Below, piece by piece: positions 1-64,000 of a DNA stretch of 64,000 nt. Each line of letters begins with the position of its first letter. Positions within the stretch are counted from its first letter, which is position 1. The stretch is from Alistipes sp. (GTDB lineage: Bacteria > Bacteroidota > Bacteroidia > Bacteroidales > Rikenellaceae), in the NCBI GenBank assembly GCA_017410165.1, contig JAFQRH010000007.1, forward strand, positions 4,447 through 68,446, given 5' to 3'. The notes beneath the pieces are model-generated. The model made no database searches, was not told where the DNA came from, and saw nothing but the letters and a program-made list of their open reading frames with translations. Both the position numbers and the translations under genes were made by a program.

Positions 1-1
1 A

Positions 2-424
2 TATTGCTCTTCGGCGGTAGCAACCACAACGGTAGAGATTGGCGCAAATCCTACAACGGGTGTTGAGTACACCTTCACCATTTTGCCGACAGACTTCCCT
101 TCGTCGAAGACGACAAATAATAAGACGTCGATAGCAACGGCTACCGATGGCTCGGGTGCAAGAATGGTGGTATCGTGGACTTCTACATCGACGAATATGA
201 GTACCAGCGGATATATTTCTACGCAAAACGGAAGTAAGATCTACAACACATCCGATTTGGGCTCTGTAACAGATGTTTCAATAGCGAGTACATCGACAAA
301 GCTTACAACGACTATTGGCACTACTGCGCAGCCAACGACAGCGGGCGAGGGTGGTTACTTTATGGTTAAGGCAAGCGGTACAGTTTCGGATATTTCCGGC
401 ATAACCGTAACATTCGAGAAATAA
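2..424 (+). CDS. C-terminal part of a Thr/Ser-rich, probably surface-exposed protein (5' end outside window)
   Basis: Frame is open from base 2 (YCSSAVATTTVEIG...) to TAA at 422-424 and is followed by a terminator; beta-rich, T/S/G-rich composition. Confidence 0.7.
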   Translation, partial: YCSSAVATTTVEIGANPTTGVEYTFTILPTDFPSSKTTNNKTSIATATDGSGARMVVSWTSTSTNMSTSGYISTQNGSKIYNTSDLGSVTDVSIASTSTKLTTTIGTTAQPTTAGEGGYFMVKASGTVSDISGITVTFEK

Positions 425-443
425 CAGACCCAAATGTAGTATC

Positions 444-480
444 AGCGGAGCGAAAGCTGTCTTTCGCTCCGCTACTTTTT
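444..480 (+). terminator. Rho-independent terminator
   Basis: 13-bp stem AGCGGAGCGAAAG/CTTTCGCTCCGCT, 4-nt loop, then a T run. Confidence 0.85.
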
Positions 481-590
481 ATGCATCATCAATTACCTAG
501 ACTTAAAACAAAATGTGGCTGCTTCGATAGTCTTTATTGAAACAGCCACGTAATATGTAAAATATTTTTTTGCAACGAAAACCTGCCGCA

Positions 591-1163
591 TCAGAGCAGG
601 TAACTGCCCCAGAGGGTACTTGCGATTGTTACGACGATTTGTACGAGCACAAAGAGCAATATTGCTCGCCAGCCGCGTACGTTACACGACGTAGCATAAC
701 CGTTATACGCCCACACATAGTAGAGTATCAACCACGCCAACGCCCAGATGCCATAGAGTGTCGTTACAGTCAGTTGTACGCCCGTAGGTTGCGCGCCCGA
801 CATAATTGCATCAACGACACCCTTCATCTGCGTCTGAACGCACGGCAGAAGTTGCAGGGCAAGCATCGGCAGAAGCAACAATTTTGCAAATGCCGCTGTA
901 CCAAACACATCTACAAGGCGAATCTGCGAGCGTGAGAGAATAAGTCCACAAACATATAGCAGCAACGTCGGCAACAGCCAATAAAAGAGATCGAGAGCCA
1001 CCACGCGCCACAGTGTAGCGTTGCTATACGTGTAGTGAATATAACTATCCTGCGCCAAGCCATTGCTCCACTCGATGAGCGACGTAGCGACAATGAAAAT
1101 CAAACCCATTACAAGGGCCTTTGTTCCGGTAATGTGTCGGAACGGATTAAAAATTTTGTCCAT
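591..1163 (-). CDS. Multi-pass membrane protein, YIP1-like
   Basis: 190 aa with about 5 hydrophobic segments; N-terminus FNPF...G.KAL resembles Bacteroidetes YIP1-type proteins. Confidence 0.65.
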   Translation of the reverse strand: MDKIFNPFRHITGTKALVMGLIFIVATSLIEWSNGLAQDSYIHYTYSNATLWRVVALDLFYWLLPTLLLYVCGLILSRSQIRLVDVFGTAAFAKLLLLPMLALQLLPCVQTQMKGVVDAIMSGAQPTGVQLTVTTLYGIWALAWLILYYVWAYNGYATSCNVRGWRAILLFVLVQIVVTIASTLWGSYLL

Positions 1164-1212
1164 ACTATCCTCCTTCTCTATTATTTTAGGTATTTACATT
1201 GTTAAAACTGTA

Positions 1213-3366
1213 CTACTCCTTCTCGAAAAGCAGCACAGCCAAATCGTATTGCTGCAATACGACCTTTGTGCCTCCCCTCTTGACCGATGCGCCACGCAAT
1301 GCCGTATGCTCGACAAAGCGATAGCCGGGCACGCGGATTTTGGCAGTCAGTGTCTCCGGGGTGCGTTGCTGATTAGCGACCACGACAGCCATCTGCTCAC
1401 CCGCAACATAGGCACGCGCATCGACCTTTTCGTTCGAGCATTCAAAACCGAGCGTATCCATATATTTGCCACACAGCAGCGTCGTTTCGTAGTGCTCTTT
1501 GAGTGCATTAACCTCGGCGAGATACGACTGGTATATCGGACAAGTGTCAATCAGGTCGCGGCAACGGAAAATCTCGATATCAATACGCTGACCATCGAGT
1601 ATCGTATTATTTACGTGCCAATATACGTCGTTATCATCACGTTGTCCTCGGTCGGTAAACACCAACTCCGGGAAGGTAAACTTGAAGAAATTCATCCAAC
1701 GTGTCGGTTCATCGTTTGCCGGATAGCCGTGCGTATAGTCGCAATATTGCGCTAATGCATCTACCGTACCCTCGGCACCGAGTGCAAAGTCAGGAGCCAT
1801 CTGTTTGCAGCGTTCGCGCAGCAGTTTCAAACACTCCATACGTTTCTGTATGCCAAAGACATCGGGCACTGTAAACTCGCGACTAGTATCCCAATTTGTG
1901 CTCTCTTTCTCGATATAACCGAGTTGATCGAAAAAGACGCTATGTGCGCCGAGCGCAAATGCGCGATCTTGAAGCGCAAAAAGAACCCGATTCCAATCGG
2001 GATGCATCATTGTTGCGATGGCAAACGTGCGCTGATCGTACTCGCCAAGCCACGTTCCCTGACCCGTAAATTTGTAACGCTCCAATATCTCGGAGCCGGT
2101 ATTATCGTGACGGCACACCTTCGGACCCATACCGCTGCGGTAGTAGCGACTCTCGCGGTCGATAAGTTTGCCGTTGAAATAGAGCAACAAGTGGCTGCCA
2201 TCGGCTTGATACTCGGCGATTGCCCTCTTCAACGCCTCGTCGCCACCCTGCGACTCGTCAGGCGAATAGTCGGGGTTGCCGTGATCCATTCCTTCTGCCC
2301 ACCAACCAAATAGGAACACTGCATTTGAATTAACGCTCTTATCTACCTCTTTCAATCGGCCGTAAAGATCGGGATATTTGAAGAAGTACTCTCCGTATTG
2401 GTGTTTGAATATCACACGCTGCCAGCTTCGTAATTTGCGCACCCACTCCGGCGCCTCGCGGTACTCCCACCACGTATCCACCCAACGTCGATATATGTTG
2501 GCCGCCGTATGCCACGTGCCCGTATATGGAGCAACGACATTCGCCGCACAACTCCACGTCTCGCCACAGAAACAATGCGGATACTTGAAGAAACCGAGTT
2601 CCAACCGATCAAACTCGCCATCCGCACCTTTATACGTGCGCAAACCGTGCCACGTATCCTGAAAAGTATTGTCGTGGCTGCCGAAGTAGAGACCCTGCGC
2701 CTTGCCAAGCAACGCAAAACAGTTCATAAAGACCTTATAACCATACTTTACATCGTGCTGTCGGAATATCTGTTCCGGCTTTTTATATGGAGCCGACGAT
2801 ATGCGATTAATCTTCTGTATCGGTTTATCGTAGAGACGACCACCCGCCTCCGAGGTGTAGAGTTTATGGTCCGCCGGAGCATCAATATTGCGAATGAGCG
2901 GATACTGCATCTCTCGCACAACAGAGTGTGGTTCATTATTCTGAATATCGCACGCAAAGCGCACCTTATCCTCCTCCAACTTAACGCAGAGTGTCACCTG
3001 CATCTCGACCGTATCTCCACGAGCGAGCAATCGTGGATATCGGAGAGTTATGGTGTTACCCTCTTGCACGACCACCACATCTTGCGCATCGCCAAGCACC
3101 TGAATCTCCTTCTCGTCGGGCGTATCGTAGTACAATCGCCACATATAATCGCCACCGGCGGAATACTCGTGTCCCGTCTGCTCGTTACGCAACGAATAGA
3201 GCAGGCCATCCTCGCCAATAGTTATGCTCATTGCCTCATTCGAGAGCGTAAAGCACTTTACGCAGTCATTTGTAGCAGTTGTCGGTTGGTGCTGTCGATG
3301 ACTGTCTCCGCCACACGAAAGCATCAAGGCAGCCGCAATACAGAGAGTGAAAAATTTGTAATTCAT
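1213..3366 (-). CDS. Lipoprotein, putative glycoside hydrolase (DUF6259-like TIM barrel)
   Basis: 717 aa; lipobox LMLSC; beta-sandwich-like N-terminus; FFDQLG and EG motifs as candidate catalytic acids. Confidence 0.65.
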   Translation of the reverse strand: MNYKFFTLCIAAALMLSCGGDSHRQHQPTTATNDCVKCFTLSNEAMSITIGEDGLLYSLRNEQTGHEYSAGGDYMWRLYYDTPDEKEIQVLGDAQDVVVVQEGNTITLRYPRLLARGDTVEMQVTLCVKLEEDKVRFACDIQNNEPHSVVREMQYPLIRNIDAPADHKLYTSEAGGRLYDKPIQKINRISSAPYKKPEQIFRQHDVKYGYKVFMNCFALLGKAQGLYFGSHDNTFQDTWHGLRTYKGADGEFDRLELGFFKYPHCFCGETWSCAANVVAPYTGTWHTAANIYRRWVDTWWEYREAPEWVRKLRSWQRVIFKHQYGEYFFKYPDLYGRLKEVDKSVNSNAVFLFGWWAEGMDHGNPDYSPDESQGGDEALKRAIAEYQADGSHLLLYFNGKLIDRESRYYRSGMGPKVCRHDNTGSEILERYKFTGQGTWLGEYDQRTFAIATMMHPDWNRVLFALQDRAFALGAHSVFFDQLGYIEKESTNWDTSREFTVPDVFGIQKRMECLKLLRERCKQMAPDFALGAEGTVDALAQYCDYTHGYPANDEPTRWMNFFKFTFPELVFTDRGQRDDNDVYWHVNNTILDGQRIDIEIFRCRDLIDTCPIYQSYLAEVNALKEHYETTLLCGKYMDTLGFECSNEKVDARAYVAGEQMAVVVANQQRTPETLTAKIRVPGYRFVEHTALRGASVKRGGTKVVLQQYDLAVLLFEKE

Positions 3367-3490
3367 AATTTTGTATGGTTAGAGTTTTAATTCAAAGTTA
3401 ATAAATTTAGCGATAATACAAAACTAATTGCATAAAAATCAATCAGCAGCCATCATTTCAAGTGTGCACGAGCAGCCCTCGCAAAAAAAA

Positions 3491-3526
3491 TTCGACAAGG
3501 CATTCTCCACGAAACGCCTTGTCGAA
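3491..3526 (-). terminator. Terminator hairpin after the SPFH operon
   Basis: TTCGACAAGGC/GCCTTGTCGAA inverted repeat preceded by an A8 run (T run on the minus strand). Confidence 0.75.
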
Positions 3527-3546
3527 CTACACGCAAAAAAACGGGA

Positions 3547-3753
3547 TTACTCCCCTTTTAGCACCCTAACCAATTTTATCACACCATATATCAGAGCCAC
3601 AATAACTACCACAAAAGTTGCGATAGGTCGCCACTCGGTCGAGTCGGATTGTTGTTCGCTGCCGAACATCAACACAAGCTGCACCGTTGCAACGACAAGC
3701 ATCACAGCGACAAAAACGCCCAACTTTACTCGCTCAAATTTTTCGTATTTCAT
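3547..3753 (-). CDS. Small two-TM membrane protein
   Basis: 68 aa with two hydrophobic helices; last gene of a co-oriented run. Confidence 0.6.
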   Translation of the reverse strand: MKYEKFERVKLGVFVAVMLVVATVQLVLMFGSEQQSDSTEWRPIATFVVVIVALIYGVIKLVRVLKGE

Positions 3754-3775
3754 ACCCTTACATTATCAAAAAAAG

Positions 3776-4303
3776 TTACACATAATCACGTTGGCGACGC
3801 TGACGGCGGTAACGCAGTTCGATACGCTCAATCTCCTGTTTCGAGCGCACACGTACGCGCCAATACTTATATACGCACACGAGCCATACCACCCACATCG
3901 AGATTGACCACAAACTAATTCGGCACATCTCGCCAAAATCGGGATGCTTGCCAATCCAATATAGCACAAACGGCAATACGCTCCAAGTGAGTGCCAGCAA
4001 CCCGACCGACCACATCGCCCTACCCCAACGCGAGCGAGGACAGAGGTCGTGGAAATAGAGATATATACCAACAAGCATAATGACGGCACAAATCAAGAAC
4101 GCAAAATCGCTCAACAATTCGCCATACGGAGCAGGGATATAATCGAAGATATTGCACGGTTCAAGCCGCAATATCAGAGCCGTCATTATTGCCAAATCGC
4201 CCCACGATAACTTCCCGTCATCCGGAGTCGGAATCCGATGCTTTGCTCCATTACCACGACGCAGGAATGGGCGGAAGCGCGCAAAGTTAATCCTTGGTTT
4301 CAT
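3776..4303 (-). CDS. Hypothetical membrane protein
   Basis: 175 aa with about 4 TM segments; overlaps the upstream Arc-like gene. Confidence 0.6.
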   Translation of the reverse strand: MKPRINFARFRPFLRRGNGAKHRIPTPDDGKLSWGDLAIMTALILRLEPCNIFDYIPAPYGELLSDFAFLICAVIMLVGIYLYFHDLCPRSRWGRAMWSVGLLALTWSVLPFVLYWIGKHPDFGEMCRISLWSISMWVVWLVCVYKYWRVRVRSKQEIERIELRYRRQRRQRDYV

Positions 4304-4496
4304 TTGTCGTCAAATTTGAAGTTTTACGCTTTGCGCGAGGTCTGCGTCCGCTACGACGCAGTGCCTCGGCAATTATCCATTGCAGCTGACCGTTGGTGCT
4401 GCGAAATTCGTCCGCCGCCCACTGCTCGATGGCATCCATCGTCTCGGCGTCGATTCGCAACACAAAACTGCGAGTATTACTCTCCTTTGCTGCCAT
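4287..4496 (-). CDS. Arc-like ribbon-helix-helix DNA-binding protein
   Basis: SFVLRID...AIEQWAADEFRSTNGQL..II.EAL is a typical Arc/RHH pattern, commonly found after SPFH genes. Confidence 0.85.
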   Translation of the reverse strand: MAAKESNTRSFVLRIDAETMDAIEQWAADEFRSTNGQLQWIIAEALRRSGRRPRAKRKTSNLTTNETKD

Positions 4497-4511
4497 AATC
4501 GGGACTCTATT

Positions 4512-5462
4512 TTAATGGTGCAACGTACCCGTATTTACAACCGGCTGGGCCGCCTCGTCGGCGCACAATACAACCAGCAGATTGCTGACCATAGCCGCCT
4601 TGCGCTCCTCGTCGAGCTCGACAACACCCTCGGTCGAAAGACGCTCCAAAGCAATCTTAACCATCGAAACAGCACCCTCGACAATCTTCTCGCGAGCCGA
4701 GATGATAGCATCCGCCTGCTGACGGCGCAACATTGCAGCCGCAATCTCCGGAGCGTATGCCAAATAGTTCAAACGCGCCTCCATAACCTCGATGCCCGCC
4801 ATCGCAAGACGCTCGTTGAGCTCGTCGGTCAGGCGATCGTTAATCTCGTCGCCACCCGAACGCAACGTAATCTCGCCATCCGTATTATTCGAGTTCTCGT
4901 CATAGGCGTACATACCCGCAACCTGACGCAGAGCCGAGTCGGACTGCACTGCGACAAAGTTTTCGAGGATGTTCATACGTGTTGTCGAACTTGTCGTAAG
5001 CGTGCCAGCGTCAACCGGTGCATCAATCTCGAACACCGCTTTATACGCGCCATCGGTCTTAATCTTCCAAACAAGCACCAAACCGATAAGAATCGGATTA
5101 CCCGCCTTGTCGTTCACCTTAATCGGATCGACATTAAGGTTACGTGCACGCATCGAGAGTTTCTTGGCGCTCATAAACGGATTAATCCACCAGAAGCCCG
5201 TATCGTAGAACGTACCGCGATAGTTACCGAAGAAGAGCAGCACGCGCGCCTCGTTCGGCTCCAACATCAAATAACCGCACGCCATAATAATCGCCGCGAT
5301 GAGCAACACCACCGAGCCGACGAACAAAAGCGCGCAAAAATCATCGTGCTTGAATAGTTCAACAAACAGCCATACGCTGCCTGCCACGATTGCCAGATTC
5401 AAAACCAAAGCCAGAAAACCATTGAGTTTCCAACCCGAATAGTTGTAATTGTTTGTCTTCAT
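4512..5462 (-). CDS. SPFH/band 7 domain membrane protein
   Basis: Two N-terminal TM segments; [36 protein letters not shown]. Confidence 0.92.
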
Positions 5463-5580
5463 AACACTAACTGTTTTTAAGGTTCTTAAAGTAATATCAT
5501 TTTGATATCACAAAGATATACACAAAACAGTCAATCTTCCAAATATTTTTTCAAAAAAAATGCACTTTCACGCAAAAAAA

Positions 5581-5608
5581 TATGCCGGACACTCTTCGCA
5601 TCCGGCAT
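5581..5608 (-). terminator. Terminator hairpin after the metallophosphoesterase gene
   Basis: TATGCCGGA/TCCGGCATA stem next to an A run. Confidence 0.65.
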
Positions 5609-5639
5609 ACATATATAAATTAAGGAGTCGGGCGACGCA

Positions 5640-7244
5640 CTACCACACCTCGCCCACCGTATATACAGGCGGTGCGGCCAACTCGTAATCTTGACCCGAA
5701 ATCACCTCATCGCAAGTATATTTACGGCCCTTACCATCCGTAGCAACAACCTTAATCTCTGCCGACGGATTTTTCAGCGTGTAGATGTACATATGGTGGC
5801 AAGGCGAGCAGTAGTTGCGACGTGTGCTACCCTTACGGTGACCACGACCAACAACGCCTACGTGGTAGCCGATAGCCCACCAATCCTTGCTCGATGTGAG
5901 CGAAGGATGCTCATCGCCACGGAACGGAGACGCCTTCATCAACTGCATTTCGCCAGAGTATTTACCATCCTCATAGACCTCGACCTTCCAATCCTTATCG
6001 GCATACCATACGTTTGCCAACAACTTGTCGGCGCCGAATGGCAATGTCGGCTGCTCGAACGAGCCACCGAAGGCAGCATCACCGCGATAGAGGCGCAACT
6101 GATATTTCAAATCGCGACCTACGCTTTTATACACATCATCCGTCACCTTGTTACCCTTGATATCGAAAATCGCGTAACCATTTGGCGAGCCGTCGCCATT
6201 GTTGCACGACCACCACCAGCAACCCGATGCCGCAGCGAGAATATGCTCGTGGATGCCGTTTGCGTGGTGATAGTGGCGCATATAGTGGGTGTGACCCGAC
6301 ATAATGCGGCAGTTAGGATACTCGGCCAACATCGCGAGCACCTTCTTATTGTTCGCCGTCTTGCGGAAATGCTCAACCGGAATATGTACACAGAAGATAA
6401 GCAGCTTGTCCTTTGGCACGTATTTCAAATCGTTACGCAACCACTCGACCTGCTTATCGGTAAAATCGCCGTGATATTTCTTAAAGTTGGTGATGTCGTC
6501 ATAGACGATATCGTTCATCGACACGATATGCGCATCGCCTCGATTCCACGAGTAGTCAATCGGGCCAAAAGTCGCTTCGAACATACGCTGCATACGTATC
6601 GTGGTCTCCGTATTGCGGGCATTGAGCGCAATCGGCTCGTAGTCGCAGTCGTGGTTACCGATGGTCTGGAACATCGGCATACCGATCTTCTCTGCCATCA
6701 TCTCGTGCTTGATCATCGGCATCAGATAGTTGGCATTGCGCGGACCCTCCGAATAGACAATATCGCCGAGCGAAACGGCATAGCACGGATATTTGCACTT
6801 CTTGGCCGTACTCTTCAAATCGGGAGCAGTCTCCGTACGAAAACGATTTACGTGGCGCAGATTCTGACACTGAGGATCGGCAACGCAGATAAGATGAAAA
6901 TTCTTCTCCACACCACCCTTCAACGGACGAAGCACGAAATCGTAACGCTTGTCGTCGGTCAGTTTCTTGTAGAAGCAAGGGTGACCCTGACGCAACGGCA
7001 CCTCATACTCGGCAGGAATCGAATAATAGACATACGCCGCTTCCGGATGGCGGTTGAAGCGATAGGCACCCTTCGCATCGGTCACGACAACGGTATATCC
7101 GTCCGAAACCACCACGTTTTCAATCGGCGTACCATTGACGGTCGAAATCACGCCCGACACATCAAATGCAGGCGCATCCGTTTGCGCTGCGGCAACACCC
7201 GACACGAGCGCAGCCGACAACAGCAACATAAAAAATCTTTTCAT
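5640..7244 (-). CDS. Secreted calcineurin-like metallophosphoesterase with N- and C-terminal accessory domains
   Basis: Signal peptide (AAA-Q); motifs ADPQ, LGDIVY, IGNHD, HIP, SGHTH; VVVSDG N-domain; DGSPNGY C-domain. Confidence 0.9.
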   Translation of the reverse strand: MKRFFMLLLSAALVSGVAAAQTDAPAFDVSGVISTVNGTPIENVVVSDGYTVVVTDAKGAYRFNRHPEAAYVYYSIPAEYEVPLRQGHPCFYKKLTDDKRYDFVLRPLKGGVEKNFHLICVADPQCQNLRHVNRFRTETAPDLKSTAKKCKYPCYAVSLGDIVYSEGPRNANYLMPMIKHEMMAEKIGMPMFQTIGNHDCDYEPIALNARNTETTIRMQRMFEATFGPIDYSWNRGDAHIVSMNDIVYDDITNFKKYHGDFTDKQVEWLRNDLKYVPKDKLLIFCVHIPVEHFRKTANNKKVLAMLAEYPNCRIMSGHTHYMRHYHHANGIHEHILAAASGCWWWSCNNGDGSPNGYAIFDIKGNKVTDDVYKSVGRDLKYQLRLYRGDAAFGGSFEQPTLPFGADKLLANVWYADKDWKVEVYEDGKYSGEMQLMKASPFRGDEHPSLTSSKDWWAIGYHVGVVGRGHRKGSTRRNYCSPCHHMYIYTLKNPSAEIKVVATDGKGRKYTCDEVISGQDYELAAPPVYTVGEVW

Positions 7245-7347
7245 TTTATGAATCTATTAAGTTGGTTATATATCTCTCCGCACAAATTATTTGTACAAAA
7301 ATAAGGATTTTTAATACCTTTGCCAAATAATTTAACTCTTTTTCGCA

Positions 7348-8316
7348 ATGAAATTTCGCACCGAAGTTCATATAGAGCCATTTGCAAAACCGCTCGAATA
7401 CTCGTCCGAAATCCTATCTATCGGCTCTTGCTTTGCCGACGAAATCGCTGCGCGACTACGCCGCGCAAAGTTTCGCGTCACCACCTCGCCCGTAGGCATT
7501 CTCTTCAATCCGGCATCGATTGCCGATGCGTTGAACCACTTTGCAGAGTGTCGCACGGTGAGCGCAGAGGAGATTTTCGCACGCGACGAGTCGTGGTTCT
7601 CGTTCGATGCACACTCGGCACTCGACCGACCGACAAAAGAGCAGGCAATCGAGGCGTTTAACGATGCCATACAGCGTGGATACGAGGCGATGATGCGTGC
7701 CGACACGCTCATCATCACATTCGGCACTGCGTGGGTGTACACGCTCAATGCTACCGGCAAGGTGGTTGCCAACTGCCACAAAGTAGCCCAATCGCAATTC
7801 TCTCGCAGGCGGCTATCCGTCGAGGAGATTACGGCGATGTATCGTCCGCTAATCGAAGGCGCTCTGCGCGGAAAGCAGATTATACTGACCGTCAGTCCTG
7901 TACGCCACCTCGGCGACGGTGCCGAGCAGAATGCTGTAAGCAAGGCAACGCTACGCTTGGCAGCCGATGCGCTATGTGAACAGTTTGACAACGTACGATA
8001 TTTTCCGGCGTACGAACTCCTGAACGACGATTTGCGCGACTATCGTTTCTATGCCGATGACCTCGTTCATCCGTCAAAAGCCGCCGTAGAGTATATCTGG
8101 GAGAAGTTTTCGACAGCCGCCCTATCGGCACAGACACGGGAGCAGATGGCACGCGTTATGCGCATTGTCGCCGCCGCCGAACACCGCCCGCAAAATCCTC
8201 ATTCGACGGAGTACGCCAACTTCTGCCGACGCAACATTGAGGCAATCGGACAGTTGCCGATGGTCGATTTTAGCGAAGAAACGGCATTTTTTGAGCAATA
8301 TATCAACAAAAGTTAG
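7348..8316 (+). CDS. GSCFA domain protein
   Basis: IGSCFA, GILFNPASI, IITFGTAWVY, TVSPVRH, YFPAYE, DDLRDYRFY, HPS. Confidence 0.93.
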   Translation: MKFRTEVHIEPFAKPLEYSSEILSIGSCFADEIAARLRRAKFRVTTSPVGILFNPASIADALNHFAECRTVSAEEIFARDESWFSFDAHSALDRPTKEQAIEAFNDAIQRGYEAMMRADTLIITFGTAWVYTLNATGKVVANCHKVAQSQFSRRRLSVEEITAMYRPLIEGALRGKQIILTVSPVRHLGDGAEQNAVSKATLRLAADALCEQFDNVRYFPAYELLNDDLRDYRFYADDLVHPSKAAVEYIWEKFSTAALSAQTREQMARVMRIVAAAEHRPQNPHSTEYANFCRRNIEAIGQLPMVDFSEETAFFEQYINKS

Positions 8317-8342
8317 TATCTTTGTAGGATTTTACACGTACG

Positions 8343-9950
8343 ATGAAAACGAGAAGATACATAACGCTTATGTTGCTGGCATTTTTGGCAGTTGCGGGCT
8401 ATGCCCAGCAGCCGAAAATGGCGGTAAATATCATTATCGGCGGTCTGCGGGCCGACGACCTGCAACGATACGACAAAAACTTTTCGACGGATGGTTTTCG
8501 CCGACTGCTCGGCGGGGGTGCCGTATTTACGGAGTGCTACCTCGACTACACGCCGACGACGACCTGCGCTTCGCTTGCGAGCATAGCCACCGGCACTACC
8601 CCATCGTCGCACGGCATATCGGCCGATGGTTGGTACGATCGCACAAGCAACAACACACCCGTTGCGCTCTGCCACAAAAAGCCGGAAAGTGCCACCGCAA
8701 AGCCGACCGTGGGCATCAGCACGGCATACACAACAGCGCACTTGACAGCCCAGACACTCACCGATGCGCTCATTGCATCGACAGATAGCGCACACGCCAT
8801 AACCATCGCACACGAGCCACTATCGGCAATGATGCTGGCGGGTCACAGTGGCGAATGTTATTGGCTGGACGAGAAGGGCGGATGGGCATCGGCCGACTGC
8901 TACACGACATCGCTTCCAAGTTGGGTTGCACTGCACAACTCACTCACATACAATAAGGTATTTGTACTCGGTGCGTGGTTTGGCAAATTCACCCAATCAC
9001 AATACGTCAATTCGCGCCGTTCGGATATCAAATTATACGATTTCTCATCCAAGCAGAAGACCGTAACCAATGCCGTTCCGGTCGATTGGGTCAAGGAGTT
9101 GCAGACAACACCTGCGGGAAATGCCGCAATATTGGAGTTTGCGAAAAAAGCAGCCAATGCACTACTGACCGACAAAGAGTATCAGGGCGAGAAGAAGGTG
9201 CTTAACATCTGTCTCGATATTCCGCGAAACATCGCACAGAGATACGGTACGGAGTCAATCGAGTATGAAGATATGCTCTATCGTCTCGACGCCTCGATTG
9301 GCGAGTTTCTGACGCACATCTTCGCTCAATCGAAGAGTCACGATGAGCTTATCGTAACACTCTGCGCCGACCACGGCACAAGCCCGTCGTACAAAGACGA
9401 GAAGGGCGAGAAGGAGCGTTTCAACGCCCGACAAGCAGAGGTTATACTCAACGCATTTTTAAGTGCGCGTCACGGACAAGGCAAGTGGGTATTGGGATAT
9501 GCCGACGGGTCGATTTACCTCAACCACGACCTTATCTACGAGCGCAAACTGACCGTAGCGGCAATTCAAGCCGAGGCGACCACCTTCGTTCAGCAGTTCC
9601 GAGGCGTAGCCAACGCCGTGAGTGCTACCGACTTGCAGCGCACAACCTTCACGAAGGGCGCACAACATCTGATGCAGAATAGTTTCTATCCGCGACGTTC
9701 GGGCGATATCGTCCTGTGGCTCACCCCTCAACGCATCGAAGAGCAGAGCGGAAAGATGGCCGACAGCGGCTCACCGTATAACTACGACCGCCACGTACCA
9801 CTCATCATATACGGCGGAGGCATTGCCGCACATCACTCTGCGCGACGCGTATGCGTTACGTCGCTCGCGCCGACTTTGGCATCGCTTTTGGGCATCAGTC
9901 GCCCGGATTGCGCAGATACCGAACCACTCACCGAAATAAAACACAAGTAA
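8343..9950 (+). CDS. PafA-type alkaline phosphatase superfamily protein, probably catalytically degenerate
   Basis: Signal peptide; fold motifs PTTT...IATG..PS.HGI, ADHG, YD.HVPLI; several metal ligands replaced (see findings). Confidence 0.8.
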   Translation: MKTRRYITLMLLAFLAVAGYAQQPKMAVNIIIGGLRADDLQRYDKNFSTDGFRRLLGGGAVFTECYLDYTPTTTCASLASIATGTTPSSHGISADGWYDRTSNNTPVALCHKKPESATAKPTVGISTAYTTAHLTAQTLTDALIASTDSAHAITIAHEPLSAMMLAGHSGECYWLDEKGGWASADCYTTSLPSWVALHNSLTYNKVFVLGAWFGKFTQSQYVNSRRSDIKLYDFSSKQKTVTNAVPVDWVKELQTTPAGNAAILEFAKKAANALLTDKEYQGEKKVLNICLDIPRNIAQRYGTESIEYEDMLYRLDASIGEFLTHIFAQSKSHDELIVTLCADHGTSPSYKDEKGEKERFNARQAEVILNAFLSARHGQGKWVLGYADGSIYLNHDLIYERKLTVAAIQAEATTFVQQFRGVANAVSATDLQRTTFTKGAQHLMQNSFYPRRSGDIVLWLTPQRIEEQSGKMADSGSPYNYDRHVPLIIYGGGIAAHHSARRVCVTSLAPTLASLLGISRPDCADTEPLTEIKHK

Positions 9951-9955
9951 GAGAT

Positions 9956-10372
9956 ATGGCAGATAAAGTGCAGGAGGAGATTATCGAAGAGTTTTCGATG
10001 TTTGACGACTGGTTGGACAAGTACGACTACCTGATCGGTTTGAGCGAATCGTTACCGCTTATCGACCCGTCGCACAAAAACGAACAATATATCATCGAAG
10101 GGTGTCAGTCCCGCGTTTGGGTAGATGCCCGATTGGAGGATGGAAAGATCTATTACAGCGCCGACAGCGACGCTATAATCGTCAAGGGCATAGTCGCCCT
10201 GCTGATACGCTCGCTCGAAGGACGTACGCCACAAGAGATACTCGACACCGACCTCTATTTCATCGAACGTATCGGCTTGAAGGAGAACCTATCGCCAACG
10301 CGAGGCAATGGCGTCTTGGCAACCATCAAACAGATGCGTCTCTACGCACTCGCCTTCTCGGCCAAACAATAA
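9956..10372 (+). CDS. sufE: SufE family Fe-S cluster sulfur-transfer protein
   Basis: ATG at 9956; IEGCQSRVW, DSDAIIVKG, LSPTR.NG. Confidence 0.93.
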   Translation: MADKVQEEIIEEFSMFDDWLDKYDYLIGLSESLPLIDPSHKNEQYIIEGCQSRVWVDARLEDGKIYYSADSDAIIVKGIVALLIRSLEGRTPQEILDTDLYFIERIGLKENLSPTRGNGVLATIKQMRLYALAFSAKQ

Positions 10373-10385
10373 AACAAGAGCGGCA

Positions 10386-10706
10386 ATGACACCGGAAGAG
10401 ATTTTACAGACTGAAAAGGATATTGTCCTAACACTCAAAAATATATACGACCCTGAAATCCCCGTAAACATCTACGATTTGGGGTTGATATACAACGTCG
10501 ATTTCGACCCGTCGGGCGAGGTCACGATACAGATGACTCTGACGGCTCCGAACTGTCCGATGGCAGATATATTGGTCGAGGATGTGAATGTGCAGGTGGC
10601 GAAGGTCAAGGGGGTCGAAAAGGTAAACGTAATACTCGTTTTCGAGCCGGCTTGGGACAAGAGTATGATGTCGGAGGAGGCACTGCTCGAACTCAACCTC
10701 TTGTAG
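10386..10706 (+). CDS. DUF59/SufT-like Fe-S cluster assembly protein
   Basis: ATG at 10386; DPEIPVNIYDLGLIY, MTLTAPNCP, FEPAW. Confidence 0.92.
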   Translation: MTPEEILQTEKDIVLTLKNIYDPEIPVNIYDLGLIYNVDFDPSGEVTIQMTLTAPNCPMADILVEDVNVQVAKVKGVEKVNVILVFEPAWDKSMMSEEALLELNLL

Positions 10707-10757
10707 CGACATCACATCTCGACAAATCATCTCGAAACAGCAGAGGGAGGGGTATTG

Positions 10758-11708
10758 ATGGCTGATATCGAACGCATCATAAAGAATCTGAAAACGGGTG
10801 CTGCATCGCTCGCTTGTGGCGGTTATCTGCATTCGCTCGACACGCTGCATCGCCACGAGATACTCATTGATGCCGGCTACGACCGTCTGATGCGCAAATA
10901 CAAGAAGATTGAGGAGATATACGAGAGGACGCACAAAGATTGGAATCAAACCTTCTACGAGATGATGTTCCGCACGATGGATTCGTCGGGCAACCGCGCC
11001 GCATACGAACAACTCGCGCGAATCGTTCCATACCGCATCATACAACGCGAGCAACACACCCAGAAATCGGTCGAGGCACTGCTGCTCGGCACCTCCGGAC
11101 TGCTGACGGCATACCGCGATGACGAATATACGTTGTCGCTCAAAAGCGAATACTTCTACCTTGCACGCAAATACGACCTCTCGCCGATGCGATTCAAAGA
11201 GTGGCGATTGGCGGGCGTTCGTCCGTACAACCACCCCGTGTTGCGATTGGCTCAAATTGCGGCATTTCTCTCGCAGAAAGATTTTGCGGTAAATGCCATT
11301 ATCGACTGCCAGACGCCGCAGGATGTCGAGAGATTGTTCGGCGTCGAGGCATCCCGATATTGGACGTCGCATTTCATACCATCCGAACTCACAGCCGACA
11401 TACCCAAACGCCTCGGTCGCGAGAAGTGTTATTTGATAGGCATAAATTTGGTCGTGCAGTTGCAATACGCCTACGGCAGTTATATCGGCAGCGAGATGTT
11501 GCGCGAGCGGGCCATATCGTTATTGGAAAAGCTCCCTGCCGAAAACAACCAATTCCTGCGACGTTGGGCGAGTTACGGCGTCAAGGCGGGCAATGCGTTC
11601 GAGAGTCAGGCACTTTTGCAGTTGGCAACGGAGTATTGTCGCGCGGAGCGTTGCGAGGAGTGTCCGGTCGGTGCAAACATCATCGAGAAGGCGCGACGCA
11701 ACGAATAG
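10758..11708 (+). CDS. DUF2851 family protein
   Basis: DW...FY, GVRPYNHPVLRLAQ, INLVV, QALLQL...YC...RCEEC; appears shorter at the N-terminus than typical members. Confidence 0.8.
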   Translation: MADIERIIKNLKTGAASLACGGYLHSLDTLHRHEILIDAGYDRLMRKYKKIEEIYERTHKDWNQTFYEMMFRTMDSSGNRAAYEQLARIVPYRIIQREQHTQKSVEALLLGTSGLLTAYRDDEYTLSLKSEYFYLARKYDLSPMRFKEWRLAGVRPYNHPVLRLAQIAAFLSQKDFAVNAIIDCQTPQDVERLFGVEASRYWTSHFIPSELTADIPKRLGREKCYLIGINLVVQLQYAYGSYIGSEMLRERAISLLEKLPAENNQFLRRWASYGVKAGNAFESQALLQLATEYCRAERCEECPVGANIIEKARRNE

Positions 11709-11818
11709 TTCGCTGATTTGCCATCTTTTTTAGCCCAATTTGTTATTTTTACGCTCTTTTAGGCGAGAAGCAGACCAAAAACGGTGCAAATTTATTTGCA
11801 ACTGCTCGCTCTTTGTAT

Positions 11819-11826
11819 TATCTTTG
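11819..11826 (+). promoter_or_regulatory. Bacteroidetes -7 promoter element upstream of secA
   Basis: TATCTTTG matches TAnnTTTG, 30 nt upstream of the secA ATG. Confidence 0.65.
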
Positions 11827-11856
11827 CGCGTATTATCAAGAAAACAGAGATTTACT

Positions 11857-14800
11857 ATGGACATACTATCAAGTTTAATCAAACTCATTTTCGGCAGCAA
11901 AGCCGACAAAGACCGCAAAGAGGTCGAGCCATATTTGGTAAAAATCAAAGCCATATATCCGTCAATTCAACAGTTGAGCAATGACGAGTTGCGTGCACGA
12001 AGCGCAGCGTTGCGTAAGCGCATTGCCGACTTCATTGCCGAGGACGAGGCACACATCACCGAGCAGAAAGGTCGCTTGGAGGACTCCTCGATTTCGCTCG
12101 CCGAGAAGGAGAAGATTTCAAAGGATATCGATACGACGGTCAAGCGCATAGACGACAAAATCGAGAAGATTCTCGACGAGATTCTGCCGGAGGCGTTCGC
12201 CATTATGAAGGATACGGCTCGCCGTTTCGCAGAGAACGAGACCGTCGAGGTTACCGCCAACGATTTCGACCGCGATTTGGCAGCAGTCAAGGATTTCATC
12301 ACCGTCGAAGGCGACAAGGCAATCTACTCGACACGTTGGACTGCCGGCGGAAACGACATCAAGTGGGATATGGTTCACTACGACGTTCAGTTGTTCGGCG
12401 GTGTCGTTTTGCACAAAGGCAAGATTGCCGAGATGGCAACCGGTGAGGGTAAAACGCTCGTAGCAACCCTGCCGGTATTCCTCAACGCCCTTGCAGGCAA
12501 GGGTGTGCATATGGTGACGGTCAATGACTATCTGGCACGCCGTGATGCCGAGTGGATGGGTCCGATGTACCAATTCCACGGTCTGTCAGTCGATTGTATC
12601 GACTCGCACCAGCCAAACTCGGAGGCACGTCGCAAGGCATACCTTGCGGATATCACATTCGGTACGAACAACGAGTACGGCTTCGACTACCTGCGCGACA
12701 ATATGGCATCGTCGCCATCCGATCTGGTACAGCGCAAGCACCACTTCGCCATTGTCGATGAGGTGGACTCGGTGCTCATCGACGATGCACGTACGCCGCT
12801 CATCATTTCGGGTCCCGTTCCGAAGGGCGACGACCAGATGTTCGAGCAATACTGCCCTGCCATTCAACACCTGTACGGTTTGCAGCGCGACTTCGTGACG
12901 TCGCTCGTTGCCGAATCGCGCAAATTGGCAGCCGACGGCAAGATGGACGAGGCGGGTATTTTGATGTACCGCGCATATAAGGGTCTGCCGAAATACAAGC
13001 CGCTCATCAAGTTCCTCTCGGAGCAGGGCATCAAGGTTCAGATGCAGAAGACCGAGAATATCTATATGGCGGACAACAACCGCCGTATGCCGGAGATTAC
13101 CGACGAGTTGTTCTTCGTCATTGACGAGAAGCTCAACTCGGTCGAGCTGACCGACAAGGGTCACGAGGTACTGTCGCGCTACTTCAAGGAGGACGGCTTC
13201 TTCGTTTTGCCTGATATCGGTGCCGAGATTGCCGAGTTGGAACAGCAGGAGCTCACGCTCGAAGAGAAGGCGCAACGCAAAGATGAACTCATCAAGGATT
13301 ACTCGATAAAGTCGGAGCGTGTACACACGGTCAATCAGTTGCTCAAAGCATACTCGATGTTCGAGAAGGATGTGGAGTATGTCGTTATGGACAACAAAGT
13401 GAAGATTGTCGATGAGCAGACGGGTCGTATTTTGGACGGTCGTCGCTACTCGGATGGTCTGCACCAGGCAATCGAGGCAAAGGAGCACGTGAAGGTCGAG
13501 GCAGCAACGCAGACCTTCGCAACAATCACGTTGCAGAACTACTTCCGTATGTACCACAAGTTGGGCGGTATGACCGGTACGGCAGAGACCGAGGCATCGG
13601 AGTTCTGGAACATCTACAAGTTGGACGTCGTAATCATCCCGACCAACCGTCCGGTTATCCGCGATGACCAGAACGACGTCATCTACAAAACCAAGCGCGA
13701 AAAGTATAACGCCGTAATCGCCGAAGTGGAGCGACTCGTAAAAGAGGGTCGTCCGGTATTGGTCGGTACGACATCGGTCGAGATTTCGGAGTTGCTCAGC
13801 CGTATGCTCAAAATTCGTGGCTTGAAGCACAACGTACTCAACGCGAAGCAGCACCAATTGGAGGCACAAATCGTCGCCGAGGCAGGTCGTCCGGGACAGA
13901 TTACCATCGCTACCAATATGGCAGGTCGTGGTACCGATATCAAACTGACCGAGGAGGTTAAAGCCGCCGGAGGTTTGGCGATCATCGGTACGGAGCGTCA
14001 CGAGAGCCGCCGTGTCGATCGTCAGTTGCGCGGTCGAAGCGGTCGTCAGGGAGACCCCGGCTCTTCGATGTTCTTCGTATCGTTCGAGGACGACTTGATG
14101 CGTCTGTTCGGTTCGGAGAGAATCGCCGCAATGATGGACCGAATGGGCATCGAAGAGGGCGAGCGTATCGAATCGGGAATGATGTCGAAGGCCGTAGAGC
14201 GAGCACAGAAGAAGGTCGAGGAGAACAACTTCGGTATTCGTAAGCGACTGCTCGAATATGACGATGTGATGAACTCGCAGCGTGAGGTTATCTACACGCG
14301 CCGTCGCCACGCACTCTATGGCGAGCGTATCGAAATCGACCTCAACAACCTGATGTACGACTACGCAGAGGCATTCCTCAACGAACACGAGGGCGACGAC
14401 TTCGAGTCGTTCAGTTTCGAGCTTATCCGTGAGGTTGGTTTGCAACCGACATTCACGCTCGAAGAGTACGATAAGGCAAAACGTGGCGAGCTCGTAGAGA
14501 TGATTGTCGCAGATTTGCAGGCACTCTACAATCGTCGCGCAAAGGCGGTAGCAGACACCGTTCGTCCGGTGATGACGAAAATCTACGAGGAGCAGAAAGA
14601 TCACCTCGACGGCATCATCCGCTTCCCGCTCACAAATGGTCACTTGGGCTACAACGTACCGGTCAATTTGCAGAAGTGCAAAGATTCGGACGGTGCGGAG
14701 ATATACAAAGTATTCTCGAAGGTGGTGCTCTTCACCACGATTGACGATGCTTGGCGCGAGCACCTGCGCGAGATGGACGATTTGCGCCAGAGCGTGCAGA

Positions 14801-15144
14801 ATGCATCCTACGAGCAGAAAGACCCGCTGCTTATCTACAAGTTCGAGTCGTTCGGCCTCTTCTCGAAGATGTTGGAGAAGATTAACCGCGACGTGCTATC
14901 GATTCTCAACAAGTCGTACATCCCTGTACAGCAGCAGAATCCGGAGGCGATTCAGAACACCCGTCAGCAGCGTGCGAAGGTCGATGTAAACAAGTTGCAG
15001 GCATCGCGTATGGCAGCGGCTGCGGCAGCAGGTCAGGGCGAAAAGAGCAAACCGGCACCGATACACGTCGAGAAAAAGGTAGGCCGCAACGACCCTTGTC
15101 CGTGTGGCAGTGGCAAGAAGTACAAACATTGTCACGGCAAATAA
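11857..15144 (+). CDS. secA: Preprotein translocase ATPase SecA
   Basis: [38 protein letters not shown]-terminal [19 protein letters not shown]; ATG at 11857. Confidence 0.99.
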
Positions 15145-15156
15145 CCGACCGGAGAT

Positions 15157-15594
15157 ATGGGAGCATACGCAGCAGAGAAACAGCGTCAATTAGACATCCG
15201 CTACTTGAAGATGGCGCGAATATGGGCAGGAAACTCATATTGTGTGCGTCGTCAAGTGGGTGCGCTTATCGTCAAGGATAAGATGATTATCTCGGACGGA
15301 TATAACGGTACGCCGTCGGGCTTCGAGAACATCTGCGAGGACGATATGGGGCAGACCAAACCATACGTACTGCACGCTGAGGCAAACGCCATTACGAAGG
15401 TTGCCAAGAGCGCAAACAACTGCGACGGTGCGACGCTCTACATCACCGCATCGCCTTGCATCGAGTGCGCCAAACTGATTATTCAAGCGGGTATCAAACG
15501 CGTGGTATATTGCGAGGAGTATCGCTCGAACGAGGGTTTGCAACTATTGCAAAGGGTCGGTATCGAGTGCGTATATATAGATATTGAAGCATAA
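15157..15594 (+). CDS. dCMP deaminase family protein
   Basis: GYNG, HAEANAI, PCIEC zinc-deaminase motifs. Confidence 0.93.
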   Translation: MGAYAAEKQRQLDIRYLKMARIWAGNSYCVRRQVGALIVKDKMIISDGYNGTPSGFENICEDDMGQTKPYVLHAEANAITKVAKSANNCDGATLYITASPCIECAKLIIQAGIKRVVYCEEYRSNEGLQLLQRVGIECVYIDIEA

Positions 15595-15641
15595 ACATCA
15601 AACAATAATTTTTAATCACTTACATTAAAACACAAACAGTT

Positions 15642-16640
15642 ATGAGTTTCCTTACTAACGAAAAACTGACCATCGTCGGCGCAGCCGGTATGATCGGTTC
15701 GAACATGGCGCAGTGCGCTATGATGATGAAGCTTTCGTCGAACATCTGCCTTTATGACCCATTTGCTCCTGCATTGGAGGGCGTAGCAGAGGAGTTGTTC
15801 CACTGCGGTTTCGACGGTATCAACCTCACCTTCACCTCGGACATCAAAGAGGCATTGACCGATGCAAAGTACGTTGTATCGTCGGGTGGCGCTGCTCGTA
15901 AAGCAGGTATGACTCGCGAGGATTTGCTCAAAGGTAACGCAGAGATTGCTGCCGAGTTCGGTAAGAACATCAAGCAGTACTGCCCTGACGTTAAGCACAT
16001 CGTTGTAATCTTCAACCCGGCTGATATCACCGGTCTCATCACGCTCATCTACTCGGGCGTTAAGCCGTCGCAGGTTACTACCCTCGCAGGTTTGGATTCG
16101 ACCCGTCTCCGCAGCGAGTTGGCGAAGTACCTCCACGTACCGGCAGACGAGATTACCAACCCACGCACGTATGGTGGTCACGGCGAGCAGATGGCCGTAT
16201 TCGCATCGACCGTTAAGGTTCAGGGTACGCCACTCACCGACATCATCGGCACCGAGCGTATGCCACTCGCAGATTGGGATGCTCTTCGTCAGCGCGTAAT
16301 CCAGGGTGGTAAGAACATCATCGACCTCCGTGGCCGTTCGTCGTTCCAGAGCCCTGCTCTCGTTTCGATTCAGATGATTGCTGCCGCTATGGGTGGCGAG
16401 CCATTCCGTTGGCCTGCCGGTGTTTACGTAAACACTGACGAGTTCAAGAATATTATGATGGCTATGGAGACCTCGATTACCAAGGATGGCGTACAGTACA
16501 TTCCTGTTCAGGGTAACGAGGAGGAGCACGCTGCTTTGGTTGATAGCTACAAGCACCTCTGCAACCTCCGCGACGAGGTTATCGCAATGGGCGTTATTCC
16601 GGCTATCGAGGAGTGGCACTCGATTAACGAGAACCTCTAA
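15642..16640 (+). CDS. mdh: Malate dehydrogenase
   Basis: GAAGMIG, RKAGMTREDLL..N, NPAD, LDSTRL, GGHGE. Confidence 0.92.
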   Translation: MSFLTNEKLTIVGAAGMIGSNMAQCAMMMKLSSNICLYDPFAPALEGVAEELFHCGFDGINLTFTSDIKEALTDAKYVVSSGGAARKAGMTREDLLKGNAEIAAEFGKNIKQYCPDVKHIVVIFNPADITGLITLIYSGVKPSQVTTLAGLDSTRLRSELAKYLHVPADEITNPRTYGGHGEQMAVFASTVKVQGTPLTDIIGTERMPLADWDALRQRVIQGGKNIIDLRGRSSFQSPALVSIQMIAAAMGGEPFRWPAGVYVNTDEFKNIMMAMETSITKDGVQYIPVQGNEEEHAALVDSYKHLCNLRDEVIAMGVIPAIEEWHSINENL

Positions 16641-16665
16641 TAAGGAATTTGCGTTAAAGCGGACA

Positions 16666-16703
16666 AACCGCCGACCTTCACGTGAGGGTTGGCGGTTGTT
16701 TTT
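16666..16703 (+). terminator. Rho-independent terminator after mdh
   Basis: AACCGCCGACCTTCA/TGAGGGTTGGCGGTT followed by GTTTTT. Confidence 0.85.
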
Positions 16704-16872
16704 TGAGCAATATAACACACGAAGTCGAAGCAATGCAGCAAAAAGTCGAATAAAAACTATCAAAAAACGACATTTCGGCACTCTGAAGAGTTTTTTTTGC
16801 GAATAATTTTATATCTTTGGGTGTTGGAAAAATTTTTGCATCGGTATTTTGTTTAATAAACAAATACCGAGT

Positions 16873-18852
16873 ATGAAAAACAAACGAGGAAAGATAATGA
16901 ACGACATTCGCGCACTTATCAGAAAATACGCATTCGAGAAGTATCTGCATTCGGGAGTAATCGCTCTCATCGATATCATTTTGTCAATATTCGTCGCAGC
17001 AATCGTATTGGTTTGCGTCAATATGGTTTTGCCAAGTTACCTCTTCTCGTTTAAGGGAGGTGTGTTTGTCATCATTATATCGACAATCGCCTCGATGGTG
17101 GCAATCTTTACGATGAAGACCCACCACATCATCATTCGCCATAGCACACTGACCGATATCTGGAAATTTGCCGCTGCAACCATAATCAAAGAGGTGATGT
17201 TCGGCATCGGGCTCTACTTTATTTGCAACATTAGAGGCACGTTGTTCGCATCGTTTATCATTCTCGATTCGATGGCACTCTTCTGTGGATTTGTCGGCAT
17301 ACGTATTGCGATGGTTGTGGTTTACGATACGCTCAAACAGCGTCTGATTACCGACAACAGCCGTATCAACACACTCATATACAGCACAAGCAGCAAGGCG
17401 ACCGGTCTGAAAGTTCGTCTGCAAAACTCGCCACACTATAAGGTGGTCGGATTTATCGACAACAACCACGAGGCGAACAATCGCCTGTTGGGCGTGCGCG
17501 TCTTTTCGATGAACGGAATGGACAAAGCGCAAATGAAGGAGTTGTTCGACTCGCATATGATTCAGGCAGTTTTGTTCCCGAACTACGATTCGCTCAGCGA
17601 GGAGCGCGACCAACTCATTGCATTCTGTACATCGAATAAAATCAAGGTGTTGGTTGTTCCGCCTATTGGCGAGATTGTCGATGGAAAGATGCCGCAAAAC
17701 TCAATCCGAGAGATTAAAATCGAAGATTTGCTCGGTCGTGACGAGATAAAAATCTCGATGAAGGAGATTATCGAGAAGTTCAACAACACATCTATTCTCG
17801 TTACGGGAGCAGCCGGCTCAATCGGCTCGGAGTTGTGCCGCCAGTTGGCATCGTTCGGCATCCGCCAACTCATAATGTTCGACAATGCCGAGACGCCGAT
17901 GCACAACATCCGTTTGGAGTTGGAGGAGAAGTTCCCGCATCTGGATATCGTTCCGATTGTAGGCGATGTGCGCCAACGCCAACGCTTGGAGTATATCTTC
18001 TCGAAATTTGCGCCACAAATCGTATTCCACGCCGCTGCATACAAACACGTGCCGCTGATGGAGGAGAATCCGTGCGAAGCGATTTTGGTGAACGTCGTCG
18101 GTACGCGCAATGTGGCCGATTTGTGCGTTAGCAACGGAGTCGAGATGATGGTTATGATTTCGACCGACAAGGCGGTAAATCCGACCAACGTAATGGGCTG
18201 CTCGAAGCGTCTTGCCGAGATATACGTGCAGTCGCTCGGACGGAGCATTGAGAGGGGCACATTTGCCGGCGGTGGCAAAACGAAGTTCGTCACAACGCGT
18301 TTCGGCAACGTGCTTGGCAGCAACGGTTCGGTCATTCCGCGCTTCCGCGAACAGATTCTCAAAGGTGGCCCTGTGACGGTGACCCACCCTGACATTACAC
18401 GTTTCTTTATGACCATTCCGGAGGCGTGCCGCCTGGTGATGGAGGCCGCGACAATGAGTTGCGGAAACCAGATTTTCGTCTTCGATATGGGTAAATCCGT
18501 AAAGATCGTTACGCTTGCCGAGCGAATGATCGAGCTGGCGGGCTTTACCGTAGGTAAGGAGATTTCGATAAAGTTCACAGGTCTGCGTCCGGGCGAGAAA
18601 CTCTACGAAGAGGTGCTGTCGAATGCAGAGAATACGACCGCAACCAATCACGAGAAGATTCGTATTGCAACCGTACGCGAATACGACTACAACGAGGCAC
18701 TCAAAGCTGTCGAGGAGTTGGGCGTGTTGGCCGAGCAGGTGCAGATTATGGATGCGGTCAGAAAGATGAAAGATGTGGTTCCGGAGTTCAAGAGCCAAAA
18801 TTCGCGCTTTGAAGAGCTGGACGCAGAAATGATAACAAAAAAGGTTGGTTAG
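16873..18852 (+). CDS. Membrane-bound nucleoside-diphosphate sugar 4,6-dehydratase (CapD/PglF/WbpM type)
   Basis: About 4 N-terminal TM segments; GAAGSIGSEL, HAAAYKHVP, STDKAVNPTNVMGCSKR, RFGNVLGSNGSV, LRPGEKLYEE. Confidence 0.93.
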   Translation: MKNKRGKIMNDIRALIRKYAFEKYLHSGVIALIDIILSIFVAAIVLVCVNMVLPSYLFSFKGGVFVIIISTIASMVAIFTMKTHHIIIRHSTLTDIWKFAAATIIKEVMFGIGLYFICNIRGTLFASFIILDSMALFCGFVGIRIAMVVVYDTLKQRLITDNSRINTLIYSTSSKATGLKVRLQNSPHYKVVGFIDNNHEANNRLLGVRVFSMNGMDKAQMKELFDSHMIQAVLFPNYDSLSEERDQLIAFCTSNKIKVLVVPPIGEIVDGKMPQNSIREIKIEDLLGRDEIKISMKEIIEKFNNTSILVTGAAGSIGSELCRQLASFGIRQLIMFDNAETPMHNIRLELEEKFPHLDIVPIVGDVRQRQRLEYIFSKFAPQIVFHAAAYKHVPLMEENPCEAILVNVVGTRNVADLCVSNGVEMMVMISTDKAVNPTNVMGCSKRLAEIYVQSLGRSIERGTFAGGGKTKFVTTRFGNVLGSNGSVIPRFREQILKGGPVTVTHPDITRFFMTIPEACRLVMEAATMSCGNQIFVFDMGKSVKIVTLAERMIELAGFTVGKEISIKFTGLRPGEKLYEEVLSNAENTTATNHEKIRIATVREYDYNEALKAVEELGVLAEQVQIMDAVRKMKDVVPEFKSQNSRFEELDAEMITKKVG

Positions 18853-18854
18853 TT

Positions 18855-20057
18855 ATGCCTAAAATTTCGGAAAGAGCTGTACTTATGCCGTCATCGCCCA
18901 TCAGGCGACTTGCACCGCTGGCAGAGCAAGCAAAAAAACGCGGCACAAAGGTATATCATCTAAATATCGGTCAGCCGGACATCGAATCGCCGGTCGAGGG
19001 CCTGAACGCCCTGCGCCAGATAGACCGCAAGATTCTCGAATATAGTCCGAGTGACGGTTTTGCATCGTTGCGCGAGAAGTTGGTCGGATACTACGACCAA
19101 TACCAAATCAAACTATCGGCCGATGATATCATCATCACGGCGGGCGGTTCGGAGGCGGTGCTCTTCGCGTTTATGTCGTGCCTGAATCCGGGTGACGAGA
19201 TTATCGTGCCGGAGCCGGCGTATGCCAACTATATGGCATTTGCAATCTCGGCTGGCGCAGTCATTCGCCCCATCACATCGACCATCGAAGATGGATTTGC
19301 ACTGCCTGCAATCGAGCGTTTCGAGGAGTTGATTAACGAGCGCACACGAGGCATACTCATCTGCAACCCGAACAACCCGACCGGCTACCTCTATACCCGC
19401 AAGGAGATGAACCGCATCCGCGACTTGGTCAAGAAATACGACCTGTTCCTCTTCTCGGACGAGGTCTATCGAGAGTTTATCTATACCGGCTCGCCATATA
19501 TCTCGGCGTGCCATTTGGAGGGTATCGAACAGAATGTCGTTCTCATCGACTCGGTCTCGAAGCGTTACTCGGAGTGTGGCATCCGCATCGGTGCGCTCAT
19601 TACCAAAAACAAGGTATTGCGCGATGCTGTGATGAAGTTCTGCCAGGCGCGATTAAGCCCTCCGTTGTTGGGACAAATCGTAGCCGAAGCATCGCTCGAC
19701 AGCCCACGCTCGTATGCAATTCACACGTACGAGGAGTATATCGAGCGTCGCAACTGCCTCATCGACGAACTGAACAAGATTCCGGGCGTCTATTCGCCAA
19801 TTCCGATGGGTGCATTCTACACGGTGGCGCGTCTGCCGATTGACGACAGCGACCGCTTCTGCGAGTGGTGTTTGAAAGAGTTCGAGTGGGAAGGTGCGAC
19901 GGTGATGCTTGCGCCGGCATCGGGCTTCTATTCGGAGCCGAATCTGGGCAACGACGAGGTGCGTATCGCCTACGTACTCGGCAAAGAGGAGCTCAAAAAA
20001 GCGATACGCGTACTTGCCAAGGCAATCGAGGCGTATCCGGGACGAACGACAAAATAA
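18855..20057 (+). CDS. Class I/II PLP-dependent aminotransferase (aspartate aminotransferase-like)
   Basis: NIGQPD, NPNNPTG, DEVYREF, DSVSKRYSECGIRIG. Confidence 0.93.
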   Translation: MPKISERAVLMPSSPIRRLAPLAEQAKKRGTKVYHLNIGQPDIESPVEGLNALRQIDRKILEYSPSDGFASLREKLVGYYDQYQIKLSADDIIITAGGSEAVLFAFMSCLNPGDEIIVPEPAYANYMAFAISAGAVIRPITSTIEDGFALPAIERFEELINERTRGILICNPNNPTGYLYTRKEMNRIRDLVKKYDLFLFSDEVYREFIYTGSPYISACHLEGIEQNVVLIDSVSKRYSECGIRIGALITKNKVLRDAVMKFCQARLSPPLLGQIVAEASLDSPRSYAIHTYEEYIERRNCLIDELNKIPGVYSPIPMGAFYTVARLPIDDSDRFCEWCLKEFEWEGATVMLAPASGFYSEPNLGNDEVRIAYVLGKEELKKAIRVLAKAIEAYPGRTTK

Positions 20058-20068
20058 GCACTACAACA

Positions 20069-21172
20069 TTGAGCATCGACCTGATAATTTCAGAGATACT
20101 GCGTCAGACGATTTGGGAAGTAGCCCCAAATGCCGCCGACGCAATAACAACAGCCGCAGCAGACCTCGACGAGAGCGAGTGGTTTCGGTTGCACGCACTC
20201 GCTGTGCGACAGGGTGTTGTTGCTCTGCTCTTCGATGGATTGATGAGTGCGGGCGTTACGATTCCGCACCACGTAAAGATGCGATTCATATCCTCGACCG
20301 ACCATATCGAGAAGGAGTATGCCAAGAAGCGTCGCATCGCACGAAAACTCGCCGAGGTGTATGCCGGCGAAGATATTCGGATGATGATACTCAAAGGTAT
20401 CGGTATTTCGATGCTCTACCCCGTTGCGCACCATCGCCCAAGCAGCGATATCGACATATATCTCTGTGGCGACCAGCAACGTGGTGATGAACTGCTACAC
20501 AAACTATACGGCATCTCTATCGACAAAGGACGCCATCACCACACGGTTTTTCGCATCAAAAACATACTCATAGAGAACCACTACGACTTTATCGAGGCGC
20601 ATAGTCGCGCATCGTCGCAGAGGGCAGAACAGCGACTTAAAGAGTTGGTTGCCAACGAACAACCGCTCGAAGCCGACATCGACGGCGTGACCTACCTGAC
20701 ACCTTCGCCCACGATGAATGCGTTATTTCTCACGCTACACTCCGCAGCGCATTTCGCCGCCGAAAATATCTCTATACGCCACCTATGCGATTGGGCATTC
20801 TTCCTCAACGCGTACAGCAAGCAGGTCGATTGGCAGGAGATTATGCAGTTGAGCAACGAGTTGGGATTCCGACCATTCCTCGATGTGATGAATGGTGCCT
20901 GTGTGCGATACCTCGGAATGGATGCTTCGCTCGCACCGTCACTCTCGGATGACGAACAGACAATCGAGCGAATGTGGGCGGACTCGATGGAGTACAAGGT
21001 GCGTGATATACCCAAGAACTTCCTACGCGGTTGGATTTATCGAATCAAACGCCGATATGCAAACCGTTGGAAGCAGCGTTTAGCATACTGCGACAACGGA
21101 TTTAGCGCATTTATACGCTCGGCAGCGATTCACATTCTGCCACCAAAGATTGTTCGCAGAGTTCAAGAATAG
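20069..21172 (+). CDS. Nucleotidyltransferase family protein (NTP_transf_5-like)
   Basis: ILKGIG....YP....R.SSDIDIY, IENH; start uncertain (TTG at 20069). Confidence 0.8.
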   Translation: MSIDLIISEILRQTIWEVAPNAADAITTAAADLDESEWFRLHALAVRQGVVALLFDGLMSAGVTIPHHVKMRFISSTDHIEKEYAKKRRIARKLAEVYAGEDIRMMILKGIGISMLYPVAHHRPSSDIDIYLCGDQQRGDELLHKLYGISIDKGRHHHTVFRIKNILIENHYDFIEAHSRASSQRAEQRLKELVANEQPLEADIDGVTYLTPSPTMNALFLTLHSAAHFAAENISIRHLCDWAFFLNAYSKQVDWQEIMQLSNELGFRPFLDVMNGACVRYLGMDASLAPSLSDDEQTIERMWADSMEYKVRDIPKNFLRGWIYRIKRRYANRWKQRLAYCDNGFSAFIRSAAIHILPPKIVRRVQE

Positions 21173-21181
21173 TACTCAAAA

Positions 21182-21228
21182 AAGAGAATCCTCCGACGCT
21201 CACTTTATTCTCGTCGGAGGGTTTTCTT
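21182..21228. terminator. Bidirectional terminator between convergent genes
   Basis: AAGAGAATCCTCCGACG/CGTCGGAGGGTTTTCTT. Confidence 0.8.
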
Positions 21229-22350
21229 CTATTGTGCCATTGCCGGCTGCTTGTGTTTTATACGCGAGGTGACCCTCTTCCAGTCGAGCAATCGCCACCA
21301 ATCGCGTACGAAATCGGCTCGACGATTACGATGGTCGATATAGTAGGCGTGTTCCCACACATCAAGCGTCAGTAACGGGTTCAGCCCCGAACGCAACGGA
21401 TTACCCGCATTCGATGTCGAGACAATCGACAGCCGACCATCCTTATCCTCGACGAGCCATACCCAACCCGAACCAAATAGTGAGGTTGCCGCCTTTGTGA
21501 ACTGCTCTTTGAAGGCATCTACCCCACCGAAATCGCGTTCGATGGCTCTACGCAACTCGGCAGGCATATCGGTTTGCGTCGGGGTGAGCGTATTGAAAAA
21601 GAGCGTATGGTTCCAAACCTGCGCAGCATTATTAAACAGCGCACCGTCGGCGTGAACGACAAGCGAGTCGAGCGTCATCCCTTCGCAGGGCGAGCCGACC
21701 GCCAAGCGATTCAGATTATCGACATACGTTTGCAGGTGTTTGCCGTAGTGGTAGTCGATGGTTTCGCGGCTCATCAGCGGAGCCAAAGCGTCTGCCGAGT
21801 ATGGCAGTGAAGGCATTGTGTAATTCATAATTTTATCGGTTTTGGTTACGTTCGGTTGAGCAACGACCACCTTTACAACATCCCCCGCCCGCAATCGGTT
21901 ATGTAGGTAGATATATCCGTTGAGATAGGTAGCGAAGAATAGCCACAGCAGGTATGGCACCATAAGCCACGCGGCCAACAGACGACGCGAGGCGGCATAT
22001 ATTATATAGGTAAAGACCAACACATCGAGCAGAAGAATCGTTATGAGTCCCGCAAGAGGCGAACGCAATGCAAAGAATACTACGCTCCACAGAAAATTGA
22101 CCAGCAGTTGTAGCAACCACAGGCGCACGACACTCATATCCCCTCGCGAAACAAGCACTCCGATACTCACGCCCATAAGCAGATAGAGCACGCTCCACGC
22201 AATCGGGAAGACGATATTCGGAGGCGTTAGCGGCGAACGCACCAATGTCGGATACCACTCTTCGAGTGCCGAGGTTTGGAGCATCGAGCCAATGACACCA
22301 ACTCCGAAGCACAGCAGTATAGGCACAACGTATGACAACACCTTTCTCAT
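21229..22350 (-). CDS. TspO/MBR tryptophan-rich sensory domain fused in frame to an Fe/Mn superoxide dismutase
   Basis: WYPTL..SPLTPPN.VF..AW..LY.LMG and LWL.FATYLN (TspO), then YHYGKH, NAAQVWNH, FGSGW, DVWEHAYY (SOD); no stop between them; ATG at 22350. Confidence 0.9.
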   Translation of the reverse strand: MRKVLSYVVPILLCFGVGVIGSMLQTSALEEWYPTLVRSPLTPPNIVFPIAWSVLYLLMGVSIGVLVSRGDMSVVRLWLLQLLVNFLWSVVFFALRSPLAGLITILLLDVLVFTYIIYAASRRLLAAWLMVPYLLWLFFATYLNGYIYLHNRLRAGDVVKVVVAQPNVTKTDKIMNYTMPSLPYSADALAPLMSRETIDYHYGKHLQTYVDNLNRLAVGSPCEGMTLDSLVVHADGALFNNAAQVWNHTLFFNTLTPTQTDMPAELRRAIERDFGGVDAFKEQFTKAATSLFGSGWVWLVEDKDGRLSIVSTSNAGNPLRSGLNPLLTLDVWEHAYYIDHRNRRADFVRDWWRLLDWKRVTSRIKHKQPAMAQ

Positions 22351-22418
22351 AAAAGCAACAAAATTTAGTTCGTACGACGATACGCTACAAATCCAATGCC
22401 CCAATCGACAAAAAGATA

Positions 22419-22452
22419 GGTGGGTATCCGAGAAACATCTCGAATACCCACC
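22419..22452 (-). terminator. Terminator-like hairpin after MFS transporter 1
   Basis: GGTGGGTAT..CGAGA/TCTCG.ATACCCACC. Confidence 0.6.
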
Positions 22453-22480
22453 CATATTATACCCTACGCGGGGCTATACG

Positions 22481-23935
22481 CTACGCCTGTTGCTCCTCGT
22501 AGCCATCGGCTTTGGCACTCCACATCGTGAGCAACGACACCACGCCGAGCATAGCCATAATCAAAATGGTTATATACGCTGCATTCCAACCATAGTGCTG
22601 TGCTACGAAACCGAAGCCAACACCCGAGATGAGCGTACTTGCATAACCAAAGATACCAAGAATACCGTTTGCCGTAGCAGCTGCGCGGTTAGTTGCCTGA
22701 TTAGCGGCAGCAACACCCAGCAACGCCTGCGGACCATAGATAAAGAAGCCGATAAATGTAAATGGAATCATCATCAACCACCAAGGCGAACCCGTCGGAA
22801 TAACCCAAAAGAGGGCAATCGACAACGCTGCACCTATCATACAGAATACGCACGTGTGGTGTGCCTTATTCTTGAACACGTGGTCCGTAACCCAACCTGC
22901 AACGACCATACCGATATTACCGCCGATGAACTCGAATACGATACAGAGCGTTGTAGCCATAGCCAACGACAAGCCCTTCGACTCGATGAGCAACGTCGGG
23001 CCCCAGTCGAGCGCAGCAAAACGAACGACATAGACAAAGAAGTTGGTCAGCGCCAACGTCCAAATCAGACGATTGCCAAACACCTTGCGGCGAACAAATG
23101 CTTTGTACTCTGCCTTCTCCTCCGGCGTACGCACGATTGCCTTCTTCTTGCCCACAACCTCCGGAAGACCGACATCCGACGGAGAGTCTTTAAGCAGTGT
23201 GAACAATCCGATGGCACCAATCGTGGCAAATATAGCCGGAATGATGAAGCACCAACGCCAAGCATAGAAGTGTGCTGCAAAGGTGAGCACCTTCGGGTCG
23301 GTGACCTCCAAGCCGAGATTCGATGCGATAGTGGCTACCGCCTCGGCATTTGCCGACATATCGACACCCAGATGAGGCATAATATACCAGCCGCACAAGC
23401 CGAATACAAGACCTGCACCAATCGAGTGGGACATATTCCAGATGGAGAGTTTCGTAGCGAGTTCCTTCGGATGAACCCACTGCGTGATGGTCTTGGTGAT
23501 AGGCGGCACGCCCATACCCTGCAAGTAGCCATTAATCACCCACACGATGCCCATAAAGTAGAGTAACACGCTCGAAAAGGCAATCTCGACACCTGCATTA
23601 TTCGCCAACGCAACAATCCATCCGGCGATGGTATCGCTACAACCGAACAAGAAGTTAGCCAATGCACACAGCATCAAGCCAATCGAAACAACAATACGCG
23701 CGCTGTTGCGGTCCGAAATAATACCGTTCACGAAACGCGACAGACCGTAGATAATGCCGTGCAACGTAAGGAACAAACCGAGCGACACCTTCGAGATACC
23801 GAACTCAGCCGTCAAACCCGGCATTGCAACCGAAAAGTTTTTACGCACGAAGTAGAAGAACGCGTAGCCCACCATCGTAACGATGATGGTCCGCCACTGC
23901 CAATACTGAAACGAGTGTTTGGTTTTTTCAGCCAT
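22481..23935 (-). CDS. GlpT/UhpT-type organophosphate:Pi antiporter (MFS), paralog 1
   Basis: YWQWRT...GY..FYFVRKN, WNMSHSIG, YVVRF..LDWGP, FIYGPQAL; both substrate-binding Arg motifs present. Confidence 0.92.
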   Translation of the reverse strand: MAEKTKHSFQYWQWRTIIVTMVGYAFFYFVRKNFSVAMPGLTAEFGISKVSLGLFLTLHGIIYGLSRFVNGIISDRNSARIVVSIGLMLCALANFLFGCSDTIAGWIVALANNAGVEIAFSSVLLYFMGIVWVINGYLQGMGVPPITKTITQWVHPKELATKLSIWNMSHSIGAGLVFGLCGWYIMPHLGVDMSANAEAVATIASNLGLEVTDPKVLTFAAHFYAWRWCFIIPAIFATIGAIGLFTLLKDSPSDVGLPEVVGKKKAIVRTPEEKAEYKAFVRRKVFGNRLIWTLALTNFFVYVVRFAALDWGPTLLIESKGLSLAMATTLCIVFEFIGGNIGMVVAGWVTDHVFKNKAHHTCVFCMIGAALSIALFWVIPTGSPWWLMMIPFTFIGFFIYGPQALLGVAAANQATNRAAATANGILGIFGYASTLISGVGFGFVAQHYGWNAAYITILIMAMLGVVSLLTMWSAKADGYEEQQA

Positions 23936-23994
23936 TTTATCTAATTAAGTTTTAGGTTTTTAAGGTTTTTTGTTTGGTAGATGCGGTTGCGAGA

Positions 23995-25335
23995 TTACTC
24001 AACCTCCCAGATACCACCCTTGCCAAAGAGACGCTCGGTAAGTTCGGCCATAAATCCGCAACGATAGACGATATCGATATTCGTAAAGCGGCTACGCATA
24101 TACGGAATATACGAGAAGGTCTTACGCATACGCTCGCGTGTCACGCCGATATGCTCCGGCTCATAAGGAGCGCCTACCAAACGGAGGTTTTCGCGCACCT
24201 CGGCAAACGGAATAATCTGCTCACGAATCTGCTCTTTGAGCGTAGGCCAAGCGGCTTTGAGTGCCTCCAACTGCTTGCGCAAGCCCTCTTTATCGGTATA
24301 TTTACCGTAGGTCTCCTTCAAACCACGAGCAAGGTGACCAGGCATTCCTGCGAATACCTCACGAATCTCCTGCTCCTGCTCTTCCCACGACTTCCACTGC
24401 TCGACGCACTTATCAACGTCCAGATTAGCAATATCCTTCTCCAACAAGAACTCCAACGATGCGGTCGAAGCCAACGTGCCGATACCGACCTTGAAGCCGT
24501 GCGACACGTGCTTACCCTCGAAGCACAAATCCTCCATATCCCAGCAGTGCGAGAACTGGTGCTCGGTACCCGACGCCGGACGGCTCGACTGGATTGCCTG
24601 CATAGCAAAGCCACTCATAAGCAGACCCTCGGCGAGTGCCTCGGTCATCTTCAAGTCGCCCTCGTGCACAGCAGCCGGAGCCGACAACGACTCACGCAGA
24701 CCATCCTGCACCAAATCCCACGCAAACTTATCTACCGGCTCGTTACCCGTAACGTCAGCCAGCAACCAATCTGCCGCAGCAGGAATCTTCGCAATCAAAT
24801 CGGCATAACCCGACGCAGCCAACTCCTTCGGAGCATCAGCCGCAATAACAGGGTCCATCACAAAACCGTATGGAGCCGGACAATCGAACGTCTGCTTGTT
24901 GCCATCCTTGGTAATCGACGCGCCGTAAGCCGTGTAGCCATCCATCGAAGCAGCCGTACCTACACACATATATTTGCGACCGAGCAGATGCGAAGCATAC
25001 TTGGTCATATCGTTCATCACACCCGAACCGACAGCGATAGCGATTGCGTCCAGATTTTTCAGATGCTCGTGAATCTTCTCGACGTGCTGCCACTCGGCGT
25101 AGAGTTCCTTGTCGGTAAAGATAAACGGCTTCTCCTGCGGAATACCTGCCGCTTCGAGCGAAGCAAATACCGCCTTGCCGGCTACCTCCCACGTATTGAG
25201 GTCGGCAATGATGATTGCCGTCTGCTGCGGGAAGAGTTTGGCGAACATCTCTGCCGTACGCGATACCACACCGGCACCAATAATAAGGTCTTTTGTGTCT
25301 GTTGTGCGTTGAAGAGCACTCTCTACTTTGTTCAT
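23995..25335 (-). CDS. araM: sn-glycerol-1-phosphate dehydrogenase family (AraM/EgsA-like)
   Basis: AVGSGVMND..K, GTAASMDGY, SGYADLIAK, RPASGTEHQFSH, SHGFKVG. Confidence 0.88.
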   Translation of the reverse strand: MNKVESALQRTTDTKDLIIGAGVVSRTAEMFAKLFPQQTAIIIADLNTWEVAGKAVFASLEAAGIPQEKPFIFTDKELYAEWQHVEKIHEHLKNLDAIAIAVGSGVMNDMTKYASHLLGRKYMCVGTAASMDGYTAYGASITKDGNKQTFDCPAPYGFVMDPVIAADAPKELAASGYADLIAKIPAAADWLLADVTGNEPVDKFAWDLVQDGLRESLSAPAAVHEGDLKMTEALAEGLLMSGFAMQAIQSSRPASGTEHQFSHCWDMEDLCFEGKHVSHGFKVGIGTLASTASLEFLLEKDIANLDVDKCVEQWKSWEEQEQEIREVFAGMPGHLARGLKETYGKYTDKEGLRKQLEALKAAWPTLKEQIREQIIPFAEVRENLRLVGAPYEPEHIGVTRERMRKTFSYIPYMRSRFTNIDIVYRCGFMAELTERLFGKGGIWEVE

Positions 25336-25365
25336 TTTCTCTATTGTGTTTTAGTTTTACATCAT

Positions 25366-26055
25366 CTACTTCTTTTGGCCATAGTAGGCATTTGCACCGT
25401 GCTTGCGCTCGTAGTGCTTCTCGACAAGGTCGGGATTCATCTCGACCGACGGATTCAGCGCCACCGTGATAGATGCCATTCGGGCAACCTCCTCCAAAAT
25501 CACAGCGTTATGCACCGCATCGTGCGCACTCTTACCCCACGTGAATGGACCGTGATGCTTGACGAGGACCGCCGGCGTATGCATCGGATTCATACCCTCG
25601 AAGGCATCGGCAATCACATCACCGGTCGCCGCCTCGTATGCCGATTCAATCTGCTCGCGCGTCATCTCCTCCGTACACGGAATGTCGCAATAGAACGTAT
25701 CGGCGTGTGTCGTTCCGATATTCGGAATTGCGCGACCCGCCTGTGCCCAAGCCGTTGCGTAGGTCGAGTGGGTATGCACGACACCGCCAACATCCGCAAA
25801 GCGACGATAGATGGCAAGATGTGTCGGCGTATCGGACGACGGACGGAGCGTGCCATCGACCACATTACCATCCAAATCGACAACGACCATATCGTCTGCC
25901 GTCATATTATCGTACTCGACACCACTCGGCTTGATAACGACCAAACCCGTCTTACGGTCGATTGCGGAGACGTTACCCCAAGTGAGTATCACCAAATTGC
26001 GGCGCACCAATTCAAGATTGGCATCCAGCACCTCACGTTTCAACTCTTCAAGCAT
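25366..26055 (-). CDS. araD: L-ribulose-5-phosphate 4-epimerase
   Basis: [49 protein letters not shown]. Confidence 0.96.
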
Positions 26056-26248
26056 TGCTATACGTGTTTTACAGATTGATTATTTAGTTAGTTTGTCAGT
26101 GTCGGTATTTCAAAAGTTATCCTTTTCAACCACAAAAATAACTACACGGTATCAAAAAAGCAAGAAAAACTATCACCAATCGATGTTTTTCTTTCCTTTT
26201 CTTACTTTTCTACTTTGCTTTTTGCACACTTTCCATTTTTAAGCGATG

Positions 26249-26992
26249 CTACAAGCGATTCTCCTCCGCATCCTTTTCCAGCACATCGTCGCCCTCCCAC
26301 TCGAACATCGGGAAATCACGACGCGCACCAAGCGAGAAGCGCGTATAGGTTATCGGCAGACCACGACGCAGATAGACCTGCTCGTAGGCCGTCTTGACCG
26401 ACAGCACCTCATCGGCATAGCCACTGCCGTAGATATCGTTATTGGCAACCTCGCACGGCAAATCGAATCGGCGCACGACCTCTGCCGTATAGTTAAACAG
26501 GTGTTGCGAGTCGGTTTTCAGGTTAATCCAACCATCATCCTCCAAGATTTGGGCATAGTAGTTCAAAAAGACGGGCGACGTCAGACGTTTCTTTGCTCGA
26601 CGCGTTTTGAGTTGCGGATCGGGGAATGTAATCCATATCTCGGCAACCTCGCCCTTCGCAAAGAGCGACGTAATGAACTCGATACGCGCGCGAAGGAAAC
26701 CGACATTTTGCATCTTCGCCTCGGTTGCACTCTTTGCGCCGCGCCACATACGGGCACCCTTAATATCGACGCCGATAAAGTTTTTATCGGGATTGCGCTC
26801 CGCCAGAGCAACCGTATATTCGCCCTTGCCACAACCGAGTTCCAGCACTATCGGGCGGTCGTTCTTGAAAAAATCGCGATGCCAATTACCCTTCAACGGG
26901 TGGTCGCAACGGAACATCTGCTCGAATGCCGGCTGTACGAAGCACTCGAAGGTCAGATTCTCCGCAAATCGTTTAAGTTTATCTTTTCCCAT
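26249..26992 (-). CDS. trmB: tRNA (guanine-N7)-methyltransferase
   Basis: LELGCGKGE, GVDIKGAR, ITFPDPQ, LKTD. Confidence 0.96.
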   Translation of the reverse strand: MGKDKLKRFAENLTFECFVQPAFEQMFRCDHPLKGNWHRDFFKNDRPIVLELGCGKGEYTVALAERNPDKNFIGVDIKGARMWRGAKSATEAKMQNVGFLRARIEFITSLFAKGEVAEIWITFPDPQLKTRRAKKRLTSPVFLNYYAQILEDDGWINLKTDSQHLFNYTAEVVRRFDLPCEVANNDIYGSGYADEVLSVKTAYEQVYLRRGLPITYTRFSLGARRDFPMFEWEGDDVLEKDAEENRL

Positions 26993-27431
26993 CTGTTTCG
27001 GTCTCCACCTCTATTCCTACCGCCTCGATACCGCGCACGGCATACAGAGGCGAGATTGTAAATATATAACTACCTCGTTGTGAGAGTAGCGAGTGTTCTC
27101 TATACGCCACGCTCTCCGACATCGCAAACGGCGACGATGCGCGCCCGTTGCCATCTATTCGCAACGTCACACATTCGGAGAACTGACGAGCATCGGGCAG
27201 CGAGACATTCACCTGCACCGAAAGTGTATCCTGCTTGAAATTATGATTGTAGCGCAAAGCAATCGACAAACGGCGCAACGAGAGCGTATCGTCGTTCTCG
27301 AAAAGAACACTCTCCGGCTCGCGCCACTCTCGCGGATTGACGGCCGACATCTCCACCCTCTGCGGAGCAAGACACCCCACTGCCGCCACGACCGCTACCG
27401 TCGCCAACACTACGCTACGCAACCACTGCAT
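26979..27431 (-). CDS. gldH: GldH-like lipoprotein
   Basis: Lipobox AVGC; W.....F..DDT...., LRYN.NF; downstream of a PSP1 gene, as is usual in Bacteroidetes. Confidence 0.7.
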   Translation of the reverse strand: MQWLRSVVLATVAVVAAVGCLAPQRVEMSAVNPREWREPESVLFENDDTLSLRRLSIALRYNHNFKQDTLSVQVNVSLPDARQFSECVTLRIDGNGRASSPFAMSESVAYREHSLLSQRGSYIFTISPLYAVRGIEAVGIEVETETDGKR

Positions 27432-27451
27432 ATCCGACCTCTCCTCTGCCG

Positions 27452-28846
27452 TTACTCTTCGCTTGCACCACCTTGACGCTCCTCGCGCGGTGCGTTATTA
27501 TGGCGATTTCTGCCGCCACGATGTGCTCCACCGCGAGAACGGTTGTTACGATTGTGCGAGTGGTTTGCGCGACGTTCACCCTCCGCCTTCGGTGCAGCCG
27601 TCGGCTGTGCATCGTCTGTCGGCTCCGAAGAGGCGTTTTGTGCCGGTTTATGCTCCTGCTTGTCGTGCGCGTCGGTGTGCTCTCTGCGCTCGGCGCGTTG
27701 CTCCTGACGATTGTCGCCACGCGAATTGCGATTGTTGCGCTTCTTGCGCTTCTTTGCCTTATCGAAACGAGTGATGCTATCCTCCTCGGTGCGGAATGTC
27801 GGCTCCTCGGTCTTGGCAGGTGCCGTATCGCCCAAGATGCTCTCGACCTTCTTGCCGTCGCGGTTAAGTGCCAAAATCTCCTTCACGCGCCAAATCGGAA
27901 TCGTCACCACGTTGGCCATTGCCTCCTTGCTCGTGCTGAACGACATCGTGCGGGCGAGGATATCGGTCTTGACCGGATAGTACTCGCCATCCATCGCCTG
28001 CAACGGCTCGCGCAGACGCGGAATCGAGCGACGTGCATCGGCATAGACATCGTATTCGTACATCAGGCAGCACTTCAACTTTGAGCACTGACCCGCCAAC
28101 TTCTGCGGATTGAGCGACAAATCCTGCACGCGCGCTGCGGAGGTTGTGACGCTCGAAAAGCTCGAAATCCACGACGCACAGCACAACTCACGACCACAAG
28201 CACCGATACCGCCGATGCGGCCCGCCTCCTGACGTGCGCCAATCTGCTTCATCTCGATACGGATATGGAACTGCTCGGCAAAGACCTTGATAAGTTCGCG
28301 GAAATCGACACGGCCGTCGGCAATGTAGTAGAATATCGCCTTAATCTTGTCGCCCTGATACTCCACGTCGCCAATCTTCATATCGAGCCCCATATCGGCA
28401 GCAATCTGGCGCGAGCGAATCATCGTCTCGTGCTCCAAGGCAATCGCCTCCTGCCAACGCTCGATATCGTACGGCTTTGCCTTGCGGTAAATCTTCTTGA
28501 ACTCGCCATTGTAGGGGTTGAAACCTATGCGGCGCATCTGCTTTGCGACCATATCGCCCGTCAGCGAGATGATGCCCACATCGTGGCCCGGCGACGCCTC
28601 GACAGCCACAATATCGCCCACTTCGAGTGGCAGATTATTGACATTCTGGTAGAACGAGCGACGCGTATTCTTGAAACGCACCTCAAATATGTCGGTCGGC
28701 ACATTATTCGGATATTCGCGCTGCCAAGGGGTTTCGTGCAGTTTGAAACAGCCATCGGCATAGACGGCAAACGGCTCGCCGAACTCGTTTTCGCCAAAGC
28801 AACATCCGCGACCAATTTCGGGTTTGGTGTATTTAGTGTAGTCCAT
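27452..28846 (-). CDS. PSP1/RicT (YaaT) domain protein with low-complexity C-terminal tail
   Basis: EVRFKNTRR, VEYQGD..KAIFYY.ADGRVDFRELI, RIEMKQIGARQE...GGIG.CGRELCC, KLAGQCSKLKCCL; start likely 28846. Confidence 0.93.
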   Translation of the reverse strand: MDYTKYTKPEIGRGCCFGENEFGEPFAVYADGCFKLHETPWQREYPNNVPTDIFEVRFKNTRRSFYQNVNNLPLEVGDIVAVEASPGHDVGIISLTGDMVAKQMRRIGFNPYNGEFKKIYRKAKPYDIERWQEAIALEHETMIRSRQIAADMGLDMKIGDVEYQGDKIKAIFYYIADGRVDFRELIKVFAEQFHIRIEMKQIGARQEAGRIGGIGACGRELCCASWISSFSSVTTSAARVQDLSLNPQKLAGQCSKLKCCLMYEYDVYADARRSIPRLREPLQAMDGEYYPVKTDILARTMSFSTSKEAMANVVTIPIWRVKEILALNRDGKKVESILGDTAPAKTEEPTFRTEEDSITRFDKAKKRKKRNNRNSRGDNRQEQRAERREHTDAHDKQEHKPAQNASSEPTDDAQPTAAPKAEGERRANHSHNRNNRSRGGAHRGGRNRHNNAPREERQGGASEE

Positions 28847-29095
28847 AATTTCCCAAAAGTTTGTATATTTCGGGTAAAGGTAGGAAAAATTTTTCAATTA
28901 CCGCATGTTTTGCGTAGCAAAAACTGTTTCTTACCACAATTAGCCACGACACAGACGAAACAAGGGTGGGGCATTCGATTATCATCTACTAACTCCACCC
29001 TATCAAGAAAAAAACTCTTCATTTTACCTTCATCAGCAGAAGGTCAGATAATGGTCTGTTCAACAAGGAAATCCATCCGACTTAAATTCAAGGTA

Positions 29096-29210
29096 AAGGC
29101 AAACAACCCGAAAGCCGTTATTGTTGTTACGGTTAGATGGCGAGTTGTTGTTACGGTTAGAAACACGGCAGTTGCGAGCATTATTGTACCAACTGCCCCC
29201 ACGAAGCACC
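29096..29210 (-). repeat. DGR template repeat (TR)
   Basis: 115-nt near copy of 30802-30916; minus strand reads as [38 protein letters not shown] with 12 AAY codons; 12 of 14 differences from VR are at TR adenines. Confidence 0.97.
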
Positions 29211-30217
29211 TACCTAATGACCATTAACTGTAATTTTTCACACACCGAACGTCGTAAGCACTTGGTGTACGCTCTGCGCACAAATGCCAGCAACGGAATT
29301 ATATGCTCTACATATTGTTCATCGTCCCACACTCCGTTTGCAAGTAGGTGTGTATATTTGTATATCTTTCTTTTGAACCTTATTTTGCTTCTTCTGTTAA
29401 GTACGATTTTGTCGCACGATATTCTGTACCCCAAAAATGCCACACCTCTTGTTGCAGTCTCCAATTGCGGACATTTTAAGGTAAGCGACAGTTGTTTAGA
29501 GACAAAATCGGATACTCGATTAACATATTCTTTCAAATCCTCCTTACTATGTCCGAATAACAACATATCATCCATATACCGTACATACACCGGCACACGT
29601 AATGCCTCCTTTATATAGTGATCGAGGAATGAAAGATAGAAATTTGCAAAGTACTGACTCGTAAGATTGCCAATCGGAATACCTCGCTGCGGCGTAACAG
29701 CGTAAGAATCAATAATCTTATCAAACAGATTCAACAGTTGACAATCTTTAAAAACTCGCCGCAACTGCTGTTTCAACACAACGTGCGATACCGAGTCAAA
29801 ATATTTTCTCACATCTAATTTGGCAACATAACGACACTGGCTCATACCCTGTCGAGCACGATCAATCGCAGCATACACACCTTTTCCTTCGCGTGATGCA
29901 TACGTATCGGAAATAAAGTGTTGTTCGAAGCGCGATTTACAGACATTGATTATGGCATGATGCAATACCCGCTCCTCAAACGATGCGGCACATATCACAC
30001 GCTGTTTCGGATCGTATATGTTAAAATAGTGATACCGACCGATTTTGAAAGTACCATTGAGTACTCCATCCCGTAACTCCAAAATATTATTGTAGAGATT
30101 CTTCGTAAATTGTATTACCGGCTCTTTGTGTTGTTTACCTCGTCGCGCATCATAATAGGCCGCCAAAAGATTTTCCAATGCGAGAATCCGAGGCATTAGA
30201 TTAGCAACACGTTTCAT
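29210..30217 (-). CDS. DGR reverse transcriptase
   Basis: 335 aa; YDPK.R.I.AASF.ERV.HHA, GKG, KLDVRKYFDSV, GIPIGNLTSQYFAN, YVRYMDD; no maturase/endonuclease extension; adjoins TR. Confidence 0.96.
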   Translation of the reverse strand: MKRVANLMPRILALENLLAAYYDARRGKQHKEPVIQFTKNLYNNILELRDGVLNGTFKIGRYHYFNIYDPKQRVICAASFEERVLHHAIINVCKSRFEQHFISDTYASREGKGVYAAIDRARQGMSQCRYVAKLDVRKYFDSVSHVVLKQQLRRVFKDCQLLNLFDKIIDSYAVTPQRGIPIGNLTSQYFANFYLSFLDHYIKEALRVPVYVRYMDDMLLFGHSKEDLKEYVNRVSDFVSKQLSLTLKCPQLETATRGVAFLGYRISCDKIVLNRRSKIRFKRKIYKYTHLLANGVWDDEQYVEHIIPLLAFVRRAYTKCLRRSVCEKLQLMVIR

Positions 30218-30666
30218 TGCGACTCCTCAGCAAACAATTCACACAATATGCGACCATACTTTTCAACTCGTTTATCTCCGATTCCGGAAATTTGCGTCAT
30301 AGCCGACGACTCGACTATCGGCAATTGTGCTATTTGAGCAAGTTCCGCATCGGTAAATACGGCATACGCAGGTACAGCATCATCCGCAGCAAGTCGCTTT
30401 CTAATAGCTCTCAATTTGGTAAACTTCTCGAAATCCTCCCGATTGAGCGACTCTTTATAATCGATTTTCTCTTTTCTATCCTGCGGAGAGCCAGAATATG
30501 CCGACGGCAAATATGTCACCAATACCGACCAATGCCCAATATTATCCGACGAGACATAAAACTGTCTGTCAATATCCAACACCTTGTGTCCTCGCAGAAA
30601 CTTGTTCATTATATCCTGTTCCTCTTCGCATCCACGCGACGATATATCAAAAATCTTTACCTGCAT
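30214..30666 (-). CDS. HRDC-domain DGR accessory protein
   Basis: LRAIRKRLAADDAVPAYAVFTDAELAQIA...ISGIGDKRVEKYG; its TGA overlaps the RT ATG (ATGA at 30217-30214). Confidence 0.9.
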   Translation of the reverse strand: MQVKIFDISSRGCEEEQDIMNKFLRGHKVLDIDRQFYVSSDNIGHWSVLVTYLPSAYSGSPQDRKEKIDYKESLNREDFEKFTKLRAIRKRLAADDAVPAYAVFTDAELAQIAQLPIVESSAMTQISGIGDKRVEKYGRILCELFAEESQ

Positions 30667-30703
30667 ATATTTTCTTTGAAATTCACAATAGTATTTGAGC
30701 GAA

Positions 30704-30764
30704 ATCTCGGTTGTCTATTCTCGCAGGACTTTTTCTTTGTCCTGCTCGTCTATCCAACCGAGAT
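30704..30764 (-). other. Two-tier hairpin downstream of the DGR target gene
   Basis: Outer stem ATCTCGGTTG (30704-30713)/CAACCGAGAT (30755-30764); inner stem GCAGGAC (30723-30729)/GTCCTGC (30739-30745). Confidence 0.75.
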
Positions 30765-30795
30765 ATTTTTAAGTCGGATAAATTTCCATTGAACT

Positions 30796-32193
30796 CTAAG
30801 GAAGGCAAACAACCCGAAAGCCGCCAGTGTCGTACCGGTAAGATGGCGACGTGTCGTTACGGTCAGAAACACGGCAGTTGCGAGCACTAGCGTACCAACT
30901 GCCCCCACGAAGCACCCTGTATTGGCCCGAGCTGGGGCCCGTAGGGTTGTTCTGTGACGATGACGAGTAATCGCCATACCAATCGCTACACCACTCCCAT
31001 ACATTGCCGCTCATATCATATAATCCGAGAGCATTAGCACGCTTCTGCTTGACCGGATGAGTTGCATTGCCACTGTTGCCATCGTACCAACCAACAGCAT
31101 CCATGACACCGCCTCCGCTATATTTTGTTCCAACTTTTCTGTTACCTCCGCGTGCGGCATACTCCCACTCCGCTTCGGTCGGAAGACGGTATCGCCGGCC
31201 TGTCATCGCACTCAACTCCTGACAAAATTGATTGGCCTCTTCCCAATTGACATAATACATCGGATATGTGTCCCCAACTCCATACATTGACCAACTCGAA
31301 TTTGCCTTATCTCGTTGCTGATAAATAGTTGCACCCATTATCTTTTGCCACTGCGCCTGCGTAACCTCACATTCAGCCATATAGAAAGAGCCAACTATAA
31401 CAGAGTGCACCGGTGACTCGTCGCTATCGGCTTCGCTGCCCTGCTCTGTGGTCGCGCCCATTTGGAATGTGCCGCCCTCGACATAGATCATCTTCATCCC
31501 CAACCCACAGTTTGCCTGTTCGGTATAATCCTGCGGTGTGCGAGAGTAGGAGGATTGTCCATAATTAGAAGAACCATAGTTCAATTGCGAGCCATAGGAC
31601 GACGAATTGGAAGAGCCATAATTCGGTTGCTGATACGATGGTTGGTCCGTAGTCGTAACATATAGTCGTTCGCCCAGCAGTGCGCTCAAAAGTTCGGAAC
31701 AGGCAGCAGGTATTGCATTTGGATTGCTCAACATATCCACGTCTGCCATCTTTTCACACTTATAGGTGGTCGTACTGAACAATTCGGACGACAAGTTCAC
31801 AACAAATTCGTCGTAAGAGTTAGAGTGCATCTTAACCTTGACAACCGAAAAAATCACATAATCAACCTCCGCTCCTTTTGACACAGACATCTCCCTTATC
31901 TTTTTGGCAATATCAAAAGGCGTTGGTCGCGTTATTCCCTGTTGCGCCAATGCAGCTTTCACCTCCGATATGGAATATGAGTAGTACTCATAGTGTTTAG
32001 AGTTGGTGAATGCCTCTTCTATATTTGCACGAATTGTTGTTTTGGTCGAAGTTGCAAGTTTTACATCGTTATTTCGGTCAAATATCTCCCAAACCGCAAC
32101 TCTCTGTTTGGCAAAGAAAGATTGCGCTGTGACGATGCTCGGAGCAAGCATCGCCACGCACAAAAGCAATATGATAGATAATTTTCTATACAT
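30796..32193 (-). CDS. DGR target protein: signal peptide, N-terminal alpha/beta domain, S/Y/G/N-rich linker, FGE-sulfatase (CLec) domain with C-terminal VR
   Basis: VEGGTFQMG, E.P.HSV, EVTQAQW, PMYYVNWEEA, RLPTEAEWEYAARGG, GLYDMSGNVWEWC.DW, RVLRGGSW...GFRVV. Confidence 0.95.
   Translation of the reverse strand: MYRKLSIILLLCVAMLAPSIVTAQSFFAKQRVAVWEIFDRNNDVKLATSTKTTIRANIEEAFTNSKHYEYYSYSISEVKAALAQQGITRPTPFDIAKKIREMSVSKGAEVDYVIFSVVKVKMHSNSYDEFVVNLSSELFSTTTYKCEKMADVDMLSNPNAIPAACSELLSALLGERLYVTTTDQPSYQQPNYGSSNSSSYGSQLNYGSSNYGQSSYSRTPQDYTEQANCGLGMKMIYVEGGTFQMGATTEQGSEADSDESPVHSVIVGSFYMAECEVTQAQWQKIMGATIYQQRDKANSSWSMYGVGDTYPMYYVNWEEANQFCQELSAMTGRRYRLPTEAEWEYAARGGNRKVGTKYSGGGVMDAVGWYDGNSGNATHPVKQKRANALGLYDMSGNVWEWCSDWYGDYSSSSQNNPTGPSSGQYRVLRGGSWYASARNCRVSDRNDTSPSYRYDTGGFRVVCLP
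30802..30916 (-). repeat. DGR variable repeat (VR)
   Basis: Encodes [38 protein letters not shown]; aligns to TR without gaps at offset 1706. Confidence 0.97.
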
Positions 32194-32223
32194 TGTTACT
32201 CGAAATATCTAATACGGTTACTC

Positions 32224-32700
32224 TTAGATTGCGCCAACCAACTCGTATGTCAGTTTTGTACAAGCGATACGAAGACTATCCAAATCTGTATATACGTCAA
32301 TGGTCTTCATCGCAACAACAAGGCCCGTCGAGGAGTTATAGATATAAGCGATTAACTGCGCAGTGTTTTTGCTCGTAATGTTGATTGCAGTTTTCAGCAC
32401 ATAATCCATTTGCTGCTTCTTAACATAAGAGAATGTCGCCTCGGAAATATTGCCATTTCTGTCGAAATTCGCTTCGAGCGACAGGAAACTAATCGAAACA
32501 TAGGCCTCATAATCCTCCGAGTTGGTTACCGCTTCGCTCATTCTGTTGCGAATGTAAGCTTTTGTGCTCTCTGCAACCTTACCACTTGGATCAACTACCT
32601 CCGTGACAGCCACCTTCTTACGCTTGTAGAATTGAGCCGATACGGTCGATGTCGAAATCATTGCAAAAAGTGCAATCAAAAGAAAAATACGTGTCTTCAT
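32224..32700 (-). CDS. Secreted hypothetical protein, paralogous to the N-terminal domain of the DGR target
   Basis: Signal peptide (VSA-Q); KKVAVTEVVD / STKAYIRNRMSEAVTNSEDYEAY / DYVL / ACTKL..ELVG align to the target N-domain. Confidence 0.8.
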   Translation of the reverse strand: MKTRIFLLIALFAMISTSTVSAQFYKRKKVAVTEVVDPSGKVAESTKAYIRNRMSEAVTNSEDYEAYVSISFLSLEANFDRNGNISEATFSYVKKQQMDYVLKTAINITSKNTAQLIAYIYNSSTGLVVAMKTIDVYTDLDSLRIACTKLTYELVGAI

Positions 32701-32963
32701 AGTAATTTGAGTTTTTAGTTAAACATAATTTGTATCGTTGCCAACAGATGACAACCGTTTAACTAAAAAATAGAAACGTGGGTATGTTTACTGATAAGAA
32801 GGTACGACCAAGCACCTATACGAACATAAACACAACCCACGCCAAACAGCGCAGGCATTTTGTGTCTATTGTGTGTTCGTAGTAATAATTTGGTCGTTTT
32901 ACTTATCAACAACAATAGCCCTAAATGCCATCAAAACAAATTGCGTATTCCGCAATTCAGTCA

Positions 32964-32995
32964 CAAATATAGCGACTTATTTTGAAAAGCACAAA
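32964..32995 (-). promoter_or_regulatory. Bacteroidetes sigma-A promoter for the DGR operon
   Basis: Minus strand TTTG (32995-32992), 20-nt spacer, TATATTTG (32971-32964). Confidence 0.7.
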
Positions 32996-33058
32996 AAAAA
33001 GAGCAACAGAAATATTGCTCGCAGGAGTTGTGGTTGAGAAAAATCGGGGAGGGGAGAT

Positions 33059-34417
33059 TTACAGCGATTTTTGCAGACGGCGCAGATGACCGCCGACACG
33101 TACCGAGTAGCAGATGGCTGCGGTTGTGAGTCCGACAATATAGCCAATCATCAGACCCTCGGCACCCATACCGAGAGTGAAGGCAAAAAGATAGCCGACC
33201 GGAATATTCAACAGCACGTAGGCGACGAACGACAGCGTAGCGATAATGCGCACGTCCTGCATACCGCGCAGCACGCCGACCATCGTCCCCTGTATGGCAT
33301 CCGAGACCTGATAGAGTGCAACAAGCACTATAAGACGCGAGCCGAGCGCGATAACCTGCTCGTTGGTGGTAAACGCCATCGGCATCACACCACTAAACGC
33401 AATAAACGACACGAGCACCAGCGCACCCCACAGCGCACCAATATGCACCGACGAGAGCACCACATCGCGCAGCGTGCGTGCATCGCGGACACCGAAGGCG
33501 TGCGACGTGCGGATGGTTGTCGCGCTACCGATAGCGACGGTCATCATAAATGCCGCGTTGCCGTACGTTCCGCCAATCTGGTTGGCTGCGATTGCCTCCG
33601 CACCAAACCAACCCATCATAATACTCGTCACGACGAAGGCGATACCCTCCAAGAACATCTGACCGGCAACCGGCACACCGATTCCAAGCAGGCGAACGAT
33701 ATACGAGAGGTAGTTGATGCCGCGCGAGAAGAGTTGCAGATAGTCGCGGTACTCGCGCTTGAAATAGAAGTAGCCGAGCGCCACAACGGGCGACAAGTAG
33801 CGCGCCACAAGCGTAGCCAAACCTGCACCATAGACGCCCATTGGCTCCGAGCCGCAATGTCCGAAAATAAACACCCAATTAAGGAGAATATTCACAAGGT
33901 TGGTCGCCAGAGCGATGAGCATCGGGGCGACCGTATTGCCGACACCTTCGAGAAACTGTTTGAAACAGCCGTAGAGCATAACCGCCGGCAGGGAGTAGGC
34001 CATCAGGCGATAGTAAGGCATTGCCATATCGACCACCTCAACGGGCTGCCCAAGCCGATAGAGCAACGGTTCCATCCATATTTGCAGCATCATAAAGCAG
34101 ACGCCCAGCACCGCGCACATAACAAGCGACGATTGCAGATAGTGTGCCGTGCGACGATACTCGCCACGCGCGAAGTGTTCGCCGATAAGCGGTGTAATGC
34201 CGAGCGTAACGCCAAGCGTCAAACTGAACATCACGAAGCTCATCATCACGCCAAACGACACGGCCGACAGCGGCAACGGGTCATCCGCACCATAAGCCCC
34301 GACCATAGCGTTGTCGGCAAACTGCACGACGATATAGCCGAGTTGCGACAAGGCAACCGGCATAGCCAGACGCAGATTGGCTTTATAGTGTGACGCGTAA
34401 CGATTAAACCACTTCAT
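33059..34417 (-). CDS. MATE family efflux transporter (NorM-like)
   Basis: LAMPVALSQL...QFADNAMVG, about 12 TM segments, YQVSDAIQG. Confidence 0.93.
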   Translation of the reverse strand: MKWFNRYASHYKANLRLAMPVALSQLGYIVVQFADNAMVGAYGADDPLPLSAVSFGVMMSFVMFSLTLGVTLGITPLIGEHFARGEYRRTAHYLQSSLVMCAVLGVCFMMLQIWMEPLLYRLGQPVEVVDMAMPYYRLMAYSLPAVMLYGCFKQFLEGVGNTVAPMLIALATNLVNILLNWVFIFGHCGSEPMGVYGAGLATLVARYLSPVVALGYFYFKREYRDYLQLFSRGINYLSYIVRLLGIGVPVAGQMFLEGIAFVVTSIMMGWFGAEAIAANQIGGTYGNAAFMMTVAIGSATTIRTSHAFGVRDARTLRDVVLSSVHIGALWGALVLVSFIAFSGVMPMAFTTNEQVIALGSRLIVLVALYQVSDAIQGTMVGVLRGMQDVRIIATLSFVAYVLLNIPVGYLFAFTLGMGAEGLMIGYIVGLTTAAICYSVRVGGHLRRLQKSL

Positions 34418-34585
34418 CGGGGCGCAAAGATACGAAAAGTTTTACAATAGCGCACGCTCGCCGTCGCTATAATCCGCTGCCCGACCACTCGACAACCGTC
34501 TCCACGCACGTTTTTATGCGTTTGGCGCAGTTATTGCGACCGCCACCCTTACGTAAAACAATCAACAAACCAAAAAAATCGAATT

Positions 34586-36046
34586 ATGGAGATTAAAAAA
34601 AGTACAACATTCCGGTTGAGCGTGATGACGCTTGCCATTATGAACGTGACTGCCGTCGTCAGTCTGCGCGGACTGGCTGCCGAATCGGTGTACGGCCCTT
34701 CGTCGGCGTTCTACTATCTGTTTGCCGCCATCGTATTCCTGATACCTACGGCGCTCGTGGCCGCCGAGTTGGCTGCAATGTTCTCCGACAAGCAGGGCGG
34801 TGTTTTTCGCTGGGTCGGCGAAGCATTCGGTGCAAAGGCGGGATTTTTAGCAATCTGGCTGCAATGGATACAATCGACCATTTGGTATCCGACCGTGCTG
34901 ACCTTCGGTGCAGTTTCGATTGCGTTTATCGGTATGGACCAGACGCACGATATGGCGTTGGCATCGAACAAGGGCTTTACGCTCGCCGTCGTGCTGGCTA
35001 TCTATTGGATTGCGACCTTCATATCGCTCAAAGGTCTCGGCTGGGTGGGTAAAATCAGTAAATGGGGCGGTATAATCGGCACTATCATACCCGCCGCGTT
35101 GCTCATCGTGCTCGGCATTACGTACCTCGCCTCGGGCGGACACAACAATATGGATATGTCGATCGGTTTCTTCCCCGATTTGAGCAAATTCGACAACTTG
35201 GTGCTCGCCAGCGGAATCTTTCTCTTCTATGCCGGTATGGAGATGATGGGTATTCACGTAATGGAGGTGAAAGATCCGGCGCGTAACTACCCGAAGGCAA
35301 TCATTATCGGCTCGCTCATCACGGTCGCAACATTCATCCTCGGCACATTCTCGCTCGGATTTATCATTCCGGCAAAAGATGTTTCGCTCACGCAGTCGCT
35401 GCTCATCGGTTTCGACCGCTATTTCAGTTATCTGCACCTCTCGTGGGCGTCGCCAATCATCGCCATTGCGTTGATGTTCGGCGTGCTGGCCGGCGTACTG
35501 ACGTGGGTCGCAGGTCCATCGAAGGGTATATTCTCGGTCGGCAAAGCGGGCTATCTGCCACAATGGTTGCAAAAGACCAACTCGAACGGTGTACAGCGCA
35601 ATATTCTGCTCATTCAGGGCGGCATCGTGACGCTGTTGTCGTTGCTCTTTGTCGTAATGCCATCCGTGCAGTCGTTCTACCAGATTTTGTCGCAGATGAC
35701 CGCCTCGCTATACCTGATTATGTATATGATGATGTTTGCCGCCGCAATCACACTCCGCTATCGATTGCGCAACGCCGAGCGCCCGTTCCGATTGGGTAGC
35801 AACGGAGTGTTGTGGCTCATCGCCGGAGTCGGTTTCTGCGGCTCGCTGCTCGCCTTCGTGCTGAACTTCATTCCGCCGGCACAGATTTCGACCGGAAGCC
35901 CGCGCACGTGGGTAACGATACTCGTCGTCGGATGTCTTGTGGTCATCGTCATTCCGTTTATCATCTACGCAATGCGCAAACCGTCGTGGAAGAGCACGGA
36001 TGCAGATGCCGATTTTGCGCCGTTCCATTGGGAGAAGCAACAGTAA
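34586..36046 (+). CDS. gadC: APC-family amino acid antiporter, GadC-like (Glu or Gln/GABA)
   Basis: NVTAVVSLRGL, FLIPTALVAAELA, GGVFRWVGEAFG, FYAGMEM...H..EV.DP..NYPKAI. Confidence 0.82.
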   Translation: MEIKKSTTFRLSVMTLAIMNVTAVVSLRGLAAESVYGPSSAFYYLFAAIVFLIPTALVAAELAAMFSDKQGGVFRWVGEAFGAKAGFLAIWLQWIQSTIWYPTVLTFGAVSIAFIGMDQTHDMALASNKGFTLAVVLAIYWIATFISLKGLGWVGKISKWGGIIGTIIPAALLIVLGITYLASGGHNNMDMSIGFFPDLSKFDNLVLASGIFLFYAGMEMMGIHVMEVKDPARNYPKAIIIGSLITVATFILGTFSLGFIIPAKDVSLTQSLLIGFDRYFSYLHLSWASPIIAIALMFGVLAGVLTWVAGPSKGIFSVGKAGYLPQWLQKTNSNGVQRNILLIQGGIVTLLSLLFVVMPSVQSFYQILSQMTASLYLIMYMMMFAAAITLRYRLRNAERPFRLGSNGVLWLIAGVGFCGSLLAFVLNFIPPAQISTGSPRTWVTILVVGCLVVIVIPFIIYAMRKPSWKSTDADADFAPFHWEKQQ

Positions 36047-36064
36047 AAAAAACAGAAAGGGCGT

Positions 36065-36218
36065 GTCTAACAAGTTTTTTTAGACACGTCCTTCCTTTTT
36101 GTTAGAAGTTGTATAACAAGAGGGATTTCAAGGCTTGCGAAGCGTGAGAAACCGCAGCATACTTGGCGTATGTGAGGATTTCGAGCGCAAGCGTAACGCA
36201 GAAATCACCTTGTTAGAC
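36065..36218. mobile_element. MITE/REP-like non-coding element with 10-bp terminal inverted repeats
   Basis: GTCTAACAAG (36065-36074) and CTTGTTAGAC (36209-36218); long internal stem-loop 36114-36215; no ORF. Confidence 0.55.
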
Positions 36219-36253
36219 GGCTTCCATCTGTTTTCACGTTCGACATATTTCTA

Positions 36254-37084
36254 CTACTCGTCGCTATTGCTGCCGTTCAAGAAGGCGTGATAGACGCTCT
36301 CGCTCAAACCCATACTCGAAAAGCCGCCATCGTGGTAGAGATTCTGCATCGTAACCTTACGCGTCAAGTCCGAGAAGAGTGTCACGACGTAGTTGGCACA
36401 ATCCTCTGCCAACGCGTTACCGAGCGGCGACATACTATCGGCAAATTCGAGCATTCCGCCCATACCCTTCACGCCCTTGCCGGCAGTGGTTTCGGTCGGC
36501 GACTGCGAAACGGTATTGATACGCACCTTATGGTCGCGGCCATAGATGGCTCCGAAACTGCGCGCAATCGACTCCAACAATGCCTTTGCATCTGCCATAT
36601 CACCATAGCCGACAAACGTACGCTGTGCCGCCATATAGGTCAGTGCAACCACCGACCCCCACTCTTTCACGGCATTCTTTGCGTAGAGCACTTGCAGGAG
36701 TTTATGGAACGAGACAGCCGAAATATCGAGCGTCTTTGAGAGAAAATCGTAATTCAAATCTTGGTACGGACGCCCTTTACGGACGTTTGGCGACATACCG
36801 ATTGAGTGTAAAACAAAGTCAAACTGACCGCCAAAATGCTCCATTGTTTTATCGACCAACCTCTCCAAATCCTCGACCGACGTAGCATCTGCCTCGATTA
36901 TCGGAGCGTTACACTTGGCAGCCAACTCGTCAATCGAGCCCAGACGAATCGACATCGCCGTATTGGTCAATACAATCTCGGCCCCCTCTTCAACCGCACG
37001 CTCGGCGACCTTCCAAGCAATGGATTGCTCGTTCAGGGCACCGAAAATAATTCCTTTCTTGCCTTTTAACAGATTGTAAGTCAT
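36254..37084 (-). CDS. fabI: Enoyl-ACP reductase
   Basis: GIIFGALNEQSIAW, HSIGMS, Y..M.DAKA.LES.AR, VTMQNLYHDGGFS. Confidence 0.95.
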   Translation of the reverse strand: MTYNLLKGKKGIIFGALNEQSIAWKVAERAVEEGAEIVLTNTAMSIRLGSIDELAAKCNAPIIEADATSVEDLERLVDKTMEHFGGQFDFVLHSIGMSPNVRKGRPYQDLNYDFLSKTLDISAVSFHKLLQVLYAKNAVKEWGSVVALTYMAAQRTFVGYGDMADAKALLESIARSFGAIYGRDHKVRINTVSQSPTETTAGKGVKGMGGMLEFADSMSPLGNALAEDCANYVVTLFSDLTRKVTMQNLYHDGGFSSMGLSESVYHAFLNGSNSDE

Positions 37085-37154
37085 AATTTATATTTTTCGG
37101 CATCCACCCACCCTCTTGCGGAACAGATGCACATTATTTCAAGATTGAAGCCAA

Positions 37155-37493
37155 TTAGATTGCTCCGTCGAAGTCGGCACCGCCATCGTCCATCGGCTCA
37201 TCGTCCGAGCCATCGTCCTGAATCTCGTCTGCGCCCTTGATATCCTCGTCGTAGTACTCCTTATCATCGTCTTCGTCCGACAAATCGTCAATCTTCACAT
37301 CAATCTTCACCAAGTAACTAATCTCCTCGGTCTCGAACGGCACAGCGTAGAAGAAGTCGCCGTTTGGTTTGTCGATACGAATCATTGCATCAAAATATCC
37401 TGCCGGATAGAACTGTTTTACCTCCTCCTGCAATTCGAGCGGAAGGTTGTTAAAACTAACTACCAATCTCTTTTTGTTGTTGGGTGTAATCAT
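37155..37493 (-). CDS. Small hypothetical protein with highly acidic C-terminal tail
   Basis: ATG at 37493; KRLVVSF.NLP.E, FYAVPFETEEISYLVK, then a D/E-rich tail. Confidence 0.75.
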   Translation of the reverse strand: MITPNNKKRLVVSFNNLPLELQEEVKQFYPAGYFDAMIRIDKPNGDFFYAVPFETEEISYLVKIDVKIDDLSDEDDDKEYYDEDIKGADEIQDDGSDDEPMDDGGADFDGAI

Positions 37494-37586
37494 ATACGTT
37501 GAGTTATTCTGTTCAAAATTTTCCGCAAGTATAAGCAAAAAAAGTGTAAGTCGGCATTTCTGCGATTTTTTTTTGATTTTTTTTGA

Positions 37587-39776
<2,190 letters not shown>

Positions 39777-39815
39777 AGCAAACGGAGAGTTGAAAAGAAA
39801 GGAATATTGAATATA

Positions 39816-40724
39816 ATGAGCAACACAATGAAGATTACCGATAAATTCAAAGGCGTAGGCGTCGCACTCATAACGCCTATGCAACCGAATGGCAGCATAG
39901 ATTTTGCAGCACTCGCACGCGTCATCGAGCGCGTCATTGAGGGCGGAGTCGATTATCTGCTTGCGCTCGGTACGACATCCGAAAATCCTACGCTCTCGGC
40001 CGACGAGCGTGTAGCCGTAATGAAGTTTATCCGCGAGCGCGTGGCAGGTCGCACGGCGTTGATGGTCGGGGTCGGTGGCAACTGCACGCAAAGCGTGGTG
40101 AACACCCTGCGCAGTTGGGATTTCACGGGCTACGACGCCATACTCAGCGTCAATCCATACTACAACAAACCAAATCAGGAGGGGCTCTACCGCCACTTTA
40201 TGGCCATTGCCGAGGCATCGCCTCTGCCAATCGTTCTGTACAATATTCCGGGACGCACGGGAGTAAATATGACACCCGAGACCGTTGCACGCCTTGTGGC
40301 AGCAAGCGACCGATTTATCGGCATCAAGGAGGCATCGGGCAACGTCGAGCAGATGGAGCGCATCTGCCAAAGCGTAGGCAGAGAGTTCTTCCTTACGAGT
40401 GGCGACGACGGACTGACCGTCGAGGCGGTGCGTCGTGGCGGAGTTGGCGTTCTCTCGGTATTGGCCCACCTCTACCCTGCCCAAGTGAAGCGTTTGACCG
40501 ATAAGGCAAACGAGGGGCGATATGAGGAGGCAGAGCAGTTGCTCGAAGCACTTATGCCGGTAACCAACTCGCTCTTCGAGGAGGGCAATCCGGTCGGCGT
40601 CAAAACTGCACTCTCGACGAAGGGCATCTGCGGAGCAACGGTACGTCTGCCACTTGCCGATGGCAGCGAGGCGCTGCGCGAGAAGCAGATTCGTCTCATT
40701 GCCGAATACGAAACAGCCAAATAG
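39816..40724 (+). CDS. dapA: 4-hydroxy-tetrahydrodipicolinate synthase
   Basis: GTTSE, PYYNKP.QEG, LYNIPGRTG, IKEASG, SGDD, NPVGVK. Confidence 0.96.
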   Translation: MSNTMKITDKFKGVGVALITPMQPNGSIDFAALARVIERVIEGGVDYLLALGTTSENPTLSADERVAVMKFIRERVAGRTALMVGVGGNCTQSVVNTLRSWDFTGYDAILSVNPYYNKPNQEGLYRHFMAIAEASPLPIVLYNIPGRTGVNMTPETVARLVAASDRFIGIKEASGNVEQMERICQSVGREFFLTSGDDGLTVEAVRRGGVGVLSVLAHLYPAQVKRLTDKANEGRYEEAEQLLEALMPVTNSLFEEGNPVGVKTALSTKGICGATVRLPLADGSEALREKQIRLIAEYETAK

Positions 40725-40753
40725 TGCGTTATAGACAAAAAACGGTATTGGTT

Positions 40754-41506
40754 ATGTTAAAGAAGATTTTTACGGCAATCGCAGCACTGCTCGCATTTGG
40801 CGTTGCGCAAGCACAGACGCCGGACAACGACCTGCTCTTTGCCGAGATAAACAACAACGCATCGCAGTACTACTACCCCAACTTGATGATGCGTTACGAG
40901 GCGGGTGACACGCTCACCGACCACGAGTACCATTTCCTCTACTACGGTTTTGCCTTCCAGCCGCAATACAAGCCGTTGGAGACCAACCCGGGAATGGATC
41001 GCGTACAGGCAATTATGGCCCGTTTGGCTATCGACACGCCGTCGGTTGCCGACATTGACGAGTTGATTGCTGCCTGCACCGAGGCGATGGAGCGAGACCC
41101 ATTCTCGCCGAAACTGCTCAACATTCTGGCATACGCATACGGCACATCGGGCGACAAGGTGCGCGAAAAGCAATACTTCAACCATCTGAACGGCATACTG
41201 CACTGCATCGAGCGTTCGGGCTCGGGACTGAAAGAGAAAGAGCCGATGCATATAATTATGTTCTCGCACGGTTTGGACTACATAGCAGCCAAAGATTGGA
41301 ACTACCTGAAAGGCCGTATCGTGAGCCGAACGGTCGAATTTGTGCCATTCGAGCGACCACACAACAAGGTCAAGGGCTACTATTTCGATTATAGCCGCAT
41401 ATATTGGAACAAACCTGACAACTACACCTTCAAGCGCGAACGCACTTGGCAGTTCAACAACCTCAAACCGCGCGAATACAAGAGTTTGCGCAAGAGCGAC
41501 TATTAA
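40754..41506 (+). CDS. Secreted DUF4919-like protein
   Basis: Signal peptide (AQA-Q); YYYP.LM.RY.AGD.TLT..EY..LYYG. Confidence 0.75.
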   Translation: MLKKIFTAIAALLAFGVAQAQTPDNDLLFAEINNNASQYYYPNLMMRYEAGDTLTDHEYHFLYYGFAFQPQYKPLETNPGMDRVQAIMARLAIDTPSVADIDELIAACTEAMERDPFSPKLLNILAYAYGTSGDKVREKQYFNHLNGILHCIERSGSGLKEKEPMHIIMFSHGLDYIAAKDWNYLKGRIVSRTVEFVPFERPHNKVKGYYFDYSRIYWNKPDNYTFKRERTWQFNNLKPREYKSLRKSDY

Positions 41507-41564
41507 ACAGAGGTGGCGCACAATCGCACGCAAGCGGACGCCACAGAATATACACCGAAAACAA

Positions 41565-43610
41565 ATGAAGAGATTTTTCAACATATCGGCACTCGCCATT
41601 GCGCTCGGCGCACTACTGCTCTCGGTCGGCTGTGAGCCACATCCGCTACCCGCCGGCTCGTTTGTCGTGAATAGCGGCATTGTCGGCAATCGTTTGGAGT
41701 TGGAGGGTGCAGAGGGCGCATCGACACGATTTGCCATCACATCGGCTTTCGCTTGGGAGGTCGCTCCGTGCGAAGGCGTACATTTCGAGCCATCGTCGGG
41801 CGAAGCAGGAGAGAATATCACAATCACCGCAACCGCGCTGCAAGCGAACAACTCGTTGGACGAGGTGCGCTTGGGAGAGGTTACCTTCATTGTCGAGAGT
41901 ACGCGCTTTGTCGGCATCGAGGCCTTTCAGTTGCCGCAAATCGAGTTAGAGAGCGATGCGGAGCGTACGATATGGGTCGGTGCGGCAGCAGGCGAAAGCA
42001 ACACGTTCGACATCACCTGCTCGTCTCTCGATATCGAAGCTGTTGCCACGGGTGACGTCGAATGCAAGACGACAAACCTCGACGCAATAAGGAAGCGTTT
42101 TCGCGTGAGTGTCGCAGCAACGGCAGACAACCGCACGATGAAGGATGCGCTCGTCGGTCAAATTGGCTTCGAGGTAAATGGTGTTCGTCAAGCGGGCACA
42201 ATCGAGGTGCGCCAATACAAGGCAATCCGCACCACCGAACAGCACATCAAGGTTAATGGTTTGCGTGGCTCGACCTACACGCTTACGGTCGAGACCCCAT
42301 TCGAGTTCAACGCTATCTCCACATCGAAGGCGTTGTCGCTCGACTGCTCGGGAGCCGACGTCACCATAACGGCACTTGCCGAGAACACGGGCGAAGAGGT
42401 GGTAAAGATTGGCGATGTAGTCATCGCGCTCAAAGAGGACGATAGGTGCAGCGTTGCGTTGGAGGTATGGCAACGTCCGGCAAAAGCACCGACAACATTG
42501 ATGGTGTATATGCTCGGCACGGCACTAAAATCCTACTTTAAGAGCAACGTAAATATGATTTTGAAGGCGGTCGAGGCGGATATTCTCGGCGAGTCGCGCA
42601 TCGTCATATTCACCCAAAGCACAACACAAACAGGCGCGATATACGAGCCACAGTACGATACACGGACGGGCAAAGCGACTCTACACGAGATATGCACGGT
42701 CGATTTGCCGGTGCGCTACAACGGCGAGATGATGGCCGACATATTGAGTAAGATGGCAAAGGCGGCTCCGGCACACAACTACTCGCTGCTGTTCGGCTCG
42801 CACGCCAAAGGTTGGCTTCCGAAGGACACCTCGGCTTCGATGTTGCGTGCAGGTCGCAACCGCATCGAACGCATCTGGACCCCACTGCCGGGTATGCCGG
42901 ATGTGCGCCACGTAGGCGACAGCAGTACCACCCAAATCGACACCGACGAGTTTGCCGAGGCGATTACGGCGGCGGGTTTGAAGTTTGAGTTTATACTCTT
43001 CGATTGCTGTTATATGTCGAGCGTCGAGGCACTATACGATATGCGGGCAGCGGCACGCTACATCCTCGCTTCGCCTTGCGAAGTGATGGCGGCAGGTTTT
43101 CCGTACGATGAGATTCTGCCTTTGCTCGTGGGCAAGCAGTACGATTTGGATGGCGCGGCACGTAGTTTCGTCGATTTCTACCTGAGCGGGAATGCCATTT
43201 CGCGTGCGTCGGCTTGCGCGGCCGTTACCGACTGCGAACAATTGGAGTCGTTGGCAGAGGCGATGAAGCGCGTAAACAATGCACCGCAAAAGTCATACTC
43301 GGCGGCAGAGATTCAGCCGTACGACGGAGTGCACGTCACCAATAACCCGACACACATATTCTTCGACTTGGAGGATTTCGTGCTGCGTTCGTGCGCCGAC
43401 GAGCAGGCAGCATCGGCATTCGTCGAGCAGTTGAGCAAAACCGTCACGTCACGCTACCACACGCCGACATTCTTCTCGGTGTACAACGGTATGGACAACC
43501 CAATAAACTACTATTCGGGCATCACGACAAGCGCGCCAATAGAGAGTAACGACTCCTCGGCATATATCGACGAATGGCACGAAACGGCGTGGTACAAGGC
43601 GACACACTAA
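41565..43610 (+). CDS. Clostripain-family (C11) cysteine peptidase lipoprotein with N-terminal BACON-like domains
   Basis: Lipobox SVGC; SHAKGW (catalytic His) and FDCCYMS (catalytic Cys); ASPCEV, FFDLED, YSGI. Confidence 0.9.
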   Translation: MKRFFNISALAIALGALLLSVGCEPHPLPAGSFVVNSGIVGNRLELEGAEGASTRFAITSAFAWEVAPCEGVHFEPSSGEAGENITITATALQANNSLDEVRLGEVTFIVESTRFVGIEAFQLPQIELESDAERTIWVGAAAGESNTFDITCSSLDIEAVATGDVECKTTNLDAIRKRFRVSVAATADNRTMKDALVGQIGFEVNGVRQAGTIEVRQYKAIRTTEQHIKVNGLRGSTYTLTVETPFEFNAISTSKALSLDCSGADVTITALAENTGEEVVKIGDVVIALKEDDRCSVALEVWQRPAKAPTTLMVYMLGTALKSYFKSNVNMILKAVEADILGESRIVIFTQSTTQTGAIYEPQYDTRTGKATLHEICTVDLPVRYNGEMMADILSKMAKAAPAHNYSLLFGSHAKGWLPKDTSASMLRAGRNRIERIWTPLPGMPDVRHVGDSSTTQIDTDEFAEAITAAGLKFEFILFDCCYMSSVEALYDMRAAARYILASPCEVMAAGFPYDEILPLLVGKQYDLDGAARSFVDFYLSGNAISRASACAAVTDCEQLESLAEAMKRVNNAPQKSYSAAEIQPYDGVHVTNNPTHIFFDLEDFVLRSCADEQAASAFVEQLSKTVTSRYHTPTFFSVYNGMDNPINYYSGITTSAPIESNDSSAYIDEWHETAWYKATH

Positions 43611-43639
43611 ACGCGCCAAATGCGCTACGCGAGACGAAA

Positions 43640-43676
43640 TATCCCCGCAACCGACTCCTTCGTGTTGCGGGGATAT
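43640..43676. terminator. Bidirectional terminator
   Basis: ATATCCCCGCAAC/GTTGCGGGGATAT between convergent genes. Confidence 0.8.
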
Positions 43677-43695
43677 CTTTGTATTGCAGGTTACG

Positions 43696-45009
43696 CTATC
43701 GTGCTTTGCGATAGACCATTTGCAATCGCTCCGACATAAAGAACTGCACCACGCCTCGGAAGAACATATACGCCGTGAATGCCAACCACAAAGCATCGTT
43801 ACCAAGCAGCGGATGCAACGCGTAGTAGAGCAGGAAATACGCCGCAGTCGATACGAGCATCGAATTGCGCAGAACGCGCGTCAGCGTTGCACCGACCATA
43901 ATGCCATCCATAAGGAACGGTGTGCAGGCCGCCAACGGAATGGCAATAACCCATCCGACATATCGGCGAGCAACTTCGATAATCGACGACGCCTCGGCTG
44001 TTCCGTCACGCAGGAAGAGCGACAGGATATCCTCCCACCATCCGACATATATCGCGATACAGAAGAGGGCTGTACCGACACCCCAAAAGAGGATAAGACG
44101 CAATGCGTGGCGCAAAGACGCCTCGCTGCGCGCACCGACAAATCGGCCGGTGAGTGCTTCGGCGGCATAGGCAAAGCCGTCGTTCATATAGGAGAAGAGC
44201 GTGAATAGTTCCATCAGAATCGTATTCACGGCCAAAATCGTTGCACTCTCCATTCGCGCCGATGCCGCCGTAAAGAAGGTATAGACCGAACAGATGCAGA
44301 ACGTACGTATTATAATATCGGTATTGACACGGAAAAACTCGCGCATCGGTGCCATATCGAGCGCACGTCGCCAATCGATTCGTCGGAAAGTTTTGCGGAA
44401 GCAGACCAAGAGCAGCACCACCGAGAGCAACATTCCGCACCATTGCGCCACCACCGAGGCGTAGGCGATGCCGGCGATACCCATATCGAAGCCAAAGACG
44501 AACCACAAACTGCACAACACGTGCAGCACATTCACCACAATCGACGTACACATCGGAATTACGGCATTCTGCATACCTGTAAACCAACCATTCAGACCGA
44601 AGAGCATAATACCCGCAGGCACAGCCCAGATGCGGGCGTAGAAGTAGTCGGCAACCATATCGTCACCATTCATCAGCCATAGAGAGAACTCGCCGAGCGG
44701 ATATTGCAGGACGAGCATCAACACACCCAACGCCGCCGCAACCACCACTGCACGCAAGAGCATTGCGGTCGTCTCCTCGAAGTTGCCCGCACCGAACGCC
44801 TGCGCCGTAAAGCCACTCGTACCCATACGCACAAAGGAGCAGTTCCAATATATGAAGTTGAATATCGACACTCCGATAGCCAACGCTCCGATGGTATGCG
44901 CCGAGTCGCCCCAATGGCCCGCAATCGCAGTCGAAAAGATACCCATCAACGGAACGGTGATACTCGAAATCACGTTCGGCAATGCAAGACGAAATATCTC
45001 GCGATTCAT
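43696..45009 (-). CDS. MATE family transporter (DinF-like)
   Basis: LALPNVISSITVPL, FVRMGTSG.TAQA.GA, GWFTGMQN, DGFAYAAE.L.G; start 45009 or 45036. Confidence 0.92.
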   Translation of the reverse strand: MNREIFRLALPNVISSITVPLMGIFSTAIAGHWGDSAHTIGALAIGVSIFNFIYWNCSFVRMGTSGFTAQAFGAGNFEETTAMLLRAVVVAAALGVLMLVLQYPLGEFSLWLMNGDDMVADYFYARIWAVPAGIMLFGLNGWFTGMQNAVIPMCTSIVVNVLHVLCSLWFVFGFDMGIAGIAYASVVAQWCGMLLSVVLLLVCFRKTFRRIDWRRALDMAPMREFFRVNTDIIIRTFCICSVYTFFTAASARMESATILAVNTILMELFTLFSYMNDGFAYAAEALTGRFVGARSEASLRHALRLILFWGVGTALFCIAIYVGWWEDILSLFLRDGTAEASSIIEVARRYVGWVIAIPLAACTPFLMDGIMVGATLTRVLRNSMLVSTAAYFLLYYALHPLLGNDALWLAFTAYMFFRGVVQFFMSERLQMVYRKAR

Positions 45010-45092
45010 ATTGAGTTGTGTTGCGTTATGTGTCATCGTTCAATCGTTTGCTCAAAAAACTTTGCAAATATATTGATTTTTTTGTCGAAAAA

Positions 45093-45125
45093 TTTGCAAA
45101 ATTCGATTGGGGGGGGGTAAATTTG
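45093..45125 (+). promoter_or_regulatory. Promoter with a G9 tract in the -33/-7 spacer
   Basis: TTTG (45093-45096), 21-nt spacer ending in G9 (45109-45117), TAAATTTG (45118-45125). Confidence 0.7.
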
Positions 45126-45176
45126 CGGTAGTTTTCAGAGCCAAAGAGAGATAAACACACTAAAAACATAAGCGTT

Positions 45177-45599
45177 ATGAAGAGATTGTTTGTAATTCTT
45201 GCAGCGGCACTTACGTTGGCGTCTTGCGAGACCAAAGTGCAGGATGTGCCGGAGATCAGCGTAGAGCAATCCGAATACAGCGTATCATCGACGGGTGGCA
45301 CGATGATTATCCCCGTGTACTCGACCGGCATCGACGATGTGAGGATTTCGTACAAGTGGCACAGCGACGAGTGGGAGACCGACGAGAACGGCGATATGAC
45401 ACCGAAGGAGGGTTGGTGCAAAGTAGTGAAAGTCATCAACGACTACCAAGTAACGCGAGATTTGCCGGCGTGGCTGTCGGGGCTGCAAATCGAAATCAAA
45501 CCGAACGAAGTAGCAGCAGAGCGCACGGCGTACGTCACCGCCAGCAGCTTCACCAAATCGGTGGTAATAACCATCAACCAAACCGCAAAAATGGAGTAG
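45177..45599 (+). CDS. Small lipoprotein with BACON-like domain
   Basis: Lipobox LASC; GWC, IEIKPN....RTAYV, ITINQ. Confidence 0.8.
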   Translation: MKRLFVILAAALTLASCETKVQDVPEISVEQSEYSVSSTGGTMIIPVYSTGIDDVRISYKWHSDEWETDENGDMTPKEGWCKVVKVINDYQVTRDLPAWLSGLQIEIKPNEVAAERTAYVTASSFTKSVVITINQTAKME

Positions 45600-45623
45600 T
45601 TTTCCACGCGCATAACTACGACC

Positions 45624-45657
45624 AAAGAGCCCGTTCCGAAAAAGAACGGGCTTTTTT
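45624..45657 (+). terminator. Rho-independent terminator
   Basis: AAAGAGCCCGTTC/GAACGGGCTTTTTT. Confidence 0.8.
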
Positions 45658-45760
45658 CTGTCGCTTTCGGGTGGCGGCGCTTCACTATTATCAAAAATTG
45701 TGTACCTTTGCCGGCGAAGTCGTGAGACTTTAAGTATTAAAAGACAAACACAACAGAGAG

Positions 45761-46984
45761 ATGAAAGATTTTAACAGCGATTCGAGCAATGCCGTATCGC
45801 GTTTTGCAAAGGACAAACGTCTGCGCACGGCTCGCACCGAGCGTGTCGAGCGAACGGAGCAAAAAAGCAGCCGTTCGGGAGGTTTTGGCGCAACAAAGCG
45901 CACCTCGTACAACCCTAATTTCACATCGGACAACCGCCTCAAAGAGGGCTATCGCAGCGAGCGCAACGAAGGCCGTTCGCAGGGCGGCAAATTCTCGAAG
46001 CCGTACCACAGCGAGGGCGAGCGTTCGACGGGCAAGCGTTTCGGCGAGGGAAAGGCGTTCGGCGGCGAGCGCACATTCGAGCGTGGCGAGCGCCCGCAGG
46101 GTGGCAAGAAGTTCGGCGGAAAGTCGTTCGGCATCAAGCCATTCGGTGGTCGCAAGTCGGAGGGTGGAAAGCCGTTCGGCGGCGAGAAGAAATTCGGCAG
46201 CAAATCGTACGGCAAGCAGCGCGACGAGCGTCCGAAATCGTATCCTAAATACAATCCGAACAAGGTAACGGGCGAGATTCGTCTGAACCGCTTTGTTGCA
46301 CAGTCGGGCCTCTGCTCGCGTCGCGAGGCAGACGACTTTATCACGGCAGGTCTGGTCAGCGTGAACGGCATTATCGTTACGGAGCTCGGCACGAAGGTAA
46401 AACCGACGGACGAGGTGCGTTTCAACGACGAGCGTATTCAGGGCGAAAAGAATGTATATCTGGTACTTAACAAGCCAAAGGGGTATGTTACGACGTTGGA
46501 GGACGACCACGCCGAGAAGACCGTAATGGAGTTGGTCAAAGATGCTTGCACGGAGCGCATCTATCCGGTCGGCCGACTGGACAAGAACTCGCTCGGACTG
46601 TTGCTGTTCACCAACGATGGCGACGTAACACGCAACCTCACGCATCCGTCGCTGCGCAAGAAGAAGATTTACGAGGTGTCGCTCGACAAGCCACTCACAC
46701 GTGCCGATTTCGACCAGTTGGCCGAGGGCGTGACGTTGGAGGATGGCGAGGCGTTTTTCGACGAGATTTCGTGGCTCAAAGATGACAAAAAGTCGGTCGG
46801 CGTGGAGATTCACTCGGGTCGCAACCGCATCGTGCGCCGTATGTTCGAGCATCTTGGCTATCAGGTAACGAAGCTCGACCGTGTATATTACGCCGGACTT
46901 ACGAAGAAAAACCTCAAACGAGGTGCTTGGCGATTCCTCACAAACGACGAGGTAAACCGTATCAAGTCGGGTCGCTACGAATAG
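45761..46984 (+). CDS. rluB: rRNA pseudouridine synthase (RluB/RsuA family) with long low-complexity N-terminus
   Basis: S4 domain RLNRFVAQSGLCSRREAD; NKPKGY, YPVGRLDKNS.GLLL.TNDG, GRNR.VRRM. Confidence 0.88.
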   Translation: MKDFNSDSSNAVSRFAKDKRLRTARTERVERTEQKSSRSGGFGATKRTSYNPNFTSDNRLKEGYRSERNEGRSQGGKFSKPYHSEGERSTGKRFGEGKAFGGERTFERGERPQGGKKFGGKSFGIKPFGGRKSEGGKPFGGEKKFGSKSYGKQRDERPKSYPKYNPNKVTGEIRLNRFVAQSGLCSRREADDFITAGLVSVNGIIVTELGTKVKPTDEVRFNDERIQGEKNVYLVLNKPKGYVTTLEDDHAEKTVMELVKDACTERIYPVGRLDKNSLGLLLFTNDGDVTRNLTHPSLRKKKIYEVSLDKPLTRADFDQLAEGVTLEDGEAFFDEISWLKDDKKSVGVEIHSGRNRIVRRMFEHLGYQVTKLDRVYYAGLTKKNLKRGAWRFLTNDEVNRIKSGRYE

Positions 46985-47004
46985 GCGGCACATAGCCAGC
47001 AGAC

Positions 47005-47043
47005 AAGGGCTGTACGATCGGAGAAGGTCGGCAGCCCTTTTTG
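47005..47043 (+). terminator. Rho-independent terminator
   Basis: AAGGGCTG/CAGCCCTT followed by a T run. Confidence 0.75.
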
Positions 47044-47188
47044 TTTGGTTTGTCCAAAGAGATAAACAGGGATGGATATATGCACTATTTTGCCATTTTA
47101 CCCAAAAATAATGACAATTTACGTAGATATTTTCCACTCTTTTTTGCTATCTTTGTATAAAATTTTATACAAATCAACCTATAAAACA

Positions 47189-47962
47189 ATGAAACGAACC
47201 TTTTTAACCACAATTGTCGCGCTGCTGATAGCGGGCAACGCAATGGCGTGGGACAACCGTAGCCACTCGACCATTGCCCGTATTGCCGAAAAGCACCTGA
47301 CTCCGCGCGCAAAAGCAAACATCGAACGATATATCGACGGTCACAGCGTCGTATATTACGCATCGTGGATGGACTACAATCGTACATTCCCGCCTTATGA
47401 CGTAACGCACGATTGGCACGTCGATTATTGGACCGACGCACAGCGTACGGATGCCGAGGGTAATCCTCTGCCACCGCAGTCGGTCGATAACATCAAGCGC
47501 ATTATGAGAGAGATGAGCGACTTCCGTTCGATGCCCGACTCGGTAGTCAATATCAACATCAAGTATCTTGTTCATCTGGTCGGCGATATGCACTGTCCGG
47601 TACACGTCAATTTTGCAAAGTATCGTCCGTTGAAAATCAAGTGGGGCAAGGAGCAGATAAAGTATCACAAGTTCTACGACGGCTACATCATCGCCCTCAA
47701 ACACAAGAACGCTTCGCCTCTCGCGCTTGCCGACGAGCTCGACCGTGTGGATGATGCCCGCCGTGCAGAGTTGCAGGCAGGAACGCCCGACGATTGGCAC
47801 GAGGAGACACTCCGCTACTCGACCAAAAGTTACGAGTTGCTGCCCGAAGATAAGGTCATCACAGACAAGTATTTGAGTGAGGTTGCACCACTCGCAGAGC
47901 ATCTGCTTGTTGCCGCCGGCTATCGACTCGCACTGATTTTCAACACCATTTTCGACAAATAA
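47189..47962 (+). CDS. S1/P1 nuclease, copy 1 (secreted)
   Basis: AMA|WDNRSH, WMD, WH, HLVGDMHCPVH, YHKFYD, AGYRLA; ATG at 47189. Confidence 0.92.
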   Translation: MKRTFLTTIVALLIAGNAMAWDNRSHSTIARIAEKHLTPRAKANIERYIDGHSVVYYASWMDYNRTFPPYDVTHDWHVDYWTDAQRTDAEGNPLPPQSVDNIKRIMREMSDFRSMPDSVVNINIKYLVHLVGDMHCPVHVNFAKYRPLKIKWGKEQIKYHKFYDGYIIALKHKNASPLALADELDRVDDARRAELQAGTPDDWHEETLRYSTKSYELLPEDKVITDKYLSEVAPLAEHLLVAAGYRLALIFNTIFDK

Positions 47963-47975
47963 AAACGACCTGAAT

Positions 47976-48821
47976 ATGAAGAGATTACTTATATCAATCA
48001 TCGCCCTTCTCGCACTTTCGCCGATGGCAAAGGCGTGGAATGGCCCGTTGCACGCCGCCGTTGCCGAAATCGCCAACGTAAACCTCACACCGGAGGCGCG
48101 CAAGAACATCGAAGCCGCATTGGGCAACCACGGCATTGTATATTACGCCCACTGGATGGACGACGTAGCAAAGACCGAGGGCTACAAGCACGTGAGCAAG
48201 TGGCACAACGTACCACTGACGGCTAAAAACAAAATCATCCCTGCAAAGAAGGCCGCCAAATCGAAGAACGGCACAATCAGCAAGGCGTTGGCTATGGATG
48301 GTTTGGCTCGCGCCATTGCCGCAATCGAGAATCGCGACGCAATATCCGCCGAGGAGTTGAAGGACAACATCCGCTACGTCATCTACATCGTAGGCGACTT
48401 GCACTGTCCGTCGCACTACGTCTTTACGGATATGTTGGAGCAGCGCGCACTCAAATATTTCTATCACAAAGAGAAAAAGCCGCGTTCGTTTATGCGTTTT
48501 TGGGAGAGCGAGGCCATCACTTCGACCTTCTCGTGGCGACCAAGCGAGTTTGTGCACCAACTCAACCGTCTCTCGCCGGAGCAGATTGCCCGCCTGACCG
48601 AAGGCAGTGTCAGCGATTGGGTGAAAGGCAATGCCAAGACCTATCGTCAGATATACTCGCATTTGACACCTAACCAACACTTCGACAAGAAACAATACCG
48701 CATTTGGTTGAACAACTTCTACGAAATGGCGACCGACCAAATCGGCGTTGCCGGCTATCGTTTGGCGGCACTGCTCAACGGTCTGTTTGATGAGTCGGAG
48801 CCAAAAAAGAGCATAAAATAA
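47976..48821 (+). CDS. S1/P1 nuclease, copy 2 (secreted; zinc ligands partly replaced)
   Basis: AKA|WNGPLH, WMD, WH, YIVGDLHCPSH, FMRFWE, AGYRLA. Confidence 0.88.
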   Translation: MKRLLISIIALLALSPMAKAWNGPLHAAVAEIANVNLTPEARKNIEAALGNHGIVYYAHWMDDVAKTEGYKHVSKWHNVPLTAKNKIIPAKKAAKSKNGTISKALAMDGLARAIAAIENRDAISAEELKDNIRYVIYIVGDLHCPSHYVFTDMLEQRALKYFYHKEKKPRSFMRFWESEAITSTFSWRPSEFVHQLNRLSPEQIARLTEGSVSDWVKGNAKTYRQIYSHLTPNQHFDKKQYRIWLNNFYEMATDQIGVAGYRLAALLNGLFDESEPKKSIK

Positions 48822-48840
48822 CCTTCAAAACCAAGACACA

Positions 48841-49644
48841 ATGAAGACAAAACTCACCATACTGACAATCGCCCTCTCCGTATTTGCGGCGAGCACCGCG
48901 TGGGGTTGGGGTCGTGATGCACACGCAACCATCGCCTACATCGCCGAACGACACCTTACGCCGGAGGCAAAGCAAAATATCGAGGCACAAATCGACGGAC
49001 GTTCGATTGTATATTACGCATCGTGGATGGACAACCACGGCGAAGAGGTGCGCCAATGGCGTCACTCGGTATACTACGACCCAATTACACACAAACCAAC
49101 CGGTACGGCATATACCGAGTTGAATACGACTATCGAGAAGTTGCGCGACTACAAGTCGCTCTCGGAGCGTAAGCGCAAAGAGCATATCTACCATCTGGTA
49201 CACGCAATGGGCGACTTCCACTGCCCGGGTCACACCTACCTGTTGAGCGCAGATGGCAAGACCAAGGTCAATACGCACTACGACGTAGTGGGACACGACG
49301 GCAAAGTAACCAGATTCCACACAGTATGGGATTTGCACGTAATTCGCCACTTCCACTCGACATTCGGATATATGGACTTTGCCCACTCGCTCGACAATAA
49401 CCTCTCGCAGGATTATATCGACCACGTGACGGCCGGCAATCTCTACGATTGGTTGTGCGAGACCTGCAACGAGAGTTTGTGGATCTACGATATGGTTCCA
49501 AAGAAGCCGAAGGGCACTCCGAAAGCCGAACTCTCGCGCATCAATATCGTACAGTTGCAAGAGATGGGTCTGCTTGCCGACCGACAGATTGTCAAGGCGG
49601 GTTTGCGCCTGGCAAAGGTGATAAACGAAGTATTCGGGAAATAA
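48841..49644 (+). CDS. S1/P1 nuclease, copy 3 (secreted)
   Basis: AWG|WGRDAH, WMD, WRH, HAMGDFHCPGH, FHTVWD, AGLRLA. Confidence 0.92.
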   Translation: MKTKLTILTIALSVFAASTAWGWGRDAHATIAYIAERHLTPEAKQNIEAQIDGRSIVYYASWMDNHGEEVRQWRHSVYYDPITHKPTGTAYTELNTTIEKLRDYKSLSERKRKEHIYHLVHAMGDFHCPGHTYLLSADGKTKVNTHYDVVGHDGKVTRFHTVWDLHVIRHFHSTFGYMDFAHSLDNNLSQDYIDHVTAGNLYDWLCETCNESLWIYDMVPKKPKGTPKAELSRINIVQLQEMGLLADRQIVKAGLRLAKVINEVFGK

Positions 49645-49659
49645 TCAAATCATAACACA

Positions 49660-50478
49660 ATGAAACGAATCGTATTACTTACATTTGCGCTCCTCGCTCT
49701 GATTGCGCACGACGCGCTTGGTTGGGGACGTTTGGGCCACTACACGGCAGCCGAGATAGCAGAACGCCACCTAACGCCGGAGGCAAAACGTAACATCGAA
49801 CGCTACACGAACGGTACGCCACTCGCCGAGTACTCGGTTTGGATGGACCAAGTGGCAAAAGTACAGCCATACAAGAAACTTTTGCACGGTTGGCACGCCT
49901 CGATTGCAGACACAAAGTGCAAATCGACACCCGAGGTACGCGCAGAGTATCGCAAAAGTCGTGACGGCGTGACGGCAATGGAGTACTTTGCCGAGGAGTT
50001 GCGCAACCGTGAGCAGTTGAGCGACTCGGTAGTGCTGGCGGCCATCAAGTGCATCGTGCATATCATCCCCGACTACCACTGTCCGGCACACGTTCGCTTT
50101 ACCGACTATAAAAATAATGGCGGTTTTGACGTGATATTCTACAACAAACGTGTGCAGTACCACAAGGTGTGGGACTCGGGCGTCATTACGCGAGGTCGCA
50201 AGATTAAGGATTATAAGAAGTATGCCGACGTGCTCGACACCTACACGAAGAAGCAGATTGCACGCGCAACCAAAGGCGATGCGCAGGATTGGTTCGAGCG
50301 TGCAGCGCAACAGGTGCGACCAACCATTCACTCGGTAAAGGCGGGCGACACGTTGGGCGAAGAGTGGGTACAGGAGGTATTGCCTTTCGGCGAGCAGTTG
50401 CTCAAAGAGTCGGGCTACCGCTTGGCAAAGGCACTCAATACGCTATTTGGTGACGAAAAACCTAAAAAATCAAAATAA
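49660..50478 (+). CDS. S1/P1 nuclease, copy 4 (secreted)
   Basis: ALG|WGRLGH, WMD, WH, HIIPDYHCPAH, YHKVWD, SGYRLA. Confidence 0.92.
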   Translation: MKRIVLLTFALLALIAHDALGWGRLGHYTAAEIAERHLTPEAKRNIERYTNGTPLAEYSVWMDQVAKVQPYKKLLHGWHASIADTKCKSTPEVRAEYRKSRDGVTAMEYFAEELRNREQLSDSVVLAAIKCIVHIIPDYHCPAHVRFTDYKNNGGFDVIFYNKRVQYHKVWDSGVITRGRKIKDYKKYADVLDTYTKKQIARATKGDAQDWFERAAQQVRPTIHSVKAGDTLGEEWVQEVLPFGEQLLKESGYRLAKALNTLFGDEKPKKSK

Positions 50479-50487
50479 CACAAATCT

Positions 50488-51660
50488 ATGAAAAAACTTT
50501 TTGCTTTGCTGCTTGCCATCACACCATTGGTAGCAACAGCGCAGTACAATCCGGACATTATCTACACCGACATCTCGAAGGCGCCTCTGCGCACAGAGAT
50601 TATCCTCCCCGAGGTAAACGGCTACACGCTCTACAAGGCCGACCTTCACATCCACACCATCTACTCGGATGGCGACTGCACGCCGACCTATCGCGTACGC
50701 GAGGCGTGGAATGACGGTCTGGATATTATCGCCATCACCGACCATATCGAGTATCGTCGTCACGAGCCACGCTGGTTGGAGTTCTTGAAGGGATACACCG
50801 GTGGCGAAGCAATCAAGGCACGCAACCGCAACGTAATCAAAACGCCGGCGACCGAGGAGGGCATTCTCGTCGATTTGAATTATGGCGTCAAAGAGGCCGT
50901 GAAGGCAGCCGAGAAGTACGATATGCTCGTAATTCCGGCGGCAGAGATTACCCGCGAGCCGGTCAATATCGGCCACTACAACGTACTCTTTACCACCGAC
51001 AACAACAAGATTTACGATCCGGACCCGTTGCAGTCGATGCGCAACGCTCGCAAGCAGGGCGCACTCATTATGCACAACCACCCGGGTTGGAAGCGCAAGA
51101 GCGTTGCCAAGACCGAGTTCGAGTTGCAGGCATACAGCGAGGGTCTTATCGATGGTATCGAGGTTGTGAACGGCGTGCAGTTCTATCCGAAAATCATCGA
51201 CCGCGCCGTTACCGAAAACCTTTTTATGGCATCCAATACGGATATCCACCCTACGACTGCCGAGCACTATCGTATGAAGGGCGACTTCCGCAATATGACC
51301 TTCATCCTTGCAAAGGACAAGTCGCTCAAATCGATTCGCGAAGCGTTGGAGGCACGTCGCACGATATGCTACTCGGGCGGTCAGGTAATCGGCGAGGAGT
51401 CGTTGCTCAAAGCACTCTTCGACAGTTCGATTAAGGCGCAGGTTATCAGCACCGACAAGAAGAATCAGACCATTGCCGTAACCAATATGTCGTCGCTCAA
51501 CTACAAGTTGCGTCGCGGCAGAGGCATCACTCACGACCTTACCCCTTTCCAAACGATTATCTTCACCATCGAGAAGGGCAAACCACTGACTGCCAAGGTT
51601 ATGAATATGTGGTGTGGCGAAAAGAACCATCCAAACGTAGAGATTAAGGCGAAGAAGTAG
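50488..51660 (+). CDS. Secreted PHP-domain phosphoesterase
   Basis: Signal peptide (ATA-Q); DLHIHTIYSDG, ITDHIE, EIT...GHYN, NHPGW, IEVVNG, NTDIH. Confidence 0.9.
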   Translation: MKKLFALLLAITPLVATAQYNPDIIYTDISKAPLRTEIILPEVNGYTLYKADLHIHTIYSDGDCTPTYRVREAWNDGLDIIAITDHIEYRRHEPRWLEFLKGYTGGEAIKARNRNVIKTPATEEGILVDLNYGVKEAVKAAEKYDMLVIPAAEITREPVNIGHYNVLFTTDNNKIYDPDPLQSMRNARKQGALIMHNHPGWKRKSVAKTEFELQAYSEGLIDGIEVVNGVQFYPKIIDRAVTENLFMASNTDIHPTTAEHYRMKGDFRNMTFILAKDKSLKSIREALEARRTICYSGGQVIGEESLLKALFDSSIKAQVISTDKKNQTIAVTNMSSLNYKLRRGRGITHDLTPFQTIIFTIEKGKPLTAKVMNMWCGEKNHPNVEIKAKK

Positions 51661-51677
51661 GCAATCGGATTCACTTC

Positions 51678-51717
51678 AAACAAAACCGGAGTGGCTTGCG
51701 CTACTCCGGTTTTGTTT
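51678..51717. terminator. Bidirectional terminator
   Basis: AAACAAAACCGGAGT/ACTCCGGTTTTGTTT. Confidence 0.85.
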
Positions 51718-52825
51718 GGTGGAAGACCTCGACGATTTTGTTACACATTGCCGGCCACGAGAAGCGTTTGCGCTCGTGGGCGATATTGCGACGGAAACGG
51801 TCGAGATTACCCTCCTTATAGAGTTGCTCGATGGCATCCATCACGCCCTCGACCGTCGGAGGGCAGACATAGCCGACCTTATCGTCGGGCACAATTTCGG
51901 GCAGACCACCGACATCGGTAACAATCATCGGCAGGTGGAAATTGTAGGCAATTTGCGTCACTCCGCTCTGCGTCGCCGTACGATACGGCAACACAAGCGC
52001 ATCCGCCACCGAGAAGTAGTACTTCACATCGGCATCGGCAATAAAGCGGTCGTGCAACACGACACTCGCTCCGAGTCGTGCAAACAGCGGAGCGTAACGC
52101 TCCTTATCGTCGTAAAATTCGCCTGCGACAATCAGTTTCTGTCCATCGCGTCGCACGCGCGACCACGCTTCGAGCAGTATATCAAGGCCCTTATACTCGC
52201 GAATCAAGCCAAAGAACAACAGATACTGCAAGTTGGCATCCAGCCCCAATGCGCGGCACGCCTCGGCGCGCTCGACGCGCTCGCCAAAGTTCGAGAACAT
52301 CGGATGTGGCGAGAAGAGTGCCGGTACGGAGGTATATTCGCGCAGTTCGCCGTGCACCTGTTCGGACATATACACAAAGCCATCGACCGCGCGCAGATAG
52401 TATCGGTTGAATGGGCGGTCGATGATATGGCGCTCGTGCGGCTCGACATTATCAATCTGGCAGATGAATTTCGTATGACCGTTACCGCGAGCGATGCGGG
52501 CAATCGTACCAAAGCACGGAGCCATAAACGGTGTCCAATACTTCATCAGCACCATATCGGGTCGCTCGCGACGCAGGCGCAAACCCAACCGAATCCAATT
52601 CAGCGGGTTGCAGGTATTCATCACGCGCTCGATATGCAAATCCGTCGGTGCAGGCGTATCGACCGTCTGGCTCTTGCCCGGAAAAAGCAACGACGGATAC
52701 TGCAACGAAAAGGTGTAGATGCGCACCTCGTCGCCGCGTCGCATATATTCGCGCGCCATCGTCTCCATAATCGAAGCCAAGCCACCGCGATACGGGTGTG
52801 CCGGCCCTAAAATTACGATTTTCAT
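51701..52825 (-). CDS. Glycosyltransferase family 4 (GT-B)
   Basis: GPAHPYRGG, FFGLIREYKGLD, LPYRTATQSGV, TDVGGLPE. Confidence 0.93.
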   Translation of the reverse strand: MKIVILGPAHPYRGGLASIMETMAREYMRRGDEVRIYTFSLQYPSLLFPGKSQTVDTPAPTDLHIERVMNTCNPLNWIRLGLRLRRERPDMVLMKYWTPFMAPCFGTIARIARGNGHTKFICQIDNVEPHERHIIDRPFNRYYLRAVDGFVYMSEQVHGELREYTSVPALFSPHPMFSNFGERVERAEACRALGLDANLQYLLFFGLIREYKGLDILLEAWSRVRRDGQKLIVAGEFYDDKERYAPLFARLGASVVLHDRFIADADVKYYFSVADALVLPYRTATQSGVTQIAYNFHLPMIVTDVGGLPEIVPDDKVGYVCPPTVEGVMDAIEQLYKEGNLDRFRRNIAHERKRFSWPAMCNKIVEVFHQTKPE

Positions 52826-52947
52826 AATCGGCTCTATTGTTCGATGGGTAAAGATACAAAAAAATCGTCAAATTCCGCACGGCAGTTGACGATTTTAAGG
52901 TGTGAAGGTATGCGCAAGGGTTTGCACGCACAGCCAGTGCGGCTACC

Positions 52948-53676
52948 CTATCGCCACTCGATGACGGCACGACAAGCAACGGTCGCCTCGTCGGAGATAA
53001 TCTCGAACATCGACTCCTCGCCCTGCTGGCAATAGCCCACCGAGATAGTTTGACCCAGACGGCACTCGTGCATAAAATGCACATCCAGACGAAGCGGACG
53101 ATTCGACGAGAGCATATCAATAGGCAACACGTCGAGCATCATCGCAAGGTAGCGCATCGTATTGACGTGGTGGTTGAAATCTATATCGCTATACACAACA
53201 CGGCGCGAAGTGCTCTCCGTCGGCTCGATTCCGCGCAATTTGCGAGGTGGTGTGCAAGGCGACGGTGCGCTGCACAATTTATCGGGCGTAAAGGTGTCGC
53301 ACTCTTCGAGCGAGACCGGCACACGGCGTTCGTAATCAATCAGGCACCACTGCGACACGGCTCGGCACACGACCTCTCCGGCAGCATCCACCATCTCGAA
53401 ATTTCGGGTCGAGAGCAACAGCCGATTTTCGCTGACCCACGTGCGCAACTCCATCTCCTCGTACTGCTTTGGAAAGCGGTCAATTTCGACCGACATACGC
53501 GAGAGTACCCACGCACGTTTCTTCACCATAATTGCATCGACGCCGAAACCACGATTCTGAGCATCGGCTCCTGCCATATGGAGCATTATGCTACACAGCG
53601 AATCGAGGCGGGCGTGGAAGGTAAAATCCACATCCTGTGGCTCGATACGAAATTTGAAAATTGACTTTTCTGCCAT
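52948..53676 (-). CDS. Acyl-ACP thioesterase
   Basis: WVLSRM, TWV.....L.S.RNF, SDID.NHHVNT.RY. Confidence 0.9.
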   Translation of the reverse strand: MAEKSIFKFRIEPQDVDFTFHARLDSLCSIMLHMAGADAQNRGFGVDAIMVKKRAWVLSRMSVEIDRFPKQYEEMELRTWVSENRLLLSTRNFEMVDAAGEVVCRAVSQWCLIDYERRVPVSLEECDTFTPDKLCSAPSPCTPPRKLRGIEPTESTSRRVVYSDIDFNHHVNTMRYLAMMLDVLPIDMLSSNRPLRLDVHFMHECRLGQTISVGYCQQGEESMFEIISDEATVACRAVIEWR

Positions 53677-53920
53677 CGTGTTTTACTGTTTTTAGTGGTG
53701 CAAAGATAGAGTTTTATCGATAGAAACACAATTTTTAGCCCTTTTCGGACGTTACAAAGCATAATTCCGACATCGCCAAACAATATTTATGCAAACAGCG
53801 ATACCATATATAAATATAATTTCGTATATTTGTATCGGTGAAAATGGTGCGCTTTCGCAAGTTCTTTCGTGAATGAGCGCGCATCGGACGGGGAGGGGTA
53901 AAATAATATAAGGATATAAT

Positions 53921-54127
53921 ATGGGAATAGTCGTCAAGTTGGCAACCGTAATGGCAAAGCGCAAAATAACGCTCGGTGAATTGGCTGAACGCATCAATAT
54001 CACGCCGGCGAATCTGTCGATTCTCAAAACGGGCAAAGCGAAAGCGATACGCTTCTCGACACTCGAAGCCATTTGCCACGAATTGAGGTGTCAGCCGGGC
54101 GATATTCTCGAATACGAGGATAAATAA
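53921..54127 (+). CDS. XRE/Cro family HTH transcriptional regulator (YozG-like)
   Basis: ELAERINITPANLSILKTGKAKAIRFSTLEAIC..L.CQPGDILEY. Confidence 0.93.
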   Translation: MGIVVKLATVMAKRKITLGELAERINITPANLSILKTGKAKAIRFSTLEAICHELRCQPGDILEYEDK

Positions 54128-54159
54128 TTGCAGGTCGAAAGCAAAAACACGCCCCAAAA

Positions 54160-54190
54160 TTTGGAAAATTCACGGGGGGGGGTATATTTG
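54160..54190 (+). promoter_or_regulatory. Promoter with a G9 tract in the -33/-7 spacer
   Basis: TTTG (54160-54163), 19-nt spacer ending in G9 (54174-54182), TATATTTG (54183-54190). Confidence 0.7.
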
Positions 54191-54238
54191 CAGCGACAAT
54201 CTTCCGTAGAGCAGCAATGTTAGCGGAAGGCAGGCAAA

Positions 54239-54301
54239 GAGAAGTGAGAAGTCAGGAGTGAGGAGCGATTAGTGAGTATTGAGGAGTGAGGAATGAGAAG
54301 C
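54239..54301 (+). repeat. Degenerate 7-bp tandem repeat, 9 units, consensus GAGRAGT
   Basis: GAGAAGT GAGAAGT CAGGAGT GAGGAGC GATTAGT GAGTATT GAGGAGT GAGGAAT GAGAAGC. Confidence 0.8.
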
Positions 54302-54423
54302 GGGGATAGATGGTATAGAAGAAGTTCGTAGAGAGACAAAATATAGTGATGAGATAAGTATAGAAAAAACAGTTAATGAGCGATAATATCAATCGAAAGT
54401 AATTATTAAACCAGATTAAAGCA

Positions 54424-57258
54424 ATGAAAAGATTATTAACAATGACGATTGCGGCTCTTGCAGCATTCGTTGCGATTGCTCAACCGAGCAATCAACCGGC
54501 AATTCCGGTTATTCCGAACGACCCGGCCGTAAGAACCGGTAAGTTGGAGAACGGAATGAGTTACTACATTCGCCACAATGCCAAGCAGAAGGCATTGGCA
54601 GACTTCTACATCATACACGACGTCGGCGCGATTCAGGAGGAGGACGACCAGCAGGGTTTGGCCCACTTCCTTGAACATATGGCTTTCAACGGCACACACA
54701 ACTTGCCGGGCAAGATGATGATCGAATACCTCGAAAAGGTGGGTATCAAGTTCGGTTTGAACCTCAATGCAGGTACTTCGTGGGACTACACCCAATATCT
54801 TATGCGCGACGTACCCGTATCGCGTCAGGGCGTAATCGACACTGCGTTGCTCGTTCTGCACGACTGGTCGCACTTCATCGCATTGCAGCCGAAGGAGATT
54901 GACTCGGAGCGCGGTGTGATTATGGAGGAGTTGCGTACACGCGACGGTGCAAGTTGGCGTTCGACCATCAACCTCGTCAAGAACCTCTTGAAGGGTACCA
55001 AATACGAGCATCGTAACCTTATCGGCCACCTCGACGGTCTGAAATCGTTCGACCACAGCGCACTCGAAGCATTCTACAAGAAGTGGTATCGTCCGGACTA
55101 TCAGGCAGTAGTGGTTGTCGGCGACATTGACGTTGATAAGATTGAGGCGCAAATCAAGTCGCTTATGTCCGACATCCCTGCTCCGGCAGCTGATGCGGCA
55201 GTCAAGGAGGAGATTATCGTTCCGGACAACGCAGAGCCGATTATCTCGATTTTCGAGGACCCTGAAATGCTCGAAAGCGATGCAGGTATCTTCATCAAGC
55301 GCGCAGCAATGCCAAAGCATATGAACAATACGATTATCGCCGAGCAGTTCTCGCTCATCAACGCTCTGGGTAGCGCGATGGCAAACGCCCGTTTTGCAGA
55401 GATGGCGATGAAGCCGGATGCACCATTCACGCAGGCAGGTCTCTCGAATGGCGGCGTGGGCATCTGCCCTACTCTGGATGGTCTGTCGGTTAGCGTAACC
55501 ACCAAAGACAACGCCTTGAAGGGCGGTATCGAGGCGGCTTACACCGAGTTGGAGCGCATCCGTCGTCACGGCTTTACGGAGGGCGAGTTGGAGCGTGCAA
55601 AGAAGCAGGTACTCCGTCGCGAGGAGCAGGCGTATATGAACCGCAACGACCGTATGAACGGCGACTACGTACGTCGCTACATCGCAAACTTCCGTAAGAA
55701 CTCCCCGATGCCGGAGGCAGAGTTGGAGTGGAAGATGGACAGCACGATTATCGCCGAGTTGCCACTCGTTGCAATCAATCAGGTATTTGCACAGTATATC
55801 ACCGACCACAACCAGGTCGTAATCGTAAATGCACCTAAAAAAGAGGGCGTTGTAAACCCTACAACAGAGGATGTCAAGGCGATTATCGCCAAGGTTAAGC
55901 AGGCAGAGATCGCTCCTTATCAGGACAACACCGTAAAAGAGCCGCTCATCGCCAACGAGGCAGCATTGAAGGGCTCGCCGGTGAAGAAGAGCGCAATCAA
56001 CGAGCTCTACGGCACGACCGAGTGGACACTCAAAAACGGCATCAAGGTTATCGTTAAGCCGACAACTTTCAAGGCAGACGAGGTTCAGATTCAGATGACA
56101 TCGCGCTCGGGTTATTCGTGCGTTGCCGACGAGGATTACCACACGGCCGAGTATCTCACGCTCGTAATGTCGCAGCAGGGTGTATCGAAGTTCTCGGCTA
56201 CCGACCTTCGCAAGCAACTCTCCGGCAAATCGGCTAACGTAACCGTTGCTCCGGGCGCATACAACACGAGAGTAATCGCCAACGGTTCGCCAAAGGATTT
56301 GGAGACCATTCTCCAACTCATCTACCTGAAATTCACCGACCCTCGTTTCAATGAGGATGACTTCAAGGCAATTCTCAACCAATATATCAGCTACGTTGAG
56401 AACTTGAAGAGCAACCCTGATTTCAAGGCAGGCGAGCAGCAGCAGAAGACGCTCTACAACAACCACCCGCGTCGTCAGCAGATTTCCGCCGACATTTTGC
56501 GCGATATCCACTTCGACCGCTTGGAGCCGATTTACAAGAAGTTGCTCTCGAACGCAGGCGACTTTACGGTATATATCGTTGGTAATGTCGATTTGAACAC
56601 ACTCAAACCACTCGTAGAGAAGTACATTGGTTCGCTTCCGGCAAAGAAGAAGCAGACCAAGCGCGTGGATGATGGCGTACGCTATGCAAAGGGCGAGGTT
56701 GTAAACGACTTTAAGACCGAGATGCAGCAGCCAAAGGTTAATGTAAACCGCATCTACACGGGTAACATCGACTACACGCTCGAAAACAGTATAACGATGT
56801 CGTTCTTGCAGGAGGCACTTCGTTCGCGCTACCTCGTTTCGATTCGCGAGGAGAAGGGCGGCACGTATGGCGTTCAGGTTGGCGGTTCGCTTGACAATTC
56901 GGATGGCTTGCAGACCTACGAGTTGCAGATCGCGTTCGATACCAACGAGCAGATGGCTGACGAGTTGAGCGAAATCGTCGTTGCAGAGTTGAAGAAGATT
57001 GCCGAGCAGGGCCCTCTCACGGAGGATGTCGAGAAGACTCGCGAGTTCTTTATCAAAGATTGGGGCAACCGTCTGCAAAAGAACAACGTATGGCTTAACT
57101 ACATCTTGCTGTACGATCAGTATGGAGCCGATATGAACTTCATCGGCGACTTCGAGCGCGTCGCAAAGGAGATGAATGGCGAGCAGATTAAAGCACTTGC
57201 TGCGAAGATTCTCGCTGACGGCAATATGGCGTATATCGTAATGCGTCCCGCAAAATAA
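54424..57258 (+). CDS. M16 family zinc peptidase (PqqL-like), secreted
   Basis: Signal peptide (AIA-Q); G.LENG..YYI, GLAHFLEHMAFNG, NAGTS.D.T.Y, IREEKGGTYGV. Confidence 0.95.
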   Translation: MKRLLTMTIAALAAFVAIAQPSNQPAIPVIPNDPAVRTGKLENGMSYYIRHNAKQKALADFYIIHDVGAIQEEDDQQGLAHFLEHMAFNGTHNLPGKMMIEYLEKVGIKFGLNLNAGTSWDYTQYLMRDVPVSRQGVIDTALLVLHDWSHFIALQPKEIDSERGVIMEELRTRDGASWRSTINLVKNLLKGTKYEHRNLIGHLDGLKSFDHSALEAFYKKWYRPDYQAVVVVGDIDVDKIEAQIKSLMSDIPAPAADAAVKEEIIVPDNAEPIISIFEDPEMLESDAGIFIKRAAMPKHMNNTIIAEQFSLINALGSAMANARFAEMAMKPDAPFTQAGLSNGGVGICPTLDGLSVSVTTKDNALKGGIEAAYTELERIRRHGFTEGELERAKKQVLRREEQAYMNRNDRMNGDYVRRYIANFRKNSPMPEAELEWKMDSTIIAELPLVAINQVFAQYITDHNQVVIVNAPKKEGVVNPTTEDVKAIIAKVKQAEIAPYQDNTVKEPLIANEAALKGSPVKKSAINELYGTTEWTLKNGIKVIVKPTTFKADEVQIQMTSRSGYSCVADEDYHTAEYLTLVMSQQGVSKFSATDLRKQLSGKSANVTVAPGAYNTRVIANGSPKDLETILQLIYLKFTDPRFNEDDFKAILNQYISYVENLKSNPDFKAGEQQQKTLYNNHPRRQQISADILRDIHFDRLEPIYKKLLSNAGDFTVYIVGNVDLNTLKPLVEKYIGSLPAKKKQTKRVDDGVRYAKGEVVNDFKTEMQQPKVNVNRIYTGNIDYTLENSITMSFLQEALRSRYLVSIREEKGGTYGVQVGGSLDNSDGLQTYELQIAFDTNEQMADELSEIVVAELKKIAEQGPLTEDVEKTREFFIKDWGNRLQKNNVWLNYILLYDQYGADMNFIGDFERVAKEMNGEQIKALAAKILADGNMAYIVMRPAK

Positions 57259-57280
57259 GGGTGCCGAGCGCACGCTGACA

Positions 57281-57316
57281 AAGACGGCTGTCCGAATCGA
57301 ATCGGGCAGCCGTCTT
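57281..57316 (+). terminator. Terminator hairpin
   Basis: AAGACGGCTGTCCGA/TCGGGCAGCCGTCTT. Confidence 0.75.
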
Positions 57317-57477
57317 CGCATCTTATCGTTACGCATTGGGACAATGCATCAGGCGCAAGAGTCGTAGTCCGAGCGGATAAAAGATTTGGCAAAACAAAAA
57401 AAATTGCGTACTTTTACACGAATTATGCCCGAAGCGGGGCAATGTAAACTACGAACAAACTAAAAACAAAATCTAAT

Positions 57478-58344
57478 ATGACACAATTCAACCGATATCG
57501 TTCGATATATTCGCACGATGAACTTATGGCGCGTCTGCGTTGTCTGAAACACGTTGCCCTCGATATGGACGGCACGATTTATATGGGCACAACCCTGTTC
57601 CCATACACCAAACCGTTCCTCGCCGGCTTGAAGGATATGGGTGTTCGTCACTCATTCCTTACAAACAACCCTTCGGCGTCGATTGCCGACTATCTGGCAA
57701 AACTCGCACGTCTGGGCGTCGAGGCAACCGAGGAGGAGATGTACACCACGGCGTTGGCTACCATCGACTACATCAAGACGCACTATCCGCAAGCAAAACG
57801 ACTCTTTATGCTCGGAACACCATCGATGATTACCGAGTTCGAGAAGGCGGGCTTCGAGTCGGCAGCCGATTCGGCGGAGGATCGTCCCGATGTATTGGTC
57901 GTAGCATTCGACAAGACGCTTGCATACGACCGCCTGTGTCGCGCTGCGTGGTGGATTTCGCAGGGCGTACCTTACATTGCAACCAATCCTGACCGCGTAT
58001 GCCCTACCGACCAGCCAACCGTATTGGTCGATTGCGGTTCGATTTGCGCTTGTCTGACACACGCTACGGGTCGCACGCCGGATATCACGCTCGGCAAGCC
58101 GGACCCTAATATGTTATCAGGCATCTTGTCGCGCTACGGTTACGAGGCGGACGAGGTTGCGATGGTTGGCGACCGCATCTACACCGATATCGAGATGGCA
58201 CACAACGCCGGTGCGTTCGGCGTATTGGTACTCTCGGGCGAAACAACACTCGAAGTGGCAGACGCTGCACCGAAACAGCCGCACCTGATTTGCGACAGCA
58301 TCGAGGTACTCGGAGAACTCATCGCCGAGAGCCACAAAGAGTAA
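57478..58344 (+). CDS. HAD-IIA family sugar-phosphate phosphatase (NagD/AraL-like)
   Basis: DMDGTIY, FLTNN, ATNPD..CP, GKP, MVGDRIYTDI. Confidence 0.92.
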   Translation: MTQFNRYRSIYSHDELMARLRCLKHVALDMDGTIYMGTTLFPYTKPFLAGLKDMGVRHSFLTNNPSASIADYLAKLARLGVEATEEEMYTTALATIDYIKTHYPQAKRLFMLGTPSMITEFEKAGFESAADSAEDRPDVLVVAFDKTLAYDRLCRAAWWISQGVPYIATNPDRVCPTDQPTVLVDCGSICACLTHATGRTPDITLGKPDPNMLSGILSRYGYEADEVAMVGDRIYTDIEMAHNAGAFGVLVLSGETTLEVADAAPKQPHLICDSIEVLGELIAESHKE

Positions 58345-58381
58345 TCACAGAAGCTTCACGTAGCACATTCACACAAGGGAG

Positions 58382-60052
58382 ATGAAGATGAATAAATCTT
58401 TCAAATATTGGCAATGGCGCACAATCATTACGACAATGCTCGGGTATGCGTTGTTCTACTTCGTGCGCAAAAACTTTTCGTTCGCAATGCCGGGTTTGGC
58501 TGCCGAATACGCTATCTCGAATACGAGTTTCGGTATCATCCTCGCCATTGTCGGCTTGGTATATGGTCTGTCGCGTTTCGCAAATGGCCTGCTCGCCGAT
58601 AGAATGAACGCACGCTACCATATGTCGCTCGGTCTGTTGCTCTGCGCGGCAGCATCGCTCGCATTTGGCTTTGCACCGGCACTGCTCGGCATTGAGATTG
58701 GCGTAGCACCGCACTCGCTCGTCGTTGCGTTCGGTGTGCTGTTGGTTCTCAACAACATCTTCCAAGGCAGCGGATTCCCGCCTTGCGCACGCCTGCTCTC
58801 GCACTGGATTCCACCGCAGGAGTTGGCTACGAAGATGTCGATTTGGAACACATCGCACTCCATCGGTGCAGGTCTGCTCGCAATCCTCTGCGGTTTCATT
58901 ATGGGACATATGGGCTCCGATTTGAGCAGCAACGCCGAGGATGTCGAGCGTATGACGCGCAACTACATAACAACCAACTTCAAGGACGATGTCAAGAAGT
59001 CGGATATCCGCATCGCAAAGGTAAACAGCGTCAGCGTCTCGGAGGCAAACGACGCTACGGTGGCACAGGTGGTATATACCTACAAACCAAACTACGAGGA
59101 TGGTCGTCGCGTGAGCGAGGCATATATCTTTACGCACGAGGACTATACGGATGTAAAGTCGCTCATCGCAGAGAATGCCAAGATTACGACCGAGGAGATT
59201 GCCTCCGACACGGGTCTGCCTGCACCACAAGCAAAGGCATTGCAGAGCATCGTTTCGCTCTCGTCGAATGCAGGTGCGTGGAGATGGTGTTTCTGGTTGC
59301 CGGGCATCATTGCGCTGATTGGCGCGTTAGGTATATTCGTATTCCTGCGCGACACGCCTAAATCGGTCGGTCTGCCGGAGCTCGAAAACAAGACCTCGGC
59401 TCTTGCCGACGACACCAATCCGGAGGAGTATCGCCGATTTGTACGCAAGAAGGTATATGGCAATAAACTGATATGGATTTTGGCCTTTGCCAACTTCTTC
59501 GTCTATGTCGTTCGTTTCTCGGTACTCGATTGGGGTCCAAAATTCCTCACCGAAGCACGCGATATGTCCTATGCGTACGCAGGATGGACGGTAGCAATCT
59601 TCGAGATTTTCGGCATTATCGGAATGCTTGCAGCCGGCTGGGCGACGGACAAGTGGTTTGGTGGCCGTGCGCACCGCACTTGTGTATTCTGTATGCTCGG
59701 AACGGCACTGTTTATGACCATATTCTACCTATTACCGGGTGACGTACATCCGCTCGTGCTAATCTGCGTATTGGCAATGGCGGGCTTCTTCATCTACGGT
59801 CCACAAGCACTCATCGGTATTGCCGCTGCAAATCAGGCGACCAAGAAGGCGGCCGCTACGGCAAACGGTTTGACCGGCATATTCGGCTATTTGAGCGTAT
59901 TCGTATCGGGTCTTGGCGTCGGCGTATTGGTCGATCACTTCGGATGGAATTACGTATTTGTCGGTATGATTGCAATGGCCGTAGTCGGTATGGGTGTATT
60001 CCTGCTGATGTGGGGCGCAAAGCGCGATGGCTACGACGAGCAGACGGCGTAG
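58382..60052 (+). CDS. GlpT/UhpT-type MFS transporter, paralog 2, with ~82-aa extramembrane insertion
   Basis: YWQWRT...FYFVRKN, WNTSHSIG, YVVRF..LDWGP, FIYGPQAL; extra soluble segment before AWRW. Confidence 0.92.
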   Translation: MKMNKSFKYWQWRTIITTMLGYALFYFVRKNFSFAMPGLAAEYAISNTSFGIILAIVGLVYGLSRFANGLLADRMNARYHMSLGLLLCAAASLAFGFAPALLGIEIGVAPHSLVVAFGVLLVLNNIFQGSGFPPCARLLSHWIPPQELATKMSIWNTSHSIGAGLLAILCGFIMGHMGSDLSSNAEDVERMTRNYITTNFKDDVKKSDIRIAKVNSVSVSEANDATVAQVVYTYKPNYEDGRRVSEAYIFTHEDYTDVKSLIAENAKITTEEIASDTGLPAPQAKALQSIVSLSSNAGAWRWCFWLPGIIALIGALGIFVFLRDTPKSVGLPELENKTSALADDTNPEEYRRFVRKKVYGNKLIWILAFANFFVYVVRFSVLDWGPKFLTEARDMSYAYAGWTVAIFEIFGIIGMLAAGWATDKWFGGRAHRTCVFCMLGTALFMTIFYLLPGDVHPLVLICVLAMAGFFIYGPQALIGIAAANQATKKAAATANGLTGIFGYLSVFVSGLGVGVLVDHFGWNYVFVGMIAMAVVGMGVFLLMWGAKRDGYDEQTA

Positions 60053-60068
60053 GGCCGACCAAAGCACA

Positions 60069-60117
60069 ACAACGAAACAGGGTGTCGCTCTTTCGAGCCG
60101 ACACCCTGTTTTGTTGT
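60069..60117. terminator. Bidirectional terminator
   Basis: AAACAGGGTGTCG/CGACACCCTGTTT between convergent genes. Confidence 0.8.
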
Positions 60118-60135
60118 ATATATCCGCCTGACGCT

Positions 60136-61401
60136 CTATCGAACGATAGTCTCTTCACGATCCGGACCTACCGAGATAATCTTCACCGACACACCGGTCT
60201 CCTGCTCGATAAACGCCACGTAGTCCTTAAACTGCTGTGGGAAATCGTCATAATTGCGGACGTTGCAGATATCGCAATTCCAACCCTCGAACTCGCGATA
60301 AATCGGCGTAATATCCGCATCGCTCTCATAAGGGAAGTAGTCGATACGCTCACCGTTCACTTCGTAGCCGACAGCGACCTTAATGGTATCGAAATCGTTC
60401 AGCACGTCCGACTTCATCATAATCAAGTCAGTCACACCGTTCATCGTCACAGCATATTTGAGCGCAACCAAGTCGAGCCAACCGCAACGGCGCGGACGAC
60501 CCGTCGTAGCACCGAACTCGTTACCCACCTGACGCAGGCACTCGCCCGTCGAATCGAACAACTCGGTCGGGAACGGACCACTGCCGACACGCGTACAATA
60601 CGCTTTGAAGATACCATAGACGTTACCGATACGTGTCGGAGCAACACCCAGACCGGTGCAGACACCTGCACACAACGTATTCGACGAGGTTACGTACGGA
60701 TAGGTACCGAAATCGATATCGAGCAACGAACCCTGCGCGCCCTCTGCCAATATCGAAACATCGTCGGCAATGTAGCCATTTACGACCATTTCGCTATCGA
60801 CAAAGCGGAAACGGCGCAACTGCTCGATTCCGGCAAACCACTCCTTCTCGTAGTTGTCAATATCGTACACATAATCATACTGACGGAGTTGGAAGAGGTG
60901 CTTGGTTTTGAGTTGCTCGTAACGCTCCATAAAATCAGGCAACAGAATATCGCCTACACGCAGACCATTACGACCCGTCTTATCCATATATGCAGGGCCG
61001 ATACCCTTCAACGTCGAGCCGATTTTGGTCTTGCCCTTTGCCGCCTCGCTTGCCGCATCCAACACGCGGTGCGTAGGCAGAATCAGGTGCGCACGCTTCG
61101 AGATAGTGAGGCGCGACACAACATCGACACCCTTTGCCTCGATTTGAGCGATTTCGTCCGCCAAAATTACAGGGTCGATAACCACTCCGTTACCTATGAT
61201 ATTCACAGCTCCATCGCGGAAAATACCCGACGGAACAGTGTGCAACACAAATTTATCACCGCCAAAATGCAGCGAGTGTCCAGCGTTCGGACCGCCTTGG
61301 AAGCGGGCTATTACATTATAGTTGGGTGTCAAGACATCCACCACTTTACCTTTACCCTCGTCGCCCCATTGCAAACCGAGTACCACATCTACTTTTTTCA
61401 T
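60136..61401 (-). CDS. purA: Adenylosuccinate synthetase
   Basis: GLQWGDEGKGK, RFQGGPNAGH, EGAQG, GTYPYVTSS, EFGATTGRPRRCGW; ATG at 61401. Confidence 0.99.
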   Translation of the reverse strand: MKKVDVVLGLQWGDEGKGKVVDVLTPNYNVIARFQGGPNAGHSLHFGGDKFVLHTVPSGIFRDGAVNIIGNGVVIDPVILADEIAQIEAKGVDVVSRLTISKRAHLILPTHRVLDAASEAAKGKTKIGSTLKGIGPAYMDKTGRNGLRVGDILLPDFMERYEQLKTKHLFQLRQYDYVYDIDNYEKEWFAGIEQLRRFRFVDSEMVVNGYIADDVSILAEGAQGSLLDIDFGTYPYVTSSNTLCAGVCTGLGVAPTRIGNVYGIFKAYCTRVGSGPFPTELFDSTGECLRQVGNEFGATTGRPRRCGWLDLVALKYAVTMNGVTDLIMMKSDVLNDFDTIKVAVGYEVNGERIDYFPYESDADITPIYREFEGWNCDICNVRNYDDFPQQFKDYVAFIEQETGVSVKIISVGPDREETIVR

Positions 61402-61615
61402 CGTATAAGTTGAGTTTGTTTTTAGCAGGTGTAAAATTATGCCATTCGTCGCAAATCTTCGCTTTTCGGCACCCGTAATTATCAACATTTTTTCGACACG
61501 CACTTTGTGCGCCATCGCCACTGTTCAGATTCAGACAAATACGTTTATGGGGTGGCGCATTATCAGATTTTTTCACTACATTTGTCTAATTTAACAACAC
61601 AAAAAACGAAAACCT

Positions 61616-62377
61616 ATGAAACATCTGATTTGGATTATGCTGTGTGCTGCCGCAGTCGGCTGTACCTCTACGCCCGCAACCGCTCCCGCAACAGAGCCAT
61701 CCGCCACGTACGAGATTCACGAGGCGGTAGCAGTTGATTGCAGCTCCGAAATGGAGTGGATACAACGCTACGAGAAGACCGACATCGCCGCCCTCAAAGA
61801 GCGCGCCCAAAGCCAAGAGAAGGAGTGCGACGTGATGTTCTTCGGCAGTTCGTCCATCCGATTGTGGGAGACGCTCGAAGAGGATATGGCTCCACTGAAA
61901 GTGGTCAATCGCGGATACGGAGGAGCAACTCTGCGCGACCTGCACTACAACTACCCTACCGTAATGGACACGTATCGCCCGAAGGCGTTTGTTATCTATT
62001 GCGACAACGATTTGAAAGGCAAGGCGGGAGATTTGCTCATCGGCGAACTCTTCGACCACTATCGCGTGCTGCTCGCCCGTCTGGCAAAGGATTACCCCGA
62101 CACGCCGGTATTTGTTCTGGCAATGAAGCACTCGTTGCACCGTCTGAAAGCCCGCGACAAGCAGCGTCTGTTCAACGACTTGATGAGCGACTATGCCGCC
62201 GGCACCGAGAATCTGACGTTTGTCGATACCTGTTCTCCGCTGCTCAACGCCGATGGTATCGTGGATGACACGCTCTTCCTCGACGACCATCTGCACATCA
62301 ACCGCGAGGGTTATAGCCGTTGGACCGCCATCCTCAAACCGATGTTGATGGAGTGCGTCGGCCTCAATCGCAAATAA
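61616..62377 (+). CDS. SGNH/GDSL hydrolase lipoprotein
   Basis: Lipobox AVGC; FFGSSSIRLW, NRGYGG, YCDND, DDHLH. Confidence 0.88.
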   Translation: MKHLIWIMLCAAAVGCTSTPATAPATEPSATYEIHEAVAVDCSSEMEWIQRYEKTDIAALKERAQSQEKECDVMFFGSSSIRLWETLEEDMAPLKVVNRGYGGATLRDLHYNYPTVMDTYRPKAFVIYCDNDLKGKAGDLLIGELFDHYRVLLARLAKDYPDTPVFVLAMKHSLHRLKARDKQRLFNDLMSDYAAGTENLTFVDTCSPLLNADGIVDDTLFLDDHLHINREGYSRWTAILKPMLMECVGLNRK

Positions 62378-62404
62378 GCAGTTGCGGAAGATTCCCAAAA
62401 CAAC

Positions 62405-62442
62405 AAATAGCCCGACCACTTTCTGCGGTGGCCGGGCTATTT
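62405..62442. terminator. Bidirectional terminator
   Basis: AAATAGCCCG.CCAC/GTGGCCGGGCTATTT. Confidence 0.8.
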
Positions 62443-62463
62443 TATCGCTACATCGAACGTCGC

Positions 62464-64000
62464 CTACTTGGCAATAATCGTATGCTCGCCTGCCGAAAGC
62501 GTCAATCGCTCACCCGACTGCTCACCCGACTGCAACTGCGCATATCCCTGCGGTAAACGCACCTCCGCCTGTGTATCGGCAGGCACGGTGAGTTCCACTA
62601 CAAGTTCTCCATCACGCTTCTCGGCTAGCATCACAATCTCGCCAAAGCGCGTCGGAACAACGCTATGCACACAATTGAGCGTCGCCAAATTCGGCTCGAC
62701 CGAGAAACGACGAAATGCCGGTTCGAGCGGTGCAATACCGGCAATGTATTCGGACAAAATAGTCAGACCGCCACCACTCCAAGCGTGGTTGTAGGTACCA
62801 TTGCCCGACTTATACTGCATACCTCGTCCGCCGGTGTACTCCCAGCCCTCCCACAATGTGGAGTGAGGCGCAGCAACCATCTCGCCGAAGCGCAACTCCA
62901 TACGAGCCAACGCATCCTCGTAGTAGCCCATCTTACACAACGCCTCCAAGACGTACTTCTCCATATACGGGCTTGCGTTATAGTGCGTATGCAGGAACTC
63001 GCGAATCACCTCGTAACGCTCCTCCGGTACGATACCCGCGATGACCGCCATTGCCTGCACGCGATCGTCCGGCGAATCCTTATACTTCGCACTCTTGTAT
63101 TGTTGCAACTCCTCGTTCCAATACTTTTCGTTGAACGACACACGCAACTTGTCGTATATCTGCTCGGCCATCATAGCGTCGCTACCGTGACCCGTCAAAC
63201 GAGCCATCTCGGCAAAGCCACGCAGTGCAACCGCATACCAACACTGTTGCAACGCCTCTTTGTCGATATTACGGCCCCAATCGCCCCAATGCCAACCACC
63301 ACGACGCATCGTAATAAGACCGCTGTTCTGTGGCGTCCACGTATGGAACAGATAGCGATGTACGCGATCATAAACTGCATCAATCGTCGCAAGGTCGCCC
63401 GTCTGCATATAGTAGGTATAGAAACCGTAATAACCAACGCTCGCCAACATCTGACACGGCAACTCCGAACGATACCATCCCGGCACAGGCGATGCAATTG
63501 CGCCATTCTCCTGCTGGTGCATCATCAATTCGAGAATCGCCTTGCGGGTAAGCAGATGTGCGCGCTCGTCAAAGACATAACCTGCCTCGCCAAGTTCAAC
63601 CACCACATCACCCCACCACTGGGCACGTTCGCGGTCCGGACAATCCATATAGTTGTCGCGCATCGTAACATAGAGTGTGCGTTGCGCCTTTTGCCACAAC
63701 TTGTTACAAAAGTCGTTATCGCACTTAAAAGCACCGACGAAATCAGAGTCGTAACCACTCTCGCGATACTTCACTTCGAGCACTTCGACACCCTCCGGAA
63801 CGAAATATAGCACATCGTGGCCATTGGTCCAAATCGGGGTCTCGAACTCCTGTTCGCCTTCGCGGGCGATATACTCTGTATAGAACGAGCGAGCCGGACC
63901 AATCCAATAGTCGTCCGTACAAATCACAATACGCTCGCCGCCCCTGGCACGCAGTTTAATATATGGTGTAACGTGGGCATTATACGGAAGTTTTCCCGTA
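62464..64000 (-). CDS. Alpha-L-rhamnosidase (GH78)-like protein, 5' part outside window
   Basis: Frame open to the window edge; DCPDRERAQWWGD, DWG, TLWEGW, NHAWSGG. Confidence 0.9.
   Translation of the reverse strand, partial: TGKLPYNAHVTPYIKLRARGGERIVICTDDYWIGPARSFYTEYIAREGEQEFETPIWTNGHDVLYFVPEGVEVLEVKYRESGYDSDFVGAFKCDNDFCNKLWQKAQRTLYVTMRDNYMDCPDRERAQWWGDVVVELGEAGYVFDERAHLLTRKAILELMMHQQENGAIASPVPGWYRSELPCQMLASVGYYGFYTYYMQTGDLATIDAVYDRVHRYLFHTWTPQNSGLITMRRGGWHWGDWGRNIDKEALQQCWYAVALRGFAEMARLTGHGSDAMMAEQIYDKLRVSFNEKYWNEELQQYKSAKYKDSPDDRVQAMAVIAGIVPEERYEVIREFLHTHYNASPYMEKYVLEALCKMGYYEDALARMELRFGEMVAAPHSTLWEGWEYTGGRGMQYKSGNGTYNHAWSGGGLTILSEYIAGIAPLEPAFRRFSVEPNLATLNCVHSVVPTRFGEIVMLAEKRDGELVVELTVPADTQAEVRLPQGYAQLQSGEQSGERLTLSAGEHTIIAK

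Follow-up and report, generated by a model that had tools for sequence, protein, structure and literature searches.

TSPO/TspO is an ancient membrane protein that binds porphyrins, a target of drugs and of PET imaging, for which both the biochemical function and the orientation in bacteria are disputed (PMC8243069, PMC12002307). In a 64,000-nucleotide stretch of an Alistipes sp. contig (hereafter the window), a TspO reading frame runs without interruption into a superoxide dismutase (SOD). Is this a genuine gene, and what would the joining of the two activities mean? TSPO degrades protoporphyrin IX with reactive oxygen species via tryptophan radicals, and excited protoporphyrin IX can yield superoxide (PMC12002307); the Bacillus cereus protein, BcTSPO, restrains porphyrin build-up and oxidative damage (PMC13185565). 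A preliminary description, made from the letters alone, had suggested an in-frame fusion with a possible internal start, and had cautioned that loss of the tspO stop codon in one strain or assembly would look the same. Here, we find that TspO-SOD is a true single gene that Alistipes and a sister lineage within the Bacteroidales have conserved. The full reading that we favour, and consider probable, is a five-helix TspO joined by a flexible linker to an intact SOD of Fe-type or cambialistic kind, with an origin in an operon, a coupling of porphyrin and superoxide chemistry, and a second isoform.

Architecture and transcription unit

The preliminary description had given a 373-residue frame with TspO, a linker of about 20 residues and a complete SOD, and this is borne out by the linker of 22 residues, the SOD motifs HYGKH, WNH and DVWEH, all present, and the Pfam matches: TspO_MBR at residues 11-149 (1.3e-37), Sod_Fe_N (PF00081) at 176-255 (9.5e-25, 87.3 bits) and Sod_Fe_C (PF02777) at 264-363 (7.6e-39, 132.3 bits), both SOD matches exceeding their thresholds. 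Gene callers frequently start a 408-residue protein at the ATG at 22455, a spurious extension. We take 373 residues as the right length because the hairpin that terminates the upstream gene contains this ATG, which also precedes the promoter-like motif, and because homologues begin at MKK or MRK.

Features of the tspO-sod locus, in coordinates of the window
Feature	Position	Strand	Basis or remark
Terminator hairpin of upstream MFS-transporter gene	22416..22455	minus	18 pairs and T run; delimits the tspO-sod unit on its 5' side
Bacteroidetes-type promoter-like motif TTTG-N20-TAAATTTTG	22359..22391	minus	pattern scan; ends 8 nt before the ATG at 22350
Full TspO-linker-SOD coding sequence	21229..22350	minus	373 aa and TAG stop at 21229-21231
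TspO domain, residues 1-152	21895..22350	minus	five TM helices, invariant Trp52 and Trp136
Linker, residues 153-174 (~22 aa)	21829..21894	minus	AF2 disorder, alignments; rich in T/N/A/K, poorly conserved
A-rich unstructured stretch resembling a translation-initiation region	21829..21850	minus	A at -3, -6, -12 and -13
Internal in-frame ATG, Met175	21826..21828 (A = 21828)	minus	matches the start codon of the ancestral sod
Fe/Mn-family SOD domain, residues 175-373	21232..21828	minus	Pfam, NCBIfam, PDB sequence matches, Foldseek; Fe-type/cambialistic Bacteroidales kind
Bidirectional intrinsic terminator CCTCCGACG...CGTCGGAGG	21175..21222	both	fold -20.2 kcal/mol; T runs on both strands

The Bacteroidetes promoter consensus is TTTG/TAnnTTTG, and the promoter-like motif is the sole such match between 20500 and 23000, its -7 element having one extra base. 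The downstream terminator is common to tspO-sod and the convergent NTP_transf_5 gene, and tspO-sod is therefore monocistronic. Its neighbours in the window are the MFS transporter (identified by Pfam match), an Fe-ADH, an aldolase, NTP_transf_5 and an aminotransferase. Clustering of flanking ORFs from 18 loci revealed local synteny only and no shared porphyrin, haem or stress gene; the window holds no second SOD or TspO, and no Rfam RNA family anywhere along its length.

The TspO domain scores 129.2 bits against TspO_MBR (PF03073; cutoff 24) and covers profile positions 2-145 of 145, with 89 bits for the NCBIfam TspO equivalog, under its cutoff of 180. AF2 places helices at residues 2-31, 47-67, 75-94, 98-122 and 124-150 with a pLDDT of about 90-98, in agreement with the hydropathy profile, and the best PDB sequence matches are RsTspO and BcTSPO (E about 1e-12). 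Hence, the domain shares its five-helix fold and Pfam family with the standalone TspOs of Rhodobacter sphaeroides (4UC1/8E7X) and B. cereus (4RYI), at low identity to these solved proteins. The ligand-pocket tryptophan pair is also conserved: W52 and W136 are invariant in 76 family members and align to W51 and W138 of BcTSPO, which are implicated in protoporphyrin IX degradation (PMC12002307). Standalone TspO ends a few residues after TM5, whereas the fusion adds a linker (19-39 residues across the family) and a 190-residue enzyme. Both domains are confidently modelled, with linker residues 153-172 at a pLDDT below 50 and a pTM of 0.58, and the model defines no arrangement of one domain relative to the other.

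The SOD domain is predicted to be catalytically intact. Its metal ligands H201, H248, D330 and H334, together with Q244 and Y209, are invariant in a 76-sequence family alignment, so the motifs named at the outset retain their ligands; H201, H248, D330, H334 and Y209 correspond to His26, His73, Asp156, His160 and Tyr34 in E. coli FeSOD numbering. The closest PDB sequence matches are 1UES, 1QNN and 8AVM (about 1e-68), and Foldseek superimposes the domain on 8AVL, 1QNN and 3H1S with a TM score of 0.95-0.97 and an rmsd of 0.8-1.0 Å. The preliminary description had also read an Fe-type signature. In favour of this, the Fe-type second-sphere glutamine is present (Q244, in FNNAAQ) and SodB is the best NCBIfam model (233.6 bits, against 170.8 for SodA); the SodB score is, however, below the curated cutoff of 348, and the cambialistic Porphyromonas gingivalis enzyme is among the nearest solved relatives. 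Judged by its residues, the domain is rightly called Fe-type, with that qualification. It shares 52-55% identity, the ligands and the Fe-type glutamine with P. gingivalis SOD (1QNN/1UES) and Bacteroides fragilis SodFM2 (8AVL/8AVM), whose N-terminal methionine aligns with Met175. Those enzymes are free, soluble and cytoplasmic, of about 191 residues, whereas here the SOD forms the C-terminal part of a polytopic membrane protein.

Conservation and origin of the fusion

The three-domain architecture (TspO_MBR, Sod_Fe_N and Sod_Fe_C), which the preliminary description had proposed to look for in related genomes, is common to at least 120 protein clusters at 54-99% identity. Carriers include cultured Alistipes putredinis (WP_418976708.1), A. 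onderdonkii and many Alistipes MAGs. Among the 34 nearest species-level loci, 16 have the in-frame fusion, and a stop followed by a separate sod was found in only two species, both more distant; the close relatives thus do not share a stop after TspO. Linker length, from the end of TM5 to a conserved proline, varies from 19 to 39 residues, and all linker indels are in frame, with no stops. Across the ORF and its junction, independent metagenome DNA assemblies contain no frame-breaking indel. Two metatranscriptome contigs also cross the junction (X25, 21523-22313; X26, 21420-22435), although these are assembled Logan contigs of RNA runs, in which DNA may be present and from which 5' ends cannot be read.

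These observations bear on the possibility that the fusion is neither real nor selected, being an assembly error or the loss of the tspO stop in one strain. A single nonsense-to-sense change does separate the two states, and in one unfused relative (L017) tspO and sod are divided by a single in-frame TAA. Against this, the clusters stay fused down to 54% identity with in-frame linker indels, type-strain genomes carry the fusion, independent assemblies and RNA contigs cross the junction, and invariant catalytic residues are kept in both domains. We therefore reject this explanation, for which we see virtually no chance. Both domains of the fusion are under purifying selection.

The fusion is nevertheless confined. 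In a census at 50% identity the family collapses to very few representatives, of which only P0051 is both close and full-length; P0378 and P0379 represent a truncated and a frameshifted copy, and the relative P0475, at 35% identity, is degenerate. Hence, TspO-SOD is one narrow clade and not a widespread architecture. Annotation names of its members vary between 'tryptophan-rich sensory protein', 'Fe-Mn family superoxide dismutase', 'rubredoxin' and 'hypothetical', which hides the architecture from name-based searches.

The two unfused loci, L017 (UMGS999) and L027 (OZ007034.1), suggest where the fusion came from. Both share upstream synteny with the fused locus L014, cluster with fused L013, L014 and L016, and have the same gene order: tspO, a stop, an A-rich spacer of 27-33 nt, and sod starting at a methionine homologous to Met175, preceded by the same A-rich ...AAATT-ATG. 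They differ from the fusion in the stop and spacer, and in L027 the genes are also in different frames, so that the SOD is free. Adjacent unfused genes separated by about 30 A-rich bases point to a two-gene tspO-sod operon as the most likely ancestor, in which the tspO stop codon would have been lost and the short spacer would have become the linker. The fusion is not obligatory, given the unfused pair and two TspO-only Alistipes lineages (L012 and L018) nested inside the fusion clade.

A. putredinis carries an additional C-terminal rubredoxin (TspO-SOD-rubredoxin). The closest relatives found for the SOD domain, at up to 68% identity, are those of soluble SOD-rubredoxin fusions of 240-320 residues; together with the A. 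putredinis form they show that this SOD lineage readily fuses with redox partners. The protein in the window lacks the rubredoxin, while the soluble SOD-rubredoxins lack a membrane domain and do not adjoin tspO. We found no paper on the TspO-SOD fusion or on SOD-rubredoxin fusions in the literature searched; one apparent match (PMC5409546) proved irrelevant.

A candidate internal start and second isoform

The SOD had been said to begin at its own methionine (21828) behind an A-rich region, and this holds: codon 175 is the exact initiator position of standalone Bacteroidales SODs in alignment with the P. gingivalis and B. fragilis enzymes. Directly 5' of the ATG lies AACCAAAACCGATAAAATT, and the upstream region is 55% A. 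The 60-nt minimum free energy at Met175 is -0.1 kcal/mol, compared with -13.7 +/- 4.6 for the coding sequence, making this the least structured window of the gene, and Met175 also falls where the mRNA is richest in A. In Bacteroidetes, A at -3 and -6 are positive determinants of initiation (PMC6847099), and the A-rich context at Met175 is better than that at the annotated start. Met175 therefore has the features of an internal start codon, in frame and with an initiation region predicted to be competent.

Similar features recur in relatives. In 13 of 14 fused loci with a linker methionine, few places in the gene are less structured than this site (z 1.6-2.9). Synonymous codons ending in A make up 43% near the linker methionine compared with 24% elsewhere (Fisher p = 2e-6, for pooled and phylogenetically non-independent counts), and 3 of 30 in the three loci without one. 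The case for a possible internal start that the preliminary description had raised is thus strengthened by the position of Met175, its low structure, A at -3 and -6, and conservation at synonymous sites. No internal promoter for a short form was found, as TAnnTTTG is absent from the coding strand within tspO and a sigma-70 scan does not exceed the level of shuffled sequences; a short form would therefore need internal translation initiation. A second, free SOD of 22.6 kDa from Met175 beside the 42-kDa tethered form is plausible because of the position of Met175 and the A-rich, low-structure context, conserved in 13 of 14 relatives with a linker methionine; the predicted masses for A. putredinis are about 47 and 28 kDa. 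The old sod initiation region persists within the linker in most lineages, where it probably also gives rise to free SOD.

A less probable explanation, though one to be taken seriously, is that only the long tethered protein is made, and that the linker methionine and its A-rich context are an ancestral relic or an effect of Thr, Asn and Lys codons. Just 31 of 121 members have a methionine at the exact ancestral position and 29 have none in the linker, T, N, A and K abound in the linker, and the internal promoter motif is missing; A-richness could partly reflect the T/N/K make-up of a flexible linker. However, the excess of A extends to synonymous third positions and is gone in the three lineages without the methionine, and at 54-80% protein identity neutral synonymous sites would not be expected to keep a relic. 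The Met175 site is, moreover, the point of least mRNA structure in the window gene, with an A-context that beats the annotated start.

The opposite explanation is that the long form is a tolerated by-product, free SOD being the real output and the link to TspO reflecting co-expression in the former operon. The viability of unfused and TspO-only relatives and the stronger internal initiation context would fit. Yet the frame is open through a fast-evolving, indel-rich linker in all of the at least 120 clusters and in 16 species-level genomes, where neutral read-through would be expected to gain stops or frameshifts, and three lineages lost the internal methionine and its context but stayed fused. 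We regard a by-product as improbable.

A tethered form with a free isoform beside it would have a parallel. The preliminary description had stated that SODs are normally soluble; a known exception is a membrane-anchored cyanobacterial MnSOD (PMC6616624). Anabaena PCC 7120 SodA is anchored in the membrane and has soluble forms in several compartments, and according to a review no other SOD than the cyanobacterial enzyme is membrane-anchored (PMC6616624). The Fe/Mn-family SOD in both membrane-held and soluble forms resembles the long and short TspO-SOD forms proposed here. Anabaena SodA, however, is a Mn enzyme of an oxygenic phototroph, held by a single N-terminal helix and released by proteolysis, whereas TspO-SOD has a whole TspO domain as its anchor, Fe-type residues and a short form that would arise by internal initiation. 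It is not a member of the cyanobacterial membrane-anchored MnSODs, though it would work in a similar way.

Orientation in the membrane and biological meaning

Where the tethered enzyme acts depends on how TspO is inserted, and we give even weight to two orientations. With the N-terminus in the cytoplasm and the C-terminus outside, the SOD would be periplasmic, beside a periplasm-facing porphyrin pocket, and an SOD initiated internally would remain cytoplasmic, so that one gene would serve two compartments. The positive-inside rule favours this orientation. For Lys plus Arg in the N-terminus and loops 2 and 4 compared with loops 1 and 3, the figures are 5.8 vs 2.2 for 121 fusions, 7.25 vs 2.0 for 16 standalone TspOs of Bacteroidales and 7.5 vs 2.0 for 46 distant TspOs, where the bias has the same direction in 46 of 46. 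It persists in 93 of the 121 fusions with the first 10 linker residues included in the count, and a reading of the A. putredinis sequence (P0045) gives about 10 vs 2. A related Redoxin-SOD fusion with a signal peptide (P0392) indicates that such an SOD can be exported. The TspO pocket is described as periplasm-facing in one paper (PMC8354205), and the cyanobacterial membrane-anchored MnSOD faces the lumen or periplasm (PMC6616624).

In the other orientation, which we hold to be just as probable, the C-terminus and SOD (plus the rubredoxin in A. putredinis) are cytoplasmic, and the fusion only concentrates SOD at the inner membrane face. The ancestral sod genes and the related soluble SOD-rubredoxins lack a signal peptide, so these modules are of cytoplasmic ancestry, and we know of no precedent for a periplasmic rubredoxin without an obvious reductant. 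The fusions have also gained Lys and Arg directly after TM5 (from 0.1 to 1.5), and the short-linker subclade is near balance (5.8 vs 4.8). A Bacteroidetes O-glycosylation motif, D[ST][AILVMT], is enriched in the linkers only weakly (14 of 121, compared with 7.7 +/- 2.6 in shuffled sequences) and in a phylogenetically clustered way, and was rejected as a marker of the periplasm. The charge bias of RsTspO, by a count of its sequence, is opposite, and according to reviews species differ in how TSPO is oriented (PMC8243069, PMC4237140); orientation is therefore evolvable in the TspO family. A cytoplasmic SOD would, however, place about six positive charges (the MKK N-terminus and loops 2 and 4) on the periplasmic side, contrary to a bias that is strong and uniform in the family.

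In the mechanism that we propose, the SOD would be tethered at the membrane face bearing the first loop of TspO, where the porphyrin pocket opens, and would remove superoxide arising where membrane-bound porphyrin or haem, or nearby redox enzymes, encounter oxygen. TspO and SOD both form dimers, and the linker would be long enough for a 2:2 assembly. The most far-reaching version, with full-length SOD in the periplasm at the mouth of the TspO pocket and the internally initiated enzyme in the cytoplasm, we think unlikely. We found no description of a TspO-anchored, periplasm-facing Fe/Mn-type SOD in the literature searched. If true, the fusion would report naturally on the topology of prokaryotic TspO and would be Rosetta-stone evidence that the native job of TspO involves superoxide.

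A selected TspO-SOD fusion is classic gene-fusion evidence of joint activity and offers a concrete link between TspO, porphyrin and superoxide, which is testable as the carriers A. putredinis and A. onderdonkii can be cultured. It would be a second kind of membrane-tethered Fe/Mn SOD, after a cyanobacterial one said to be the sole example (PMC6616624), and it is a candidate for dual isoforms in a phylum where translation starts without the help of Shine-Dalgarno sequences. The fusion is also relevant to the ways in which abundant gut anaerobes withstand oxygen and haem from the host.

A conserved in-frame TspO-SOD gene

The preliminary description placed a TspO domain and a complete SOD in frame in a single 373-aa ORF, and Pfam confirms this with three domains; all SOD motifs it listed are found in the translation. 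Many gene callers, and most automated calls for this species, instead give a 408-aa ORF from an ATG at 22455, 35 codons too early (22351-22455). That ATG falls within the terminator hairpin of the upstream MFS-transporter gene and upstream of a promoter-like motif, and the homologues' N-termini read MKK or MRK; hence, 373 aa is the correct length. The motif ends 8 nt before the start codon, and the mRNA leader would therefore be very short or absent. The unit is monocistronic, with functionally unrelated genes on either side. Long ORFs of 424 and 701 aa (22292-23566 and 23974-26079, both plus strand) lie on the strand opposite the MFS-transporter and Fe-ADH genes; their low-complexity, Arg/His-rich translations suggest shadow ORFs, not genes.

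Features of the TspO-SOD gene and its surroundings (window positions; residues of the 373-aa product)
Feature	Position	Strand	Detail
TspO-SOD ORF	21229-22350	minus	373 aa by translation
TspO_MBR domain	residues 11-149		Pfam, 1.3e-37
Sod_Fe_N domain	residues 176-255		Pfam
Sod_Fe_C domain	residues 264-363		Pfam
Internal Met, codon 175	ATG 21826-21828, A at 21828	minus	AACCAAAACCGATAAAATT immediately 5'
Terminator hairpin of upstream MFS-transporter gene	22416-22455		18 pairs
Bacteroidetes-type promoter-like motif	22391-22359	minus	TTTG-N20-TAAATTTTG
Bidirectional hairpin terminator	21190-21220		closes TspO-SOD unit

At least 120 clusters (54-99% identity) were recovered from a search of 5.8 billion proteins, each carrying the identical TspO_MBR, Sod_Fe_N and Sod_Fe_C domains; named members are Alistipes MAGs, A. 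putredinis (WP_418976708.1, annotated 'rubredoxin') and A. onderdonkii. When one genome per species was scanned with a TspO-domain plus SOD-N-terminus alignment, 16 of the 34 nearest loci were in-frame fusions, among them that of the type strain A. putredinis DSM 17216. In 121 sequences compared, the linker is weakly conserved and 19-39 aa long (end of TM5 to a conserved Pro), with no stop or frameshift in it. Key residues of both domains are invariant in the 76-sequence family alignment: W32, W52, W78, W88 and W136 in TspO and H201, Y209, H248, Q244, D330 and H334 in the SOD. The ORF is also present in independent metagenome assemblies (one contig, 97% identical, covers it without a frame-breaking indel), and two metatranscriptome contigs (21523-22313 and 21420-22435) cross the junction. 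Together, the clusters, type-strain copy, independent assemblies and RNA contigs rule out an assembly or strain artefact, and with it the caveat that the tspO stop might be lost only here. At 50% clustering the family shrinks to a handful of representatives, and the fusion thus forms one narrow clade. A distant fusion (P0475, 361 aa, 35% identity), whose TspO domain is degenerate (38.8 bits) and which has DTL in place of the GKH motif, is perhaps a paralogue in decay or with a new role.

Enzyme type, relatives and origin

The best NCBIfam model for the SOD is SodB [Fe] (233.6 bits vs 170.8 for SodA), below the SodB equivalog cutoff of 348. An AF2 model built with 76 sequences (mean pLDDT 89, pTM 0.58) has five helices and a canonical SOD fold, but with linker residues 153-172 at pLDDT <50 and this pTM the relative domain placement is undefined. 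Superposing the SOD part on B. fragilis SodFM2 (8AVL), the cambialistic P. gingivalis enzyme (1QNN) and a Francisella SOD gives TM 0.95-0.97 and rmsd ~1 Å. The Fe-type assignment first proposed holds as a prediction from sequence, but the cutoff is missed and cambialistic enzymes are among the closest characterised relatives.

Taken singly, neither part is unusual for its family, TspO or the Bacteroidales Fe/cambialistic SODs. We found no description of the fusion in the literature. Functionally, its closest parallel is the membrane-anchored MnSOD of cyanobacteria, the only membrane-anchored SOD according to one review (PMC6616624); the two are unlike in their anchor, their metal type and the way soluble forms arise. 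TspO-SOD sequences are already public under inconsistent names; what is new is their recognition and interpretation, not the deposited sequence.

In A. putredinis DSM 17216 (L009 4001-5269, NZ_DS499577.1; P0045, P0054, P0090, P0091) the protein is a 422-aa TspO-SOD-rubredoxin from a cluster of 1318 sequences; RefSeq calls this protein only 'rubredoxin'. The closest non-TspO relatives of the fusion's SOD are soluble SOD-rubredoxin proteins of 240-320 aa without signal peptide (P0258, P0264, P0342 and others; L081-L085), some with an acidic linker or PF21349. They are numerous, with 1396 members in one cluster, and their genes are monocistronic and do not adjoin tspO; our literature search found no paper on them. 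We speculate that the fused rubredoxin might feed electrons to the SOD metal and so let it work like a superoxide reductase. Another protein (P0392, 391 aa) combines a signal peptide with AhpC/TSA-Redoxin and Fe/Mn-type SOD domains; its SOD part shares 51% identity with the query, and its make-up suggests an exported peroxidase-SOD fusion.

Two related Bacteroidales loci keep tspO and sod as separate adjoining genes. In L027, a HiFi chromosome, tspO ends ...YIVFNN-TGA, followed by 27 A-rich bases and sod (MTHQKPQLPY...) in a different frame; in L017 one in-frame TAA plus 33 bases split the two. Both share upstream synteny with the fused locus L014 and group with fused L013, L014 and L016 in a neighbour-joining tree of TspO domains. 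The unfused spacer ends ...AAATT-ATG, as does the window linker, and Met175, which the preliminary description had picked out at 21828 behind an A-rich run, aligns with residue 1 of the standalone P. gingivalis and B. fragilis SODs. The simplest history would be an ancestral tspO-sod operon that lost its stop codon, the spacer becoming the linker, followed by at least one further fusion or fission event. L012 (3914-4378) and L018 (4001-4456), nested in the fusion clade, encode TspO alone (151-154 aa) with a terminator and convergent gene 3', an apparent secondary loss of the SOD part. Given these TspO-only Alistipes lineages, fusion is favoured, not obligatory.

A candidate internal start in the linker

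Bacteroidetes initiate translation without Shine-Dalgarno pairing, and low structure and an A at -3 are positive determinants (PMC6847099). Codon 175 is the gene's least structured point (-0.1 kcal/mol in a centred 60-nt window vs a CDS mean of -13.7 ± 4.6), and A makes up 55% of the 20 nt 5' of it and occupies positions -3, -6, -12 and -13. By comparison, the annotated start, with 25% A and -6.5 kcal/mol, has the poorer A-rich context. Among 17 fused DNA sequences (the window plus 16 loci), 14 retain a linker Met at one of two positions, and in 13 of these the site is among the least structured of the gene (z 1.6-2.9). A-ending synonymous codons make up 43% of the ten codons 5' of the linker Met vs 24% elsewhere in these genes (Fisher p = 2e-6 on pooled counts, which lack phylogenetic independence), and 3/30 in the three loci lacking the Met. 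Because this signal lies at synonymous sites and is lost together with the Met, it argues for nucleotide-level selection on the linker start region over a relic. Against this, 29 of the 121 members lack the linker Met. A motif scan found no promoter motif inside the gene, so a candidate short form would arise by internal translation initiation on the same mRNA. On balance, we lean towards free SOD also being made from this gene.

Topology and a proposed role

In either insertion, a five-helix protein has its C-terminus on the face of loop 1, which forms the lid over the porphyrin pocket. Lys and Arg on the N-terminus plus loops 2 and 4, compared with loops 1 and 3, number 5.8 vs 2.2 in the fusions (n = 121), 7.25 vs 2.0 in Bacteroidales standalone TspOs (n = 16) and 7.5 vs 2.0 in distant ones (n = 46). 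These 46 (L035-L080), from Firmicutes, Bacteroidetes, candidate phyla and archaea, all carry the bias to the N-terminus and loops 2 and 4. By the positive-inside rule, this family-wide bias would put the C-terminus outside and the SOD in the periplasm; one paper calls the TspO pocket periplasm-facing (PMC8354205), and the signal peptide of the related Redoxin-SOD fusion implies that such SODs are exportable. A cytoplasmic SOD is about equally likely: the ancestral sod and the very similar soluble SOD-rubredoxin proteins lack signal peptides, A. putredinis has rubredoxin C-terminal to the SOD, fusions have gained ~1.5 Lys/Arg right after TM5 with a short-linker subclade near balance, and the bias counted from the Rhodobacter sphaeroides TspO sequence is reversed. 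That opposite bias resembles mammalian TSPO, and insertion orientation may be opposite between lineages. Reviews treat bacterial TspO orientation as unsettled (PMC8243069, PMC4237140).

TSPO proteins bind porphyrins and haem, with reported oxidative cleavage of protoporphyrin IX via ROS and Trp radicals (PMC12002307); the Trp residues concerned are conserved in the fusion. Excited PpIX can donate an electron to oxygen, giving superoxide (PMC12002307), and Bacillus cereus TSPO keeps porphyrin accumulation and oxidative damage in check (PMC13185565). A local detoxification module would be the most economical reading: the linker would keep the SOD within reach of the pocket opening and the SOD would clear superoxide arising at membrane-bound tetrapyrroles or neighbouring membrane redox enzymes in anaerobes encountering oxygen. 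The Fe/Mn SODs nearest to that of the fusion are dimers. TspO is a dimer as well (PMC2911597), and the linker would permit a 2:2 TspO/SOD complex. If the SOD is periplasmic, the retained internal start would let one gene supply both compartments. TspO-SOD is a solid, testable lead on TspO function and topology in culturable gut bacteria.

Follow-up and report, generated by a model that had tools for sequence, protein, structure and literature searches.

Why should an araD gene, in a ruminant-gut Alistipes, lie beside genes for a dehydrogenase of the sn-glycerol-1-phosphate (G1P) family and a GlpT-like antiporter rather than beside araA? We propose, with moderate confidence, that this three-gene operon scavenges phosphorylated sugar alcohols by G1P oxidation, and that AraD has been recruited to it.

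Gene content and transcription signals

Three co-oriented genes were listed on the minus strand of the 64-kb window (the whole stretch of DNA that was analysed). These were araD (25366..26055; 229 aa), encoding an L-ribulose-5-phosphate 4-epimerase, a gene for a cytoplasmic AraM-like NAD-dependent polyol-phosphate dehydrogenase of the G1P-dehydrogenase family (23995..25335; 446 aa), and a gene for MFS1, an organophosphate:phosphate antiporter of the GlpT-like OPA family (22481..23935; 484 aa). The open reading frames and their profile matches bear out a preliminary description of the locus as araD, G1P-dehydrogenase-family and GlpT-type genes in one orientation.

Within the operon, gaps of 30 and 59 bp separate the genes. 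The spacer that precedes araD, 193 bp long, contains a Bacteroidetes-type -7 box, TATTTTTG, at 26133-26140, and downstream of the box lies an inverted repeat with imperfect arms, TTGAAAAG-N5-CTTTTGAA (26109-26129); box and repeat together make up the putative promoter region read from the sequence (26109..26140, minus strand). TAnnTTTG boxes were present at the matching site upstream of araD in four relatives (L108, L109, L111 and L112), and the -7 box alone was common to aligned orthologous upstream regions. After the transporter gene, an intrinsic-terminator-like hairpin with an 18-bp stem and a T-run (22416..22455, minus strand) overlaps the start codon as called for the following ORF. At the level of sequence, araD, the dehydrogenase gene and the antiporter gene were confirmed as a single predicted transcription unit, served by a promoter box of its own and closed by a strong terminator. 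The inverted repeat could be an operator. No clear copies of it were found at the HAD-MFS2, GDPD, DeoR or ribulokinase loci of this genome and, as the upstream alignment yielded only the -7 box, a shared DeoR operator or regulon was dropped from consideration.

At least 12 related genomes or MAGs, counted at species level, have the identical three-gene order, and the arrangement is therefore not due to chance; these relatives are not independent of one another and many of them are represented by incomplete MAGs, which counts against our preferred explanation. Metatranscriptome contigs from one animal-gut study covered all three genes at 95-99% identity, although contigs of this kind cannot show a transcript. 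One of them spans the araD/dehydrogenase junction, with DNA carry-over possible, and uncovered parts carry no meaning; these contigs were given no weight as evidence.

The dehydrogenase, its importer and their likely substrate

The dehydrogenase matched PF13685 (Fe-ADH_2) with 116 bits, and its closest solved relative was B. subtilis AraM, an established G1P dehydrogenase (9H4X; 120 bits by sequence). Profile and AF2 model (pLDDT 96; TM 0.74/0.83 to 9H4X) gave a two-domain Fe-ADH_2/DHQS-like fold with an Asp/His/His metal site, and glycerol dehydrogenases were also close structural relatives of the model. Across 76 family members the metal-ligand motifs DG, EHxxSH and HG were invariant and the basic residues K147, K183, R252, R414 and R416 were conserved. 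A second paralogue (42% identity) lies among housekeeping genes. Two points count against a simple assignment as G1P dehydrogenase: the protein fell short of the G1PDH equivalog cut-off (NF002022, 163 versus 413 bits, residues 15-289 only), and a haloarchaeal protein that carried the G1PDH annotation turned out to reduce glycolaldehyde and to be inactive with G1P (PMC9700705). The protein called AraM in a paper on Bacteroides AraR is a mutarotase and is unrelated to this family.

MFS1 matched PF07690 with 124 bits and GlpT (1PW4) with 203 bits. Its best models were GlpT, PgtP and UhpC, all scoring under their cut-offs (TIGR00881, 305 bits; glpT, TIGR00712, 263 versus 632.55), and it is not assignable as a GlpT equivalog; the paralogue closest to GlpT is encoded on contig C7 (484 bits). 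An MFS fold, two binding arginines and His165 place MFS1 in the OPA family (TC 2.A.1.4), and it retains GlpT residues R45, H165, R269, Y38, Y42, Y76, Y266, Y362 and Y393, with K80 replaced by Arg. The genome encodes five OPA transporters, each encoded next to an enzyme that acts on a phosphorylated substrate. The OPA paired with a true mannitol-1-P dehydrogenase has the same GlpT binding residues, so the residues are uninformative on substrate size and were rejected as a substrate discriminator. The MtlD+OPA pairing was also looked for elsewhere in Bacteroidales, but a search of 200 genomes from that order yielded no close orthologue of MtlD.

About 32 kb from the operon, within the window, the plus strand encodes an AraL/NagD-type HAD-IIA phosphatase (57478..58344; TIGR01460, 132 bits versus a cut-off of 100) paired with a second OPA antiporter, MFS2 (58382..60052; 556 aa). 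The phosphatase was 59-71% identical to the HAD genes of conserved clusters and is orthologous to the one located after the dehydrogenase-OPA pair in other taxa; its PDB relatives include the glycerol-3-phosphate phosphatases 4I9F and 7PO7. MFS2 was closer than MFS1 to the OPAs of ancestral-type clusters (58-63% versus 54-60% identity).

The dehydrogenase and importer pair is the conserved core of the module, retained at 45-50% identity across Bacteroidota and Verrucomicrobiota. In relatives that include Bacteroides, Odoribacter, Pedobacter and Opitutaceae, among others, its neighbours are signal-peptide glycerophosphodiesterases (GDPDs), the HAD-IIA phosphatase, GlpD and a DeoR regulator; the stand-alone GDPDs of these clusters bear signal peptides or lipoboxes. 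Natural GDPD-dehydrogenase fusions occurred in four independent 50%-identity clusters, and the family also contains fusions of the dehydrogenase with DUF1667, which we take to be a G3P-dehydrogenase partner, and with a cytidylyltransferase. These contexts and the GDPD fusions favour a substrate of the glycerol-phosphate type, most likely sn-glycerol-1-phosphate, and they lend good support to this part of the earlier proposal, in which a phosphorylated polyol is imported and then oxidised by the AraM homologue.

On this evidence a route can be drawn through the 1.95-Mb genome (98.9% complete), which encodes four glycerophosphodiesterases and secreted nucleases. Secreted glycerophosphodiesterases, located elsewhere in this genome and adjoining the module in relatives, would free glycerol-phosphate-type monoesters outside the cytoplasm, the likely sources being phospholipid head groups, lipoteichoic and teichoic acids, and archaeal lipids. 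The GlpT-like antiporter, judging from its family and conserved binding residues, would take up the monoesters against phosphate. In the cytoplasm the AraM-like dehydrogenase would use NAD+ to turn an (S)-configured ester into a keto-phosphate; AraM homology, gene context and the natural fusions suggest sn-glycerol-1-phosphate to DHAP as the likeliest such reaction. Neither GlpD-type nor GlpK genes were found in this genome, so neither enzyme could do the oxidation here. Weighing against this route, GDPD, HAD and DeoR genes do not adjoin the operon in this genome, the search for an operator common to these loci gave none, and simple G1P oxidation leaves the role of the conserved HAD phosphatase unexplained.

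The place of AraD and competing explanations

AraD matched the class II aldolase fold (PF00596, 199 bits), exceeded two epimerase cut-offs (NF006047, 377 versus 257 bits; NF009003, 371 versus 331) and fell slightly under that of TIGR00760 (370.6 versus 389.1). It aligned over its full length with E. coli AraD (1JDI, 292 bits). Identical to 1JDI/1K0W in this alignment were the Zn ligands Asp76, His95, His97 and His171, the acid/base pair Asp120/Tyr229, and the phosphate-site residues Asn28, Lys42, Ser44, Gly45, Ser74 and Ser75 (E. coli numbering). The dN/dS of araD was 0.04 (versus L105), the same as that of neighbouring genes. These residues mark AraD as a genuine epimerase, and the low dN/dS points to strong purifying selection on it.

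The whole genome was searched for the remaining arabinose genes. Neither an AraA_N nor a FucI-type isomerase was found in it, and an alternative isomerase in place of AraA was rejected. A ribulokinase is encoded on a different contig (C22:23363-25069; NF003154, 547 bits versus a cut-off of 428), in an operon unlinked to that of araD that also holds secreted phosphoesterases and two PF12831 flavoenzymes. Thus, where the preliminary description had noted no isomerase or kinase, the lack of araA extends from the window to the genome, and the lack of araB applies to the window only.

Within the genus, all nine genomes with AraD and the dehydrogenase had no AraA (for the eight others, no AraA_N was found), and all four with araD-araA-araB had no dehydrogenase; AraD thus accompanies either araA or the dehydrogenase, never both. 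AraD was joined to the dehydrogenase family in at least four independent lineages of the family tree, including those of Apibacter and Micropruina, and its linkage is limited to part of that tree. The Micropruina cluster, dehydrogenase-ribulokinase-AraD, reads exactly like an ara operon whose isomerase has been replaced. The Apibacter cluster comprises a MIP channel, FSA, two dehydrogenases, three ribulokinases, HAD and AraD, an arrangement that resembles what we take to be the placing of gldA beside fsaB in E. coli. GDPD and AraD were adjacent in four arrangements, and two relatives (L106 and L112) have the order GDPD-AraD-dehydrogenase-OPA. These patterns support a functional tie between AraD and the dehydrogenase family, and it is plausible that AraD acts on the dehydrogenase's product. 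The araA-less lineage would have recruited AraD, with its active site as read from the sequence, to feed the L-ribulose-5-P of a five-carbon branch to the pentose-phosphate pathway; this L-ribulose-5-P could come from the same dehydrogenase acting on L-arabinitol-5-P, or from L-ribulose phosphorylated by the unlinked ribulokinase operon. The core reaction of the dehydrogenase appears to be independent of AraD, because orthologues at 62-68% identity occur in complete Alistipes genomes without AraD.

One rival keeps to the step-by-step route of the earlier proposal and makes the five-carbon branch the physiological one: the antiporter would import a pentitol phosphate, not G1P, the AraM-like enzyme would oxidise it to L-ribulose-5-P, and AraD would convert this to D-xylulose-5-P. 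We judge this unlikely. The position of araD directly upstream in one operon, the GDPD-AraD-dehydrogenase-OPA order, the either-or pattern in the genus and, in Apibacter and Micropruina, the dehydrogenase's independent links with ribulokinases as well as AraD all agree with it, as would a shared C2 configuration of L-arabinitol-5-P and sn-G1P. Against it stand the AraD-less orthologues and most family contexts, in which GlpD and GDPD fusions indicate glycerol phosphate. Stereochemistry also weighs against it, in that the abundant teichoic-acid unit D-ribitol-5-P should give D-ribulose-5-P and not L-ribulose-5-P, leaving L-arabinitol-5-P as the expected sole precursor of the AraD substrate, and we know of no abundant natural source of that ester. 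No convincing convergent positions were found that divide AraD-linked from unlinked dehydrogenases; specificity-switch residues were accordingly dropped, which also tells against the pentitol proposal, and a C5 side-activity of the enzyme is a conjecture.

Alternatively, the dehydrogenase might replace AraA by oxidising free L-arabinitol or ribitol to L-ribulose for the unlinked ribulokinase and then AraD, with the OPA transporters and HAD serving only to deliver free polyol from imported polyol phosphates. A ribulokinase without an isomerase, the Micropruina and Apibacter clusters and the structural closeness of glycerol dehydrogenases would fit such a scheme, which would also give the conserved phosphatase a purpose. 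It is nevertheless quite improbable: the fusions with GDPD and cytidylyltransferase, the basic residues held in common with AraM and the adjoining OPA importer point to a phosphorylated substrate, and dephosphorylation followed by re-phosphorylation would waste ATP.

There is only a small chance that AraD is a mere neighbour, the relic of a broken ara operon co-transcribed by accident and without functional tie. Its linkage is confined to part of the family tree, the dehydrogenase works without it in many genomes, and the flank upstream of araD differs by species (trmB, an AIR-synthase-like gene or GDPD). On the other side, the dN/dS of araD equals that of its neighbours, the linkage was gained repeatedly and across phyla, several arrangements have AraD flanked by GDPD on one side and the dehydrogenase on the other, and the dehydrogenase was present in every AraA-less AraD genome of the genus. 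An anabolic role, in which DHAP would be reduced to G1P either to build a G1P lipid or a polymer of the envelope or to act with the HAD phosphatase as a redox sink, is very improbable: AraM, the closest characterised relative, works in this direction (PMC4244643), and the cytidylyltransferase fusion and the housekeeping paralogue would agree, but no match to PcrB/GGGPS (PF01884) was found in the 98.9%-complete genome, on which ground an ether-lipid role was rejected, and the OPA importer, secreted GDPD, GlpD and DeoR repressor make the context one of uptake and catabolism.

Relation to known systems and biological meaning

The preferred scheme of G1P scavenging with a recruited AraD recalls the B. 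subtilis araABDLM operon, with which it shares three protein families, those of AraD, AraM and the HAD-IIA phosphatase AraL (in Alistipes 32 kb away within the window); AraM is the best match of the Alistipes enzyme by sequence and fold. Unlike that system, Alistipes has no araA, has its araB unlinked, carries an OPA antiporter instead of the AraNPQ ABC system and lacks the PcrB that would turn G1P into ether lipid; its dehydrogenase shares no more than about 23-30% identity with AraM and exceeds it in length by about 50 aa, and its context is that of scavenging, not arabinan use. With the glp regulon (GlpT-GlpQ-GlpD-GlpR) it shares a phosphate antiporter with GlpT binding residues and, in relatives, the clustering of secreted GDPD, GlpD and a DeoR/GlpR-type regulator, but it adds the NAD-dependent dehydrogenase, the HAD-IIA phosphatase and AraD, and this genome has neither GlpD nor GlpK.

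Haloarchaea possess a non-carboxylating pentose bisphosphate pathway of Ru1P aldolase, HAD RuBP phosphatase and G1PDH-like glycolaldehyde reductase (PMC9700705), a comparable trio of class II aldolase, HAD and G1PDH-like Fe-ADH that shows how a G1PDH annotation may mask another substrate. However, Alistipes matches to these enzymes were weak (33, 99 and 23 bits), its AraD is by sequence a true epimerase, and its context holds importers and GDPD, not nucleoside enzymes. Marine bacteria take up G1P by ABC transport, with GpxB and UgpB as binding proteins (PMC12718374, December 2025). That work likewise concerns how bacteria recycle the glycerol phosphate enantiomer typical of archaea, but by ABC systems rather than the MFS antiporter of gut Alistipes, and as a phosphorus source, and it names no catabolic G1P dehydrogenase.

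A literature search found no published description of the partnership of araD, AraM-like dehydrogenase and OPA genes. This partnership, found across several phyla, is probably an undescribed way of feeding on the phosphorylated sugar alcohols of other microbes' envelopes. A broader proposal, which we regard as possible but doubtful, is that AraM-like enzymes of about 445 aa are general (S)-polyol-phosphate dehydrogenases which, with OPA importers or FGGY kinases, HAD-IIA and AraD, form an undescribed pathway, wide in Bacteroidota, Verrucomicrobiota and Actinobacteria, that burns sn-G1P and pentitol phosphates from lipoteichoic and teichoic acids and archaeal lipids. If true, it would explain the presence of araL and araM in the B. 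subtilis arabinose operon; the repeated independent coupling to AraD and ribulokinases itself bears on why they are kept there.

G1P, the mirror-image glycerol phosphate, provides the backbone both for archaeal lipids and for lipoteichoic acid, which are plentiful in guts and rumens. To our knowledge, intracellular recycling of G1P by bacteria is essentially undescribed, with only marine uptake systems reported, in late 2025. The conserved importer and dehydrogenase module would fill the missing catabolic step for G1P, and cultured carriers exist in Alistipes timonensis, Pedobacter chitinilyticus, Apibacter muscae and Opitutaceae EW11. Together, the five OPA importers, four glycerophosphodiesterases and secreted nucleases would give a picture of a small-genome Alistipes living on phosphorylated microbial debris.

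The araD operon and its products

Four minus-strand ORFs lie in a row in the window: trmB (26249-26992), araD (25366-26055), a gene for a 446-aa Fe-ADH_2 dehydrogenase (23995-25335) and one for a 484-aa MFS transporter, MFS1 (22481-23935), with spacers of 193, 30 and 59 bp. The 193-bp spacer between trmB and araD contains the Bacteroidetes-type -7 box TATTTTTG, and TAnnTTTG boxes occur at the equivalent position upstream of araD in related species. A hairpin with an 18-bp stem and a T-run starts 25 nt past the MFS1 stop codon. The box before araD and this terminator-like hairpin define a transcription unit of araD, dehydrogenase and transporter. As the preliminary description had noted, these three genes are co-oriented. 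They are separated by short gaps, and their order is preserved in at least 12 related genomes. The operon is real, conserved and under selection. The genome that carries it is 1.95 Mb in size and 98.9% complete, and close protein relatives come from Alistipes or Bacteroidales MAGs of ruminant and other animal guts.

Two other features of the window were recorded. In a 408-aa ORF (21229-22455, minus strand), a TspO/MBR membrane domain is joined with an Fe/Mn superoxide dismutase. The ATG called for this ORF falls within the terminator hairpin of the araD operon, and the real start may be further downstream. A reverse transcriptase and HRDC element (29210-30666) sits at a site where some strains of the species carry it and others do not (locus L030 versus L028/L029).

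AraD aligned over its full length with E. coli AraD (1JDI, 292 bits), and all metal, catalytic and phosphate-binding residues were identical. Its dN/dS against the nearest orthologue was 0.04, with equal values for both operon neighbours. Judged by these residues and rates, AraD appears to be a functional epimerase rather than a relic. MFS1 belongs to the organophosphate:Pi antiporter (OPA) family, as previously proposed, and retains R45, H165, R269 and six binding-site tyrosines of GlpT, with K80 replaced by Arg.

The dehydrogenase is cytoplasmic, with no signal peptide predicted. Its best match by sequence was B. subtilis AraM, a Ni2+-dependent sn-glycerol-1-phosphate (G1P) dehydrogenase (9H4X, 120 bits), which was also nearest in fold (AF2 model, pLDDT 96; TM 0.74/0.83). 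Archaeal G1P dehydrogenases and glycerol dehydrogenases are more distant from it than AraM is, yet the protein's score of 163 bits is far under the 413 cut-off of the NCBI G1PDH equivalog model. Caution is warranted with this annotation, as a protein annotated 'G1PDH' turned out to be a glycolaldehyde reductase (PMC9700705). The family (~445 aa) is large, comprising 756 clusters at 50% identity (E<=1e-30). Across 76 members, with identity down to 29%, the metal motifs are conserved, K147, R414 and R416 are invariant, and K112, K183, R252 and K345 are nearly so; the members of this basic set that could be aligned are found in AraM too. Such residues are compatible with an anionic, phosphorylated substrate. 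A paralogue with 42% identity (group B; C12:71668-74502, L072) is conserved within the genus and lies amid genes with housekeeping roles (LptF/G, Fmt). Beside it, in this genome, is a gene for a secreted DUF4886-like protein, which in another species lies beside the orthologue of the window dehydrogenase (group A; L042:7842-9464).

Conserved partners of the dehydrogenase

The dehydrogenase and OPA pair forms the conserved core of clusters found elsewhere in Alistipes and in taxa such as Bacteroides, Odoribacter, Tannerellaceae, Pedobacter and Opitutaceae. Together with a DeoR regulator, a GlpD-type G3P dehydrogenase, a glycerophosphodiesterase (GDPD) and an AraL/NagD-type (HAD-IIA) phosphatase, the pair appears in variable order. 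Stand-alone GDPDs of these clusters bear signal peptides or lipoboxes; GDPD-dehydrogenase fusions form four separate 50%-identity clusters and have no signal peptides. Other natural fusion partners were a TagD-like cytidylyltransferase, an RpiB-like isomerase, a SorC-type sugar-phosphate-binding domain and DUF1667, which we take to be a partner of anaerobic G3P dehydrogenases. Cluster context and fusions thus point to glycerol phosphate, specifically the enantiomer that GlpD cannot use, as the usual substrate of the family.

A HAD-IIA phosphatase (57478-58344) paired with a second OPA transporter, MFS2 (58382-60052), lies 32 kb from the araD operon. MFS2 is nearer than MFS1 to the OPAs of ancestral-type clusters, and this pair completes the ancestral module within the window. 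The araD operon is a variant akin to the glp regulon and to the AraM/AraD/AraL set.

AraM has been described as the G1P-forming enzyme for the ether lipid of Bacillales, and bacterial homologues have been treated as rare (PMC4244643, PMC13400652, PMC5059525). Marine bacteria take up G1P via ABC systems, according to a December 2025 report that did not include a catabolic enzyme (PMC12718374). Our literature search found no paper describing glpT/GDPD operons with a gene of the G1PDH family, nor one in which Bacteroidota exploit teichoic acids by means of such genes.

Gene content and proposed import of phosphorylated polyols

Neither AraA nor a FucI-type isomerase was found in the whole genome, nor were a GlpD-type dehydrogenase, glycerol kinase or PcrB/GGGPS. 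The lack of an isomerase noted in the window was thus confirmed, but that of a kinase fails genome-wide, as a ribulokinase is present (NF003154, 547 bits vs 428). Its operon (C22:19622-26836, L067) encodes, besides the ribulokinase, a secreted metallophosphoesterase of 581 aa, a pair of cytoplasmic FAD oxidoreductases (PF12831) and a secreted enzyme of the EEP family. This operon is preserved in species with the araD-dehydrogenase-OPA operon and may supply a polyol or ketopentose out of phosphodiester polymers. In an alternative to the phosphorylated-polyol reading, the dehydrogenase may take AraA's place by forming L-ribulose from free L-arabinitol or ribitol, for use by the ribulokinase; its basic residues and OPA partner fit a phosphorylated substrate.

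All five OPA transporters of the genome adjoin an enzyme for a phosphorylated substrate: the AraM-like dehydrogenase and AraD (MFS1), the HAD-IIA phosphatase (MFS2), a KpsF/GutQ isomerase (the GlpT-closest paralogue, contig C7), a secreted GDPD (C19) and a true mannitol-1-P 5-dehydrogenase, MtlD (C17; NF002646, 487 bits vs 368). The MtlD gene lies 25 bp upstream of its OPA gene (C17:13616-16241; L069:7617-10242), whose product shares 47% identity with MFS1. A search of 200 genomes of the order yielded no close MtlD orthologue, and the gene may therefore have been acquired. The group to which the organism belongs is not known to have a sugar PTS, and the pair suggests that mannitol-1-phosphate is imported directly. 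This second pairing of a polyol-phosphate dehydrogenase with an importer supports the idea that already phosphorylated polyols are taken up.

Two of the four GDPD genes in the genome are tied to sugar-phosphate enzymes. A rhamnulose-1-phosphate-aldolase-like gene (NF002963, 276 bits vs 170) abuts a lipoprotein GDPD gene with zero gap (C14:14065-15666, L187), and a gene for a secreted GDPD is grouped with that of an NCS2 permease, facing a gene for an Rpe-like epimerase (C18:125584-128518, L186).

A proposed route and the place of AraD

The best-supported reading is a route of four steps. Secreted GDPDs would release glycerol-phosphate-type esters, the OPA antiporter would take them up, the AraM-like enzyme would generate DHAP by oxidising an ester of (S) configuration, most probably sn-G1P, and AraD would handle L-ribulose-5-P of a five-carbon branch. 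The earlier proposal that a phosphorylated polyol is imported and oxidised appears right in outline, given the core pair with GDPD, the fusions and the MtlD-OPA pair. Stereochemistry would limit the candidates for the five-carbon branch. Drawn with CH2OH on top, G1P would have its C2 hydroxyl at the right, as would D-ribitol-5-P, xylitol-5-P and L-arabinitol-5-P. Oxidation of these three pentitol phosphates would yield, respectively, D-Ru5P, with AraD not needed, D-Xu5P, and L-Ru5P, for which AraD would be needed. The ribitol-phosphate source first suggested would therefore require the other enantiomer, D-ribitol-1-P, of G3P-like configuration.

AraD was present in 13 of 61 genus genomes, in two mutually exclusive settings: canonical araD-araA-araB (four genomes, none with a group-A dehydrogenase) and with a group-A dehydrogenase (nine, with AraA_N found in none). 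The gene orders seen were AraD-dehydrogenase-OPA, GDPD-AraD-dehydrogenase-OPA, AraD / DeoR-dehydrogenase, AraD-dehydrogenase-DeoR, dehydrogenase-GDPD-AraD-DeoR, and DeoR-GDPD-AraD with the dehydrogenase gene at a different locus. On a maximum-likelihood tree built from 87 members of the family, AraD linkage required at least 4-5 independent gains, among them dehydrogenase-ribulokinase-AraD in the actinobacterium Micropruina; one more linkage, araD-araL-araM of B. subtilis, is already published. The genus pattern, varied arrangements and independent gains count AraD as part of the system, as had been proposed, but not as an obligatory partner: complete Alistipes genomes carry 62-66%-identical dehydrogenase orthologues with GDPD/HAD/OPA/DeoR and no AraD, and no residue pattern was found that separates AraD-linked from unlinked dehydrogenases. 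Alistipes timonensis DSM 25383 is an example of a cultured carrier whose orthologue, in the 62-68% identity range, lacks AraD; Pedobacter chitinilyticus and Opitutaceae EW11 are further cultured carriers.

Another independent gain occurred in Apibacter muscae, a cultured bee-gut bacterium, where the cluster (G8, L173:5248-17384) comprises DeoR, a MIP channel, fructose-6-P aldolase, two dehydrogenases, a ribulokinase, a HAD-IIA phosphatase, AraD and two further ribulokinases. This cluster offers a system well suited to experiments on the proposed pentitol branch.

Follow-up and report, generated by a model that had tools for sequence, protein, structure and literature searches.

The prototype of diversity-generating retroelements (DGRs), found in Bordetella phage BPP-1, has the organization mtd-avd-TR-brt and displays a short GC-rich cruciform 4 bp after VR (PMC3240598). 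In this element, RNA located 3' of TR primes cDNA synthesis and remains linked to the cDNA (10.1101/2023.10.23.563531; PMC12875486), and the route of cDNA integration is still described as unknown, with the sense strand as the favoured annealing partner (PMC12875486). Cellular DGRs encoding an HRDC accessory gene have previously been catalogued as "Architecture C" in a survey in which just 14 DGRs contained HRDC; these displayed 11 different layouts, and roughly half encoded avd as well (Wu et al. 2018, PMC5758913). More recently, DGRs diversifying Type V pilus-associated proteins were described in Bacteroides of the human gut, in a preprint that does not mention HRDC, hairpins or IMH (Macadangdang et al., 10.1101/2024.11.15.621889).

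The window analysed here, a 64-kb stretch (64,000 nucleotides) of the Alistipes sp. contig JAFQRH010000007.1, carries a complete chromosomal, non-phage HRDC-type DGR that diversifies an exported protein with a CLec/FGE fold. The element shares with BPP-1 a homologous RT with the GIPIG(N/S)LTSQ motif, adenine-specific transfer from TR to VR affecting AAY codons in a C-type-lectin fold, and structured RNA 3' of TR, whereas it lacks Avd and has TR after rather than before the RT gene. With Architecture C and the TvpA element of Treponema denticola, it has in common the DGR RT, the HRDC accessory gene, the cellular context and an FGE-type C-type-lectin target with VR at the C-terminus. Like the Bacteroides DGRs, it is a chromosomal or mobile-element DGR of gut Bacteroidales with an exported surface or adhesive target; unlike them, it resides in a Rikenellaceae host of herbivore guts, and diversifies an FGE-domain protein whose N-terminal domain is unrelated. 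What sets the locus and its clade apart is a short non-coding tag, here called F, following VR and antisense to a segment, F', following TR.

Organization and genomic setting

All parts of the DGR are encoded on the minus strand in the order target(VR)-HRDC-RT-TR, at the positions given in an initial annotation made from the sequence alone. The features of the island are as follows (coordinates of the window):

28851..33000, minus strand: DGR island of 4.15 kb, strain-variable and low in GC, bounded by the start codon of PSP1 and the terminator of MatE
28851..29057, minus strand: non-coding but conserved region 3' of F', presumably corresponding to the spacer RNA of the Bordetella phage
29058..29086, minus strand: F', directly 3' of TR and antisense to F, with a conserved GGATGGAT core running into a conserved TGAACAG motif
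29096..29210, minus strand: TR, 115 nt, starting on the final base of the RT stop codon
29210..30217, minus strand: DGR reverse transcriptase, 335 aa, with GIPIGNLTSQ and YMDD (Pfam RVT_1, 4e-18)
30214..30666, minus strand: HRDC accessory gene in place of avd, 150 aa, with an N-terminal beta-alpha-beta-beta domain and a RecQ-type HRDC domain (Pfam HRDC, 8e-14)
30704..30764, minus strand: inverted repeat forming a long imperfect hairpin directly after F (-31.7 kcal/mol, z = -9)
30768..30794, minus strand: F, non-coding tag directly 3' of VR, reverse complement of F'
30796..32193, minus strand: target gene, 465-aa exported protein with a signal peptide and a C-terminal FGE-sulfatase/C-type-lectin domain (Pfam PF03781, 8e-53)
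30802..30916, minus strand: VR, 115 nt, codons 426-464 of 465, with the stop codon 4 nt past the VR end
32224..32700, minus strand: first gene of the island, exported 158-aa protein, paralog of the target N-terminal domain
32971-32964, minus strand: Bacteroidetes-type -7 box, TATATTTG, a consensus match only and the sole such box in the island, ~265 nt upstream of the first gene

The single -7 box agrees with the one promoter proposed earlier. The 158-aa protein matched no Pfam or NCBIfam family, yet shows 29% identity to target residues 1-231 (BLASTP, E = 4e-16), and its gene is syntenic in every contig with the exact RT. The extent of the element was originally set at 29058-33000; comparison of strains upholds the end at 33000 but moves the start to 28851, and the corrected extent includes a conserved non-coding stretch of ~245 nt 3' of TR as well as the upstream 158-aa gene. 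The element can be delimited as a 4.15-kb island because related strains display an empty PSP1-MatE site, a comparison that the initial annotation had proposed: in metagenome run X31, a single contig fuses 28850 to 33001 with ~214 nt of other sequence in between, and in run X29, a single contig fuses 28850 to 32631 with ~600 nt in between. No target-site duplication was found at the island ends. As noted before, GC content is visibly lower across the region (0.39-0.47 over 28750-33000) than in the flanks (0.52-0.60), and phage, integrase and conjugation genes are missing from the surroundings, as the neighbours within ~10 kb on each side are housekeeping genes only (a TrmB-like methyltransferase, PSP1, MatE, an amino-acid permease, FabI-like, LigA, DapA, SOD, MFS and others), with no transposase or integrase at the island or in these flanks. 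The clade was not found on viral contigs, the top viral RT identity being 40%.

The host is an uncultured Alistipes-like (Rikenellaceae) bacterium of the herbivore gut. The LigA relatives that bear a name (73-78% identity) are without exception Alistipes sp. or Rikenellaceae MAGs. Goat and bovine gut metagenomes are among the runs holding the element; in the sheep-gut run X28, the flanking MatE gene is present and the RT absent.

Reverse transcriptase, HRDC protein and clade

Among solved structures, the Bordetella phage DGR RT (8ub7) is closest to the RT of the window, with 148 bits (3e-42); a group II intron RT, the next-best match among solved non-DGR RTs, reaches 55.6 bits and a "retron-type" RT 50.7 bits. 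An assignment of the RT to group II introns, retrons or defence systems, with TR and VR as an ordinary duplication, could draw on weak hits to the NCBIfam models for group II, retron and Drt proteins, yet these are far below the curated cut-offs, the Bordetella phage match is ~93 bits stronger, no Rfam family, including group II RNA, was matched, and both the mismatches and the population variation are adenine-specific. The RT comparison and the adenine-specific VR variation thus refute this assignment, which we give practically no chance, and the clustering with group II or retron RTs named beforehand as evidence against a DGR was not observed. The identity of the element as a DGR is close to certain.

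The HRDC gene stop and the RT start overlap by 4 nt. The HRDC protein is retained in 43 aligned sequences (the window and 42 loci) and occurs in at least 513 protein clusters. Its AlphaFold2 model (pLDDT 84) matches 1wud in the HRDC part (TM 0.77) and is not a four-helix bundle. Within the clade, a TR/VR pair was found at ~60 of 80 loci from genomes and at 44 of 80 from metagenomes. In contrast to the layouts surveyed by Wu et al., more than 100 loci share one fixed layout, target-F-HRDC-RT-TR-F', without avd. TR after RT and the absence of avd were earlier remarked on as departures from BPP-1; both hold here but are unremarkable, as the gene order and missing avd are normal for this large, catalogued cellular HRDC-type clade, and the element itself is ordinary.

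Target gene and variation in populations

The best solved relative of the target is the T. denticola variable protein TvpA (2y3c, 3e-36). As described in the initial annotation, VR lies at the 3' end of the target gene and forms with TR a 115-nt ungapped repeat (88% identical). Of 14 mismatches, 12 coincide with one of the 27 adenines among the 115 nt of TR (hypergeometric p = 2e-7), and the diversified adenines are all within in-frame AAY codons. The last 22 nt of TR are devoid of adenine and the same as in VR, and the IMH/IMH* difference seen in BPP-1 is thereby lacking. No second VR was found in the 64-kb window.

Four VR alleles, with 28 variable positions of which 26 are TR adenines (of 27), occur among contigs that do not differ in RT, TR, F and F', and TR is identical across all six contigs carrying the exact RT. 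In other metagenomes, 24 of 26 variable VR positions are TR adenines (p = 3e-19), and the enrichment anticipated for VR variation is therefore present in both comparisons. In the diverged strains X7 and X8, a non-adenine TR change, 29111 A>G, reappears at VR position 30817. The variation of VR between strains and the recurrence of this point change in VR demonstrate transfer from TR to VR, while misincorporation opposite adenines is deduced from the mismatch pattern. Population data consist of assembled contigs rather than reads, such that heterogeneity within samples is suggested solely by assemblies that break or drop in depth at VR (X1, X2 and X6). From these sequences, the DGR has very likely been active recently. 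Together, the RT match, VR variation, host and empty site support the earlier view of a chromosomal, non-phage DGR diversifying an exported protein of a gut Bacteroidales.

An antisense tag flanking VR and TR

F is located past the target stop codon and is complementary to 29067-29086 at 18 of 20 bases, or 20 of 20 when G.U is counted; the match reaches ~27 nt if one bulge is allowed. A match like that of the window is expected 0.01 times by chance. In ~100 loci of the clade, the ~30 nt that follow each VR and the ~30 nt that follow TR are reverse complements. Inverted alignments score 31 versus 12 for direct ones in genome loci, with 63 G.U against 5 A.C mismatches, and metagenome contigs replicate this pattern (34 versus 12.5; 50 G.U against 7 A.C), summing to 113 against 12. 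Duplexes of F and F' from one locus are more stable than those formed across loci (median -38 versus -26 kcal/mol, p = 3e-15). Changes on both sides were seen at all helix pairs (18/18), and the covariation score was 0.708, compared to 0.234 when shuffled (0 of 500 shuffles reaching 0.708) and 0.10-0.27 in slid register, in an alignment that was anchored on, and hence favours, the helix and whose related loci do not count as independent events. Because of the covariation and the G.U over A.C asymmetry, F:F' pairing in the sense orientation can be regarded with high confidence as being under selection.

No F:F' match was detected in 45 to 56 pairs of viral Avd-type DGRs, even over 160 nt after TR. 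The tag is not universal in the clade: two Alistipes MAG loci (L003 and L006; RT 59% identical to that of the window) have no detectable match and instead show local hairpins on each side. In multi-target loci, every extra VR has its own F; these extra targets are recent duplicates and may owe their F copies to inheritance, not to separate maintenance. Neither the Wu et al. survey (PMC5758913) nor the other literature searched mentions F:F' complementarity, which appears to be undescribed so far.

A docking model and its alternatives

A single transcript probably holds the 158-aa paralog, target, HRDC protein, RT, TR and ~245 nt of conserved RNA. The RT would copy TR into cDNA with misincorporation opposite adenines, and the cDNA would replace VR, recoding 13 AAY codons on the ligand-binding face of the C-type-lectin domain. 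As TR and VR do not differ at their 3' ends, the flanks must tell donor from recipient. If cDNA is primed from RNA 3' of TR, as in the Bordetella phage, F' stays joined 5' of the cDNA, and the product, 5'-F'(RNA)...cDNA-3', would be collinear with and complementary to the target sense strand 5'-VR-F-3'. In the mechanism that we favour, F' would dock the cDNA beside VR, possibly aided by the HRDC protein, substituting for the IMH/IMH* difference and GC cruciform of the prototype. Such docking would resemble group II intron retrohoming (EBS-IBS) in that RNA attached to the RT product base-pairs with the target sense strand. This is a likeness of working, not membership: intron RNA, ribozyme, splicing and endonuclease domain are missing here, and the presumed pairing partner is a ~30-nt tag beyond the copied region. 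A role of F:F' in target recognition through RNA:DNA pairing is put forward tentatively, as somewhat short of probable, while the explanation as a whole, of which docking is the least certain part, is in our judgement quite probable. The tag offers a testable lead on the way in which the mutated copy locates its target, and if the model is true, target specificity may be programmable through the covarying sequences.

The pairing may also occur between RNAs, either within one polycistronic transcript (1.7-kb loop) or between TR RNA and target mRNA, with the ~30-bp duplex serving RNA processing, e.g., as an RNase III site that defines the template RNA 3' end, or controlling expression of HRDC and RT, and with no part in DNA target recognition. 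F and F' could share one transcript and pair in cis because all ~110 VRs are co-oriented with TR; the single promoter-like box in the island, the overlapping or closely spaced genes and the tolerance of G.U, which suits RNA:RNA as well as RNA:DNA, are consistent with this, as is the nicked template RNA proposed as the primer of the prototype (PMC5703328). Yet F also occurs on VRs downstream of TR and up to 7 kb away (L030, L050, L060, L076, L190, L207, L223, L239 and L240), and always directly after VR, a position that a pure TR-side processing signal would not need, while a cis helix would be broken again and again as the two ORFs that it encloses are translated. Pairing between RNAs is accordingly considered rather unlikely.

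It is more doubtful still that F is a passive footprint, left when a host polymerase copies the cDNA-attached F' RNA at each homing, with the pairing itself being functionless. Such copying would yield the collinear arrangement of 5'-F'-cDNA-3' and 5'-VR-F-3', and F and F' are indeed unchanged in strains ~1.5% diverged. However, the G.U bias points to selection for pairing rather than decay after copying, many loci are bulged around the GGAT core, such that F is no straight copy, and in Runella-type loci (L040 and L066), the central hairpin of F' has no counterpart in F, which pairs with the two F' arms only. A reading of F and F' as the terminal inverted repeats of a mobile HRDC-RT-TR cassette, which a recombinase would recognise at the DNA level, seems very improbable to us. 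While inverted repeats do bracket a 1.7-kb segment and the island is strain-variable, the latter ends at 28851 and 33000 and not at F/F', it holds no transposase or integrase, F is also present on extra VRs outside the cassette, and a protein-bound DNA repeat would not give the G.U over A.C asymmetry. Among the metagenome contigs examined, none had the F-to-F' segment excised, inverted or inserted at unrelated sites.

RNA structure around the tag

The region 3' of F' contains conserved motifs in a 37-sequence alignment (the window and 36 loci). In the minimum free energy fold, 29091-29116 at the TR 3' end pairs with 28970-29001, although this is not significant (z = -1.5). On the VR side, the short cruciform of BPP-1 is replaced by F and then the long hairpin, and a hairpin just past F is common in the clade (median z -2.85).

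An HRDC-type diversity-generating retroelement

The diversity-generating retroelement (DGR) is real, complete and active, and belongs to a catalogued HRDC type. The initial annotation had described a target gene carrying the variable repeat (VR), followed by genes for an HRDC-domain protein and a reverse transcriptase (RT) and by a 115-nt template repeat (TR), with a matching VR and low GC content. This description is borne out in full, with GC falling to about 0.39-0.47 across 28750-33000. No further VR is present elsewhere within the 64-kb window.

Parts of the element, in order of transcription
32700-32224, minus strand: gene for a 158-aa exported protein, the first of the DGR-island genes (ORF)
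32193-30796, minus strand: target gene, 465 aa, exported, with a C-terminal FGE-sulfatase/C-type-lectin domain (ORF and domain search)
30802-30916, minus strand: VR, 115 nt, direct repeat, covering target codons 426-464 of 465
30666-30214, minus strand: gene for an HRDC-domain protein, 150 aa (PF00570, 8e-14)
30217-29210, minus strand: RT gene, 335 aa, with GIPIGNLTSQ and YMDD motifs (ORF and motifs)
29096-29210, minus strand: TR, 115 nt, direct repeat, with the last base of the RT stop codon as its first base

The sequence features that define a DGR are present, namely an RT of the lineage with the (I/L)GxxxSQ motif, an adenine-biased TR/VR pair, and a VR at the 3' end of the target gene. The best PDB match of the RT is the Bordetella phage RT (8ub7 series; 148 bits, E = 3e-42), whereas the solved group II intron and 'retron-type' RTs score 55.6 and 50.7 bits, which upholds the assignment to DGRs rather than to group II introns or retrons. 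Among family models, the group II model TIGR04416 gives 100 bits against a cut-off of 300, the retron NCBIfam models at most 69 bits against cut-offs of at least 235, and the RT lies far under the cut-offs of the Drt RT models. As an Rfam search of 28000-34000 at E <= 1 gave no match, and hence neither an intron nor a retron RNA, neither protein nor RNA places the element in either group. The C-terminal domain of the target is closest to Treponema denticola TvpA (2y3c, 3e-36), a structurally characterised DGR variable protein. In every metagenome, contig depth climbs over 30952-31293 to 100-500x from about 15x, with many contigs diverging on either side, and the conserved core of this FGE/C-type-lectin domain is common to many other genes or elements of those communities. 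The 158-aa protein is a paralog of the N-terminal ~170 residues of the target (31500-32193; 29% identity, E = 4e-16), and neither has a Pfam or NCBIfam family match. Its gene is part of the island and syntenic wherever the exact RT is found.

The best 80 genome relatives of the RT are 46-67% identical to it and come from Bacteroidota, Chlorobiota, Cloacimonadota, Fibrobacterota and others. About 60 of them have an adenine-biased TR/VR pair, and nearly all these loci share one layout: VR, a gene of ~150 aa, RT, and a TR at most about 30 nt away from the RT stop. The TR after the RT and the lack of avd, previously put forward as departures from the BPP-1 prototype, are thus present but do not distinguish the element, as they are the norm of its clade; the layout is that of an ordinary new member of the HRDC type. 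HRDC-containing DGRs are already catalogued as 'Architecture C' (Wu et al. 2018, PMC5758913). BPP-1-type elements (Architecture B) differ in having an avd four-helix bundle gene adjoining the TR, an IMH that differs from IMH*, and a short, GC-rich inverted repeat that immediately follows the VR. In contrast, the element studied here lacks avd, its TR and VR share identical 22-nt 3' ends, and the hairpin lies 37 nt downstream, is long, and is not GC-rich.

The sole accessory ORF encodes the HRDC protein, and no avd gene or other Pfam-positive small ORF was found. In 43 aligned sequences (the window and 42 loci), the ~150-aa gene next to the RT encodes the same protein with an N-terminal domain and an HRDC domain, and at least 513 clusters of this protein exist in the protein database. 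Its AF2 model (pLDDT 84) predicts a RecQ-type HRDC bundle preceded by a small beta-alpha-beta-beta domain, and as modelled the protein is not an Avd four-helix bundle. Fold matches of the N-terminal domain to L23, Alba and dodecin are weak and non-significant (E > 0.1).

Adenine-directed variation and transfer between TR and VR

TR and VR differ at 14 of 115 nt, and 12 of these mismatches fall at adenines of the TR, which has 27 of them (p = 2e-7). Every diversified adenine lies within an in-frame AAY codon, of which the TR frame has 13. Both non-adenine differences adjoin a changed adenine. One of them, T81>G next to A82 (VR positions 81-82, window 30834-30835), is seen in two otherwise different VR alleles (that of the window and that of loci L241/L244) and could stem from partial homing or from an RT error that depends on sequence context.

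Eleven metagenomic contigs encode exactly this RT protein, and their gene order is unchanged. In the six that were examined in full, the TR and both flanking segments considered below are identical to those of the window. Five of the six reach the VR and, together with the window, provide four VR alleles. Of the 28 positions at which these alleles differ, 26 belong to the 27 TR adenines. Contigs of eight further gut-metagenome runs have 26 variable VR positions, 24 of them at TR adenines (p = 3e-19). The predicted enrichment of VR variation at TR adenines was thereby confirmed at the contig level. In three runs, assembly breaks or depth drops exactly at the VR, as expected from mixed alleles; within-sample heterogeneity is here inferred from contigs rather than counted.

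A non-adenine substitution in the TR at 29111 is repeated at the matching VR position 30817 in two metagenome runs (X7 and X8), whose strains are about 1.5% diverged. This mirrored change indicates recent movement of information between the repeats, and the adenine pattern suggests that it ran from TR to VR. The 3'-most 22 nt of TR and VR are identical and adenine-free; since the mirrored change, at TR position 100, lies inside this segment, the cDNA spans at least position 100 of 115, and a model in which copying skips all 22 nt was dropped.

Complementary flanks of TR and VR

Thousands of DGRs are known in gut Bacteroidales, and the element alone is one more active DGR. The useful part is a clade-wide antisense relation between the TR and VR flanks, that is, between F, a non-coding tag just 3' of the VR (30768-30794) and 3' of the target stop codon, and F', the segment just 3' of the TR (29058-29086). 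In the window, the 20 nt at 29086-29067, 9 nt after the TR, are complementary to the 20 nt at 30787-30768, 14 nt after the VR. The match covers 18 of 20 positions, or all 20 with G.U pairs, is expected 0.01 times by chance, and extends to about 27 nt with one bulge.

The relation recurs across the clade. For 61 genome TR/VR pairs, the flank duplex within a locus has a median of -38 kcal/mol against -26 across loci (p = 3e-15), and the VR flank, aligned locally, scores 31 with the reverse-complemented TR flank and 12 with the TR flank in direct orientation. Fifty pairs from metagenome contigs replicate the result (34 inverted, 12.5 direct). F and F' have different sequences at different loci, and the two change in step. 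When 41 distinct pairs were aligned in an anchored register of 18 bp, each of the 18 base pairs had changed on both sides; 85% of cells are paired, and shuffling lowers this to 59.5%. Covariation scores 0.708, a value reached in 0/500 shuffles, compared with 0.234 for shuffled pairs and 0.10-0.27 in slid registers. Each additional VR of a multi-target locus has its own F. In Runella-type loci, F pairs with only two arms of F', which flank a local hairpin. The exceptions are two Alistipes MAG loci (L003 and L006; RT 59% identical to that of the window), in which the match is absent and a local hairpin follows the VR (GCCAT-TTGCAG-ATGGC) and another the TR; targeting elements seem to have been exchanged within the clade. 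Viral Avd-type DGRs gave no match in 56 TR/VR pairs (12 vs 12), nor in the 45 distinct viral pairs whose flanks were long enough to be searched over 160 nt after the TR, where 6.7% exceed the cross-locus 95th percentile compared with 72.5% in the cellular clade.

DGR signals described in the literature comprise IMH/IMH*, stem-loops that bind Avd, and a 'stop' duplex in which the sequences bordering the TR on its two sides pair, along with a local GC-rich inverted repeat after the VR in 34% of DGRs (PMC5758913, PMC3240598, 10.1101/2023.10.23.563531, PMC12875486, 10.1101/2024.11.15.621889, PMC8867640). Complementarity of the TR and VR flanks is not mentioned in the portions of the DGR literature searched, a set that leaves out many subscription papers. 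The relation does not seem to have been described, and an earlier description somewhere is a real possibility, though not what we expect.

Further structures 3' of the flanks

The RNA 3' of F' (28900-29057; alignment A4) contains the motifs TGAACAG, GGGAC(A/G)AA(A/T)A, T(T/G)AGTAG and CGAA(A/G)G, conserved clade-wide, and several hairpins, and no Rfam family covers it. Pairing of this RNA with the TR 3' end, a possible primer duplex, is predicted in many loci and may occur, although it is not statistically supported (window MFE fold z = -1.5). RNAalifold on a MAFFT alignment of 145 nt over the TR 3' end and downstream sequence gave just 3 pairs, the alignment being too poor beyond F'.

A long hairpin after F (window 30704-30764) is found in most loci of the clade, with a median z of -2.85. 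The motif GGGACG is found in 52 of 99 distinct pairs (chance about 2%), roughly 70 nt downstream of the VR, and lay in the apical loop of the hairpin in the folds inspected. GGGACG is the complement of (C/T)GTCCC at the TR/VR 3' end and is present in 27/29 loci with that end versus 25/70 without it. The two may form a pseudoknot enclosing F. The hairpin of the window is without the motif.

A candidate docking step and its alternatives

To our knowledge, the way in which DGR cDNA reaches its target and is integrated there has been an open question since 2002. A 2026 study calls it 'incompletely understood' (PMC12875486). In the prototype, an adenosine of the spacer RNA 3' of the TR primes the cDNA, which stays linked to that RNA (10.1101/2023.10.23.563531; PMC12875486), and the latter study reports that annealing favours the sense strand when this strand serves as lagging-strand template.

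By analogy, F' may act as an antisense guide that remains on the 5' end of the mutagenised cDNA. Priming 3' of F' would give a product 5'-F'(RNA)...cDNA-3', collinear with and complementary to the sense strand 5'-VR-F-3'. Pairing of F' with the ~30-nt tag that closely follows each VR on the sense strand would then choose and align the recipient, in an EBS/IBS-like recognition step programmable by sequence. In the Bordetella phage DGR, the distinction between IMH and IMH* sets the direction of transfer. Since the TR and VR 3' ends of the window are identical, this direction signal is missing, which leaves the flanks as the only difference close by. Judged from sequence comparison, a role of F' as a docking or guide segment is possible but falls somewhat short of an even chance, and the fuller proposal, that throughout the HRDC-type clade the TR-adjacent RNA is a cDNA-attached antisense guide selecting its recipient through the tag, is put forward more tentatively still. 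If true, it would explain target finding without Avd, an IMH/IMH* difference, or a GC cruciform.

The character of the mismatches bears on several other explanations. In sense orientation, transition mismatches are of the G.U type in 113 cases and of the A.C type in 12, a bias that points to selection for pairing between sense-orientation strands and argues against a protein-bound DNA repeat. The same bias, together with the bulged and three-way-junction cases, makes it improbable that F is a footprint left by copying. F is also not an adenine-mutagenic copy of F', as mismatches opposite F' adenines are rare. That F and F' are terminal repeats of a cassette is contradicted by the island boundaries and is very improbable. 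An RNA:RNA helix, formed in cis or with the target mRNA, is compatible with selected pairing, and the co-orientation of every VR found with its TR speaks for it: none lies on the opposite strand within 6-10 kb in any locus (about 110 VRs, L001-L080 and L161-L240), and multi-target loci have VRs both upstream and downstream of the TR. We consider such a helix unlikely, though worth keeping in mind beside the docking of a cDNA-attached guide.

Covarying pairing between RNA and target makes target recognition by DGRs directly testable, by mutating one side and compensating on the other. If docking is confirmed, DGR mutagenesis could be redirected to chosen genes by a 30-nt tag placed after the sequence to diversify, and the HRDC accessory protein would have its first candidate role.

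Host, island and genomic context

Named relatives of LigA are all Alistipes or Rikenellaceae MAGs. Runs bearing the element include goat and bovine gut metagenomes, and in one sheep-gut run the flanking MatE gene is present and the RT absent. The genes within about 10 kb of the element are housekeeping genes, and the best RT relative among 2.9 million viral contigs is just 40% identical; the non-phage nature initially proposed for this locus holds for the whole clade.

An empty site between the PSP1 and MatE genes in relatives, a check suggested in the initial annotation, was recovered in a related strain (run X31), where 28850 and 33001 lie on one contig, separated by about 214 nt, a nearly empty site. 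In X29, about 600 nt of other sequence separate 28850 from 32631 on one contig, and 32631-33000 is kept. In X23, the 158-aa gene and the target N-terminus (31668-32680) are covered by a contig of lower depth, and the RT has no coverage. The site is thus polymorphic, with more than two states among strains, and the joined contigs define the DGR as a 4.15-kb strain-variable island (28851-33000), bordered by the MatE terminator on one side and the PSP1 start codon on the other. No integrase was found in the island, nor a target-site duplication or terminal repeats at its ends.

A sigma-70 promoter and terminator scan gave no more sites than shuffled sequence, the model being uninformative for Bacteroidetes, and GC skew, which tracks gene orientation, was uninformative as a guide to replication direction. 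Elsewhere in the window, at 21229-22455 on the minus strand, one 408-aa ORF has both a TspO/MBR membrane domain, at residues 46-184, and a complete Fe/Mn superoxide dismutase, at 211-398, and is either a gene fusion or two genes merged by the ORF caller.

Follow-up and report, generated by a model that had tools for sequence, protein, structure and literature searches.

Complementary flanks of the variable and template repeats in HRDC-type DGRs: a covarying pairing that may guide the cDNA to its target

The closest described system is the DGR of BPP-1. For it, a covalent RNA-cDNA intermediate was reported and the TR RNA was found to be cleaved at the priming site; cDNA synthesis was independent of VR, and it was proposed that the cDNA-linked RNA primer pairs better with the IMH of VR than with the IMH* of TR (Naorem et al. 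2017, PMC5703328). The BPP-1 sequences were checked: Sp48-56, AGGUGGUCA, is a perfect 9-nt complement of VR TGACCACCT and has mismatches with TR TGCCCATCAC. The BPP-1 RNA (Handa et al. 2018, PMC6182149; Handa et al., preprint 10.1101/2023.10.23.563531) carries in its spacer a protein-binding stem-loop just downstream of TR, later the priming nucleotide Sp A56, then G57; after A56/G57 follows the cPRT Stop, a duplex (average 13 bp) of the spacer with the avd 3' end just upstream of TR. The two Handa et al. studies deal with RNA architecture only, leave target pairing unaddressed and call homing poorly understood. The downstream stem of BPP-1 acts by structure and not by sequence, function being kept when its arms are swapped (Guo 2011).

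DGR homing is described as poorly or incompletely understood in a June 2024 preprint and a 2026 paper; the latter, in which integration is termed incompletely understood, favours annealing to the lagging-strand template. The finding and replacement of VR by the cDNA is the main open step of mutagenic retrohoming, and the sole earlier proposal concerns a single phage, with about 9 nt of pairing. The nearest kin of DGR RTs are the RTs of group II introns. In group II introns, the RNP selects its DNA site through EBS-IBS RNA-DNA pairing that covaries with the target.

The window (the whole 64,000-nt stretch of Alistipes sp. DNA that was analysed) contains on its minus strand a complete DGR in the order target gene with VR, HRDC accessory gene, RT and TR; the coordinates are collected in Table 1. 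The order HRDC-RT-TR is architecture C of Wu et al. The C-terminal domain of the target has an FGE-sulfatase/C-type-lectin fold (Pfam: PF03781, E = 8e-53, residues 234-462). TR and VR (115 nt) differ at 14 positions, 12 of them TR adenines; identity stops at 29096 (TR) and 30802 (VR). The final 21 nt of VR (30822-30802, GGCTTTCGGGTTGTTTGCCTT) contain no A, are identical to TR, and have two occurrences only in the window. The RT has 6448 homologues, named RNA-directed DNA polymerase, the nearest named ones being from Alistipes/Bacteroidales MAGs.

Table 1. Features of the DGR locus, in positions of the window
Feature	Positions	Strand	Description and basis
DGR target gene, 465 aa	30796..32193	-	ORF list; ends in TAG 30798-30796
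Variable repeat (VR)	30802..30916	-	in C-terminal domain of target; direct repeat, 88% identity to TR
VR 3' flank, proposed guide-binding site (IMH equivalent)	30768..30794	-	complementary to TR flank; 5'-GTTCAATGGAAATTTATCCGACTTAAA (30794-30768), follows A30795, 1 nt past TAG stop
Extended hairpin, 10-bp outer + 7-bp inner stem	30704..30764	-	inverted repeat; DNA fold; 3 nt past binding site
HRDC-domain accessory gene, 150 aa	30214..30666	-	PF00570, E = 8e-14 (Pfam)
DGR reverse transcriptase (RT), 335 aa	29210..30217	-	PF00078 (Pfam)
TR-bracketing duplex, upstream arm CAGUUAAUGGUC	29219..29230	-	9 nt before TR, in RT 3' end; inverted repeat
Template repeat (TR)	29096..29210	-	115-nt repeat; begins at RT stop codon
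Proposed spacer-RNA guide segment	29058..29086	-	complementary to 30794-30768; 5'-TTTAAGTCGGATGGATTTCCTTGTTGAAC, 9 nt past TR
TR-bracketing duplex, downstream arm GACCAUUAUCUG	29045..29056	-	begins 2 nt past AAC; inverted repeat
Rest of structured RNA downstream of TR, hairpins	28960..29044	-	fold; conserved landmarks in relatives

Public contigs were aligned to the locus. Many positions of VR within 30824-30900 differ between gut metagenome samples, and low-depth variant contigs give VR diversity inside one sample too; across metagenome contigs whose VRs differ, TR, both flanks and the genes are essentially constant, and the sequence surrounding VR is at least 99% so. Since VR is hypervariable while its surroundings are constant, the DGR of the window is active in nature. 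A DGR-type RT beside TR, adenine-specific TR/VR differences, an accessory gene and ongoing diversification of VR are found together at this locus.

The sequence immediately past VR pairs with the sequence past TR. The coordinates and sequences of these flanks given by the sequence-only reading, with 12 + 6 + 6 Watson-Crick pairs, two G-U pairs and one small bulge, were reproduced; the duplex runs 12 Watson-Crick pairs, 2 G.U, 6 Watson-Crick, a 3x1 internal loop in place of the bulge, and 6 Watson-Crick. Cofolding of the two segments, which had been suggested as a check, gave about -33 to -36 kcal/mol, each flank folded singly giving -4. The local alignment score is 36.5, versus 15.6 +/- 3.1 for 5000 dinucleotide shuffles (maximum 34; z = 6.6; 0/5000 matching the observed score). 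The repeat search listed the core of the duplex among its inverted repeats. When both strands of the window were scanned, the TR flank was the only partner of the VR flank. A chance origin of the complementarity was ruled out by the shuffles together with this whole-window scan. Rfam gave no match at E <= 1 across 28600-31000.

Relatives were collected via alignment of RT homologues; genome contigs supplied 80 loci and metagenome contigs 79. Most belong to MAGs that carry the label Bacteroidota (Bacteroidales, Saprospiraceae, Chitinophagales); for a minority the label is Chlorobiaceae, Cloacimonadota or another group. An HRDC homologue lies directly upstream of RT in 77/80 genome loci and in 58/58 of those with a detectable TR/VR pair; the loci make up a coherent HRDC-RT-TR clade. 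The flank complementarity is present in most of about 100 homologous HRDC-RT-TR cassettes: in most loci of the clade the sequence past TR recurs in reverse complement past VR, over 25-55 nt. The flank sequences are unrelated from locus to locus and complementary inside each. For 66 TR/VR pairs of the genome set the median score was 34 in cognate versus 13 in non-cognate combinations (99th percentile of the latter, 32); in the independent metagenome set the medians were 41 and 17, and 44/52 pairs scored at least 26 (non-cognate 95th percentile, 28.5). Of the TR/VR pairs compared across the clade, 40 show the better spacer pairing at the VR end and 10 at the TR end, and in 16 the two ends are equal. 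In four loci (L185, L207, L211, L219) the complementarity is only about 8 nt long or undetectable.

The pairing covaries. Conservation and compensatory change among homologous HRDC-type DGRs, to which the sequence-only reading had tied its claim, were found in most of these cassettes: RNAalifold, applied to a 27-row alignment, predicted 16 pairs, and compensatory changes on both sides occur in 16/16. Paired cells in the structure count amount to 91.6%, versus 72% in shuffles; the covariation score is 0.568, versus 0.203 in shuffles (0/500 reach 0.568) and 0.075-0.158 in a control with the partners slid. A joint alignment was built from the TR flanks and the reverse-complemented VR flanks, with permuted rows as control; canonical pairs make up 78% in cognate rows versus 59% in permuted ones (maximum 63%; 0/500), and at least two Watson-Crick pair types occur in 32 columns. 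The closest relative of the window (L081, RT 67% identical) has three compensatory differences from it. In the repeats of this relative (3326-3451 and 5008-5134) adenines do not account for most differences between TR and VR, and TR is adenine-poor; this copy of the DGR may be decaying, though the flank complementarity is retained.

The mismatches tell which strands pair. Counted on the sense strands, transition mismatches in the paired block are 55 of G.U type versus 7 of A.C type (one-sided binomial p about 1e-10, the loci not all being independent). G.U pairs and mismatches cluster opposite the conserved GGAU motif, with 37 cases of TR-G:VR-T. Because of the 55:7 asymmetry, the pairing is one of single sense strands and not of a double-stranded DNA site. 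On the TR side the sense strand must be RNA; therefore its partner is the sense strand of the VR flank, either as RNA or as single-stranded DNA.

On the TR side the middle of the guide segment is a small hairpin with a conserved GGAY loop; in the window the segment includes the conserved motif GGAUGGAU (29078-29071), which in relatives is the loop of the hairpin. The paired block is closed by AAC (29060-29058), the sole invariant triplet in an alignment of 38 TR-downstream regions, found in relatives at +25 to +46; by analogy with BPP-1 it is the probable region of the priming site. In relatives an 11-13-nt stretch, always starting 2 nt past AAC, has its complement 3-16 nt upstream of TR, and the 12-bp duplex bracketing TR covaries in most of 44 relatives. 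A duplex of the spacer with the sequence upstream of TR thus adjoins the putative priming site, as in a cis-priming DGR RNA. In six lineages (L197, L210, L219, L221, L222, L223) the VR flank pairs with the two arms only, and the hairpin is skipped; cofolding predicts a three-way junction there, which would make the guide bipartite.

For the whole TR-downstream RNA the consensus fold contains 0 pairs, the MAFFT alignment being poor in the hairpins. Single-sequence folds of this RNA and of the DNA past the binding site were not significant (z = -1.4 and -1.7). In the window no convincing template:primer fold-back was found for AAC; in relatives GCUUA/UAAAC and GCUCA/UGAAC (TR 3' end/spacer) are pairable with one A.C mismatch and covary between sub-groups. 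A conserved (U/G)NGUA(G/A) motif (GUUAGUAG in the window, 28986-28993) lies about 95 nt downstream of TR in relatives; it is present in 85/103 TR flanks versus 17% background, and could be part of an RT-binding element.

On the VR side the position of the pairing is exact. In 34/56 scorable pairs, solid TR/VR identity ends at exactly the VR base that is paired to the C of AAC, and the junction base is usually the G of the TAG stop. Because the junction is exact, a cDNA primed at AAC would continue from the guide without a break, the two making up a single antisense strand across VR and its flank. In the window the binding site begins 7 nt past the A-free 21-mer, at the position expected of an IMH-type signal. 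In loci with 2-3 VRs a complement stands beside every VR, those downstream of TR included; several loci have a VR downstream of TR. The relatives have a hairpin at the same position after the binding site.

In one sub-clade (L105, L109, L114, L123, L127, L141 and others) the loop of the VR-flank hairpin carries GGGA(C/G)G(A/T), a motif present in 47/111 VR flanks versus 3% background, which suggests that the loop is recognised by a protein; the loop of the window's own hairpin is AAAGAAAAA, not this motif. GC skew is consistent with the sense strand of the target being the lagging-strand template and is too weak to use. Joints in metagenome contigs were considered as RNA-cDNA junctions and rejected; they are TR/VR cross-assemblies.

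The locus was compared with BPP-1 feature by feature. Both the BPP-1 IMH and the site in the window lie at the 3' end of VR, are proposed to give homing its direction, and have a hairpin next to them; in both, the spacer RNA directly preceding the priming site (a putative one in the window) complements the VR side and complements the TR side less or not at all. The better pairing of the spacer at VR that marks an IMH is seen here as a 27-nt duplex with the VR flank, and the inverted repeat at 30704-30764 supplies the hairpin after the signal. The stem-loop, A56 and the cPRT Stop of BPP-1 correspond to the GGAY-loop hairpin, AAC (as the presumed priming site) and the covarying 12-bp duplex. The differences are the following. 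The complement is 27-56 nt long in the HRDC clade versus about 9-12 nt in BPP-1 and, unlike that of BPP-1, is often bipartite around a hairpin; in the window it lies in the 3' UTR past the stop codon, whereas the BPP-1 IMH is within the coding VR. IMH* of BPP-1 is a diverged direct copy in TR, whereas the TR flank of the window is the reverse complement of the VR flank, that is, the guide itself. An IMH*-like copy at the TR end was not found in the window, and the relatives have only the short AGCUUA (TR) versus AGUUUA (VR). The accessory protein is HRDC here and Avd in BPP-1; the gene order is HRDC-RT-TR versus avd-TR-brt, and hence the upstream arm lies in the 3' end of RT. Support for the pairing comes here from covariation over about 100 loci and in BPP-1 from one sequence comparison.

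It is considered rather probable that the part of the spacer RNA lying between TR and the priming site remains attached to the cDNA and base-pairs 3' of VR with the sense strand; to much the same degree, the pairing is taken to be a long, often bipartite form of the primer-IMH pairing suggested for BPP-1. The DGR RNA would be arranged as upstream arm, TR, guide (two arms around the GGAY-loop hairpin), AAC, one nucleotide and downstream arm. By analogy with BPP-1, the RT with the HRDC protein in place of Avd would prime the cDNA at the AAC region, and a covalent link would keep the guide at the 5' end of the adenine-mutagenised cDNA. The RNA-cDNA chimera would then anneal as a continuous antisense strand across VR and its 3' flank, probably when the sense strand of VR is exposed and with assistance from the downstream hairpin. 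The pairing would mark VR as the acceptor; TR would be excluded because its flank is the guide sequence itself and not the complement. RNase H and repair would finally fix the cDNA into VR. Priming at AAC, a lasting RNA-cDNA link and DNA as the partner are the presumptive elements of this scheme. The likeness to group II introns is functional only: there is here no ribozyme, reverse splicing or target-primed reverse transcription, and the proposed pairing would deliver a ready-made cDNA.

Of the three options offered by the sequence-only reading, docking of the RNA of the TR 3' flank on the sense DNA strand beside VR as a homing guide gives the best comparative fit: a complement stands at every VR and abuts it exactly, the arrangement is colinear with a primer-linked cDNA, and the layout of IMH and hairpin is that of BPP-1. 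The option of a priming structure held in part. By analogy with BPP-1, the TR flank is the spacer leading up to the probable priming site; its pairing with the VR flank, however, competes with the fold-back and does not form it, and BPP-1 makes cDNA without VR (Naorem et al. 2017, PMC5703328).

The best-surviving alternative, though an unlikely one, is pairing of RNA with RNA: the VR flank, carried by the target mRNA or by a polycistronic target-HRDC-RT-TR transcript, would pair with the TR flank for processing or regulation. Variants of it are an RNase III cut near AAC that makes the 3'-OH of the primer, or sequestration of the primer that regulates cDNA synthesis. All components lie on one strand in 159/159 loci; neither an opposite-strand VR nor a remote VR of the kind that would exclude pairing in cis was found among them. 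Since all VRs are on the strand of TR, the two flanks may pair inside a single transcript, or the TR flank may pair in trans with the mRNA of the target. The G.U bias fits equally well, and a duplex of about 30 bp is a plausible substrate of RNase III. The cleavage of the BPP-1 TR RNA at its priming site (Naorem et al. 2017, PMC5703328) points the same way. Such pairing, however, does not demand exact abutment to the end of VR identity, and the independence of BPP-1 cDNA synthesis from VR speaks against it. In the variants with a three-way junction the hairpin stays folded, as would be expected of an RNP-bound guide more than of an RNase III substrate. A stem closing a 1.7-kb loop, or serving as an RNase III substrate, had been put forward as a further option of the sequence-only reading; it is conceivable but not general, since loci with 2-3 VRs, each with its complement, or with VR downstream of TR share no HRDC-RT-TR loop.

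Still less probable is a footprint, in which the VR flank was written by past homing events that incorporated the primer RNA or a copy of it, the complementarity being a by-product. An incorporated RNA-cDNA chimera would, we infer, leave just this trace: VR and, next to it, the spacer in reverse complement as far as the priming site. Copying, however, predicts perfect complements, whereas the mismatches recur at a fixed place, as G.U opposite GGAU (the 37 TR-G:VR-T cases); moreover, the hairpin is omitted entirely in some lineages, and the flanks are constant among samples with differing VRs. A DNA-level inverted repeat, either as the ends of a mobile HRDC-RT-TR cassette or as a recombinase or protein binding site, is very improbable: two inverted copies do flank HRDC-RT-TR in the window, but the 55:7 excess of G.U over A.C is unexpected for a double-stranded site, complementarity and not sequence is conserved between loci, multi-VR loci hold several copies per one TR copy, and the cassette is without a transposase or recombinase gene.

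The view that the feature was undescribed needs correction in one part: pairing of the primer with the IMH of VR had already been proposed (Naorem et al. 2017, PMC5703328), and what seems new is the long, covarying flank form in HRDC-type DGRs. No description of long, covarying 3'-UTR complementarity in HRDC-type DGRs was found in the literature. The guiding of the cDNA may be stated more generally, as a proposition that could equally well hold or fail: HRDC-type DGRs, a large lineage known chiefly from Bacteroidota MAGs, would be RNA-guided elements in which a bipartite guide of about 30 nt, with a protein-bound hairpin between its arms, is linked to the cDNA and picks the DNA strand 3' of VR, the arms being programmable and the BPP-1 pairing a minimal form of the same. 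About 100 independent cassettes amount to a natural experiment that gives strong comparative support to RNA-guided choice of the target and shows which nucleotides to mutate. If the guiding is real, VR would be told from TR without IMH*, the presence of the same 3' tag on each extra target would be explained, and rewriting the two short arms could direct DGRs to new targets for use in directed evolution. Annotation pipelines would gain a rule for spotting remote DGR targets.

Extension of the pairing to all DGRs was rejected: 59 distant viral cassettes gave no overall excess (cognate median 16 versus 14), and at the best-pairing register the spacer of distant viral DGRs favours the VR end in 24 loci but the TR end in 29 others. 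Because a general excess is absent from distant viral DGRs, the long guide may be specific to the HRDC-RT-TR clade. In BPP-1 itself (L162, AY029185) Sp 2-41 inversely complements the region 13-47 nt downstream of VR, including the 3' arm of the stem-loop (31/40 matches; 21/5000 shuffles score as well; p about 0.004); this extended complement is probably not essential, since function is kept when the stem arms are swapped. In five viral contigs with distant, Avd-type TR-RT cassettes (L001-L003, L011, L021) a spacer segment of 8-10 nt, about 35-55 nt past TR, is perfectly complementary to the end or flank of VR and not to TR; a GAUGGAU motif resembling that of the HRDC clade is part of this segment in L011 and L021.
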